The notes under the pieces were generated by a model that was not told the origin of the DNA, searched no databases, and saw nothing but the letters and a program-made list of their open reading frames with translations. A stretch of DNA of 64,000 bases, from positions 5,208,001 through 5,272,000 of the forward strand of contig CM075988.1 in the NCBI GenBank assembly GCA_038087875.1. Reading direction: 5' to 3'. Shown here piece after piece: positions 1 to 64,000 of this stretch. Origin of the DNA: Malacoraja senta. Lineage: Eukaryota. Made by a program: the position numbers and the translations under genes. Position 1 is the first letter of the stretch. Each line of letters starts with the position of its first letter.

Positions 1-120
1 CTCATAATAACTGAAGCCTGGACTACACTTGGAAAATGGTGCCAAGATATGGTGCCTCTTTCCTATGGGCTCCGTAGACCATAGCTGTACAACTGCTAGT
101 CAGGGTGGTATGGTTCGCAG

Positions 121-565
121 GTTCACAAGTTATTGGAGGAGAATTAGACCATTCACCCCATCGAGTCTACTCTGCCATTCAATCATTGCTGCTCTGCCAC
201 CTAATCCTATTTTACTGCCTTCTCCCCATAACCTTTGACACCCGTTCTAATCAAGAATTTGTCTATCTCTGCCTTAAAAATGCCCACTGACTTGACCTCC
301 ACAGCCCTCTGTGGCAATGAGTTCCACAGATTAACTACCCTCTGACTAAAGAAGTCCCCCTCACCTCCTTTCTAAAAGAGCTCCGTTTAGTTCTGAGGCT
401 ATGACCTCTGGTACTAGACTCCCCCACTAGTGGAAACATCCTTTCCACATCCACTCTATCTATGCCTTTCATTATTCTGTAGGTTTCAATGAGGGGACCC
501 CTCATCCTTCTAAACTCAGGTGAGTAGAGGCCCAGTGCTGTCAAACGCTGTATCACATGCTCACC
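121..565 (-). mobile_element. CR1-clade LINE 3' fragment
   Basis: RLTALGLYSPEFRRMRGPLIETYRIMKGIDRVDVERMFPLVGESSTRGHSLR. Confidence 0.85.
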
Positions 566-654
566 CACTAAATGCTACGGTGATACTCTACTGGACTGTT
601 TGTAAGAAAAAAAAATTACTGTGCATTTGCAATTTGCACCCCTTTAAAATAAAG

Positions 655-1057
655 CACCATCGAACCATCGAACCATCGAACCATCGAACCATCGAACCAT
701 CGAACCATCGAACCATCGAACCATCGAACCATCGAACCATCGAACCATCGAACCATCGAACCATTGAACCATCGAACCATCGAACCATCGGAACATCGAA
801 ACATCGAACCATCGAACCATTGAACCATCGAACCATCGAACCATCGAACCATCGAACCATCGAACCATTGAACCATTGAACCATTGAACCATCGAACCAT
901 TGAACCATTGGAACATCGAAACATCGAACTATCGAACCATTGAACCATTGAACCATCGAACCATCGAACCATTGAACCATTGAACCATCGAACCATTGAA
1001 CCATTGAACCATTGAGCCATTGAACCATTGGAACATCGAAACATCGAACTATTGAAT
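655..1057. repeat. (CGAACCAT)n 8-bp tandem array
   Basis: Directly visible, with TGAACCAT variants toward the right. Confidence 0.97.
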
Positions 1058-1654
1058 TGAACTCAACATCAGTTGGGATTCGGGGGATTGCTAAATACAG
1101 GTCCCAATTCTGTGTCCATTATTTAAGTCAATTATCATGCTATCCTTGAAGCAGGATCTCACAAACTCTGCCCATGATTGTATTATCATAATAGAAGGTG
1201 TTTCAGTGATAAATTGATACTCTGAAATGATAGATATGTTTATTAACATGCATAGAGCACCATGATGTTACTTAAGCAATTGATTAAATTAGGAAAATAA
1301 TTTTCTTCTTAATAAATCCCAGGATAATAAATGAATTAAACACAATTACCAACAATAAGTGATGTTTCATTAGTATCTTTCCAATGCCAACTACCTCCTC
1401 ATTACACAGTGTCTTTAATTGATGACAATATATTCAGCAAATATGTTAAAGGGGTGTTAATCTCCAACTCTCTGCACATTGTGTCAACATGCACTCATTT
1501 TGAAAGTGTTATTAGTTTTTAACTAATATGATTTCAGTCCCAGCTTCATGAGGTCTTAGATGAGAAGGAATGTAACTGCAAATAACTAGCGGTTATATTA
1601 CTGCTGGTGCGGGAGAGGCAGCACAGTCTGTGTGCGTGTGCCTAGCACCTTCCC

Positions 1655-2430
<776 letters not shown>

Positions 2431-3153
2431 GTCGCTCCGAGCGCTGGTGTGTGTCCAATGAGTAACAAAAGTCGACGGCAGAATGGATCATATGTGGAAA
2501 AGCCACAAATCGTTCATCGATAAAATGGGTAAAAAGTGGGAAATCCAGACATCCACACAGAGTTTGTGAAGGTGCTGACAGTGGCTATAGGGACTGTGAT
2601 AGACCACAGGGTATGGGATCTAAGTGAAGCTTGACTGAAGAAGGGTCTCGACCCGAATCGTCACCTATTCCTTTACTCCAGAGATGCTGCCTGACACGCT
2701 GAGTTACTCCAGCTTTCTGTGTCAGTCTTGACTATCAATAGCTTTTGAATTCACAATATTTATCCAACTGTTGTTAACAGGCATGACATGGACACCCAGG
2801 GTGTCCTCCCACCTCCAGTGTTCAAGTGACAGTCCAATTTGAAGAAGGTTGAATTTTGAAAGAAGTAAAAAATAAGTGTCTGATTAGAACCCTGTCGGTA
2901 CCAACACCTCAGTTCAATGGTCTCAAAGGGTCTCGCCCCGAAACGTCATCCATTCCTTCTCTCCAGAGATGCTGCCTGCCCCGCTGAGTTACTCCAGCAT
3001 TTTGTGTCTATCTTCGATTTAAACCAGCATCTGCAGTTCTTTCCTTCACACATAAACCTGGTACACACTGGTGAGGAATCACGATGTATGCTCTTCCCTG
3101 TCAACTAAAATAAAGAACAATAAGACAGAGTTAGTGATAGTAGAAAAAGTGTG

Positions 3154-3474
3154 GGCGGAACAGTGGCGCAGTGATAGAGTTGCTGCCTTACAGTGCTTAC
3201 AGAGACAGAGACCCGGGTTCGATCCCGACTATGGGTGCTGTCTGTACGGAGTTTGTACGTTCTCCCTGTGACCGCGTGGGCTTTGTCTGAAATCTTCGGT
3301 TTCCTCCCACACTCCAAAGGTTTGTTGGGTTTTAGGCTGATTGGCGTAGTATAAATGTAAATTGTCCCTAGTGTGTATACGGTAGTGTTAGTGCGCAGGG
3401 ATCGCTGGTCGGCGCGGACTCGGTAGGCCAAAGGGCCTGTTTCCGCGCTGTTTCTTTAAACTAAACTAAACTAA
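3154..3474 (+). mobile_element. tRNA-derived V-SINE (HE1-like), representative of ~20+ copies in the window
   Basis: A box TGGCGCAGTGA, B box GGTTCGATCCC, V-domain GCTGTCTGTACGGAGTTTGTACGTTCTCCC..., LINE-like tail GGGCCTGTTTCC and (CTAAA)n. Confidence 0.88.
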
Positions 3475-4057
3475 GAAAAGGTGAGCAGCCATAGAGCGGT
3501 GGGCTGCTGTTGAATTCCATGCAGAAGTATGTTAAGGAGTTACGCAGGTCAGGGAGGAGGAGTTCAGGGGGATATTCACCTACAACCTATCTGGATCTCC
3601 ACCTACTCCCTCATGGTCTTCTCCAGCTGGCGCCTTCCAGGATATCACAACATTGGGGCAGTACAGCTGGTAGAGATGCTGCCTCACAGCACCAGAGACC
3701 TGGTTTGATCCTGACCTCGCGTGCTGTCTGTGTGGAGTTTCCATGTTCACCCTGTGACTGTATAGGTTTCCTCTGGGTGCTCCGTTTTCTTTAGACGTTA
3801 GACTTTAGAGATACAGCATGGAATCAGGCCCTTCGGCCCAACGAGTCTGCGCCGGCCAGCGATCACCCCGTGCACTAGCACTAGGGATAATATACAGAAG
3901 CCAATTAACCTACAAACCTGCACATCTTTGGAGCGTGTGAGGAAACTGGAGCACCCAGAGGAAGCTCACGTGGTCACAGAGAGAACGTGCAAACTCCGTA
4001 CAGTCAGGAATGAACCAGGGACTCTGGTGTTGGAAGGCAGCAACTCTACTGCTGCAT

Positions 4058-4257
4058 NNNNNNNNNNNNNNNNNNNNNNNNNNNNNNNNNNNNNNNNNNN
4101 NNNNNNNNNNNNNNNNNNNNNNNNNNNNNNNNNNNNNNNNNNNNNNNNNNNNNNNNNNNNNNNNNNNNNNNNNNNNNNNNNNNNNNNNNNNNNNNNNNNN
4201 NNNNNNNNNNNNNNNNNNNNNNNNNNNNNNNNNNNNNNNNNNNNNNNNNNNNNNNNN
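4058..4257. other. Assembly gap (200 N)
   Basis: Run of 200 N. Confidence 0.99.
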
Positions 4258-5349
4258 TATGGGGAGATGGCAGGGGTTAGGAAGGAGAGATAGATCAGCC
4301 ATGATTGAATGGTGGAGTAGACTTGATGGGCCGAATGGCCTAATTCTGTTCCTATCACATGACCTTATGACCTTCCTACAATGTTATGGTTCTCAGTCAG
4401 TCTCACAAAGCTCACCTTGTCCAACGGATGAGCACAAATCACTCTCATTGCTCATCTATACCTTTCCCTTTCTTTGTTTAGAGATACAGCGCAGAATCAG
4501 GCCCTTAGGCCCACCAAGCCCGCACTGACCATCAATCCCTGCACATTAACACCATCCTGGGGACAATTTTACATTTACATCAAGCCAATTAACCTACAAA
4601 CCCGTACGTCTATGCAGTGTGGGAGGAAACCGAAGATCTCAGGGAAAACCCAGGCAGGTCATGGGGAGAATGTACAAACCCCGGTACAGACTAGCACCAG
4701 TAGTCAGGATCGAACCTGGGTGTCTGGCTCTTTAAGCGCTGTAAGGCAACAGCTCTAATGCTGCTCCACTGTTCCACTCTGGTGAGAGAGGTAGAACAAA
4801 GAGCTCTTCCATTATCTTGCAGTTAACAAGTGCAGAGGAAGAGACACTGGAGATCAGGAGAGCATTTGCGCTGCAGTCACTTGGAGATGGAGAAATAGGA
4901 GCTGCCGGATTATCAAAGACGCAATTAAATTAAAGCTCCCCGGGTAGTCATTATGTCAATCACGATTACCACTGAAAATGTGGATAAACTACAGTCATCT
5001 TCAAAATGATCAGTTGCAATGGATTCATAACAAAGTCATACTGTATCTCTCATCGTCCATAATGTGTGTCAGAATCAATTCCCAAGGGTGGAAATGTCAA
5101 AGACGAGAGGGCACCGGTTTCAGAATTGAAAGGCAATGTTTAACGGGGATGGGTGGGGTAAGTAATGTTACACAGAGGGTGGTGAGTACCTGGAACACAC
5201 TGCTGGGGTGGTGGTGGAGGCAGATATGAGAGTGATGTTGAAGAGGATTCTAGATAGGTGCATGGATATGCTGGGAATGGTGGGATATGGATCACGTGCA
5301 GGCTGATAAGAGTTGGCATCATGTTCAGCACAGACATTGTGGGCCAAAG

Positions 5350-6012
5350 GGGAGGGGGGAGAGGGGAGAGGGGAGAGGGGGAGGGGGAGGGGGGAGAGGG
5401 GAGAGGGGAGAGAGGGAGAGAGGGAGAGGGGAGAGGGGAGAGAGGGAGAGAGGGAGAGAGGGAGAGGGGAGAGGGGAGAGGGGAGAGGGGAGAGGGGAGA
5501 GGGGAGAGGGGAGAGGCGAGAGGGAGAGAGGGAGAGAGGGAGAGGGGAGAGGGGAGAGGGGAGAGGGGAGAGAGGGAGAGGGGAGAGAGGGAGAGGGGAG
5601 AGGGGAGAGGGGAGAGGGGAGAGGGGAGAGGGGAGAGAGGAGAGGGGAGAGAGGGAGAGAGGGGGAGAGGGAGAGAGGGAGAGAGGGAGAGAGGGAGAGA
5701 GGGAGAGAGGGGAGAGAGGGAGAGAGGGAGAGAGGGAGAGGGGAGAGAGGGGGAGAGGGGAGAGGGGAGAGGGGAGAGGGGAGAGGGGAGAGGGAGAGAG
5801 AGGGAGAGAGGGAGAGAGGGAGAGAGGGAGAGAGGGAGAGAGGGGAGAGGGGAAAGGAGAGAGGGAGAGGGGGAGGCAAGAGGGGAGGGGAGACGGAGAG
5901 GGGAGAGGAGAGGGGAGAGGGGAGAGGGGAGAGGGGAGAGGGGAGAGGGGAGAGGCGAGAGGGGAGAGGAGAGGGGAGTGGGGAGAGGGGAGAGGGGAGA
6001 GGGGAGAGGAGA
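5350..6012. repeat. Polypurine (GAGGG/GGAGAG-type) low-complexity tract
   Basis: Almost pure G/A for ~660 bp. Confidence 0.97.
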
Positions 6013-6476
6013 GTAGGGGCAGGGCAAAGCCTGGCAAGTAATAGGTAGAATCTTAACTATTCCACCTATTTTCACCAATTACTTGCCAGACCTTGTCCTA
6101 CCCCTCTTCTCTTCCAACACTCCCCATACCCACCGCCTACAAACACTGAAGAAGGGACCCGGCCCCAAAAATCACCTATCCATTGTGTCCGGAAATGCTG
6201 CCTGACTTGTTGATTTACTCCAGCGCTTTGTGCTTTTTTTAAAAATATACCAGCATCTACAGCTCCTTGCTCCTTCATTTTGGTTCTTCATTCTGCTCTT
6301 CAACTTTCCATTAATGGCTCCCATTATCACTGTCTTTGCTGACCAGATCCCTGCCCTGATAAACTTTGTGCTCGCATTGTCATTCTCCTGCAGCGGCCCA
6401 CCCTCCCCATCCTTCCCCTTCCCCCCATCCTCCCCTTCCCCCCCCACCCTCCAACCAATCCAGTTCCATCTGCCTC

Positions 6477-6768
6477 AGTTTAGTTTAGTTTAGAGATACA
6501 GCGCGGAAACGGGCCCTTCGGCCCACTGAGTCCACACCGACCAACGATCCCCGCACATTAACACTACCCTACACACACGAGGGACAATTTTACATTATAC
6601 CAAGCCAATTAACCTGCAAACCTGTATGTCTTTGGAGTGTGGGAGGAAACCGAAGATCTCGCAGGTCACGGGGAGAACTTACAAACTCCGTACCGACAGC
6701 ACCCGTAGTCAGGATCGAACCTGGGTCTCTGGCATTGTAAAGCAGTAGCTCTGCTGTTGCGCCACCGT
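6477..6768 (-). mobile_element. V-SINE
   Basis: Reverse complement of the 3154-3474 family. Confidence 0.85.
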
Positions 6769-7949
6769 GTTGCTTTTGTTTTTCTTTTGTTTCTCTTTAT
6801 TCTCCTTTACTCTCTTCTATCTGCCTCCATCCATCATGTAACTTCCTCTGATGATTTTTATCTTGGCCAGTCGTCACCTCAGATTTTATTATTATTGGTT
6901 TCGTATTCTTATCGTAATAAGTGAAATATGTGGTTTCACGTTTGATTTTCACAGAGCAATTTGAAGTTACTTCCTTAAACTGCCAAGCCTTTGACACTGG
7001 TTGCATTCCAATCTTAAAATTTCATCTGATTATACATTTGCGTGTTGAACCCTTGGAGGATTTATTTGGGCACTTTTAAAAATCCCCCAAAACTAGCTCT
7101 TGTCTCTCTAAGGTATACACAAAAAAGCTGGAGTAACTCAGCGGAACAAACAGCATCTCTGGATAGAAGGAATGGGTGATGTTTCGGGTCGAGACCCTGC
7201 TTCATTTGTGTCTTCTTCATTCTGTTTTTTGTGTCTACCCTTCTCTGCAGAGATGCTGCTTATCCCGCTAGTTGCTCCAGCATTTTGTGTCTACCCCTTC
7301 TCTCCAGAGATGCTGCCTGTCCCACTGAGTTACCCCAGCATCTTGTGTCTACCTTCTTTTTCAACCAGCATCTGCAGTTCTTTCCTGTACCTCTTGTCTC
7401 TCTATCTGATCAAAGTAGCTGGGGCTCAAGTTAAAGATTGGAATAGATTGGTTTATTATTGTCACATCTACCAAGGTGCAGTGAAATGTTTTTGTTTGTC
7501 TGCTATCCAAATAAATGTGATCATTAAAACAGTCAACTTATGCAGAAGTACACCAGGTAGTACAAAGAAGATTTAAAAAAAGACTACAGTACACCCTTGT
7601 AGCATTACGGTTACGGAGAAAAGGTCCACTGTCCGCAATGAAGGTAGGTTGGAAGATCAGATCTACACTTTAACTTATGGAGGGGCGACGTGGTGACACA
7701 GTGGTAGAGTTGTTGCCTTACAGCGCCAGAGACCCGGGTTCGATCCTGACTACGGGTGCTGTCTGTACGGAGTTTGTACGTTCTCCCTGTGACCGCGCAG
7801 GTTTTCACCGAGATCTTCAGTTTCCTCCCACACGTGTAGTTTCTGTAGTTTAGACGCTTGTGGTTTATGACTATGCTCCTTATTTGTAATCCCTAACCAC
7901 AAACCTCCAGCTCTGACCACTGATTTAAGCCTTGAATGGGCAACGTCAA

Positions 7950-8492
7950 CTCAGATGTTCGTCTGTATTTTATCGGGATGCATCACGGCATGGTTTGAAC
8001 AGTTCCATCCAAGAACCAAAGACATTGCAGAGAATTGTGATGCAGCCCAGTCCATCACGCAAACCAACCTCCCTTCCATTGACTCCATCTGCACTTCACG
8101 CTGCCCCAGCAAAGCCACCAGCATAATCAAATCTTACCCCAGACACCCTCTCTTCTACCCTCCCCCATCAGGCAAGAGGTACAGAAGTTTAAAAACTCGC
8201 ACCTCCTGATTCTGGGACAGTTTGTTCTTCGATGTTATTAGGCAACTGAACTATCCTATCATTAACTAGAGAGCAGTCGTGAGCAACCATCCACATCGTT
8301 GGAGACCCTTGGTTTATCATTGATTGGAGTTTATCTTGCACTAAACTTTATTCCTGATATCCTATGTTTGTACGTTGTGGACAGCTTGAATGTAATCATG
8401 TATTGTCTTTCCACTGACAGGATAGCACGCAACAAACAAGCTTTTCACTGTACCTCGGTACATGTGACAATAAATTAAACTAAACTAAACTA
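7950..8492 (+). mobile_element. Rex1/Babar 3' fragment, degenerate
   Basis: ILSGCITAWF...LPSIDSI...PSGKRYRSLKTRT; 3' UTR ending GTACATGTGACAATAAA. Confidence 0.75.
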
Positions 8493-8712
8493 ATTGCCAT
8501 AGGTACCAAAAATGGAATAGTGATATAATTACTTGCAGCAGCATAACAGGTCAGTAAACGCACAACTCTAGATAACACAATAAACAAAAGAAAACTGAAT
8601 ACATTAAAAAATATTATATTAGTGCAAAACAAAAGTCCAAAGCCTCTAGTGCAACCAAGACAGTCTGTAGTTCACAGTTCAGTTGGTGTTTAAGTAAATA
8701 TTACTTTCGAGT

Positions 8713-9045
8713 CAGAGAGAGATACAACATGGAAACAGGCCCTTCGACCCAACTTGCCAACATGTCCCAGCTACATTAGTACCACCTGCCTGTGTTTGAT
8801 CCATATCCCTCCAAACCTGTCCTATCCACGTACCTGTCTAATTGTTTCTTAAATCTTAGGATAATCCCTGCCTCAACTCCCTCCTCTGGCAGCTTGTTCC
8901 ATACACCCAGCACCCTCTGTCTGAAAAAGTAACCCCTCAGATTATTTTCCCCTTCACCTTAAACCTATGTCCTCTTGTCCTCGATTCCCCTACTCTGGGC
9001 AAGAGACTCTGTGCATCTACCCGATCTATTCCTCTCATGATTTTA
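8713..9045 (-). mobile_element. CR1-clade LINE 3' fragment (host of the DIRS insertion)
   Basis: Closely similar to 13465-13815; sequence resumes briefly (TACAC) after the DIRS right end. Confidence 0.8.
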
Positions 9046-12000
9046 CTTCGGAGTCACGTGAGTGACTACGTGAAGAACCCCGCCAGTGCGCCTGCGCGTC
9101 ATTACGTCAGACGCATTAGCGCAAACGGACGCGAGGAGCAGAGCTCCTCTAGTGGAATTGTAGTTTTCAACTACAAGATAAGTATAAACTTTTTTGGAAG
9201 TATTTCCGTGTCCGTTTACTGTGGGTCTGTGGGGATTTTTTCCACAGGCATCATGGAAAAAACGGGCAAGGGGAGGAGGCGAGCGGCACAGCCGATAGAG
9301 AGTCACGAGATTGCGGTCGGCGACCAGCCGCCTCTGACCACAGTACAGTTGCCAGCAGACAGCATAGCGACTGTGGATATTGGGGCTGAAGGGAATTTAG
9401 TCAGCACCAGTGGGGCAAGGCAAAGCCGATAAAAAGCTGCGGGAATGCGGTCGGTAAAGGGCTGCCTCATACCCTACAACAGTCGCCGGCTGGGAGCGGG
9501 GCGAACTGTGGACTTGTGTATTAAAGAAAAGAACGGAGCCAGCGTCAGTTGGGTGCTAGGCAACATACAAGTCAGGGCCATGGAGCAAGAGTCAGTTTGG
9601 GATTCACCTCCAAGGCTGGATACCACTTTCTGAGTGGATATTCCAAATGGAGAACCTGTACACAGGTTGCTCCAACAAAACATACTCCAGGAGGAGTGAT
9701 GTCAGAACCAGGCTCCAGAAGCCAGGTCAGCAGCACCTAGTAAAGGGCTGCTTGATAGCACCCTCATTGATGAGGCGCGTGCACAGGGTCAGCAGAGTTT
9801 CCAAAACAAGCGAAGACGGCAGCTGCCAGATGGGCTATTCCTGGCAGTACGATTTGCTGCTCTGTGAGAGTTCTGACCCTGAGTCTGACGGTGAGGCCGA
9901 TACAAGCGAAGACGGCAGCTGCCAGATGTTTTACTCCTGGCAGTACGATTCGCTGCCCCGTCAGAGTCAGGAGAGCCACTTGGAAAGGAAGTGGCCTCTG
10001 TGATCAACTATTGTGTCTGCCATCAGCTCTAGTAGCTTACGATGGATGAAAATGCCAAAAAAGCACGAGATCCCAAGGAACTGCGTATTGCTGAAAGTAC
10101 TAGCAGTGAACCAAGATATAAGGGGTCAGATGGGCGAAGGCATGTAAGCCTAATGAAAGTAAACTGCAGAGAATATTGAAGCTGCTGGGTTGATGAACAA
10201 CTGCAATTTGCAAAACAATGGATGAAGGCCATGGATGGAGATGCATCAAGTGGCACTAAGGTTGCTATGTAGCGCCCACTTCAAGATGAATTGTTTCAGG
10301 AAGTATGCCATTCGGTCCACCATGAACCCAAACTTGCAGCAACTCTGTAAAAGACCAGCAATGTGCAGTCATTCAACTTATTCTTCAGAGAAAAAAACTC
10401 ATGAATCGTGGGAAAGAGTTGGATAATGAGGCAAAAACAGCAAAGTTGATCACAACATCAATGGTCGTCAAGTCTGCAAAGAGGACGTATCCTTTCAGAC
10501 ATCATACAAAATCCTGGACCGACATCAGGATCAAATCGACCATTGAAGCAGGTACGCAGTTGATGTCCTGCAGCAGGAAAACGAAAAAGCGTGGGTTTTG
10601 CCTGCCAGGAGCCAGAGACCACAGGTCACTCAGATGACACAGGGGGTAGGTGGACCTGGTTCTTATGGGAACCTATTAAGGCAAAAACAGCCAAATATTG
10701 GAAGCAAATTACTTCAATTATTATTCTGAGTATTATAGAGGTTTCGAATTGATTCGATTCAAATACTGGTTTGCCATCCAGCATGTTCCAAGCAGAACAC
10801 TCCAATTTCACATAAAAATAATTGATGGAGGTTCAAGCTGAATTGAAAACTTGTTTAGAAACAAGTAATTGAAAGGTCGGTTTATCAAAACCACCAAATT
10901 GTGTTTAAAATTTCTCAACCTAAAAAGGTGAGGAGTATTTTAGATCTGACAAGTCTTTAAAATTTTGTGACGTATAGACACTTCAAAATGAAGACTTTGA
11001 GACTGCCAAACAATTTATTTCAAAAAATATGTTTTATGGCACTTATAGATCTGAAAGATGTATATTACTTTGGGAAGCCAGAAATGACTTGTTTCCATCC
11101 AGACTCAATCACCAGTTACAGAGATATGTGTTATGGGACTACATCGGGAGACAGTAGCGATGGATGTTTCTCGCTATATTAGGATGGTATGTTGTTATAG
11201 GCATTTTACTTCATCCTGTCTCATAAACCGGTGTCTGCTTAAAATGAAGCAGGATGCTGCCTCTGGGGTATTCGTGGTACCAGACGGGTCTACGCAGCCA
11301 TGGTTCCCTTTGATATTGGAATTTATGACACAGTTTCTGATAAATGTTCCCAAAAGAAGGAAGTTACTCCTGTATTCGATAATTGGAGAGTCACATCCGT
11401 CATATGCCTGTATGGATGCAGGTTTTTAAAAAAGATGATTGTCTGGGCATGCTTACAGCAGTCTGGCGGAAGAGTACTCAAAAGCAGTACATTTGTGAAT
11501 CTGAGTTGTGACTCTGTAAATGCTGCTTTCCCATTATGTAAAGAATGAGGGGAAAAAATTTCTGTGTATAAAAGAATATGGAATGTTGTACGGCACATGT
11601 CTCAAATATCTTGGATTGACCTCTATTTAATGGGTTGAGTTAGTGCGATTTATTCAGACAGAAGTATATTATTCCTTCTTTTTATTGATGAGGTTGGAAA
11701 GACATCCTGTTGAGTTTCGTTCTTTTATTTCCAGATTAATGAAAGGAATTTTAATTCCAGACCTTCTAAACCTAGGATGGAATCTGGAATATAGAGTTGT
11801 TTTAAGCTACTTCATCAATGGAGTCTTGGTACGATTCTGATTTGGCCAAGTTCAGCATGAAGGTAGTCATGTTTATGGCACTTGTAACATTACAAAAGTT
11901 ACAGATACACAGAAGTACCTCAGGATTATGTTATGTTTTACATTTTATGACCTACTCAAATGAACTAGGATCAGGTGTGATAGGATTCAAGAGTGTTTTG

Positions 12001-13036
12001 TTAGCATATTCTATGGATTCATGGATAATGGATTCATTCATGAAAAACCATACAAGATAGTGTCAGTTCAGACTATTTTAAGATGGTTAAAAATAAGTTT
12101 TGGTTGCTGCAGGTGTGAACATTGATGGTTTTACATTCCTTTCAGTTTAGCAGCAACATTGACGACCAGGCCGAAGGACGTCCCGTCGACCATATTTTCA
12201 CAGCCGCCGGGTGATCTAATAAGCTGGTGTTTCAACACTTTTACCATCGGCCTATTGCCAATACGAGGCTGTTTGCAGATACTATATTAAGTTCTGCTTA
12301 AATTTCCCTGGGTTAAAGGGGATACTGTTAATTATTTTATTCAAATAAATGAATTACTGCATTTGTCAGGCAAATGTTATTATTCATGCATTATTGATTA
12401 TTTCTCGTTCCGAGTCAATCAATGCAGCGAGAAGCCGGAAACGAACGATCTTTCCATACATTTATACAAACCATTGCCAGACCGGGGGCATTTGCCAACT
12501 TTATTTTAAGTTCTGTCTATAGTTTCCTCCCGGATGACCGGGGTTACTATTGTTATTATTTGTTCATAAAATGCATCAGCATGTCTATATCTATGTCATG
12601 TCTGAATGCATGATTAATGTTCACTCATCCTAGGTCAATTGATGCAGTGAGTGACGCATGGACTCGTGTCCACGGCATGAAATCACAGAGCTATGAAATC
12701 TTCACGTAGTCACTCACGTGACTCCGAAGTAAAATAGTAAGACTAAACGAGAACTTACCAGTTTGAAGTTTGATCTTTATTTTATGAGGAGTTACGTTGG
12801 TGATTACGTGCCCGCCACGACCCAACCCTCTATCATAAAGGTCAGATGGAAGTTCTTGAATTACTCGTTTTATTATGTTACTATATTACTTCGTTTGTTG
12901 TTTTTTGTGATTTCACACTGCTGCTTTGAAGATTGACGCGCAGGCGCACTGGCGGGGTTCTTCACGTAACGTAACTCCTCATATAACAAAGATCAAACTT
13001 CAAACTGGTAAGTTCTCGTTTAATCTTACTATTTTA
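9040..13036 (+). mobile_element. DIRS1-like tyrosine-recombinase retrotransposon, degenerate and internally deleted
   Basis: ITRs 9067-9101 / 12934-12968; ICR 12700-12798 complementary to both termini. RT remnant VRSILDLTSL*NFVTYRHFKM...FMALIDLKDVYY (~10928-11070); methyltransferase-like remnant LINRCLLKMKQDAASGVFVVPDGSTQPWFPL; YR remnants ISRLMKGI, VSVQTILRWLK and VDHIFTAAG*SNKLVFQHFYHRPI. Confidence 0.93.
12700..12798 (+). repeat. DIRS internal complementary region (ICR)
   Basis: 12700-12735 is the reverse complement of the left end (9040-9075); 12730-12798 is the near reverse complement of the right end (12968-13036). Confidence 0.92.
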
Positions 13037-13441
13037 TACACAAATATTTTATAACACATTTAGGCACATGCCCAGTTCATTGCTGACAACATTTTGCACT
13101 ATTTCTCGATACACATGACAATAATAATAAGTGAATTTCTTTCCTTGAATGTAGCTCTGCAAGGACATGGAAATCCCTTCAGACCCAAAGCAGAGAAGGA
13201 AACTTAATTGGGTAAAAGCTCCTTGATCTGAAGAATTTGCTCTATTTCTTTCCCCACAGATGTTGCTTGATCTGCAAAGTGCCTCTAGCATTCTCTGTTT
13301 TCATTTCCAATTTTAATTTAACTTTATTTTAATTTGAAAAGACTGAATGTGAACTGTCTGGAACTGTATATAGTGTTATTCTCTGTTAGTCAGTGACATG
13401 CACTGTGATTATAATAACAGGTACTCACTTACATGGATCTT

Positions 13442-13950
13442 AGAGTCATAGAGAATCATGAAGTGATACAGTGTGGAAACGGGTCCTTCGGCCCAACTTG
13501 CCCACACCGGCCAACATGTCCCAGCTACACTAGTCCCACCTGCCCGCGTTTGGTCCATATCCCTCCAAACCTGTCCTATCCATGTACTGTACCTGTTTAA
13601 CTGTTTCTTAAATGTTGGGATAGTCCCTGCCTCAACTACCTCCTCTGGCAGCTTGTTCCATACACCCACTACCCTTTGTGTGAAAAAGTTACCCCTCAGA
13701 TTCCTATTAAATCTTTTCCCCTTCACCTTAAACCTATGTCCTCTTGTCCTCGATTCACCTATTCTCGGCAAGAGACTCTGTGCATCTACCCGATCTATTC
13801 CTGTCATGATCTTACACACCTCTATAAGATCACTCCTCATCCTCCTGCGCTCCAAGGAATAGAGACCCAGCCTACTCAACCTCTCCCTATAGCTCAGACC
13901 CTCTAGACCTGGCAACAACCTCGTAAATCTTTTTGTACCCTTCCCAGCTT
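13442..13950 (-). mobile_element. CR1-clade LINE 3' fragment
   Basis: LPGLEGLSYRERLSRLGLYSLERRRMRSDLIEV...TRGHRFKV...FFTQRVVGVWNKLP. Confidence 0.88.
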
Positions 13951-14325
13951 ATCTATATTTATTTTATCTTTTTCTAAAATTTTACCCAAATCGTTGTTTT
14001 AGCTGGGATATATAGACTGTGATGACAGATGCCTGCAAAGGGAAATCAATAGTTTATACTCTCGGACAATGTATCTGCTGTGCTCCAAGATGTGTAAATA
14101 TTATGAAGCTTTAAAACTACGATGAAGACGTCACAGTCATGCAGCAGTAGAGTTGCTGCCCTCTAGCGCCAGAGACCCGGGTTTGATCCTGACTATGGGT
14201 ACTGTTTGTAAGGAGTTTGCATGTTCTCCCTGTGACTGCTTGAGTTTCTTCCGGGTGTTTGGGTTTTCTCCCACGCTCCAAAGATGTACAGGTTTGTGGA
14301 GTAATTGGTTTCAGATAAAATGTAA

Positions 14326-14690
14326 TTTCAAGTTCAAGTGAGTTTATTGTCATGTGTCCCTGATAGGACAATGAAATTCTTGCTTTGCTTCAGCACAACA
14401 GAATATAGAAGGCATTGACTACAAAACAGATCAGTGTGTCCATATACCATTATATAAATATATACACACATGAATAAATAAACTGATAAAGTGCAAATAA
14501 CAGATAATGGTCTATTAATGTTCAGAGATTTGTTTCAGTTGAGTTTAATAGCCTGATGGCTGTGGGGAAGTAGCTATTCCTGAACCTGGACGTTGCAGTC
14601 TTCAGGCTCCTGTACCTTCTACCTGAAGGTAGCGGGGAGGCGAGTGTGTGGCCAGGATGGTGTGGGTCCTTGATGATACTGTCAGCCTTT
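14326..14690 (-). mobile_element. Rex1/Babar 3' fragment nested in a V-SINE
   Basis: Near reverse complement of 45330-45675; splits the SINE that begins at ~14135 and resumes at ~14690. Confidence 0.8.
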
Positions 14691-14875
14691 GTCCCTGGTG
14701 TGAAGGATAGTGCTAGCGTACAGAGTGATCGCTGGCCGGCGCCGACTCAGTGGGCAATGGGGCCTGTGTCCTCGCTGTATCTCTAAAGTCTAAAATGCAT
14801 GTGGAAGGTGAATTGGAACCTGCGCATCAAATCAGCGGAAGAGAACACTAGGGTAGGAGTAAAGGATAAACAAAA

Positions 14876-15187
14876 TTTAGTTTAGTTTAGTTTAGAGATG
14901 CAGCGCAGAAACGGGCCTTTCGGCCCACCAGGTCCGCACCGACCAGCAATCCCCGCACAATAACACTATCCTACACGCACTAGGGACAATTTTACATTTT
15001 TAACAAACCAATTAAAGTTCAAACCTGTACGTCTTTGGAGTGGGGGTGGAAACTGAAGATTTGAGAAAACCCATGCAGGTCACGGGGAGAACGTACAAAC
15101 TCCACACAGACAGCACCCATAGTCAGGATGGAACCCGGGTCCCTAGCGTTGTAAGGCAGCAACTCTATCGTTGCGCCACCATGCCGC
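14876..15187 (-). mobile_element. V-SINE
   Basis: Full-length reverse copy with (CTAAA)n tail. Confidence 0.85.
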
Positions 15188-15984
15188 ACATAAGTGGAAG
15201 AAGTAGAAATTAGGGGTGAGAACAACGGGACCATAAAGAGAAATACTGCTCATGAACTTAGAAAGTTCAAAAGTCAAGTCTAGATGCTGTGTGCCTTTGC
15301 ACTGAGCATGTGCAATAAGGTGGATAAACTAAGTCAGCAAATGGTTGTTAATATGTATGATATCATTACAAATTTGTTGCAGGGATGGAAATTGAATTCC
15401 CAGGATTAATCAAAATATAGGAGTAACAGACAAAGGAAAAGAAGCTTGGGTAGCGAAACTGATTATAGAGATTATCGAAATCATGATTCAATTGATGTGT
15501 AATCTCTGTGGGGCAAGAATATGTGAAAAGGACCTGCAGATGTTGGTTTAGACAAAAGATTGACGTAAAGTGCTGGAGTAACTCAGCGGGTCAGGCAGCA
15601 TCTCAGGTGAACAAGGATGGGTGAGGCTTTGGGTTATCCCTTCTTCAGACATGTAAACAGGCTCCCAGGTGATATTGGGGATGGCATTCAATAGAGTATT
15701 GGAGGTATGTTGTGCATACAACTGTAATTGTGGATGACGTTAATCTGTACGTGAATTGGGCTAGCACGTTTCATAATGATTATAGACACAAAATGTTGGA
15801 GTAACTCAGCGGGTCAGGCAGCATCTCCGGAGAAAGAGGATGGGCGACATTTCGGGTCGGGACCCTTCTTCACACTGAAAGTAGAGAGGAGGGAACTGGA
15901 GGCAAGAAAAGGCCCTTGTATGTGTCCTGGTGCTCATCTGTGGGTCCTGATCTGGCGATAAGTAGGAGGAGGGTTAATAGTATT

Positions 15985-16187
15985 TGTAAAGAGTCCAAAC
16001 TCACAGAGGTTGAAACACAAGCATCTTTATTGTCCAGGTCATTAACTACTAAGCAGGTCATCACACGTTCACACTGCTACTCTGACTGGTAGACAGTGGG
16101 TAGGATCTCACACTATAAATGTTATAATTAGACGGGGTTATAATTACTAAGCATTCTGATTGGCTAACATGCTATAGCCAATCTACA
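15985..16187 (-). mobile_element. Solo LTR (203 bp)
   Basis: TGT...ACA ends, TSD GTATT/GTGTT, AATAAA on the minus strand. The paralogous segment near 23010-23025 shows the empty site (GGTATTATTCTAG). Confidence 0.8.
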
Positions 16188-17454
16188 GTGTTATTCTAGT
16201 TAATTTAATTTATTATAATCACGTACTGAGGTACGGTGAAAAGCTGGTTTCTTCTGTGCTATCCAGGCAGTGACAAGATATACATTATTACAATCAACAG
16301 TCCACAATGTATAGATACAGGATAAAGGGATTAACGTTCAATTCAAGGGTATAATTATTAATTATACCTTTGTACTATTCGTAGGCAGTTATTCCTAGTC
16401 ATAGGGAGGTACAGCACAGAAACTTCAGTCCTCCAAAACAATGCCAATTATCTCATCCTACTCTAACCAATCTTATTCTCCCCACATGCCAATCAACTTC
16501 TTCCCAACTCACTCCATTCTACTGCTCAAGCACTCGTGAGAGGAATAGATCGGGCAGACGCACAGAGTCTCTTGACCAGAATAGGGGAATCGAGAACCAG
16601 AGGGCATAGGTTTAAGGTGAGGGGGGAGAGATTTAATAGGAACCTGAGGGGTAACTTGATCACACAAGGGGTGGTGGAAGTATGGAATGAGCTGCCAGAG
16701 GAGGTCATTGAGGCCGGGATTATCACAATGTTTGAGAAACATTTGCACAGGTACATGGATAAGACAGGTTTAGAGGGATATGGGACAAATGCAGGCAGAT
16801 GGGGCTAGTGTAGATGGGACATGTTGGTCGGTGTGGGCAAGTTGGGCCGATGGGCCTGTTTCCACACTGTATCACTCTGTGACTCTATGACTAGGATAAC
16901 TTGCAGTGCTAGTTAACTCACACATTATGCAGATGTAAAAGGTAACTGAACACCTGGACGTGGCGCAGATACTTGGGGACTTGTACAAACCTCACACAGA
17001 ATGGCGTTCAGAATCAAACCCAGGCCAAATGAGCTGTGAAGCAGCAGGCCTGCGTGCTGTGCCAGTGAGCCACCAGATGAATTTACTCTGCTTTACGGTG
17101 CACTGAGTTATTGAAGGCCAATTTTATTGTTAAGGGTATCCACGTATTATTACACTTTTGAAGTATGAATTGGCTATTATGTTCACAGCAAGAGAGTCAG
17201 AGCCATGTGGTGTTACATTCAGTTCCCAGGACTTCCATTGTGAGAAAATAGTTTTGGAGATGTAATGGCTCAACAGTCATCACTGCAGCCTCAGTCCCAA
17301 AGGTGCATTGTCCTTATTGTATTCCTCCCAGAGAAAAGTCAGCATTTAACGGTTATCTTTGGCAGATCCTTCTGGATGACATAGCCAGTGAGGTTATGCC
17401 AGGGAACTTCACACACTTCCTGATCAACACAAAGGTGTTCCTTCTTTTCCCAGT

Positions 17455-17497
17455 GTATGTGTGTGTGTGAGCGCATGTGTGTCTGCATGTATTTGTG

Positions 17498-17537
<40 letters not shown>

Positions 17538-18570
17538 TATCTGTGAGCGTGTTCGTGTGTATCTGTGTGTGTGCGTGTGTGCGTGTGCGTGTGTGCGTAT
17601 GTGCATGTGTGCATGTGTGTGTGCATGCATGTGCATGTGTGCGTGTGTGTGTGTGTGTTTGTATCTGTGTGTGCGTGTGTGCGTGAGTGTGCGTGTTTGT
17701 GTGTGTGTGTGTATGCATGTGTGTGCGTGCGTGTGTGTGCATGTGTGTGTGTGCGTGTGTGCGTGGGTGTGTGTGCGTGTGTGCGTGTGTGTACGTGCGT
17801 GTGTGTGTGTGTGTGCATGTGCATGTGTGCGTGCGTGTGTGTGGGCATATGTGTGCATGTGTGTGCATGTGTGCGTGTGTGTGTGGGCATATGTGTGCAT
17901 GTGTGTGCATGTGTGCGCGTGTGCGTGCAGCTATATGTGTGTGCATGCATATGTGTGTGTGCATGTGTGCATGTGTGCATGTGTGCATGCGTGCGTGTGC
18001 ATGCGTGCGTGTGCGTGCGCGGGTGTGTGTGCGCGGGTGTGTGGGTGTGTGTGCGTGCGTGTGTGTGTGCATTTGCGTGCGTGTGTGTGTGCATGCGTGC
18101 GTGTGCGCAGGTGTGTGTATGCGCGGGTGTGTGTGCGCGGGTGTGTGTGGGCGTGTGTGCGTGCGTGTGTGTGTGCATTTGCGTGCGTGTGTGTGCTTGC
18201 GTGCGTCTGTGTGCATGTGTGTATGCGTGCGTGTGTGTGTGCGCGTGTGTGCATGCGCGTGTGTGTGTGCGTGCTTGTGCCTGCATGTGTGTGTGTGTGT
18301 CTATGTGACTGTGTATTGTTTACTTTATTGTCATGTTACCGAGGTAGTGTGAAAAGCTTTCTGTGTGCATGTGTGTGTGTGAATGTGTGAGTGCCACATT
18401 CTTCAAATCTATGTCTGTGTGTGCATTCATGCCTGTGCATATCTGTATGTGTATACATCATTGTCCAGGTATTTGTGTATGTGTATGAATGTGTGTATGC
18501 ATGTATGCTTGTGTGCATATGTATATGTGCCTGAGTGCATGTGTGTTTGCATGCGTGTCTGTGTGAGTGT
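17455..18570. repeat. Cryptic (TG/CG/CA) alternating purine-pyrimidine tract
   Basis: Directly visible. Confidence 0.97.
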
Positions 18571-20379
18571 ATATCTCGGTTGTAATCTTTCAGTGAAAGC
18601 ATAATGAATAAAAACCGACAGAAGAAATCATCTGGCCTCTTTCTTAATTAAAGTACACTTGACTCATTTAAATGAGCAGTAACTACCCACCATTACATCA
18701 CAACTCAATGCCTTTACCTCCACTTGTGGATTTGTCAAGGGGAAATAGATCTATTAATCAGGCTGACGGCAAGGGTCTTGAAGTGAGCCATTTGATCATC
18801 GCCTGGCAGGTTGGCTAATGGAAAAAGCTGCTTGCCACGAACATACTTACACCGTCAAGAGATTAAATGTTGAAATTGAAGGTTTGTTTTATCCAGCTGA
18901 TGTGAATGTAACATTTCAAGCAGCCATCACCAGGGGATCCATATAGACACCAATATTATGTATAGGAATGAACTGCAAATGCTGGTTTAAACCGAAGATA
19001 GGGACAATAAGCTGGAGTAACTCAGCGGGAGAAAAATAATATATGACTTTTTGGGTCAGCATGATGTACATTTGATTCCAAGTGAGAGGCTGAAGGCACA
19101 AAAGGTGAAAGACAATGCCTTTGGTTACTTGGTGAGATTCCCTATACTTGCACAATAGTCTGAAGAAGGGTCCTGACCCAAAACGTCACCCATCTTTTTT
19201 CTCCAGAGATGCTGCCTGACCCATTGAGTTACTCCAGCACTTTGTGTCTATCTTTGTTTTAAACCAACATCTGCAGTTCCTTGTTTCTACTGTTTCCAGA
19301 ATCCTTCAGTCTGAATTAGGGTATCGACCCAAAACGTCACCTATTCCTTCGCTCCATAGATGCTGCCTCACCCGCTGAGTTTCTCCTGCATTTTTATCTA
19401 CCCACAATTCTTTAAGGTGATTTGCTACCGAAGTCTTGTTGTCCAGAGGTACGAGGAGAATCATGAGAGTGGTGATTGCCATGATGGTAGTTTAATTTAG
19501 TTTAGAGATAACTAAATGAACAATGGACAAATTAACCCTGACGCACTGTCACTTTACACGTATCCACAACTTTCATCTTGTCTATTTTTACAGTTTTTAA
19601 TCCTTATACTTGCTTTTAAGATCTATACACACGGTGTGTGCTCGCAGAAATCTGTGTTGTATGACTGTTTATCAGTACATTGTCCTGTTTGTATGTTGAG
19701 CCACGCCAAAGAAGATTTTCTGTTACGACAGACAATAAAGTTTTCTGAATCTGAATCTGAATCTGAATACAGCGCGGAAACAGGCCCTTCGGCCCACCGA
19801 ATCAGCGCCGACCAACGATCACCACACATTAGCACTATCCTAAACACACTCGGGACAGTTTACATTTATACCAAGCCAATTAACCTGCAAACTTGTACAT
19901 TTTTGGAGTGTGGGAGGAAACCAAAGGTCTCAGAGAAGAACCATGCAGGTCATGGGAAGAATGTACAAACTCTGTACAGACAAGCACCTGTAATCAGGAT
20001 CAAACCTGGGTCCCTGGTGCTGTAAAGTAGTAGATCTACAGTTGTGCCACCGGGCCGCAAATGGCAGATTAGTGTTTCAACCAATGATATTTTATATCTC
20101 AGGCAAATCTCTTTGGTATTAGACACTCTCTAATTGGGCAGCCATAGAGTCATACTACACAAAAACAGGCCCTTTGGCCCACCATGCAGCCATTACATAC
20201 TCATCTGCATTAATCCCATTTAATGGGACTTATAGAAACATAGAAACATAGAAAATAGGTGCAGGAGGAGGCACACATCTCAAAACGACACCGATGAAGA
20301 CAGTCTCCCAATCAGTTCACCTCTACTAACACTCTCCTCTGCCCTGCAGAACTTGGCCTCACCTTCAACAATTTATCTT

Positions 20380-20915
20380 TTAGAAACATGGAAACATAGA
20401 AAGTAGGTGCAGGAGGAGGCCATTCGGCCCTTCGAGCCAGCATCGCCATTCATTGTGATCATGGCTGATCGTCCCCTATCAATAACCCGTGCCTGCCTCT
20501 CCCCCTATCCCTTGACTCCACTAGCCCCTAGAGCTCTATCTAACTCTCTCTTAAATCCATCCAGTGACTTGGCCTCCACTGCCCTCTGTAGCAGGGAATT
20601 CCATAAATTCACAACTCTCTGGGTGAAAAAGATTTTTCCTCACCTCAGTCTTAAATTACCTCCCCTTTATTCTAAGACTGTGGCCCCTGGTTCTGGACTC
20701 GCCCAACATTGGGAACATTTTTTTCCTGCATCTAGCTTGTCCAGTCCTTTTATAATTTTATATTTCTATAAGATCCCCCTCATCCTTCTAAACTCCAGTG
20801 AATACAAGCCTAGTCTTTTCAATCTTTCCTCATATGACAGTCCCGCCATCCCAGGGATCAACCTCGTGAACCTATGCTGCACTGCCTCAATCACAAGGAT
20901 GTCCTTCCTCAAATT
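20380..20915 (-). mobile_element. CR1-clade LINE 3' fragment
   Basis: (TTTCTATG)-type tail and C-terminal CR1 ORF2 sequence. Confidence 0.8.
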
Positions 20916-23211
20916 AATCCTTGATCAATCAATTAATCAAACTTGATCCACGAATCTACATCTTGGCAATTGAAGAGCTTGTCCAAGTGCTTATTAAATG
21001 CCAAGAGCGTACCTGCATCTCCTGCCTTCTCAGGCAGTGCACTCCAGATTTCAACCACTCTCTGGATGAGAAAGTTTCTCCTCTATATATTTATCCTTCA
21101 CCTTAAACCCACACCCTCTGGCCTTAGACATATCTGCCACGAGGAATTGTTTTTCATTATCCACCCTTTCTATGCCCATCATAATTGTGTATATCTCCAT
21201 CAGTCCCAACTCAGCCTCATCCATCCCAAAGAGAGCAAATCCAGTCCTCAAAATGTCCATCCAGATAAGATTCCGTCAAATCTCCGCTGCATCCGCTCCA
21301 GTGCAATCACAACCTTTGTGCAGTGTGGTGACCATAATTCACACAATATGCCAGTTGTGACCTAACCAGTGTTTTATAAAGTGGAGGGAAACAGGTAGGT
21401 GATCAAGAGTCAACAGTGTATGATTGTCAGATATATCCAGATAGAAGAATGAACTAAGGTACACAAAAATGCTGGAGAAACTCAGCGGGTGCAGCAGCAT
21501 CTATGAAGCGAAGGAAATAGGCAACGTTTCGGGCCGAAACCCTTCTTCAGACGAATGAACTTCTTACTTGCTGCAGGTCAGGTCAGGCAGCATCAGTGGA
21601 GGGAAATGGGTAGTCGATGTTTTGGGTCAAGAAGCTTCCTCCGGACTGAAAGAGTGAAAGTGTGGAGGCGAGGTAGCTAGTAGACAGAGGTGAAGTGGGT
21701 GAGGCAAGAGTTAGCACATGATAACACTTCCCTCACATTTTGCTTGGGCAGCTTACAACTCTGCAGTATGAATATTGATTTCTCTAAATTCAAGTAAAAC
21801 GTACACGCCCTCTCTCTCTGTCCCTCCCCCACCCAAGTCGTACTAGCTTCAAAGTCGTCTTGTTGAGTCTTGTTGTCTGTAACTCCTTTTCATCTAGCCC
21901 ACAGCCTGTTTCCTTTATGATCGTTACTTTTTTGCATATCTTTCACTCATTTTTTCTATATCTCTCTATATCACTGTCTATATCTCTTGTTTCCCTATCC
22001 CCTGACTCAGTCTGAAGAAGGGTCTCGACCCGAAACATCATCTATTTCTTTTCTCCAGAGATGCTGCCTGACCCACTGAGTTACTCCAACGTTTTGTGTC
22101 TGTCTTGCCTCACTGTTGCAGGTGTGGGGGTATTTTTGATAGGCAGGTGGTTAGACAAAGACCAAAGATGAAACGACAAAAGATGTGACTTCAAAGCTAT
22201 CTTTATCTCACAACATTGGTCTTTTCATCTCTGACCTTCATCCAACCACCTGCCTATCAACCTTCCCCCTCACCTGTATCCACCTATCACTCGCCCGGCT
22301 TTGTCCTGCCCCACCTCTCTTCCAGCATCCTCCCCCCACCACAATCAGTCTGAAGGAAAGTCCCAACATGAAACATCACCTATCCATGTTCTCCAGAGAT
22401 CCAGTGAAAATCTACTGACGTTTTCTGTCGGCACAGAACAAGTGCTTTTGTCAGGATTTTCTTTCGGCTTGCTATATTTGAATGTCCAGTTCTGTTCTTA
22501 ATCTTACACTTTGTGTGATTTACTCGGAAATCCATCTTCTGTTGTGTAAGCTGCAGCAGCATTTTAATGGAAAGCTGAACAATCAGTCACAGCACAGTAA
22601 GGCTGGGTGATTATTCTATGCCACAGCTTAACTGGTGGCAAGAAGTCCAAAGAGCCACAGCCAATGCTAAATCAGGCCAGATGTGCAGAGGTGCAATTTA
22701 CAGAGAGAACATGGCCAGTAAAACTGGGCAGTATAAATAGATTATTAAGCTGCTGAGAAGGTAAAAGCAATTATAGAGCATATGATATATTGTGTGAAAG
22801 GGATGTACAGTAGATAGGCACAAAATGTTGGAGTAACTCAGCGGGTCAGGCAGCATCTGCGGAGAAAAAGGATGGACGTTGATTTGGGTCGGGACCCTTC
22901 TACAGACTGAATATAAAAGGGGAGGGAACTGGAGACAAGAAAAGGCCTTTTTATGTGTCCTGGTGCTCGTCTGTGGGTCATGGTCTAGGGGTAAGTAGGA
23001 GGAGGGTAAATGGTATTATTCTAGTTTAGTGTAATTTATTATAACCACATGTACTGAGGTACAGTGGTGATCTGTTTTCTTATGTGCTATCCAGTCAATG
23101 CAAAATATACATGATTACAATCAAACCGTCCACAATGTACAGATACAGGATAACGGGAATAACGTTTAATGCAAGGGTATAATGTTTAGTTATACCTTTG
23201 TACTATTCGTA

Positions 23212-23397
23212 AGAGCGACTAGGAGCGACTTACCAAAGCCAGGGAGAGGAGGAAGGCTGCGGTCCAGAACCCACCCGTGATGACCATCTGCCCTCGAGTG
23301 TGTGCTTCATGAATTGGACTCGTGAGCCATGTTAGAACTCACCAGAATTGAGACTGCACCACCCGCCATCATCATTACTGACAGGCCACCACCACAA
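23212..23397 (+). mobile_element. RTE-clade LINE 3' fragment
   Basis: Degenerate C-terminal zinc finger (ICPRVCAS*IGLVSHVRTH); absent from the paralogous site at ~16383. Confidence 0.65.
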
Positions 23398-24417
23398 GCT
23401 GTTATACAGTTATAGAGAGTTGCAGCACAGAAACACACCCTTCAGTCCTCCAAATCTATGCCAATCGTCAAGCATTCATCATTAATCATCCAACTCTTAA
23501 CTAATTTAGGTGGAAACGTCACCCAATTCCTTCTCTCCAGAGATGCTGCCTGACCCTCTGAGTTACTGCAGCATTTTATGTCTATCTTCAGTTTAAACCA
23601 GCATCTGCAGTTCCTTCCTACACGGATATACAGTAGATGATGATCTTCAAGCATCTTCACAAGTATCAGCTGGTATTTATTAAAGTCGATGATCCAATGC
23701 TTTAAATCATGAAGTTAGCTCAGGAGAATGAAAGGGACAATGATGTATGTAATGGAGAGGGTTTGAGGCAGTACCACAACATGCCCCCCACCTGCCAAAT
23801 GGCACTTATACAATTTTCTTTGCCATTTAAGTTAATTGAAAAGAAAATTGTGCATGGTATTAAATAGCCCTGCTGATTTACTATTAGCTAATCTACACTC
23901 TGTTCTAAGACCAATTTCAGCCCTGTATAATTTTGGAAGATAAAGAAAATTAAATTAAAATTGTGCAGATGCGGGGACAGCCGAAATAAAAACAGGAAGT
24001 ACAGGAAACACTTAGCATGTCAGGCAGCACATGTGGAAAGAAAATCCAATTTAGCGTTTCAAATTTGGCGAAACTGGGATAAAGGGAAAACAAGGGTTGT
24101 ACTCAAACCTGTGCGTTTACCTCTCCATTCAAGATGTGATGCAAAGTCCTTGATCTGCAGTGGAACGCTATTGAAAAGGAATAGGTGATGGGTAAAGAAG
24201 GGTTGAGACCCTTCTTCACCCATCTGATGAAGGGTCTCGACCCAAAACTTCACCTTTTCTCCAGAGATACTGCCTGACCCGCTGAGTTACTCCAGCTTGT
24301 TGTCTCTGTAACTGCTGTGCTATGATACTGATATACGATACTGAGATACAATACTGAAAGGCTAAAGGCACTGATGATTTTTCTACTCCGAGGCCGATCA
24401 TTTTTTGTAGAAACAAG

Positions 24418-25992
24418 TGTAATTTGTGCAATGTTTGTTTTCGTCGTCAACATGTAAATGCGAGCGCCCTCTTGAGGCCAGAGGAAGAAGTTGCCAAGTT
24501 TGCCTGTGCCTCGTCACTGATGATGAGTGACCTTCTAGAGGCTTCTGTTTATAGTTGGAAATAAGGCGGACTCACAGATCTCATCAGTCAGACGTCTCTT
24601 TAGTGCGCTAGTCACAACAGGGTTTTATTCAGACATTACATGGTGTCAGAAGTAAAAAATGACGGGACTCAGGCCACCAGGACCACTCTCAATGCAAGTG
24701 GGCTTATCCAAAAATTATAAGTACTGGATAAGGGCGTTCCAGGTGTACGAGACGGCGACAGAGCTGACACGGAAGCCAGAAAAGATTCAGTGTGCAACAT
24801 TCCTCGACATGGCGGGGCTGGCTGCTCAGCAGATTTATGAAACCTTTCAGTTCGCCCCAGAGGTCTGAGCCCGACTCCGAGACAGACCACATCACCGAGA
24901 GGCAGGAACCAGTCTCCCAGATGGCAGAAACCTTCCACCAGATGGGGCCAGTCCCCCAGACGACATGAGGTGCCGAGAGGCAGGAGCCAGTCTCCCAGAC
25001 ACATGAAACTTTCTCCCAGACGGGGCGAGTCTCCCAGATAGGGCGAGTCTCCCAGACGGAATGGCCCGTCCCAGAGACGGAGCACGTCTCCCAGACGAGA
25101 CGGAGAGTCTCCAAGACGGAGCAAATCTCCTAGACAGAGGAGCCAGATGCCCTATCAATAGAACCAGGTGCCCAGACGGAGAAGCCAGATGCCCAGACGG
25201 AGCAAATCCCCCAGACGAAAGAGCGAGAAACAGCGAGACAGAAGCCCATCTCCTAGACGTCTGAGTCCGTCTCCCAGACGCCGGAGCGAGTCTCCCAGAT
25301 GGAGCAAGAAATAGCGAGACAGAAGCCCATCTCCCAGACGCACTAAGCATTCAAGACATTACACGGTTCCTGTTAAAGATGCACGTGTATCTTGTTATTG
25401 TTGTGGTTGGTATTCGCCAGTTGAAGATTTTTATTACTATAAACAATTTTTTGCCTGACGTCTTTGTAATTCTTTATAATTTTCCTGCATTGTTTTGTAA
25501 CTTCGGTCTGGTTTAATATGGGCACTGAATACGGTTGCAGAATATTTTCTGGAAATATTTTTATATGGCACAATTAGTTATATTTCCTTGCAGATTAAAA
25601 CCATGGTAGTTTGTAAGATCTCATTGCTTTAACTTTGCTGTTTGGCTTGGTTTACTGCCTAGTAATATCGTAAGCAGGTTTCTGAATAGATTTTTTTTAA
25701 ATTGCAAAACAACTGTTAATTGTCATATAATTTGTGACATTTGTGACCCCAAAGTTGAAGGGGGAGATGTAATGTATGCAACGTTTGTATTCGTCATCAA
25801 CATGTAAATGTGAGCGCCCTCTTGAGGCCAGGGGAAGAAGCTGCCAAGTTTGCATGTGCCTTGTCACTGATGAAGAGTGACCTTCTAGAGGCTTCTGTTT
25901 GTAGTTGGAAATAAGGCGGACTCACAGATCTCATCGGTGTCGGACGTTTCTTTATTGTGCTAGTCACAACAGGGTTGTACACAGACCTTACA
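24418..25992 (+). mobile_element. Non-autonomous (internally deleted) Gypsy LTR retrotransposon
   Basis: LTRs 24418-24640 and 25768-25992 (TG...CA, ~90% identical by eye); 5-bp TSD ACAAG; PBS TGGTGTCAGAAGT at 24641; PPT GAAGGGGGAGA at 25757-25767; gag N-terminus ORF at 24659. Confidence 0.93.
24659..24868 (+). pseudogene. Truncated Gypsy gag N-terminus
   Basis: MTGLRPPGPL...NYKYWIRAFQVYETATELTRKPEKIQCATFLDMAGLAAQQIYETFQF directly after the PBS; resembles Gypsy gag N-termini. Confidence 0.8.
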
Positions 25993-27195
25993 ACAAGGAA
26001 CTGCAGATGCTGGTCAATGCACAAAAGGTCAGAAAGTGCTGGAATAACTCAGCAGGTCATGCAGCATCCCAGGAGAACATGGATAGGTGACGTTCAGGGT
26101 CAACATCCTTCTTCATACTTGATGTTTGTGATCTTATTTAAATTTACAAGGTTCCGGCAGAGCACGACCTATTTTGTGGAGAAGGTCTCCCTTAGTTAGT
26201 GATTCTACAGGTGGGCAGTGTAAAAGTTGCAGACTAAAGTTGACATATTTAGGACTGAGATGGAGAAATGTATTAATTCAGAGGTGGCACACTTGTGGAA
26301 TTCAAAACCACAGTGTATGGTGAAGACTGAGGCACTGTAGTTTACTTTATATAGTAGATACTGGTAGCATAGGGGGTGAGAGCAGGTATTGTGGGGTGGT
26401 TCTGGGACATCAGAACTAACTGTTGAGCGTTCCCGAAGTGTCGTGGGCCTAACTAACTCAATAGAATAAGTGTGTATAATCAGTTTAGATAGTACTCTGG
26501 CTTTGGGCTTGTTTTCCTTGATTGAGCATTTATCTTGGTCTTATAGCACAAGTACTTTGTGTTTTAATTGTAATTTGAGGAATGAGCTAGTTAAATTTCG
26601 AGACTTAAAGGGGCAGCATAGCATTTAATAGTGCTACCACCTAACAGCATCAGAGACATGGGTTTGATCCTGACCTCACATGCTGTCTGTGTGGAGTTTG
26701 CACATTCTCCACATGGGTTTCTACCAGGTGCTCTAGTTTGCTGTCACATCCCATGGACATGTGAGCTTGTAGGTTAATTGGCCTCTGTCAAATAACAGGC
26801 CTAATGTATCGGGCGTGGATGAGAAAATGGGATAACATTTGACTAGTATGAACAAGTGTTCGATGGTCAATGTGAACTCTGTGGGCCAAAGGATGTATGA
26901 GGAGCATTTGATGGGTCTGGGCCTCTACTCACTGGAGTTAAAAGGTTGGTCTTATTGAAACCTACAAAAGTGTGAAATGCCAAGATAGAGTAGATATGGA
27001 GAGGATGTTTCCACTGGTGGGTGAGTCTAGGACCAGAGGGCACAGCCTCAGAATAAAAGGACGTGCCTTTAGAATGGAGATGAGGAGCATTTTCTTTAGC
27101 CTGAGGGAGGTGAATCTATGGAATGTATTGCCTCACGCAGCTGTGGAGGGAAAGTCATTGAGTATTTTTAAAGTGGATAGGATTTTGATTAGTAA

Positions 27196-27948
27196 TGGGC
27201 CGGTCCCACTTAGGCGACTTTTTAGGCGACTGCAGGAGACTATGCAGTCACCACATGGTCGCCACCTGTTCGCGGGTAGTTGCCGGGGAGTCGCCTTCAT
27301 GGTCGTGAGGAGTTCCTGCATTCTGGGAACTAGTCGCAGCCTTATTATGGTCGCCGTGAATTTTTAAACATGTTGAGAAATTAGTGGCGACTAGAATGAA
27401 GCCGCCATGGAGAGTAGCGAGAATTCTCGTGTCGTAGGTGGGTCGCCAGGAGGTCGAAGGTTCTCGTAGGTTCTCGTAGGTTGTAACCGGTGCTGACTGG
27501 TGAATTTCATTGGCTCATTGGGAAAAAAAACGTGAACAGTAGTTTTCAGAATCAAGGATAACCGACCGGTGATGTTAATGTCCGCCGAGCTTCACAGCCG
27601 TGTATCTCTGGCTTCTGAAAAGTTATCTCCACTCCTTCTCCCCTCTTCTCCCCCCCTCATTTAAAGGACTTACCATACACTGTGCTTTTTCAGCCGTCTT
27701 AATTACAGCGCCAACCTTCTTGTTCATCGCAGTGTGTGTCTGTATCACCTTGGCTTTGCACCGTGTGAATTTCACTCAGACAGCGCTCCCCCGCTTGCCC
27801 TGTCCCCCAACTGCATAACGGGCTGGTGAAGGAAGCGATATGTGTGTGTGTGTGTTCTACTCTGACAGTCGCCGTTCCAGTTGTCGATTTTTCACGGAAC
27901 TGACGGCAACTTGACAGCCTGAAAAATCGCCTAAGTGGGACAGGCCCA
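27196..27948. mobile_element. Harbinger-like MITE inserted in a CR1 fragment
   Basis: TIR TGGGCC(G/T)GTCCCACTTAGGCGA(C/T)TTTT; CR1 sequence resumes after it; TSD not clean. Confidence 0.82.
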
Positions 27949-29340
27949 TTCGGGCATCAAAGATTATGGTGAGTAGGCAACAGAATGTGGTTGAGAGGAA
28001 AAAGTAAATCAGACATGACTGAATGGTGGAGCAGAATCAATGGGCGGAATGGCCTAATTCTGCTCCTATTTCTTATAAGGTCACAAGTGATAGGAGCAGA
28101 ATTAGGCCATTCAGCCCATCAAGTCTATTTCACCATTCAATCATGGCTAATCTATCTCTCCCTCCTAACCCCATTCTCCTGCCCTCTCCCCATAACCCCC
28201 CGACACCGGTACTAATCAAGATTATGCAACTGCAGAATCATGAGCTGAAACACAAAATGCTGGAGGAACTCAGCGGGTCAGGCAGCATCTGTGGAGGAGA
28301 TGGATACTTGTAAAAAAGAGCAGCAGGGATTAAAGGGAGAGAGCAGAAGTGTGGGATTAGGATAGAGGATTGGCTAGAGCAAGCTGAAAGGGCCAAATGG
28401 CCTGTTCCTGTTGCTATTTGCTACGGTTGTGTGTTGACTCGATGGCGAGCATGATGTTTAGGAAAGGAAGTTAGCACTTTCATTTTCTAATTCCAGTTGC
28501 CATGGAACCCAGGGAGACAGATGGTGAAGAGAACATGAATAACTGGAGGAGTGGAGCTCCCACCTTGCACCTGTCACTTTCCCCGAGCTCCCGCCGTGAC
28601 AAGATTCACTGTTTTATTGCAGCATTCCTGCAAAGTCTCGTTATATAGTGAATTATTCCCTGAAAACCAAAATAACAGTCACTAGAAAAATAGCCTGAAA
28701 ACTGTAGTCCAGGTTCAGGAGTAGCTATTATTGCAGTCATTAGGCTGTTAAACAACCTCCAAATAAGCTCTGAACTACATGGACTATCATTGTTATTATT
28801 GCACGATTATTGTTTATTTTTATGTGTGCGTGTGTGTGTATAGATACACACACTGAACTTATTTTCTTCTCAATTATTATATTGTTTACAGTGTACGATG
28901 TTTACATATTCTGTTGTGCTGCTGCAAGTAAGAATTTCATTGTTCTATCTGGGACATACGACAATAAAATACTCTTGTCTCTCTTCGCTCTTGACTCTTA
29001 ACATAATGGAATAAGGAACGATTGACCCACACAGTGCCTGGAGACTATCGAGCGGCAGCTCGAGATGGAGGCGCGGGAGACTGCAGATGCGGCAATCCTG
29101 AGCAAAACACTAAGTGCTGGAGGATATCCATGGGTCAGGCAGCATCGCTGGAGAGTGAAGAGTCTTATTGTCATTTGTCCCAGATAGAACAATGAAATTC
29201 CTACTTGCAGCAGCACAACAGAATATGTAAACCCAGTACACTGTAAACAATATGATAAACGAGAAATAAAGTTCATTGTGTGTATACTGTATATACACAT
29301 ACCCACATATACATTATAATGATATAATATATACATTTTA

Positions 29341-29436
29341 CATGTATGTGAGTATGTATGTGAGTATGTATGTGAGTATGTATGTGAGTGAGTATGTATG
29401 TGAGTATGTATGTGAGTGTGTATGTACAGTATGTGA
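29341..29436. repeat. (TATGTGAG/TATG) short tandem repeat
   Basis: Directly visible. Confidence 0.9.
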
Positions 29437-30049
29437 GGCAGCATCTGTGGAGGGAATGGACAGACAATATTCTTCGGACCGTTTTTTTAAGTAAACCAGC
29501 ATCTGCGGTTCCTTGTGTCATTCGGCTACGAAACGTGGTACGCAGAGTCCCGGAATCATACTGCACAGAAACAGGCTCTTCAGCCCAAATTGTCCATGTC
29601 GATCAACATGTCCCATCCAAGCCAGTCCCCTTTGCTGGCCTGGCCTACATTCCTCTAAACATTTCCTATCCATATACCTGTCCACAATTTTTCAAATTAT
29701 GTTACTGTACCTGCTCAGTTAGCTCCCCTAGCAGCTTGTTCCATATACCCATTACCCTCTGTGAGAAAATGTTACCCCTCAGGTTCCTATTACATCTTTC
29801 CCCTCTCCCATTCAAACCTAGACTCTCTAATTCTTGATTCCAAAGTTCAGGTAAAAGGCTGAAGTGCTTTCACTATACCTATTCCTCTCAAGATTTTAAA
29901 CATCTCTACAAGATCAACCCTCAGCCTCGTGCGCTCCAAGGAATAAAGTCCCAGTCTGCTCAACCTCCACCTATAGCTCAGGCCCTTGAGTCTTGCTGCA
30001 GCTTGCAATGAGATTTTCCTCCCTCCAGCTTTGTATTTCACTCCTCCTC

Positions 30050-30368
30050 TTAGTTTAGTTTAGTTTTATAGATACAGCACGGAAACAGGCCCTTCAGCCC
30101 ACCGAGTCTGCACCGACCAGCGATCCCCACACGTTAACACTATCCTACACACACACTAGGAACAATTTACATTTTATACCAAGCCAATTAACCTGCAAAC
30201 CTCAAGGTCTTTTGGAGTGTGGGAGGAAACCAAAGATCTCGGAGTAAACCCACGTGGTCACAGGGAGAACGGGCAAATTTCGTACAGACAAGCACCTGTA
30301 GTCAGGATCGAACCCACGTCTCTGGCGCTGTAAGGCAGCAATTTTACCGCTACACCACCATGCCGCCC
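30050..30368 (-). mobile_element. V-SINE
   Basis: Full-length reverse copy. Confidence 0.85.
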
Positions 30369-30961
30369 AGCCATTCCATCCTCAAGTTCCTCCAGCACTG
30401 TTTATTTTTTAAGCATTCCATGTCCTCTCCATCTGTTTAGCGGGCTCTCAATGTGTATCAGTAACAAAGCTCATCGGTGTTTCACCGTATCTCCCTACAT
30501 GTAACAATAACAATACCAAGAAACAAAATGCCAGTCTTAAATGACTGTCCCCTCATTGATTCTGTGCCTTGTTATTCCCAGGTGCAGGAGCATGATGTTG
30601 GTCATTAGCTTCTAGTGTAACACACTGGGACTGAAACTATAAAAAACACTTCACAAACCCATTGTCCAAAATATATAGTCCTTGTAACATTCACTTCACA
30701 TCGAGCAGCCTTTGTTACATCACCGTCAAGTTTCACGAGTCAACAGCTGTTATATGTACTGACAAAGGAACAATTAAATTCTTACTTGCAACAGCATTAC
30801 AGAAAAGCCTCTCATGACTTGGGGTGCATTCCTAAGGGTTACTCTGCATTTTCAACCTATAATATGGAACTGGTTAGCAAAGGTGGCTTGGTAAACAGCA
30901 CTTGTTTAATATGGAAATATTTGATCTGTTGAGCACCAACTGTTATGAGATATTTCACAGG

Positions 30962-31273
30962 AGGGCAGCACAGTGGCACAGTGGTAGAGTCACTGCCTTA
31001 CAGCACCAGACACCCGGGTTCGATCCTGACTACTGGTGCTGTCTGTGCAGAATTTGTATGTTCTCCCCATAACCTGCGTGGGTTTAATGTTCGGTTTCCT
31101 CTCACACTCCAAGATTTGTACAGGTTTGTAGGTTAATTGGCTTGGTGCAAATGTAAATTTGTCACCTCGTGTGTGTGTAGGGTAGTGTTAATGTGCGGGG
31201 ATCACTGGTAGGCGCGGACTCAATGGGCCTAAGGGCCTGGTTCGCACTGTATCTCTAAACTAAACTAAACTAA
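30962..31273 (+). mobile_element. V-SINE
   Basis: Starts GGGCAGCACAGTGGCACAGTGG; B box, V-domain and tail present. Confidence 0.85.
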
Positions 31274-31285
31274 AAGTCGTAGTTC

Positions 31286-31394
31286 CTTCTTCTTCTTCTT
31301 GGCGTGCACAGCCTAAAGTTGTAGGACAACTTGATCTATTTGATCTTATTTGATTGCATTCGTCGAAACAGGGAAGGTTGCAATCTTCCACCCC
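31286..31394 (-). mobile_element. Short (GAA)n-tailed retroposon, probably RTE-mobilised, with HDV-like ribozyme remnant at the 5' end
   Basis: (GAA)n tail at 31286-31300; AGTCGT on both flanks; 5' end GGGGTGG-AA-GATTGCA...CGAA-TGCAATC. Confidence 0.6.
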
Positions 31395-31724
31395 AGTCGT
31401 TCTTTCTGAGAAGCGCAACTGTATCTAAAACCAGGTACCTTCACCATTCACTTGGTTAACCAATGTAACATTGTCAAATTTTCAACGTTTTGTTTGTATG
31501 AAAAGATACAGCACCACTGACTCCATGCCGATCATCGCACACCATTCACACCATTGCTATGTTATCCCACTTTTGCAACCAGGCCCTACATCCTAGTGGC
31601 AATTTACAGAGACCAATTAATGACAAACCCACATGTATTTGGGCTACGGGAGGAAACTGGAGCTTCTGGAGGAAAGTCATACAGTCGCAGGGAGAACGTG
31701 TGAATTCCACACGGGCAGTCACCA

Positions 31725-33516
31725 TTTTTTTTTAACAAAAATTATTTAATCAATTATTAATATTTACAGTCCAAAATTAAACGAAACAAAACCCACCACC
31801 ATAATACAGGACAAACAAATATACTAAATAAACTATTATACAACTATATTACAATCCTTATTGAGAATGACTTCCACCCCGCGCGGAGTCCAACAGTCCC
31901 GGAAATCCCGCAGGGCACTCGTGGACAGCGCGTAGTCCCTCTAGAGTACCACCTGGGCGTGGACCTAATGCCGGAAAAGGGGCAGGCAGCCGGATCGGGC
32001 AGAACCCTCTTCCGCCTGGCGCCGTGAGTCACGGATGGCCAGCTTGGCCAGGCCCAGGAGCAACCCAACCAGGACATCTTCAGCCCTACCCTCTCCCCTA
32101 CGCACAGGGTGTCCATAGATGAGGATGGTGGGTGTGAAGTGCAGCCAGAAGGCAAGGAGCAGCCCCTTTAGGTATTGAAACAGTGGCTGCAGCCTCACAC
32201 ACTCCATATATACGTGGAACACAGACTCTTCCAGCCCGCAACCGTGGCATGCGGCTGGCGAGTCTGTGAACCACGAGAGAAACAGGTTGCAGGGAACTCC
32301 TCGGTGCAATACCCTCCACCCCAGGTCCCCGATGTAGAGGGGGAGAATCCCTGCGTAGAGGGACTCCCACTGAGGGGCCCCCTCGGACCGGAAGGCAACA
32401 CCGACCGCCACTTTGTGTGCGGACGGCGGACCAGGAAAAGGAAGTGCAGGGTGTGGAGGAGGAGCCCTTATAGGACACGCCTCCCTTCGTCCGGGAGGGA
32501 GATGAAGGGTGTCGAGGAAAGGCGGCTCAGGTTGTGTGGGACTGGCTCCCGAGAGGGATTACGGCGCTTGGGTCCGACGAGTACTTCTGGCTGAGCGGGG
32601 GTTTGCTCAGCCGCGGGTACTCCACACGTTTGAGCCCCCCCACGACACCCGGACAAGGGCTGGCCGCTCCCATGAGGGGGCCTCGTCGATGGCAATCAGG
32701 TTCCAGACTCTCAACAAGTCCCGGTAAAAGCCGGGCATCCTCTGCAGGACCGCACGGCTGACCCACCATCGGTATCCGCGTACCTCCTTGAAGACAGCGG
32801 CCCTGTTGGAAAAAGCTCGTCGCCAGCACGTGCCACCTGGGAGGATGTCCAGAGTACAGGTATCTCTGCAGGGTCCTGAGGCGGAGAGCCGGCAGTTGGG
32901 TGCGGATGCACACCAGCGACTGACCGCCCTCCTCGATCGGGAGACTTAGGTCCGCTGCAGAGACCCAGTGCTTTCCGTTGCCCCTGAAGATAGTCCACCA
33001 ACTTCTTCTGGATGATCCCAGCAAAGGTGGCCGATGGGACCAGGGTGGTCAACCGGTACCAGAGCCAGCAGTTGGTTAATGACCAAAGCCATGCTCCGGT
33101 AGGAAAGCACTCTGAGGAGACCCGACCAGCGCCCCAGCCGGGGCTCCTGCCAGTGCGCCAGATTGGTCTCTGCAACTGGACTCAGGGAGACGCCCAAGTA
33201 GAAGAGGTGCATGGTGCGCCACGTGAAAGGCCACATCTCCTCTGGTAGTCCACCTGCCAATTTCCCCCTGTTGATCCTAGCAGAGGAAGCGGCAGAGAAG
33301 ACCCGTTGGCACTCGCGCATCCTCTGCAGGTCGACGGGGTCAGTGACCATGAGGAGCACGTCATTAGCATAGGCTGAGAGGACCACCTCCATGTCCGGCT
33401 CACGTAGAACCATGCCCGTCAACCTCCTCCAAAGCAGACTAAGGAATGGCTCCACGCAGATGACGTACAGTTGTCCGGACATGGGGCAGCCCTGATGTAC
33501 TCCTCAGCGGAAGGGA
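31725..33516 (-). mobile_element. 5'-truncated Tx1-clade (L1 group) non-LTR retrotransposon with disrupted ORF2
   Basis: GVHQGCPMSGQLYVICVEPFL...LSAYANDV RT motifs; C-terminal GDLGWRVLH...CHGCGLEESVFHVYMEC zinc knuckle; poly(A) (T run 31725-31733); frameshifts. Confidence 0.88.
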
Positions 33517-33825
33517 ATGCATGATGGTGCAGCGGCAGAGCTACTGCCTTACAGCGCCAGACACCCGTGTTCGATCCCCACAAAGGGTGCTGTCTGGATG
33601 GAGTTTGTACGTTCTCCCCGTAACCGCGTGGGTTTACTCCGAGATCTTCTGTTTCCTCCCACACTCTAAAGACGTACAGGTTTGTAGGTTAATTTTAAGG
33701 AGTTTGGCAGGTCAGGGAGGATGAGTTCAGGGGGATATTCGCCTACAACCTATCTGGATCTCCACCCACTCCCTCACGGTCTTCTCCAGCTGGCGCCTTC
33801 TAAAACTAAACTAAACTAAGACAGC

Positions 33826-34032
33826 ACTGTGCCGGGCCACTGTGCCGGGCCACTGTGACGGGCCACTGTGCCGGGCCACTGTGCCGGGCCACTGTGCCGG
33901 GCCACTGTGACGGGCCACTGTGCCGGGCCACTGTGCCGGGCCACTGTGCCGGGCCACTGTGCCGGGCCACTGTGCCGGGCCACTGTGCCGGGCCACTGTG
34001 CCGGGCCACTGTGCCGGGCCACTGTGCTGCCC
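33826..34032. repeat. 13-bp minisatellite (GCCGGGCCACTGT)n, ~15 copies
   Basis: Directly visible. Confidence 0.95.
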
Positions 34033-34373
34033 TACTTCACGTAGGTCAATCAGAACCATCATGTTGCATTGAAAGTGGAAAAGAATGTTTAATCAGAAGG
34101 AAACTCTACACTCAATAACTAAAATAGAACAGTTTTCAACAGGTTCCTGGGCAAGGAATCTACTGTTATGGGCTCAGAGAAATATTTTTATAAAACCTTT
34201 GAATCCAGTTTTTTTAGGAGAGAAATTAAAAATGTAATTGATTTCATGCTCTGGATCAGAGGGTGGAGCAGAGTTAATGGCAATGAGCCACAACATGCAG
34301 GAACAGTCAAGAGAGTTCTTGCATGCTGCAGCTTTACAGGCACAGAAAATGCAACAACACAACAAATCAGTTA

Positions 34374-36521
34374 TCTATATATTACTAAAATTCTCATCTT
34401 GTTTGTTTGTCTGTCTGTGTGCGTGTCTGTGATAGAAACATAGAAACATAGAAACATAGAAAGTAGGTGCGAGAGTAGACCACCAGGCCCATCGAGCCCG
34501 CACCGCCATTCGCTCATGGCTGAACACCAAACAGGCACCCTTACCCACAAACAGTAGACACAAGACACAGAACACAAGACACTACCCTCCCCTTTATATC
34601 GCTATCACCCCTCTCCACCCCAAGAACCGCGTGATCTCCTGGGGGAGGCAAAAAAACGGATAAAAACCCAGGTCCAATTCGGGAAATAAATCCGGGAAAT
34701 TCCTCTCCGACCCCAATCCAGGCGATCGACACTTGTCCAGGAGATCACTCAGGTCTTACTATACTAACCATACCTAGGTCCATATCCCTGCCCTCTCCCC
34801 GTAGCCCCTTATCCCCTTGGCAGCTAAAAAAACATCTATTTTAGACTTAAATATATTTAATATTTCTGCTTCCACTGCTCCCTGGGGCAGTGAATTCCAT
34901 AAATTAACCACCCTCTGGGTGAAGAAGTTCTTCCTCATCTCAGTTTTAAAAGAGCCCCCTCTTATTCTACAACTATGTCCCCTAGTTCTAGTTTCCCCGA
35001 TCATTGGGAACATCCTCGGTGCATCCACCCGATCAAGGCCCCTCACGATCTTATATGTTTCAATGAGATCGCCTCTCATTCTTCTAAACTCCAAAGAGTA
35101 GAGTTCCAGCCTACTTAACCTTTCCTCATATGTCAATCCCCTCATTGCAGGAATTAATCTTGTAAACCTTCGCTGCACTGCCTCCAGGGCCAGTACATCC
35201 TTTCTTAAGTATGGACCCCAGAACTGTACACAGTATTCCAAATGTGGTCTCACTAATACTGTGTACAGCTGCAGCAAGACCTCCGTGTTTTTATACTCAA
35301 TCCCCCTAGCAATAAAGGCCAAAACTCCATTGGCCTTCCTGATTGCTTGCTGCACCTGCATACTAACGTTTAGTGATTCATGTACTACTACCCCTAGATC
35401 CCTTTGCGTTGCATTACAACGCAGCTCCACCTCATTTAGAAAATAACTTGCCCTATCATTTTTTTTCCCAAAGTGAATGACTTCACATTTATTAGTATTA
35501 AATTTCATCTGCCAAGTTGTTGCCCACTCACCTAGCTTATCTATATCCTTTTGCAGACTCTTCCTATCCTCCTCATCCCCTACTTTTCCTCCCATTTTTG
35601 TATCGTCCGCAAATTTTGATATATTACACTTGGTTCCCTCCTCCAAATCATTTATATAAATTGTGAACAACTGGGGTCCCAGCACCGACCCTTGCGGAAC
35701 CCCGCTAGTTACCGGTTGCCATCCCGAGTATGAACCATTTATCCCCACTCTCTGCTTCCTATTTGTTAGCCAATCCTCTACCCATGCTAATATATTACCC
35801 CCAATCCCATAATTTTTTGAGTGTGATCCTGAAATTAAGCCAAAACAATACACGATAGCGCTACAATTTTTGGCCCACTTTACTCACCATTGTCCTGTGG
35901 TGTGTTGCATCAAGTTTCATTCAGAGTGATGGTATATTTTACAAATTATTCACATTTTAAACTTTATAAAAACCACTTTGACAATAAACCTCTTCCGTCT
36001 GCACTGGCGTCTGACGTCACAATGGGATCTCATTTAAATATACTGCCCATCAACAGTACTCCATCCTACAATGACATCACAATGGGATCTCATTTACATT
36101 TAAAAAATTGAATTTAAAAAAACACAGCAGCGTTCCACCTCAAAATGTCGTCAAGGGGGTAGGGAGGTGAGAGGGGTTATGGAGGGAGGGAGCGAGTGAC
36201 AGGGTAGGGTAAAGGAGAGGGAGGGAGAGGTAAGGGAGGGAGGGGAGGAGGTGAGGGGAAAGAAGAGAGAGGGTGAAGAGCAGGGGGATGAAGTGCTGGG
36301 GATGAGGGGGAATGGAGGAGGATAGGGGTAGGAAGAGGAATGGCGAGGCGCACTTGGGGAGGGTCGCAGTGAGTCGAGTCACAAAGGGGATCTCTGGCAT
36401 CACAATGGGAACCTGTCAGCCGCGCCTGTGCAGTTGGGGGCTATGGGTGAGTGGTAGAATATTGCATTCGGGGACCAGCCCTCCCGTGTGATAGGGACCC
36501 AGCGGGTCCCACTTGGTCTAG
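34374..36521 (+). mobile_element. Non-autonomous Helitron interrupted by a CR1 insertion
   Basis: 5' A|TCTATATATTACTAAAA followed by a GTTT/GTCT microsatellite; 3' hairpin GGGACCC-AGC-GGGTCCC (36494-36510) then CTAG|T; no TSD. Confidence 0.82.
34433..35820 (-). mobile_element. 5'-truncated CR1-clade LINE with intact RT/C-terminal ORF
   Basis: ORF 34774..35853 has SGVPQGSVLGP, FADDTK, RPHLEYCVQFW and TRGH without stops; 3' UTR and (TTTCTATG)n tail at 34433-34460. Confidence 0.93.
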
Positions 36522-37519
36522 TATTAGATAAAACAGACCACAATATTGCAAGCCAAAGTACCCAGTGCAATAGTCATAGAGGCATGCAGCATGGAAACAG
36601 GTCTTTCGGCCCATCTTCTCCATGCCGACCAACATGCCCCATCTACACTAGTCCCACGTGACCCATAACCATCTCATTCTATTAAATCCATGAACCTGTC
36701 CAAATGTATCTTCAATGTTATGATAGTACCAGCCTCAACTACCTCCTCCAGCAGCTTGTTCCCTACACCCACCACACTTTGTGTAAAACAATTACCCCTC
36801 AGGTTCCTATTAAATCTTTCCCCTCTCAAGTTGAATTAAATGGACACAAAGTACCAAAACAAAGCAGTAACATGACTTGATGTTCATCGTAGTTTGGTGC
36901 TGGGGCATGAGTTGTAGTTATGGTTATGCAAAATAGTTGAGGAAGCAGTTCTTTGATAGAGAGATGTTGTTCTTGAACCTGGAGGTTATGGTTTTCAGAC
37001 TCCTGTACCTTCTTCCCGATGGTAGAAGTGAGATGAGAGTGTGGACCGGGTGATGTTCATCTTCGATGATATTAGCTGCTGTCTTGAGGCAACACTTCCT
37101 GTAGATCCCTCAATGGTGGAGATGTCTATACATATAGTGGACTGGGCAATGTCCACCACTTTCTGCAGCTTCCTTCAATCCTGGGTGTTAGAATTACCAA
37201 ACAAGGCCATGATGCAACCAGTCAGTAGATTTTCAACCACACATTTATCATTCAGAGATCATTCAGATAAGTAAAAGGTGCACTGGGGCAGATGTTAGTC
37301 TAGTTATTTTAGACTTACTGCACGGAAACAGGCCCTTTGGCCCAGCGATCCCCGTACACAAATATTATTCTACACACACTCGGGACAATTCACAATTTAA
37401 CCAAGGAAATTAACCTACAAACCCACACAGGTCACAGGTGATAATGTACAAACTCCGTACAGACAGCACCCTGGGTCTGGATGGAAACAGGGTCCCTTGC
37501 GTGTAAGGCAGCAACTCGT

Positions 37520-37926
37520 TCCGCAATAACCAACCTGACCTCCCGGTGGCTCAGCACTTCAACTCCCCCTCCCATTCCGTATCTGACCTCTCTGTCCTGG
37601 GTCTCCTCCATGGCCACAGCGAGCAACACCGTAAATTGGAGGAAATGCACCTCATATTCCGCTTGGGCAGTCTACATCCTGGGGGTTTGAACATTGAATT
37701 CTCCCAATTCTGCTAGCCCTTGCTGTCCCCTCCCCTTCATCAGCCATCTGGTTGTCTCCTCCCCTCCCCCAGCCCTCGGGCTCCTCCTCCGCCTTTTTCC
37801 TTTTTTCCTTTCTTCTCCCCACCCCCTATCAGTCTGAAGAAGGGTTTCGGCCCGAAACGTTACCTATTTCCTTCGCTCCATAGATGCTGCTGCACCCGCT
37901 GAGTTTCTCCAGCATTTTTGTGTACC
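37520..37926 (+). mobile_element. Penelope-like element 3' fragment (GIY-YIG C-terminus plus hammerhead-like motif)
   Basis: NNQPDLPVAQHFNSPSHSVSDLSVLGLLHGHSEQHRKLEEMHLIFRLGSLHPGGLNIEF, followed by CTGAAGA-A-GGGTTTCGGCCC-GAAACGTT at 37834-37861. Confidence 0.85.
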
Positions 37927-38767
37927 AGCAACTCAACAATGCCGCCCTGTATTTAAAATAAGGGTGAGAGTCATTTTGAAATGATATCAGCATCAAAATA
38001 TGAATTTTCACTCATCATCCTCTTGTGTTTTGATTCTGTTTGTTTCAAGCAGTGGGTGGCTCAGCAGTGACAGTAAACATTGCGACTTCAAAGAGAATCA
38101 TTACACTTCACTGGGTTTCAATTTTGAGTGCAGGTATTTTAATAATTCTGATTTTCCAATTTACTAGACATGAGCAATTTGACACTTAATTTGATTTTCT
38201 AAAAAAATAGAATTGAGAAGATAGATTTGGATTTTGACTTCACTGCTAGCCAACTTCTGAAAGGAAAACTAATAGATTGAGTACAGGCAAGTCGAAGACA
38301 AGATTGGTATTGACTTGAGCAATCTAAAATCAGGTCATCGCCTTTGTTGATAGCAGGGCACGTTTCCTGTGAGTTGTGTGCCTACTCCTGCACCTATTGT
38401 CTATTGTCTATATTTAAAAATAGCGGAGTCAGGGGATATGGGGAGAAGGCAGGAACGGTGTACTGATTGGGGATGATCAGCCATGATCACATTGAATGGC
38501 GGTGCTGGCTCGAAGGGCCGAATGGCCTACTCCTGCACCTATTGTCTATTGTCTATTGTCTATTGTGTTAATTAATTTTTATCGAAATCCCCTTAGTTGT
38601 GAGATATATGTTTTGATCTCAAAAAAATGTATTGACTCAGCACTAAATATCTGGGAAACATCTATACTGGATGATCACTAATAATTTTTTCATTGATAAT
38701 TCAGTAATGTCATTTCCCAGTCTTCCCCTCTAATTCTTGGCAAGCTGAATGACTAATTTGCCGGGAA

Positions 38768-39310
38768 TCGACACACATTGCTGGAGTAACTAAGTGGCTG
38801 AAACAGCATCTCCAGAGAAAAGGAATAGGTGACGTTTCAGGACGAGACCCTTCTTCAGAGTGAGAATCAGGGGAGAGGGAAACTAGAGGCATGAAATGGG
38901 ACAGAACAAATCAGAGCCAGCACCGATGGCCAAGGAAAGGTGGAGCCCACAATAGTCCATTGTTGGCTGTGGAGTAGGCGATAAACAAGAGATACGAACA
39001 GTGCAAATAGTAGGATGACTAGGGTGGTGGAGGGACAGAGAGAGGGGGAATGCAAGGGTTACTTGAAATTAAAGAAATCAATATTCATATCACAGGGGTG
39101 TGAGCTGCCCAAGCGAAATATGAGGTGCTGTTCCTCCAATTTGCGCTGGGCCTCACTGTGACAGTGGAGGAGGCCCAGGACAGAAAGCTCAATGTGGGAA
39201 TGGGAAGGGGAATTAAATGTTTGGCAACCAGGAGATCAGGTAGGCCAAGGTGGACTGAGCGGAGGTGTTCAGAGAAATGATCACCCAGTCTGATCTTGGT
39301 CTCACCAAGC
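38768..39310 (-). mobile_element. Penelope-like element 3' fragment
   Basis: GETKIRLGDHFSEHLRSV...LSVLGLLHCHSEAQRKLEEQHLIFRLG (frameshifted); same hammerhead-like end at ~38830-38858. Confidence 0.82.
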
Positions 39311-40069
39311 TCTACCAACACTTCTCTAGCTAGATAGGGCTCTTAAAAATAGCAGAGTCAGGGGATATGGGGAGAAGGCAGGAACGGGGTACTGATTGGG
39401 GATAATCAGCCATGATCACATTGAATGGCGGTGCTGGCTCGAAGGGCCAAATGGCCTACTCCTGCACCTATTGTCTATTGTCTATTCTCCATACCATATT
39501 CTGGGACTAACCACAGCACCGGAGACCCGGGTTCGATCCCGACTATGGGTGCTGTGTGTACGGAGTTTATACGTTCTCCCTGGGACCGCGTGGGTTTTGT
39601 CCGGGATGTTTCACTTTCCTCCCACACTCGAAAGACATCCAGTTTTGTAGGTAAATTGGCTTTGTATAAGTGTAAATTGTGCCTAGTGTGTGAAGGATTG
39701 TGTTAATATGCGGGGATCACAGGTCGGTACAGACCTGGTGGGCCGAAGGGCCTGATTCCACGCTGTATCTCTGGACTAAACTAAACTAAACACCTGTGAC
39801 CTTTCAGACTGGTATAATTGGCGATTAGATTTATGACTTTTAGTATATAACTAAGTCAGGTATTTTTTCTTTCAATTTTGGTGACCTTCATGATGGAAGT
39901 CAGAGCAGGTCTTCCATCAAGGAAGGCCATTAATCCAAGGAAAAACATTCCATCCATTAATCCACTGATAATTCTCACATGATTCTGCTAAGTCAGCCAT
40001 TTCAGTTGCTGCACCAACACAACACTTCTGGCAATCCAGCGACTTTCACAGCAAGTACAATCACGATTA

Positions 40070-40830
40070 ATCACAATCACAATTACAATAATATTTTATT
40101 AGCCAAGTATGTTTTGCAACATACGAGGAATTTCATTTGCCAAGTCAGTCATACAAATAAAAAGCAACTGAACACACAAAATACATTTTAACATAAACAT
40201 CCACCACAGTGACTCCTCCATGTCCTCACTGTGATGGAAGACAAAAAAATGTTCAATCTCTTCTCTTCTTTGTTCTCCCGCTGTCGGGGGCCTCGAGCCT
40301 TCCGTTGACGGGATGATCTTGACTCCCTTAGCCGGCGGCGTTTGGGCCCTCCGCATCGGAGCGATCAGTCTCCTGCATCGGGGGGATGTCAGCTTCCCCA
40401 CGCCGGCGATTGGACACCGGGTCAGGGCTGGTCAAGCCTCTGCTTCGTTGGAGCTCCCGACTCGGCCGCACCCAATTGTGAGCTCTCAATGGTAAAGTCC
40501 GCAGGCCACGGTTGGAGTGATCCCAGGGAAGGGATCAGCTCTGATGTTAGTCCGCGCCCCATGGTGGGGCTCAAAGTCAGTCCACGGAGGCTTCCAGCTC
40601 CATCGATGTTAGGCCGCAGAGCGACCGGGGATGCGACCCGGAAAACAATTGCATCTCCGGCAAGGTAAGAGACTGAAAAAAAGTTTCCCCCGACCCCTCC
40701 TCCTCGCCCCACATAAAACAAACTGGAGAACATTTACACAAACTTTTAAAACACACTAAAAATAAAAATAAAAAGACGAAAAAATGGACAGACTGTTGGC
40801 GGGGCTGCCAATTGTGCGGCGCCCCTGGTC
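40070..40830 (-). mobile_element. Non-coding GC-rich retroposon (probable non-autonomous LINE derivative)
   Basis: (TTGTGA/TTGTAA) tail and 3' end similar to 43745-43935; no convincing ORF. Confidence 0.5.
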
Positions 40831-40858
40831 GTAACGCTTATCCATCACATACTATTTA

Positions 40859-41423
40859 AGGGGCTGTCACACTTGGGCGACCTAATTGGCAAGTTCAGAA
40901 GAGTTTGGAAAAATGACATGTTGAAGACCTCCTTCGACTATGAAGAAGACTTCCTTCGACCTCCTTCGACCTCCTTCGACCTCCTTCAACTATGTTGAAG
41001 ACCAGCTTCGACTAGCTTTGACTAACTTTGGGAAAATTGGATAGTGGAGAGTGAAGACGACCTCCTTCGATCTCCTTCGACCTCCCTTCGACTATGACGA
41101 AGACTATCTACGACTACCTTAGACTACCTTCGACTACCCTCGATTACCTACGACTAACATGCTGACCTACTACGACTAAACCTACGAGTAAAAAAAGTAT
41201 CGATTTTTTTCCAAGGCGAACTTTCTTACTCGCGGGCATTTTTTTATATATAGAAAAAAACGCCGCGACTTAGCTGAGGCCTCGAGTACGCGGAGACCAC
41301 TCTCGAGCATGAAGGAGAGTTATGAAGACCTCCAACGACCTTGTGTCGACCATGCTGCGAGTATGAGTCGAGGGCAAACTCGCCAGAACTCGCGGATTAG
41401 GTCGCCCAAGTGGGACAGGCCCT
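40859..41423. mobile_element. PIF/Harbinger-type MITE (565 bp)
   Basis: TIR AGGGGCTGTCACACTTGGGCGACCTAAT / AGGGCCTGTCCCACTTGGGCGACCTAAT; TTA TSD on both sides; internal CGACCTCCTT/CGACTA repeats. Confidence 0.88.
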
Positions 41424-44004
41424 TTAGTTCCCAATTTAATTTATTAAACAGCTAACTGAATAGAAGATGTATTTGCAATGTATCCCCTCTGCTGAGAAAA
41501 GACATAAAGTGCTGAAGTCCCTCAACGGGTCAAGCGGCATCTCTGAAGAACATGGATGTGATATTTCGGGCTGGGACTCTTCTTCAGACTGATTGTAGTG
41601 GGGATGGGGGAACAAATGCTGGAAGAGAGAAGGGGTAGGTTGAGTCTGGCAAGTGATGTGTGGATATGGGTGGGAGTGTGTTTTGATGGTTGGACAACAG
41701 CCAGAGGTGAAAAGACATAAGGTGTGAGATAGGATAGGAGAAGTGCACAGCAGTAGAGTTGCTGCCTTGCAGCGCTTACAGAGCCAGATACCCGAGTTTG
41801 ATCCCAGCTACAGGTGGTGGCTGTACGGAGTTTGTATCTTCTCCCTGTGACCGCGTGAGTTTTCTCCGAGATCTCCAGTTTCCTCCCACACTCCAATGTC
41901 ATCAGGCTTGTAGGTTAATTGGCTTGGAAAAAGGGAATTTGTCCCTTGTGTGTGTAGGATAGTGTTAATATGGACTCGCTGGGCCGAAGGGCCTGTTTCC
42001 GCGCTGTATCTCTAAACTAAACTAAACGAAACTATGTGCAATTTGAAGCTAGAGGAAGGAAAGTAGGAAGAAAGAGGAGGGGCAGGTGAGAAATAGATGA
42101 GAGCCCAGGTGGGGCAGGAGATGGGAGGGGGAAAGAACATGGGGGGGGGATGAAGGAGGGGGGGAGGGTCTTGATTATAGAGTCATACTTTGTCCACACA
42201 GGCCAGCTTGTTCCACCCAGCTACACTGGTCCCACCTGCCAACATTTGGCCCATATCCCTCTAAATCTGTCCTATCCATGCACCTGTCTAATTATTACTT
42301 CCCTGCCTCAACTACCTCCTCTGGCAGCTCGTTCCATCACCCCTCATCTTCCTGCGCTCCAAGCATTGGAGTCCCAGCCTAGTCAACCTCTCCCTATAGC
42401 TCAGACCCCCGACTCCTGGCAACCTCCTCGTAAATCTTCTCTGTACAGTCTGAAGAAGGGTCTCGACCCAAAATGTCACCCATTCCTTCTCTCCAGAGAT
42501 GCTGCCTATCCCACTGAGTTAATTCAGCATTTTGTGTCTACCTTCTCTGTACCCTTCCAGCTTTCCAATAAGTTCGTTACCTAAAAGTGGAGAATTCAAC
42601 GTCCATACTATTGGGTTGTATGCTGCCCAAGCTGAATGTTCCTATGCTATTCTGATGTCTTCTGTCCTAACAGGGATTACTGAATTTAGTTAATATTTGA
42701 GAAGTTTTGGTTTAAAACACTCTCAGTGTTCTGTAGCACTATCCTTGTTTGACAAGCTACTTATTTAAAAAAAGCATCAACTAAATAATAATATTACTTG
42801 TATTGTACAAATTTGTGTTAATGCCCATAATGAAATAGTACAGACAGGACTTGCTGTGCTAATTAATTTAATTAACAGCTCCTTCTGCCATATCTCTCAT
42901 TCACAGCAGGACCACAAGTGTCAACAAACTCTGACCACACTTCCAATCTCTGCATTACATACTAATGAGCAACGCACTCTACCAAAGCCTAGCCTGACTC
43001 CCCCCTCCTCAATCTTTGCACATCCCCAATCCTAGACTTTCCACCCGTCACTTTATTTTCATGCTTCATGTATCTTGTTGTGTTTTATGACTGTTGGCAG
43101 ACCAATTTCTCTCCTGGGATAAATAAAGTTCTATCGTATTGTACATCTCGATGAATCCTGGTATGGGCTAAGTCATTTACAGTTAATAGAGGTTACTCTT
43201 GAAATTTTAGCTCTATACGGACCATTATGGTCACCGTGGATACCAGTTTGGCTTAAATTGTATGCACACATTTTTGGGAAGGTTGTGTTGGCCATTGCAT
43301 AAGAAGCACAGTTTTACAGATGGCATCAACATTACTGTCTAATATCCTATAGTTTGCTAAAACAGTTGTGCACCACAATGAAGATAATGCAATTGCTGCA
43401 TCCAACTTACAATCCTTTCCCTCTCCCCTGACTCTCAGTCAGAGGAAGAGTTCTGACTCAAAACATCATCTATTCCTTTCCTCCAAAGATGCTGCCTGAT
43501 ATCTCTGTTACTCTGCTTGATATTCTGTTGTGCTGCAGCAAGCAAGAATGCCATTGTCCTATCTGGGACACATGTAGTTTAATTGGCTTCTGTAAATTGT
43601 CCCATGTGAGTAGGATAGAACTAATGTACAAGTGATCGCTGGTCAGTGTGACTCGGTAGGCCGAAAATCATGTTTCCACACTGTATCTCTAAACTAAACT
43701 AAGGTGGAGGGCGGTGGTGGGCATTAAGTGGCATTATGAGGCGTTTACAATACAATACAATACAATACAATACCATACCGTTTATTGTCATTTGAACCTC
43801 AAATGAAGTTCAAACAAAATTTGGTTTCTGCAGTCATGCAAACAAGTAAAAAGAACCAAGACACAACACAATTTACACAAACATCCATCACAGTGAATCT
43901 CCTCCTCACTGTGATGGAAGGCAAAGTCTTATCCCTTTAGGTAGGCACATGCAAGGCATGGAGGGATATAGACGACGGGCAGACAGAGGAGATTAGCTTA
44001 ATTT

Positions 44005-44835
44005 GCCCGAAAGCAAATGCAATGCTAGCATTTATTTCAAGAGGGATTGTATACAAAAACAGGGATGTAATACCAAGTCTCTATGAGGTGCTGGTCAGGC
44101 AGCATTTGGAATATTGTGAGAAATTTTGGGCACTATATCTGAGGAAGGATGTGCTGGCTCTGGGGAGGGTCCAGAGGAGGTTTACAAGAATGATCTCTGG
44201 AATGAGTAGGTTAACCTATGATGAGCATTTGACGGCAGTGGGCCTATATTCGCTGGGGTTTAGAAGAATGAAACGTACAGAATAATGAAAGGCTTGGATG
44301 GAGTGGATGTGGAGAGGATGTATCCACTAGTGGGAGAATCTAGGACTAGAGGTCATAGCCTCAGAATTAAAGGACGTTCTTTTAGGAAGGAGTTGAGGAG
44401 GAATTTCTTTAGTCAGAGGGTGGTGAATCTGTGAAATTCCTTGCCACAGAAGGCTGTCGAGGCAAAGTCAGTGGATATATTTAATGTCTATCAGTGGAGA
44501 TAGATAGATCCTTGATTAGTACTGGTGTCAGAAGCTATGATGAGAAGGCAGGAGAATGGTGTGTTTTTTTCCATACAAAATGCTTTTATTCAGAACAAAC
44601 AAAAATACAAAGTAGTAACACGATCAAAGAATGCCCATATTGGCATTTTTACAAACAAAGTTATCAAATTAAAATATTAACATTTTTATCAACAATACAT
44701 TTGACCTCCCATGGTGACCAGCGTTCAAGGAGAATGGGGTTAGGAGGGAGAGATAGATCAGCCATGATTGAATGGTGGAGTAGACTTGATGGGCAAATGG
44801 CTTAATTCTACTCCTATCACTGATGATCTTATGAT
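44005..44835 (+). mobile_element. CR1-clade LINE 3' fragment
   Basis: ANAMLAFISRGIVYKNRDV...LVRQHLEYCEKFW...VQRRFTRMI. Confidence 0.85.
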
Positions 44836-44844
44836 CATGTTCGA

Positions 44845-45680
44845 CATGAGTCAGAGTATAGAAGAGAGATCGAGCAACTGTCCATATGGTGCCAGCACAA
44901 TAACCTGGCCCTCAACACCAGCAAAACCAAGGAACTGATTGTGGACTTTGGAAGGAGTAGGATGGGGACCCACAGTCCCGTTTATATCAACGGGTCGATG
45001 GTTGAAAGGGTCAAGAGCTTCAAATTCCTGGGCGTGCACATCTCTGAAGATCTTTCCTGGTCCGAGAACACTGATGCCATTATTAAGAAAGCACATCAGC
45101 GCCTCTACTTCCTGAGAAGATTACGGAGAGTCGGTTTGTCAAGGAGGACTCTCTCTAACTTCTACAGGTGCACAGTAGAGAGCATGCTGACCGGTTGCAT
45201 CGTGGCTTGGTTCGGCAACTTGAGCGCCCTGGAGAGGAAAAGACTACAAAAAGTAGTAAACACTGCCCAGTGCATCATCGGCTCTGACCTCCCTTCCATC
45301 GAGGGGATCTACCACAGTCGCTGCCTCAAAAAGGCTGGCAGTATCATCAAGGACCCACACCATCCTGGTCACACACTCATCTCCCTACTACCTTCAGGTA
45401 GAAGGTACAGGAGCCTGAAGACTGCAACGACCAGGCTCAGGAATAGCTACTTCCCCACAGCCATCAGGCTATTAAACCTGGCTCGGACATAACACTGAAC
45501 TTTATTAGCCAATACTGTTATTTACACTTTATCAGTATATTGATTCATGTGTGTATATATTTATAGAATGCCTTGTAGTCAATGCCTACTATGTTCTGTT
45601 GTGCTGAAGCAAAGCAAGAATTTCATTGTCCTATCAGGGACACATGACAATAAACTCACTTGAACTTGAACTTGAACATC
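44845..45680 (+). mobile_element. Rex1/Babar-clade LINE 3' fragment
   Basis: WCQHNNLALNTSKTKELIVDF, FKFLGVHISEDLSW, KKAHQRLYFLRRLR and RYRSLKTATTRLRNSYFPTAIRLLN; (CTTGAA)n tail. Confidence 0.88.
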
Positions 45681-46439
45681 GTGGACCGAAGGACCCGTTT
45701 GCGTTCTGTATTGCACTGCATTGCATTCTATATTCAGGATATCTAAAACACTTTGCACCCCAACCTGTTTGTATAGTGAAGCCACAATCTCTGTAGCAAG
45801 GATAAACCTACTCTTCATTTCAAATGCTTCAGGTCTTTGCCGACAAAGAGGAAGTGGGAGTTTGATGGAATGCAACTCGTTAAATCAAAGCTCACGAGGT
45901 CAGTTCTGTTTTGCTGCAGTTCCGAGAATTATTGGGTTGGAGAATGCGAGTCTGCTATGCAATAAACTAAAGCTGCTGCCTGAGATAAAGTTGTATTATT
46001 GGCCCACAAATTTGCTCTTAATGGCCAACAACTTAAACATAAGATCTATTGAAGCAGATTAAGCATTCGACAAACAGAACTGACCAATTAATCTTTGTTA
46101 ATGATTGTTATTTTGATTGGACAATCGTGGTTTCCATTATCCCCGGAAAGATAAGGTCTCTTGCAGGAAATTTCTTACTCGAAAGAAAGAGATCATAACT
46201 CAAGGCTCAGGAGTTTTTTAGATGTTATGAGAGTCAAAGAATTTCAAAGGGTTAGTGGAGGAAATTGGCACTGTGGAAAATGATTAAACTCTTCTTATTG
46301 AATGGAGCATCATGTTCAGAGGAATGAATGTCCGAATCCTGTTCCTATTCATTTTGTTTCTTTGCTCTAGGTTGCAAAGAATGGAAGAGCAAACTCTCGG
46401 TGAAAACTTAAATTAATTTCCGATCAAGAGGATTGTAGA

Positions 46440-46745
46440 TAGTTCAGTTTAGTGTACTTTAGAGATACAGCATGGAAACAGGCCCTTCGGCCCACCGAGT
46501 CCATGCCGACCAGCGATCCGTATACACTAACACTATCCTACACACACTAGGGACGATGTACATTTATACAAAGCTAATTAACCTACAAACTTTGGAGTGT
46601 GGGAGGAAACAGAAGATCTCGGAGAAAACCCACGTGGTCACGGGGAGAACATGCAAACTCCATACAGGCAAGTACCGGTAGTCAAGATTGAACGCGGGTC
46701 TCTGGTGCCGTAAGGCAGTAGCTCTAGCGCTGCGCCACCGTGCCG
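46440..46745 (-). mobile_element. V-SINE
   Basis: Full-length reverse copy. Confidence 0.83.
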
Positions 46746-49503
46746 TGAAGTTAATGCATTCCTCCCAGATAATGTAGTCAATGGCAAAATCAGCTGAAAA
46801 TGGTCCGGGAGTGACAGTAACAAGTCAAGTCAAGTTTATGCCATATGCACAAGTACAGCAACATACAGGTACAATGAAAATCTGTCTTGCAGCAGCTTCA
46901 CAGGCACATAGAGATTCAGGCACAGCCAACACACAAAATAAAAAATAGATGTAAATTCTACGTAAAATTTACAAACAGACTGCAAAGAAAACATGCAAAT
47001 GTACACAATTCAAAAGCAAGTCCATGGTAGTGCAAGAGGTGGTCCATAGTGTCCTGTTGCCGATGTAGGATTGGGTTTGCAAAGGTCAGTTCAAGAAGCT
47101 GATGGTTGTAGGAAAGTAACGGCTGGTGGTGTTGGACTTCAGGCGTCTGTAGCTCCTGCCTGATGGTAGCAGTGAGAAGAAAACAAGAAGGAGGCACATT
47201 CACAAAGGAGGGGCAAGTGCAAGGTTTTCTCACCCAGGAGATGGTGACTCTGACATTTTCCACTGGGGAGGGCTGTGGAGACTCGTTCCCGAGTACGGAA
47301 TTAATAATGGATGGGGCCTCCACAGGTCAGCATGGACGCGATGACTCTGATTCTCTGGGAAGAGGGCATGACCCGGATGATGGGGATCATTAATGATAGA
47401 TGCTACCTTCTCGAGATAGTACGGAGGGCTGTGCCCCTGATGGACCGGATTGAGTCCATCACTCTCTGTAGCCTTGCCATGTCCATGTTGACTTTTTCAC
47501 CCATTTACACTAATGCAATGTCCTGAGCCATCATCATTTGAGTCTTTTTGGCTATAATCCGACTATCCATTCAGTGGTACATTGTGTCCAGTGAAATAAT
47601 TTTTTGCACACAATTCAGCGACAATCCTACTAAATATTAGACACAACCATACTAAGTACAAGAGTGTAATAAAGTAGACCACTCTGAGTTTGTACACAAG
47701 ATTCAACACATTTCAGGTGCCATCTTGTCCCCTTCAAGTCCAAAGATTTAAATAATGTCGAGTCTTAAGTTGGCCTGGTGACAGCTCTGGCACGGTGTTG
47801 CAGAGGTCGGGCCAGACCAGGTAATGTGTCAGTGTCCTGCACCGCTGCTCTGTGCCGCTGCAGGCCACATCTGACCTGCACACTCGGTCATTTGGAGTGG
47901 CACCCGATCTAAGAGAGCCCCAGGCTGCTGCAGGGCCTCCAGCGGCCCACTCTGCTGACTCGATCTATTCCGAATGTCCCTTGTCATTGGGCCTTGATCG
48001 CACCCTCTCGATTCACAAGGCCACTGCTCAGCCTCAGCCTCGGTGTCCCGGGACACCTCCTGCAGCTGACCCAATGCACCTCTGAGGGCCTTGGAGGAGG
48101 TAAGCTCTCAGCCCTCTCACTGCCATCACTCTGTTTCTCTGTCCGCTGCCACCATCTTGAAACTCCACATAAACAAGATCCTTTGTGCTTCCACATGGAA
48201 GAATCTATCATGTTGGTGCATGGACATGAGAAAAAGGAGAATAACGTACATAAATACCAAATACCCTGATCTAAAATGGATGGCTTCCATCCTATTTAAT
48301 ATTTCCATCATATTTAGGGATTGGACACGCTAGAGGCAGGAAACATGTTCCCGATGTTGGGGGAGTCCAGAACCAGGGGTCACAGTTTAAGAATAAAGGG
48401 TAAGCCATTTAGAACGGAGATGAGGAAACACTTTTTCTCACAGAGAGTTGTGAGTTTGGAATTCTCTGCAGTGGAGGCTAATTCCCTGGATGCTTTCAAG
48501 AGAGTGTTAGATAGAGCTCATAAAGATAGTGGAGTCAAGGGATATGGGGAGAAGGCAGGAACGGGGTACAGATTGTGGATGATCAGCCATGATCACAATG
48601 AATGGAAATGCTGGCTCGAAGGGCCGAATGACCTACTCCTGCACCTATTGTCTATTGTCTATCAGTCTGTGCAAGCCAGATCTAACAGCAGATACCACTA
48701 ATTATGCCACACTGACTGGCTGATTCAATTATTTATTTCCATAGTTCTGCCAGAGTATCGCAAAAAAAATGTTCCAAGCAAGGATCTGCTTGCAAGATGG
48801 TGCCCAACCCAGGTGACTATTTGTGTGCTAGCCACAGAAGCAGATCTACAATCACATATTACAATCGCTACACACTCTTAAATATCTACTACTACAGCAA
48901 TATTACCTACTTTAACTATGATCAATAGACTGTAAATGGCTTGATTATAATCATGTTTTGTCTTTCTGCTGACTGGTTAGCATGCGACAAAAGTTTTTCA
49001 CTGTACCTCGGTACATGTGACAATAAACTGAACTGAACTGAACTGTTTTTTAATGTTTAATGTTACATTCTATAATGTTGTGTTTGTTTTATTGGTGTGC
49101 TGCAATGGCAACTCAAATGTCATTGCATCAATTATTGTATGTGACAATAAATGTCCTATGTCCTATGTCCTATGTCCTAATTCTTACAGGAAGGGTATAT
49201 TCCAGTACAAATCAACCTAACGTGGTGAATGATTATCCTAACATGAACATAGAGAGAAAATAAGAATATGGCCGGCCAAGTGGCAAAGCTGAGAGCTGCT
49301 GCCTCACAGCGCCAGACACCCAAGGTCGATCCTGACCTTGGGTGCTATGTGTGTGACCTTGGGTGCTATCTGTGTGAAGTTTGCACATTCTCCCTGTAAG
49401 TGAGTGGGTTTCCTCCAGTTTCTCAGGTTTCATTCCACATCCCGAAGACGTGCAGGTTTATAGGTTAATTGGCCACTATAAAATGCCCCCCTGGTGTGTA
49501 GGG

Positions 49504-49944
49504 CAAGGGGGCGGCAACCAACGGCCCCCGGGCCGAATCCGGCCCATAACCCAAAATCATCCGGCCCGCAGGCATATTTCTTTTCTCTCAATACTTGAAA
49601 TGTTTAAGAAAGAACTGCAGATGCTGGAAAAAAAGGTAGAAAAAAAGTGCTGGAGTGTTTTTTTCCCAGCATTTTTTCTAGCTCCGGTACCTGGAAGGTG
49701 ATTTGGCTGTACCGCATCCTGTGCAAAGCCGCTGGCATGGCATCGCACCTTCTGTGTCTGGGCTTCACGGTCGGGATCGGGGTTGTCAGTAGGCCGGGGA
49801 CGAGTGAGTATGATATTTGAGCTCAGTGCTCCGGGTGGTGTCCTCGAAGGGGCGGGATCTATGTGTACATGTGATAGATGTGGCCCTTCATCCGCTCACA
49901 GACATATGTCCTGGCCCCTTGGCACAAAAGGTTGCCAACCCCTG
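49504..49944. mobile_element. hAT (Charlie-like) MITE inserted in a V-SINE
   Basis: TIR CAAGGGGGCGGCAACC / CAGGGGTTGGCAACC; 8-bp TSD GTGTAGGG/GTGTAGAG; GGCCC subterminal motifs. Confidence 0.85.
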
Positions 49945-51551
49945 GTGTAGAGAGTGAATGGGAAAGTGGGATAACACAGAACTAGTGTGAACAGGTGATC
50001 GATGGTTGGCGTGGACGCGGTGGGCCGAAGGGCCTGTTTCCATGCTGTAACTTTCAACCTAGAGGTGTGAAAGTAAGCACTTTTGCCTTTTCCACCTTCT
50101 GATCACAAGCCATCTATAATCCAAATAAATCCCCTGATACATTTGAGAGGGTGGGTGTTGACATCCTAAAACAAAAGTCTTCCATCAACTTGCCTTATTA
50201 TTCAACACTGCTCTCGATGATAAAGGTCTATGATGAAACCCTGGAGTGAAAACAAACATTAAAATATACCCTTGCCTTCAATGCATTTGTAATACCTAAA
50301 GAAAAGACCATTTGAAGTTGAAGATCTCAAGCCTAGGTCAGAACTTATCGTCAACTGAGTGGACATAATACCTACTGTCCCACATGCTTCTGACACTTGA
50401 ATTACATACTACAGACACATGAAAAAAACTGGGACATATCAACATTGTGTAGGAAGGAACTGCAGATGCTGGTTTAAACTGAAGATAGGCGTAAAAAGCT
50501 GGAGTAACTCAACGGGTCAAACAGTGTCTTTCCTGTCACCATTGTTGGCTTGAGACATAAAGTCACCATTAGATCAAACAAACCCCCATCAATGTCTTTC
50601 TCCACATCCATACGCCAGGATCTGGTAGAGCCACTGCCTCACAGTGCCAGACACCCGGGTTCAATCCTGACCTTGGCTGCTGTCTGTGTGGAGTTTGCAC
50701 GTTCTCCCTGAATCGGGTGATCAACCCGAAACATCACCGTCTGAAGAAGGGTCTCGACCCGAAATGTGACCCATTCCTTCTCTCCAGAGATGCTGACTAC
50801 CCCGCTGAATTACTCCAGCTATTTGTGTCTATCTTTAGTTTAAACCAGCATCTGCAGTTTCTTCCTACACATGACCTATCCGTTTTCTCCAGTAGGTTCT
50901 TTTGAAGTGTTTATCCAAACTCCTCCAGCTGCCTTACTCACTGGGTTACTCCAGCAATTTGTCATAAAGTCATACATTGTGGAAACAGGCCCTTCGGCCC
51001 AACTTGCCCATGCCGACGGACATGCCCCATCTGCACTAGTTCCACCTGCACGCGTTTGGCCCATAACCTTCTAAACATTTCCTATACATGCACCTGCCCA
51101 TCTGCTTGTGTTTATCTTTGGTATAAACCAGCATCTGAAGTTCTTTGTTTCTACCCAATGACAAGGAGCTGAGTAATAGGAAGACAAATTCAACATCATT
51201 TGCCCTTCTTTGACTTAATCATCATCTGACTGAAACAAATAGTGTCTTAGATCTACACTACAATTGACACAACATGCAGTGGTGTTCAGAATGCTGCTCT
51301 GAATCTTTCCCCCTCTCTTTGAAACATTATTTCCCAATATCCTGTTACAACTTCATTAGTAGAACGGCAGCAGGTTCTTTTGAAGTGTTTATCCAAATTT
51401 CTCTGTATATCCTCTGCCAAATGTATGGCAAATGAATTAGGAGAAGTCCTTTGGAAGGTCGAGCAGAACAACTCAGCTGTTCGTGTATTTCCAGTAACTG
51501 ACTGTAGCCCATGCCGGTTTTTCAGAATGTATTCTGCAGTGCTACTTCTAT

Positions 51552-52066
51552 CTAGTTTAGCTTAGTTTAGAGATACAGCGTGGAAACAGGCCCTTCGGCC
51601 CACCAGGTCCGCACCGGCCAGCGATCCCTGCACACCAACACCATCCTACACACACCTACAACACCATCCTACACACACCTACAACACCATCCTACACACA
51701 CCTACAACACCATCCTACACACACCTACAACACCATCCTACACACACCTACAACACCATCCTACACACACCTACAACACCATCCTACACACACCTACAAC
51801 ACCATCCTACACACACCTACAACACCATCCTACACACACCTACAACACCATCGTACACACACTAAGGACAACTTAACATTTACACCAAGCCAATTAAACT
51901 ACACACCTGTACGTCTTTGGAGTGTGGGAGGAAACCGGAGCTTCACGGAGAAAACCCATTCAGGTCATGGGGAGAACATGCAAACTACCTGTACAAAACA
52001 CCCACGGTCAGGATGGTCCCTGGCGCTGCAAGGCAGCAACTTTACCGCTGCACCACCCTGCCACCC
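51552..52066 (-). mobile_element. V-SINE with internal 23-bp minisatellite expansion
   Basis: SINE body interrupted by ~10 copies of ACAACACCATCCTACACACACCT. Confidence 0.83.
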
Positions 52067-52084
52067 TCCTGTGAAATATCATTA

Positions 52085-52670
52085 TAATTGCTGAGGCTCT
52101 ATAAGGTGCTGGTCAGACCGCATTTGGAGTATTGTGAGCAATTTGGGGAACCATATCTGGGGAAGAATTTGCTGGCTCTGGAGAGGATCCAGAGGAGGTT
52201 TACAAGAATGATCCCAGGAATGAGTGGGTTAACATATGATGAGCGTTTGACTGGGCCTGTACTTGCTGGAGTTTAGTAAGATGAGGGGGGACCTCATTGA
52301 AACTTACCGAATAGTGAAAGGTTTGGATAAAGTGGATGTGGAGAGGATGTTTCCACTAGTGGGAGAGTCTAGGACCAGAGGTCATAGCCTCAGAATGAAA
52401 GGATGTTATTTGGAAAGGAGATGAGAAGGAATTCCTTTAATCAGAGGGTGGTGAATGTGGAATTATTTGCCACAGAAGGCAGTGGAGGCCAAGTCAATGG
52501 ATATTTTTAAGGCAGAGGTAGATAGATTCTTGATTAGTTTGGGTGTCAAGGTTTCTGAGAAGGCAGGAGAATGGGGTTAGGAGGGAGAGATAGATCAGCC
52601 ATGATTGAATGGCAAAGTAGACTTGATGGGTTGATTGGCCTAATTCTGCTCCTATCACTTCTGACCTTAT
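52085..52670 (+). mobile_element. CR1-clade LINE 3' fragment
   Basis: LRLYKVLVRPHLEYCEQF...IQRRFTRMIPGM. Confidence 0.85.
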
Positions 52671-53189
52671 AACAGTATGTACTGAACAGATCAAATATTT
52701 CAATATTAAACAAGTGCTCTCACCTCAGGCTGAAAGGACTTTTTTTGTCAATTTTCTGCATGTTGGGTGAAGTCAGCCAAAAACGACAGCAGCTGCTGCT
52801 AATATCGGTATGGCGCTCGTATCCATATTCCATAAGTCATTGATAATAATTATAAAAATGAACTGATTGGCAATGCCCAGTTAAGCAATCTGTTACATCC
52901 ACATTACACGATGGTAAAAACAAAATGAGGTGTCTCACATTGCACTGGGCCCACTGCCCAGAATCATCATTCATATCCTTCACATCTGCCTTTAGTAGTC
53001 CAGATAGTAACATTGTCATAGAGTGATACAGCGTGGAAACAGGCACTTTAGCCCAACTTGCCCACACCGGCCAACATGCCCCATCTATACTAGTCCCACA
53101 TGGCTGCATTTGACCCATATCCCTCTATACCTGTCCTAGCCATGTACCTGTCTAAATGTTTCTTAAACGTTGCAATAGGAGGGGATGTA

Positions 53190-54012
53190 AGGAGCCGATG
53201 TCACTGACAAATTGCAGAAGGAAAGGTTTAGAGAGTGGACAAAGAAGTGGCACAGTCATTCATTTTGGTAGCAGCAATAAAGGCGTACACTAATTTCTAA
53301 ACTGGAAGAGGATTCAGAAATCGGAGATTGGCTGGTGCAGGATTCCTAAAAGTTTAGTTTGCAAGTTGAATCAGTAGTAAGGAAGGCAAATGCAATGTTA
53401 GGACTTATTTTGAGAGGGCTAGAATATAAAAACAGGGATGTAATGCTGATAAGGCGCTAATCAGACCAGAGTATTTGGAGCATTGTGAGTGATTTTGGGC
53501 TCCATATCCGAGGAAAGGTGCTGGCATTGGAGAGAGTCCAGAGGAGGTTTATGAGAATGATCCCGGGGATAATTGGGTGAATGTATGATGAGCGTTTGAC
53601 AGCACTGGGCCTTGATGGAGTTTAGAAGAATGACGGAGGAACTTATTGAAACGTACCGAATAGCGAATGGCTTGGATAGAGTGGATGTGGAGCGGATGTT
53701 TCCACTGGTGGGAGAGTGGAAAATAATGGCTCAGAATAAAAGGACATGCCCTTAGAAAGGAGATATGAAATTTCTTTAGTCCGAGGGTGGTGAATCTATG
53801 GAATTCATTGCCACAGAAGGCTGTGGAGGCAGTCAATGGGTATATTAAAGCTGGAGATTGATAGATTCTTGATTATTACGGGTGTCAGGGGTTATGGGGA
53901 GAAGGCAGGAGAATGGGGTTGAGAGGGAGAGATAGATCAGCCATGATTGAATGGCAGAGTAGACTTGATGGGCCGAATGGTCTAATTCTGCACCTATGAC
54001 TTATGAACTTAT
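53190..54012 (+). mobile_element. CR1-clade LINE 3' fragment, degenerate
   Basis: Colinear with the 44.0 and 52.1 kb copies through the 3' UTR. Confidence 0.8.
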
Positions 54013-54697
54013 GAACAATCTGCACATTTGCATCCCGAGGTAAGGTTCCGATTGTGACACAATCTTCAGGCTGGAAGCTCTGCCCACAAATCACACTGGA
54101 CAGCCTTGAACAGACAAAATGGTTGGAGCGGCATTATTCCATCTGCAAAGACACGAACTGACATTAATAAATAATTCTTGCAAACTTTTATGAATGCACT
54201 GTAGAAGGTATACTGTCGGGTAACATCACAGCATCGTTTGAGATCAGCTCCACCTATGACTACAAGAAATGACAGAGTTGTTGATGTAGCCCAGTCCTTC
54301 ACACGGACCAGACTCCCCATCATTGACTCTACACGTCATGTGCAGAGTCTCAGGAAAGCAACCAACATCGTCAAAGACTGGCCATTTCTTCTTCACCCCA
54401 CTCCCATCAGTTAGCTTGAATCCAGATTCAGAAGCAGCTTTTTCCACTCTGTTATCAAGCTTCTGAATGGTCCTTCCATGAGATGGGGAACAGTCCCATT
54501 CTACTCTACATCACAGCGGACATTGGACTTTGTCTCCGTAACCAAAGACGTACAGGTTTGTTGGTTAAATATAAAAATTGTCCCTAGTTAATGTAGGGTG
54601 GTGTTATTATGCGGGGATCGCTGGTTGGCGCGTACTCAGTGGGCCGAAGGGCCTGTTTCCCTGCTGTATCTCTAGACTCTAAACTAAACTCTAAAAC

Positions 54698-54960
54698 TGT
54701 GTAAGAAGAAACTGCAGATGCTGGTTTAAACCGAAGATAGACACAAAAAGCTGGAGTAACTCAGCGGATCAGACAGCTTCTCAGGAGAAAAGGAATTGGT
54801 GATATTTCAGGTCGAGACCTTTCTTCAGACTCACGAGTGACGTTTCGGGTCGAGACCCTTCTTCAGACTCAGAAGAAGGGTCTCGACCCAAAGCGTCACC
54901 TATTCCATTTCTCCAGAGATGCTGCCTGTTCCGCCGAGTTACTCCAGCTTGTTGTCTCTG
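54698..54960. mobile_element. Inverted/tandem cluster of short Penelope-derived termini with hammerhead-like cores
   Basis: Two tandem minus-strand CTGAAGA...GAAA cores (54797-54870) back-to-back with a degenerate plus-strand copy (54870-54900). Confidence 0.7.
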
Positions 54961-55007
54961 TAACTGATGTGCTACAATACTGTGAGCCATATTTTACACT
55001 CTGTATA

Positions 55008-58000
55008 AGCCCTGTCTCACGGTGCGAGTTGACCCACGAGGTACCCCGAGCGAAAGACTCGTGGTTGTGCACGAGATTCCAAGTGTATGATCAAGTGTTT
55101 AACCGAGTTCCCACGGGTATGACTCAAGTTTGCCGTTAACTGTCATTTCTGCGATGTTCCAAGTTCGTCTCCCGAGTTAACAAGTTCCTTTCCCGAGTTA
55201 CTCTTGAGCCAACCTGTTTTGTTTGTTTTAATAAGCAACATCTCCATCCTGCGGCTTTGAAGGCTGCATCGATTGATGTGACCAACAAAGGGAAAATGCG
55301 CACCGTCCAGTGCCAGAGCAGTTATACTGATGATTTGTTTGAAACACACATCACGTAGTTAGAAGACCAGCAGGCGGAGGTTTGCTATATTTTAATTGAA
55401 TTTACTGCCAGGTCTACACACTGCGGGGAGACTGGAGATGAAATCTTTGAATGTGCACGGATGTGCACATCAGATTGTTGAGAGAAGGAGCTCAGGGTTC
55501 GCCTCCTGAGCTGCTTTGGTGCCCAGGCGTGAGTTGAGGTGGAGGGAGGTTGGGGGGGGGGGTCAGGTTAAACTCACCCATTTGACAGAGGCAGAGGATT
55601 ACGAGGATCCAGCGAGACTCGGACTACATGGAGAGCCGAGACTGCCCCGCTGGTGGCCAACTTCCCCCTGTCCTCCGTCGCCGCTCCCAGCCAGCCGGCA
55701 GGAGCTGTGCATGGAGCCCGCCACCGGAGTCGTGTCTGACTGCATGGGCAGCCTGAGGCAGATGCACCCTGCCCGGGGAGAGGCAGCGGAGAGACTGCGG
55801 GGGGAGTACCTCACTCTGACTGTAATAGTCAAGTCAAGTCAAGTCAAGTCACATTTATTTATATAGCACATTTAAAAAACAACTCTCATTGGCCAAAGTG
55901 CTTTACATTTGTTATAAGAATAGCACAAACAAAACAAACTACATACATATATACATGTAGCCCTCACTCAGAGGACGTCAGGAAAGGCTTGGGAGTATAG
56001 ATAAGTCTTTAGTCTTGACTTAAAAGAGTCGATGGAGGGGGCAGTTCTGATGGGAAAGGGGATGCAACCGCAAAGGCACGGTCGCCCCTGAGCTTATGCC
56101 TAGACCGTGGGATATTCAGCAACCCCAAGTCGGCCGATCTGAGGGGCCGGGAGGTGGAGTGGTGGGTGAGAAGACTTTTTATGTAGGTGGGGGCAAGCCC
56201 ATTGAAGGCTTTGTAGACATGGTAGAGGATCTTGAAGTTTATACGGAACCGCACAGGGAGCCAGTGGAGAGAGGCCAGGATCGGGGTGATGTGGTCCCTT
56301 TTTTGGGTGCCCGTCAGGAGTCTCGCTGTGGCGTTTTGGACCAGTTGCAGGCGGGACAGGGAAGATTGGCTGATGCCAGTGTAAAGGGAGTTGCAGTAAT
56401 CTAGGCGGGAGGAGATGAATGTGTGGATGATCTTTTCGAGGTCATCAAACTGGAGGAATTGTTATATTTTAGCTATCGTCCGAAGCTGAAAGAAGCTAGC
56501 TTTTACCACAGCATTGACTTGTTTGTCAAATTTCAGTGCTGAGTCAAATATCACGCCACGGTTTTTGACGTGAGGTTTGAGTAGTGGGGTAAGGCTTCCA
56601 AGGCTGCCTGCTATCATTTTGATTGAGTCCGAGGGGCCGAGAAGAATGACCTCAGACTTACTCTCGTTTAGTTGGAGGAAGTTCTGGGCCATCCAACACT
56701 TTATATCCTCGAGGCAGTGGGTAAGGTTAAACAGATTTGATTCGTTTTTGGGCTTCAGGGGGAGATAGAGTTGTGTATTGTCTGCGTAGCAATGGAAGGA
56801 AATGCCGTGCCTTTCAATGACTTGGCCTAAGGGGAGCATATACAGGGAGAAGAGAATGGGGCCAAGGATGGAACCTTGTGGAACCCCACAGCAGAGATTA
56901 GCTGGGGAGGAGAAAGAGTTGCCTATGTTAGTCGAGAAACTCCTACCTTTGAGGTAGATGAACCAGCTCAGGGCAGTGCCATCAATACCAACCCCAGACG
57001 GTCAATTAGGATGGTGTGGTCGACAGTATCAAATGCTGCGCTGAGGTCAAGAAGGAGCAGAATTGCACAGTCGCCGGAGTCAACGGTGAGCAGTAGGTCA
57101 ATTGTGTACCTTCAACAAGGCAGACTCTGTGCTATGGTGGGCCCTGAAACCTGATTGGAAAGTTTCCAAGAGTGTTTTGGTGAAGGTAAGGTTGACTTAA
57201 AATTACCTTTTCAAGGGCTTTTGAGAGGAAAGGCAGTTTAGAAATGGATCTGTAGTTGCTTGGCAAGGTGGGGTCGAGGTTAGGTTTTTTCAGGAGTGGT
57301 TAGACCACCGCATGCTTGAAGCAGGTAGGTACAGTGCCAGTGGCCAGAGGGCTGTTGAAGATGGCGAGGATGCTGGGACCGGCTGTTGTAATGACGTCCT
57401 TTAGGAGGGCAGAGGGGACAGTGTCGAGGGGGCAGGTGGTAGGTTTCATGGTGGTGATGAATTTTACAAGGGAGGGGAGAGTAACGGGTTGGAAACAGTC
57501 TAATTTTGAAGAGCAGACCAATGAGACAGCCAGGTCACGGGTGGGAGGGGAAATATTCGTTCTTATGTTCTTTACCTTGCTGGTGAAAAATGTGGTAAAT
57601 TCCTCGCACTTAGCAGGGGACCCAGTTAGGCCGGTGCTGGTGGCAGGACAGATGATGGAGGTGATGGTGCTAAAGAGGACCTTGGAATTTTGCGCGTTTT
57701 TGGAGATAAGGGTGGAAAAATATTTAGTTCTTGCAGATTTTACGGCTTCCTGGTATTTGTGAAGATTATTTTTCAAGAGTTCAAAGGAAATTTGAAGCTT
57801 TTCAGATTTGTACTTCCGTTCTGATTTTCTGCAATCTCTTCTTAGGGCTCTGGTGGTTTCATTGAGCCACGGCTCGCCTTTAGGCTTAGGCTTTTTCATT
57901 TTAAGAGGAGCAACAGAATCCGGGACGGAAGAGCAGGTATTATTGAATAAAGAAATTAGGTCGTCGGTACTGAGATGAGGGGTGGACGCCTCAATAGTGC

Positions 58001-59311
58001 AGATGTCGGGGGTGGCTATGGGAGCCTCAGAGAACTTACTGGCCGTCGTGGAGTTAACGTAGCGGGAGTAGCGAGCAGGGAGATGGGAGTTTGAGGGAGA
58101 GAAAGGCAGAGATACATCAAATATAATAGCGATAAGGAGAGACAGAGGCGCACACACACACACACACAGTGTGGAGTTCCTCTGACTGACTGACTGTGTG
58201 TGGGTGTGGGGGGTGGGACAGAGAGAGAGAGAGATACACACACACACACCCAGGCAGCGTGGAGTACCTTTAACTGTGTGTGTGGGAGAGAGAGACAGAG
58301 GCAGACACACACACACAACGGGCAGTGTGTACCTCAGTCTGTGTGTGTGTGTAGGGGAGAGAGAGACACAGAGACAGTGTGGACCTCTGACTGTGTATGA
58401 AGGAGAGAGGGGGAGAGAGACAGAGAGAGAGAGGCACAGAGGCAGTGTGGTGTACTTCGGTGTGACTGTGGGGGAGAGAGAAAGAGCGCACTGGACCTCA
58501 GTCTATCTGTGTGTGTGGGAGGGAAGAGAGACTAAGCAGAATACATCGGTCTTATTGTGTGTGGGGGGGAGAAAGAGGTGGGGGGGGGAAGAGAGAAATG
58601 GGGGGAGACGTATATACACACAAAGCTGAGTTTTACTGTGTATGTGGGAGACACAGATGGACTTACACAGATGGACTTACCTCGGTCTTACTGTGTGCGG
58701 GAGAGGGGGAGAAAGAGACGTACACTCACAGAGGCAGATTCTCTCAGCCTGTGTGAGAGGGAGGGAGGGAGAGAGAGACACACACACATACACAAGGTGG
58801 ATGTGAAATCTCACCTGCCTGTATCAGTGACAGGCACCCGCCTCTAGTGAATGAAGACACCCCCATCTGTCTCCCCCTCCTCTCCCTCCACTCTCCACCC
58901 TCTCTCCTCCACCCCCCCCTCCCTCCTCCCCCCCCCCAATTTGGAAATGTCATCCCATCACCCATTCCTTCTCTCCAGAGATGCTGCCTGCCCGCTGAGT
59001 TAAAGAGTTCCCACGGTAGACTCACGAGTCACCAACGTAAACGCACGGGCCACTACGTTCTTACAACGAGTCTAAATGTTTCAATTTTTAACATCAAGAG
59101 TACATTTTACTCGTGGAAAACTTTAAACATGTTTGAATTTTTCCAAGAGTTAACAAGTGTCACGGGTACCTGCCGTTAGCGCCACGAGTCGCTAAGTTGC
59201 GTCCACGAGTTCCGACGTTCCCGCTAGGTTAATCGTACGTGATTACCACGAGTTAAATTTGTTTTAAGCTCGGGGTACCTCGTGGGTCAGCTCGCACCAT
59301 GAGACAGGGGT
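55008..59311. mobile_element. Harbinger-like non-autonomous DNA transposon carrying a nested L2 and a minisatellite
   Basis: ~43-bp TIRs A(G/C)CCCTGTCTCA(C/T)GGTGCGAG(T/C)TGACCCACGAGGTACCCCGAGC; flanks ATA/TTA; CACGAG/CCGAGTT subterminal repeats in both arms. Confidence 0.75.
55827..58130 (-). mobile_element. 5'-truncated L2-clade LINE with frameshifts
   Basis: [36 protein letters not shown] and HCYADNTQLY motifs; (TTGAC)n tail at 55827-55850. Confidence 0.9.
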
Positions 59312-59453
59312 TTATCTTTCCCTTTGGTCTACCTATTGTACTTGAGTATGGCTTTTATGTATAGTATTATCTGATTTGATTGAATAGCATGAAAAACAAA
59401 AAAAGATCACTGTACCTCATTACATGTGACCAAAAACACCTAAAGTAGACTTA

Positions 59454-59754
59454 AGCCCCTGTCCCACTTTCCCGAGTTACTCACGAATTCTCCTGAGTTT
59501 TCCCCACGCTTCAAACTCGGAGAATGTCCGTAGCGAGTCCGTAGGCGTCCGTAGATATTTTGTAGCGGCTCGTAATGCCATATCCCTTTACCTGATACCG
59601 GGGCATCAGGTAAGTCGGGATGTTTTTTCAGCATGTTGAAAAATGTCCACGAGTAACAAAAATAGCCCCGGCTATTACCGTAATTCTCCGAGTTTGAATC
59701 AAGGGGAAAACTCGGGAGAATTCATGAGTAACTCGGGAAAGTGGGACTGGGGCT
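59454..59754. mobile_element. PIF/Harbinger-type MITE (301 bp)
   Basis: Long TIRs beginning AGCCCC(T/A)GTCCCACTTTCCCGAGTTACTCA; TTA TSD at 59451-59453 and 59755-59757. Confidence 0.9.
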
Positions 59755-60995
59755 TTAAGACTTAAGACTTTGGAGATACAGCACGGAAACTGGCCCTACT
59801 GCCCGACGGGTCCGCGCTGACCAGCTATCACACCGTACATAGCTGGCCAACTATTACAATTTTTACCGACGCCAATTAACCTGCAAACCTGTACATCTTT
59901 GGAGTGTGGGAGGAAACCGAAACACCCGGGGAAAACCCACATGGTCACGGGGAGAAGGTGCATACTCCATACTGACAGCACCCGGAGTCAGGATTGAACC
60001 CGGGTCTCTGGCACAGTGAGGCAGCAACTCGACCTCTGGGCCATTGTGCCACCCTAAACCTATACCTAAACCTAAACTTCAACCAAAAACATAAAAACGC
60101 CCAAAAGCAAATGCTGGAAATCTTAAAAACATAGACAGGAAAGGATGGAATTCCTCAGCAGAGCGCACAGCACCGGTGGAAAAAATCACAAATAATTCGG
60201 ACCCAAGGTTTTTTGACCTAATTATTAATTCTGTTTCTTGTTCCACAGTTGCTACCTGATCTGCTGAGGACTTCTCCAGTTTTCTGTTTTTACAATCTCT
60301 GGTGCTCAGAGTTTTTTTCCAAACAACTGAATTGGAGGAAATATTTTTAAGATATGAGGAAAAAATATATGAATTAAATTAAGGCACAGAATTAGAACAT
60401 CGGACAAAGCGACAATAGATAGTGTAGACAGTCAGATGCCCTGTATCAGCATGGGAATGTAAGACCAGAAGGCATAAGTTTAATTTAAGAGGGGAAAAGT
60501 TCAAAGGAGAGGTGTGGAGCAAGATGTTTTACACAGAGGATGGTGGGTGCCTGGAACGTGATGCCTGGAGCTGTGGTGGAGGCAGGAACGGTAGTGGCCT
60601 TTCAGAGATATTTGGATTGGCACAAGGACGCAGGGAGTAAAGGGATATGAATCCTGTGTAGGCAGAGGAGGTGAGTGGCACCTGGCTTCATGTTCGGCAA
60701 AGACATTGTGGACCGAAGGGTCTGTTTTTGTGTGGTACTGTTCTGTGTGCTAGTGAAAAATAACTAAGATGGGCTGATGTTCCTCTTTGGTTTTTAATCT
60801 GCAAACACTGAAGAGGTCAGGAAACCTGGTGCAACGCTGTTCCTCATCACTCTCCAGGGAGTGATTCCCTCCCTTGGCCCTTGACAACCCCTCGAAGAAT
60901 TTGCTTCTGGCTGGGCCCGATATGGGCCCCAGTTGAGGATATAGGCTCTACCTGAGACAAACTAACCGATGTAGCATCCCTAATCTCTCAGCATG

Positions 60996-61258
60996 TTTAG
61001 TTTAGTTTAATTTAGAGATACAGCGCGGAAACAGCCCCTTCTGCCCACCGGCGATCCCCGCACACTAACACTATCCTACACACACTAGGGACAATTTACA
61101 TTTATAGCAAGCCAATTAACCTACAAACCCGTACATCTTTGGGGTTGGGAGAAAACTGGAGCACCTGGAGAAAACCCACGCCGGTCATGGGGAAAAGGTA
61201 CGAACTCCGTACAGACAGCACCCGGAGTCAGGATCGAACCCGGGTCTCTAGCGCTGCC
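60996..61258 (-). mobile_element. V-SINE
   Basis: Reverse copy downstream of the repeat-protein ORF. Confidence 0.82.
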
Positions 61259-61780
61259 CAGACAGAAAGTCCCCAACTTGCTTGGGTACAGATTGGTGAG
61301 CACTAGAGACTGTGCTTGGATCCACTGGTCACAGCCCGCACGATTTAGACCAATGTTACACTGTCATTCACCACACCCTTTTCCAAAGCCTGCTACAGGC
61401 AGCAACTTCAATGGGACTGGACTGAGACTTAGTTATTAAGTCTGGATTTTGATGCTGAGTTGGGTAAGTTCTACTCCAAACTGTATGAAAGACGCAAACA
61501 CTCCGATAATTTTTGTAAAATCATTCCATGTTTTGTCACAAGATCATGGAGAAATGAGGAAGGATGCGAACAGGGAAATCATAGCTCAGGGAGATGATAC
61601 AAAGAACAGTATCTACAATATTTCTGAACCATTTTGAACAGAGCTCTGTTCCTTCTCTGCGGTTCCTTGCAACTTCACTTCTGCACAGCACTGCAAAGTC
61701 ATACCCAATCTCTGCATGCGCTGGTAGCTCTGTTCCAACAATGTTCTGACAATTCTGTTCCAAAAATGTTCTGGCTTCGA

Positions 61781-64000
61781 TCATGTCTTGGATCGTGGGA
61801 TGTATTTGCATGTGTCCGAACCGCAATCCTCCTCTACCTGTGAGGCTCTGGGGCAAGTCCCTGAACTACAAGGTCTTGTATTGCCACCGATGGTACATTG
61901 TGTGCAGGTGGCTTCTTTATCATACGATTTGGAGTAGTTTCCAGTGTCATTTGGATTAACACCTCCCACACTACTGAATGTGCTGTTCATGCCAAGACCG
62001 CTGAAGATGCTATCGTTACTTGGTTCGAAAACATTGCTGGTTGTTCCCAGGTCATGTAGCCTTTCAGAAGGTGGGCTGACGATGCTGTCGTCCCAAGACA
62101 GACCAGTGCTATTTAAATCATACGTTGGCTCAATCTCGCTCTCGTCCCAGGATCTGCTAGGGGTATTCTCATCGTAAGGTTCACTGGTCTCATGCCATTC
62201 CCAAATTCTACTGGAAGCGAGCACATCATAAGGTATACTGGAGACGGTCCCTTCATAAAGGGCATTATTGTCGTTGTCGTCCCCAAACTGGCTGGAGGAG
62301 TACCCATCGTAATGCATGATGGAGATGCTGTCATCATAAGGTTCATTGGTGTCATGCCACTCCCATTGTCTACTGGAGGCAAATGTGTCATAAGGCACGA
62401 TGGAGACAGTTGCATCATAAAACGTGTCGGCTTCACCCCTGTCTGTTGACCTGCTGGCGGAGTACTCATCATAATGTATACTGGAGATGTTCTCATCAGA
62501 TGGGCTGCAGATAGGTCCCTCACAATTCTGGCAGGTAGCACTCTCTTCACAAGGACTACTGGCTACGTTCCTTTCATAAAACCTGCCGGTGTCACTCCTA
62601 TCAAAGCACCTGCCCGTGACACATCCATCATCGCAGGTTGTGCTACACGCTTTTCTATCACATGTTCTGCAACTGCTATTTATATTGTTGTCATCGTGAT
62701 AAAGTCTGGGAGTGTCTGCAGTATCGTATGTTCTTCTGCTCTGTCCTGTATTATACTGTCGGCCACTGAAAAGTGATTCATAAGGTCTGCTGCTAAGTGT
62801 TGAATCGTATTGCTGGCTGTTGCGACTTGTTTTATAGATACTGTCTGATTTTGTGTCACAGGTATCATAACACCCATTGCTGACTTCTTTATCATACAGA
62901 CTGCTGGTCGGACAAGTGTCGCAAGGTCGGATGCTACATCCTGTACTGCAGCCGTTGCCGGTGACGTTCATGTCGTTGGCTCGGCACGGCAGATCCAAAT
63001 ATTCGGTGCTGTTGCTGGCAAAAGTGTCGTACAACCTGCTGGCTGGTTCCCAGCCACAGGGAGTCGAGTTCGAAGCAGCTTCTGAAAGTCTGCTATCAAA
63101 TCCCACGTCATTCGTGGTAGTATACCCCACGTCGTAGAATGTGTTGCTGAGATCTGTGTCATTGTGATTGTGCGAGTGTCCATTGTCAAAGGACATACAG
63201 CTGAGACCTGTGTCTTGGTGGCCATATGTGTATCCATCATCAAAGGACTTGCTGCTAAGACATGTGTCGTGGTGATTGTGTGACTGTCCATTATCATAGG
63301 ATTTGCTGTTAAGATCTGTATCGTGGCAGCCGTATGTGTATCCGTTATCATAGGATTTGTTGGTAAGACCTGTATCGTGGTAGCCATACGTGTATCCGTT
63401 ATCATAGGATTTGCTGCTAAGATCTGTGTCATGGTGATTGTGTGAGTGTCCATTGTCAAAGGACATACAGCTGAGATCTGTGTCTTGGTGGCCATATGTG
63501 TATTCATCATCAAAGGACTTGCTGCTAAGACATGTGTCATGGTGATTGTGTGACTGTCCGTTGTCATAGGATTTGCTGTTAAGACCTGTATCGTGGTGGC
63601 TGCATGTGTATCCATTATCATAGGATTTGCTGCTAAGACCTGTGTCATGGTGATTGTGTGAGTGTCCATTGTCAAAGGATTTGCAGCTGAGACCAGTGTC
63701 ATGGTGACCATATGTGTGTCCGTTATCGTAAGACTTGTTGCTAAGCCCTGCATCAAAGAATTTGCTGGAAAGTCCTGTGTCGCGGAGATTTGAGATGGGC
63801 GCCATGTCGTGGGACTTGCTGGAGGAAGAAATATCATAGAGTTTTCGGGAAAGACCTGAGTCATAGAGATTGCTGAAAGTTCCTGTATCGGGGGATCCTG
63901 TCTCACGGAATCTGCTGTTGTGCCCAGTGCGATAGAGGTTGCTGAGATGTCCTGTGTCATTGGATCTTCTGGAATGACCTGTATCGTAGAGATTGCTGAG
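61781..64000 (-). CDS. Large open exon encoding an unrecognised 9-residue-repeat, S/D/T/Y/H/C-rich protein (5' part outside window)
   Basis: Track ORF 61781..63805 (674 aa). The frame stays open for a further 65 codons to the window edge (LSNLYDTGHSRRSNDTGH...SKSHD-MAP). No TE motifs or interspersed repeats over 2.2 kb. An aromatic/His-Asp pair recurs every 9 residues. Confidence 0.8.
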   Translation of the reverse strand, partial: LSNLYDTGHSRRSNDTGHLSNLYRTGHNSRFRETGSPDTGTFSNLYDSGLSRKLYDISSSSKSHDMAPISNLRDTGLSSKFFDAGLSNKSYDNGHTYGHHDTGLSCKSFDNGHSHNHHDTGLSSKSYDNGYTCSHHDTGLNSKSYDNGQSHNHHDTCLSSKSFDDEYTYGHQDTDLSCMSFDNGHSHNHHDTDLSSKSYDNGYTYGYHDTGLTNKSYDNGYTYGCHDTDLNSKSYDNGQSHNHHDTCLSSKSFDDGYTYGHQDTGLSCMSFDNGHSHNHNDTDLSNTFYDVGYTTTNDVGFDSRLSEAASNSTPCGWEPASRLYDTFASNSTEYLDLPCRANDMNVTGNGCSTGCSIRPCDTCPTSSLYDKEVSNGCYDTCDTKSDSIYKTSRNSQQYDSTLSSRPYESLFSGRQYNTGQSRRTYDTADTPRLYHDDNNINSSCRTCDRKACSTTCDDGCVTGRCFDRSDTGRFYERNVASSPCEESATCQNCEGPICSPSDENISSIHYDEYSASRSTDRGEADTFYDATVSIVPYDTFASSRQWEWHDTNEPYDDSISIMHYDGYSSSQFGDDNDNNALYEGTVSSIPYDVLASSRIWEWHETSEPYDENTPSRSWDESEIEPTYDLNSTGLSWDDSIVSPPSERLHDLGTTSNVFEPSNDSIFSGLGMNSTFSSVGGVNPNDTGNYSKSYDKEATCTQCTIGGNTRPCSSGTCPRASQVEEDCGSDTCKYIPRSKT

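Follow-up and report, generated by a model that had tools for sequence, protein, structure and literature searches.

Which protein is encoded by a minus-strand reading frame that stays open for hundreds of codons, and what keeps the nine-residue period on which it is built? The frame lies at the edge of the window analysed here, which is a stretch of 64,000 nucleotides from Malacoraja senta (GenBank assembly GCA_038087875.1, contig CM075988.1, forward-strand positions 5,208,001 to 5,272,000). The frame is likely a genuine elasmobranch coding sequence, apparently without a name, in which a nine-residue register has been kept for a long time. The gene has apparently been kept from shark to M. 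senta, yet the protein databases searched hold one predicted model and no family for it. Mucin 22, QRICH2, SON and trophinin are vertebrate giant-exon repeat proteins, in which, as in the window protein, degenerate repeats of short period fill a long single exon and are of uncertain fold; Pfam and phmmer searches found no sequence relation to any of them. Whether vertebrate giant-exon repeats form solenoids or are disordered is disputed, and the solenoid prediction for mucin 22 is itself described as doubtful (PMC11795689). Short-period tandem-repeat proteins are already known as a kind and a new mechanism is not yet established; the window protein and its shark relative do provide a clean natural test of whether selection in vertebrate giant-exon repeats acts on the register rather than on the sequence.

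Coding status of the open frame

The frame occupies positions 61781 to 64000 of the minus strand, comprises 739 codons without a stop, terminates in TGA and is open at its 5' end, where it reaches the window edge. It probably represents the final coding exon, or the only one, of an elasmobranch gene that has no name. Its non-tandem part consists of 449 open codons, as compared with a mean of 105 and a maximum of 187 codons for the longest frame in 500 shuffles, and the other five frames contain 6 to 58 stops across the same part; this open length is far beyond chance. Among eleven 18-residue repeat units, the all-pairs dN/dS is 0.34, or 0.51 with a transition bias of 3 (the pairs are not independent), and both Asp columns as well as the Leu column are invariant, with two codons used in each. 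Synonymous changes are in excess among the repeats, and the frame is under coding-type constraint.

Four public sequencing runs from three organisms, which apparently represent genomic DNA as indicated by flat depth and huge repeat depth, were mapped to positions 59500 to 64000. The frame is at single-copy depth in these runs, while flanking repeats reach depths of up to millions. A transposable element ORF was rejected, since no reverse transcriptase or transposase domain was found with Pfam and the depth of ~33-40 in three runs resembles that of the unique flank. The original prediction had described an unrecognised giant-exon protein devoid of any transposable element signature. The absence of such a signature was confirmed by the lack of a Pfam match and by the single-copy depth; the frame also looks coding and no named gene was found for it, but the giant exon itself is likely rather than certain, judging from the sequence. 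In the top 120 bases of the window, depth rises to 3-6 times single-copy, which makes it likely that similar units continue upstream beyond the window; contigs from the runs end 13-21 bases past the window edge. None of the six public runs listed for the sequence was an RNA run, which is no indication of expression either way.

On the 3' side, positions 61312..61780 (minus strand) form a single-copy flank, possibly a 3' UTR, which ends at a high-copy interspersed repeat below ~61311. The nearest polyadenylation-type signals 3' of the frame are ATTAAA at 61011, 60798 and 60484, and no AATAAA is present before 55859. Neighbouring genes in the window were sought with Pfam in 143 long and in 50 of 67 short exon-like frames, where only RT/LINE-type matches scored above the cut-off, and a splice-site scan of the window returned nothing recognisable; no host gene, and hence no synteny, was found.

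The nine-residue period and its zones

The period was assessed with anchors of the form [YFHWC][DE] and by tiling the frame with a unit profile learnt from the window protein. For 37 of the 60 anchors, the next anchor follows exactly 9 residues on (2000 shuffles: mean 0.6, maximum 4), and 18 of 35 anchors in the diverged part, residues 293-739, have another exactly 9 residues later. Autocorrelation of the frame peaks at 18, 36, 54, 9 and 27 residues. Profile tiling yields 76 nonamers with 9 slips, eight of which fall into residues 289-739; residues 46-288 and 501-644 are slip-free. A persistent 9-residue period with few indels, as predicted, is thus present with its 76 units and 9 slips, but the full motif that had been proposed for it, [YFHWC]-D-x-G-x-S, fits only 10/76 units. 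The real anchor is position 2, which is Asp or Glu in 66/76 units. An aromatic residue, His or Cys followed by Asp or Glu opens 51/76 units, and Gly occupies position 4 in 31/76 units overall and in only 9/45 beyond residue 292.

The composition is zoned as originally stated, from His-rich to Cys-rich to acidic with Trp and Tyr (all coordinates refer to the minus strand). His accounts for 12% of residues 76-292, and the His-rich array itself (residues 91-288, 63137..63730) consists of eleven 18-residue (2x9) units. At the DNA level, it is a young tandem of 54 bp with 11.2 copies and 73% matches, and it lies outside the shark-colinear region described below. It had been claimed that the period is conserved without sequence conservation; since the His zone is a young 54-bp tandem, only the rest of the frame shows a period without sequence likeness, and the claim holds there and fails within the His zone. 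The Cys-rich zone (residues 293-500, 62501..63124; Cys 8.7%) was delimited by composition and tiling and contains diverged nonamers with several register slips. It is followed by the acidic Tyr/Trp zone (residues 501-660, 62021..62500), which has a net charge of -29, contains 3.8% Trp and comprises 16 slip-free units at residues 501-644; an old 54-residue duplication within this zone is formed by residues 528-581 and 582-635. Two further zones were observed, one Arg/Ser-rich at the N-terminal end of the frame and one Cys-rich at its C-terminal end. The Arg/Ser-rich nonamers, which were assigned by composition and tiling, cover residues 1-75 (63776..64000).

A bamboo shark homolog

A phmmer search of the frame against 1.84 billion cluster representatives, with no length limit, returned 21 matches. 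The sole colinear relative among them is the hypothetical protein chiPu_0011977 of Chiloscyllium punctatum (GCC33507.1, UniRef100_A0A401SSX4, 435 aa), an uncharacterised predicted gene model, which is alone in its 90% cluster and may be N-terminally truncated. The other 20 of the 21 matches were rejected as homologs because they match repeat zones only and represent unrelated arrays in mollusc, hagfish, lamprey, krill, sea star, teleost, bacterial or unnamed proteins (names were looked up for 20 of the 21). BLASTP aligns chiPu_0011977 to window residues 312-738 (61787..63067, minus strand) with an E-value of 3e-26 and 28-34% identity. The Smith-Waterman score of the two proteins is 378, as compared with 61+/-9 for residue shuffles and 114+/-18 (maximum 181) for 300 shuffles of nine-residue blocks; since the score exceeds the block-shuffle maximum, the likeness goes beyond the shared repeat. 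The stop of the window frame and the shark C-terminus are at the same place, and the C-terminal diagonal is gap-free. Residues 661-739 of the frame (61784..62020, minus strand), which lie on this diagonal, form the best-conserved block and are a candidate cap.

The shark protein keeps the register as well. Tiling it with a profile learnt from the window protein only gives 46 units and a score of 39, with 3 slips called, or 4 when the profile is varied slightly, while 100 shuffles score -223+/-12 (maximum -189); across shark residues 145-343, one phase is best in all 12 sub-windows, by 21 to 46 bits. Residues 156-371 of the shark protein contain 24 slip-free units with a mutual identity of 12-19% (background 8%). 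By a crude estimate, these units have accumulated 230-350 substitutions and not a single net slip, an outcome hardly to be expected at indel rates above ~1 per 75 substitutions, the ratios being assumed values. When sequences were simulated with 10 true indels, the tiler called at most three slips in 0.7% of the runs, and with 6 indels in 18%; it would usually notice 10 or more indels and could miss 6.

The unit profile common to both proteins has Asp/Asn at position 2, a small residue at 4, Val or another hydrophobic residue at 5, Thr/Ser at 6, Ser at 7, Arg/Lys/Thr at 8 and Pro/Ser at 9. Small residues are found at positions 4, 6 and 7 in both proteins, and Ser is present at position 7 in 21/46 and 21/45 of the units in the two proteins. 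They further have the C-terminus and an 8-residue slip at residues 676-683 in common. However, chiPu_0011977 lacks the His-rich 18-mer array, is basic (net charge +11) rather than acidic, contains only 2.8% Tyr and 1.6% His, and carries Cys or Ser in place of the Tyr of the window protein (unit position 1 is Cys or Ser in 23/46 units). On the sequences compared, spacing and backbone pattern are kept between the two proteins, and side-chain chemistry is not. The suggestion of selection on spacing is strengthened by a shark protein that keeps the register at ~30% identity. As the register is kept and the Tyr, His and acidic chemistry is not, a structural constraint on spacing is favoured over roles in sticker contacts, metal binding or Tyr crosslinking.

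Searches for other relatives support the original view that no known gene can be assigned: no named gene, Pfam family or solved relative was found. Pfam returned 0 families for the frame and 0 for the shark protein, and 0 PDB sequences matched the frame at E<=1. Word-based protein searches, which covered lengths of 239-2245 residues, found no match to the whole frame and none among longer proteins; among proteins of similar length, the shark model was the only one. Of 25 pattern matches in metagenome contigs, 0 were confirmed. In the Atlas feature search, the top score of the frame was 0.75, which is below a result, and the shark protein gave no usable feature match. No paper was found for the gene id chiPu_0011977, nor did the topical literature searched, which excluded supplementary tables and subscription papers, contain one on this protein. 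Some window units carry a degron-like motif, presumably of the beta-TrCP type; the degron reading was dropped, as the shark protein lacks the motif.

Candidate folds and roles

In-register stacking is the simplest cause of the pattern, because the register is kept while side chains are free to change. The preferred reading, to which we assign a probability of roughly 0.45, is a lineage-restricted parallel beta-solenoid or beta-arcade rod with 18-residue coils, which is predicted to fold or self-stack. Each nine-residue unit would provide one short strand and one turn or arc, and two units would form a coil. The arc may be made by Asp/Asn at position 2 together with Gly/Asn/Ser at position 4, and the strand would run through positions 5-9 and 1; a thin core would be packed by Val/Leu at 5 and Ser at 7, and Thr/Ser at 6 and Arg/Lys at 8 would line up as outer ladders. 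An insertion of any length other than a multiple of nine would disrupt the stacking and be removed by selection, outer residues would drift, and lineages could re-tune the surface, with Cys/Ser and basic residues in the shark and Tyr, His and acidic residues in the window protein. Length would change via duplication of 18- or 54-residue blocks, and such a rod would likely serve a structural purpose, as a fibre or spacer, in a tissue to which its expression would be narrowly confined.

A beta-solenoid or amyloid-like fibre was among the candidates proposed at the outset, and a strict short period with a position-specific pattern, as expected of beta-solenoids, was found. Two faces per coil would fit the unit identities at even and odd lags, which are 0.19 versus 0.12 at shark residues 156-371 and 0.52 versus 0.26 at window residues 46-288; the even-lag bias is weak at window residues 501-644 (0.25 versus 0.21) and absent at shark residues 41-148 (0.17 versus 0.19), so that it is clear in two, weak in two and absent in one of the five blocks tested. 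Against the candidate stand the AlphaFold2 models, which gave no confident fold: the pLDDT was 28.5 for the whole frame with a two-sequence alignment and 35.6 when residues 501-644 were modelled from a nine-row alignment of self-repeats. This is so although AlphaFold2 is described as tending to over-predict beta-solenoids for repeats (PMC11795689); the shallow alignments weaken this negative, by which a solenoid is neither established nor refuted. Frequent Pro at position 9 (20-22% of units), low hydropathy and the 8 slips in window residues 289-739 likewise count against a continuous fold. Moreover, slippage also yields unit-length indels without selection. The Atlas model of the shark protein (pLDDT 0.49, pTM 0.36) aligns with a TM-score of 0.78 over 421 residues to an unnamed phage protein of 508 aa. 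The top three matches of this model are unnamed, and its sub-threshold fourth row is DUF2807 (TM 0.32/0.51), which is described as part of a right-handed beta-helix group (bioRxiv 2020.09.24.301986); a beta-helix reading via this model may be taken as a weak lead.

Nonapeptide beta-rolls provide a geometric precedent, as they form a parallel two-sided roll (PMC2174480). The beta-roll of RTX proteins and alkaline proteases (GGXG(X/D)DXUX) resembles the window protein in its nine-residue period, fixed Asp and small residues. However, its relaxed consensus has 0 matches in the window protein and 1 in the shark protein, the Gly-Gly-x-Gly turn is missing and Pfam gave no match; it may serve as an analogy for nonamer geometry only. 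The AGYGS-type motif, which is typical of ice-nucleation repeats, was counted 0 times in the window and shark proteins. Bacterial ice-nucleation repeats also differ in their length of 16 residues, as compared with 9/18 in the window protein, and share no sequence match with it. Such repeats are described as Ser/Thr/Gly/Tyr-rich and low-complexity, and in a published model they form a beta-solenoid that bears arrays of Thr and Tyr (PMC9418140).

It is tempting to speculate on a more specific version of the rod: a new elasmobranch family with a metal-independent two-sided nonamer beta-roll, whose single chain would make up a rod of at least 40 coils (~19 nm or more), carry a conserved cap at the C-terminal end and assemble into fibres; 18- and 54-residue duplications would re-tune its length and its surface ladders (Tyr, His, Cys, acidic or basic) in each lineage. 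We consider this version doubtful. If such a family existed, gene annotation would have overlooked a new class of structural protein in vertebrates, and a beta-roll fibre would constitute a new vertebrate biomaterial scaffold with tunable surfaces.

The strongest competitor of the rod is an intrinsically disordered multivalent scaffold or condensate, in which the unit would be a short binding or phosphorylation motif and spacing would set the valency. Frequent Pro at position 9 and the low GRAVY values (-1.05 for the window protein, -0.71 for the shark protein) fit disorder, as do a Ser/Thr/Asp/Asn/Gly content of 52%, the fast residue-level change and the absence of a confident fold in the two AlphaFold2 runs. 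However, disordered linkers should accept short indels, yet the 24 diverged shark units are slip-free. The evenly spaced aromatic-sticker condensate originally proposed is one form of this explanation, and as a conserved role it fails on the shark protein, whose scarcity of Tyr and preference for Cys or Ser at position 1 indicate that the aromatic sticker is not conserved. A Tyr-sticker domain of the FUS/TAF15 type was rejected, since the motif [GS]Y[GS] occurs only once and the Tyr content is not kept in the shark. All in all, a disordered scaffold seems rather unlikely; it would add one more lineage-restricted low-complexity protein, of modest interest.

Alternatively, the frame could be the last giant exon, and thereby the repeat tail, of a vertebrate gene already known, with the conserved domains encoded by exons upstream of the window; the tail would then form a length-variable stalk. 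The frame is 5'-open, depth suggests further units upstream, and neither a start nor a signal peptide or splice acceptor can be seen in the window. Furthermore, nine-residue YD arrays occur within other fish proteins. One example is P0007 of Lates calcarifer (A0A4W6CRV6), whose database entry is unnamed and which we take to be collagen XVII; it has a Tyr-Asp-Thr-Gly-hydrophobic unit and an 18-residue alternation like the window protein, and BLASTP gives 30% identity over 168 residues. However, the match is confined to the repeats, and the unrelated arrays P0006 and P0003 fit the unit profile better; we judge the likeness to be convergent. Identity with collagen XVII (COL17A1) was rejected, as the stop codon of the frame coincides with the C-terminus of the shark protein, and tblastn with P0007 found no notable match or further exon in the 61.7 kb downstream, which contain one chance Gly-X-Y run. 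Human collagen XVII has four tandem repeats and a disordered intracellular domain, and a nonamer array of this kind is not mentioned in the available text of the source (PMC8623354). Finally, phmmer detected no longer chondrichthyan protein with this sequence among the 1.84 billion representatives, although the chondrichthyan coverage of the libraries is uncertain, and the word searches over 239-2245 residues returned the shark model only. The tail of a known gene is, taken together, improbable.

A secreted matrix protein of the egg capsule, skin or mineralised tissue, which would act via side-chain chemistry through Tyr crosslinks or metal and mineral binding, is very unlikely. The window protein does possess His, Cys, Asp and Tyr zones, but these are not kept in the shark, whose charge and low Tyr and His contents argue against His/Asp metal binding and Tyr crosslinking as conserved roles; an add-on role of the His array specific to the lineage of the window protein is conceivable. 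N-glycosylation sequons in the frame are at chance level (14 versus 13.3+/-3.1 expected), neither the window nor the shark sequence contains a hydrophobic segment (the true N-terminus may be missing from both), and no collagen triplet run was found in the frame, while the egg capsule is described as mainly collagen (PMC10230700).

It is hardly credible that the frame is a recent pseudogene or the non-functional remnant of an old 27-bp minisatellite, open merely by chance: one predicted shark model is the only annotation in the libraries searched, the DNA diverges about as much as its flanks and position 1 is occupied by residues with neighbouring codons (Y, C, F, S, W, H, N), but the non-tandem part is open far beyond the shuffle maximum while all other frames are interrupted, the frame is open in both lineages with the same end at ~30% protein identity, and synonymous changes are in excess among the repeats. 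In the sequencing runs, relative B differs at 78/2026 bases with 24 gap letters and relative C at 72/1951 bases with 28 gap letters; the frame thus diverges by ~4% from both, as compared with ~3-7% for the flanks, and this similarity indicates that constraint at the residue level is weak. Among the best 40 of 324 rows of differences (12 of 43 for indels), which fall into positions 61859-62150, the changed codons of relative B are synonymous in 5 cases and non-synonymous in 8, those of relative C in 4 and 3; seven changed codons are common to B and C, so that the counts are small and non-independent, and none of the changes introduces a stop.

Nine-residue arrays in unrelated proteins

Among the phmmer hits of the window protein that were judged to be unrelated repeat arrays, the best fit to its unit profile is P0006, an unnamed protein of 799 amino acids, probably of bacterial source, whose start resembles a signal peptide and precedes Tyr-Asp-Thr-Gly units of nine residues. 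Two teleost proteins among these hits, P0007 (A0A4W6CRV6 of Lates calcarifer) and P0014, each contain an array built from Tyr-Asp units of nine residues, with an 18-residue alternation; the array sits inside what we take to be the intracellular domain of collagen XVII. It is possible that the same unit arose independently in these fish proteins.

A GC-rich stretch with a donor-like site

A GC-rich unique stretch on the minus strand (55578-55810) ends at 55578 with a strong splice-donor-like site. It may represent a first exon, or a non-coding one, of an unrecognised gene.

A possible DIRS-type element, LINE fragments and an assembly gap

A stretch of approximately 3.7 kb (9040-12735) has an inverted repeat of about 37 bp at its two ends, with copies near 9043-9078 and 12697-12733. 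It lacks any long intact frame and resembles a DIRS-type element that has decayed. LINE reverse-transcriptase fragments lie on the minus strand at 32949-33503, 34777-35883 and 56465-57001 and on the plus strand at 44827-45489; in a Pfam scan, three of the four contained RVT_1 above the cut-off, and the remaining one gave an ALKBH8_N-type match. An assembly gap of 200 N occupies 4058-4257.
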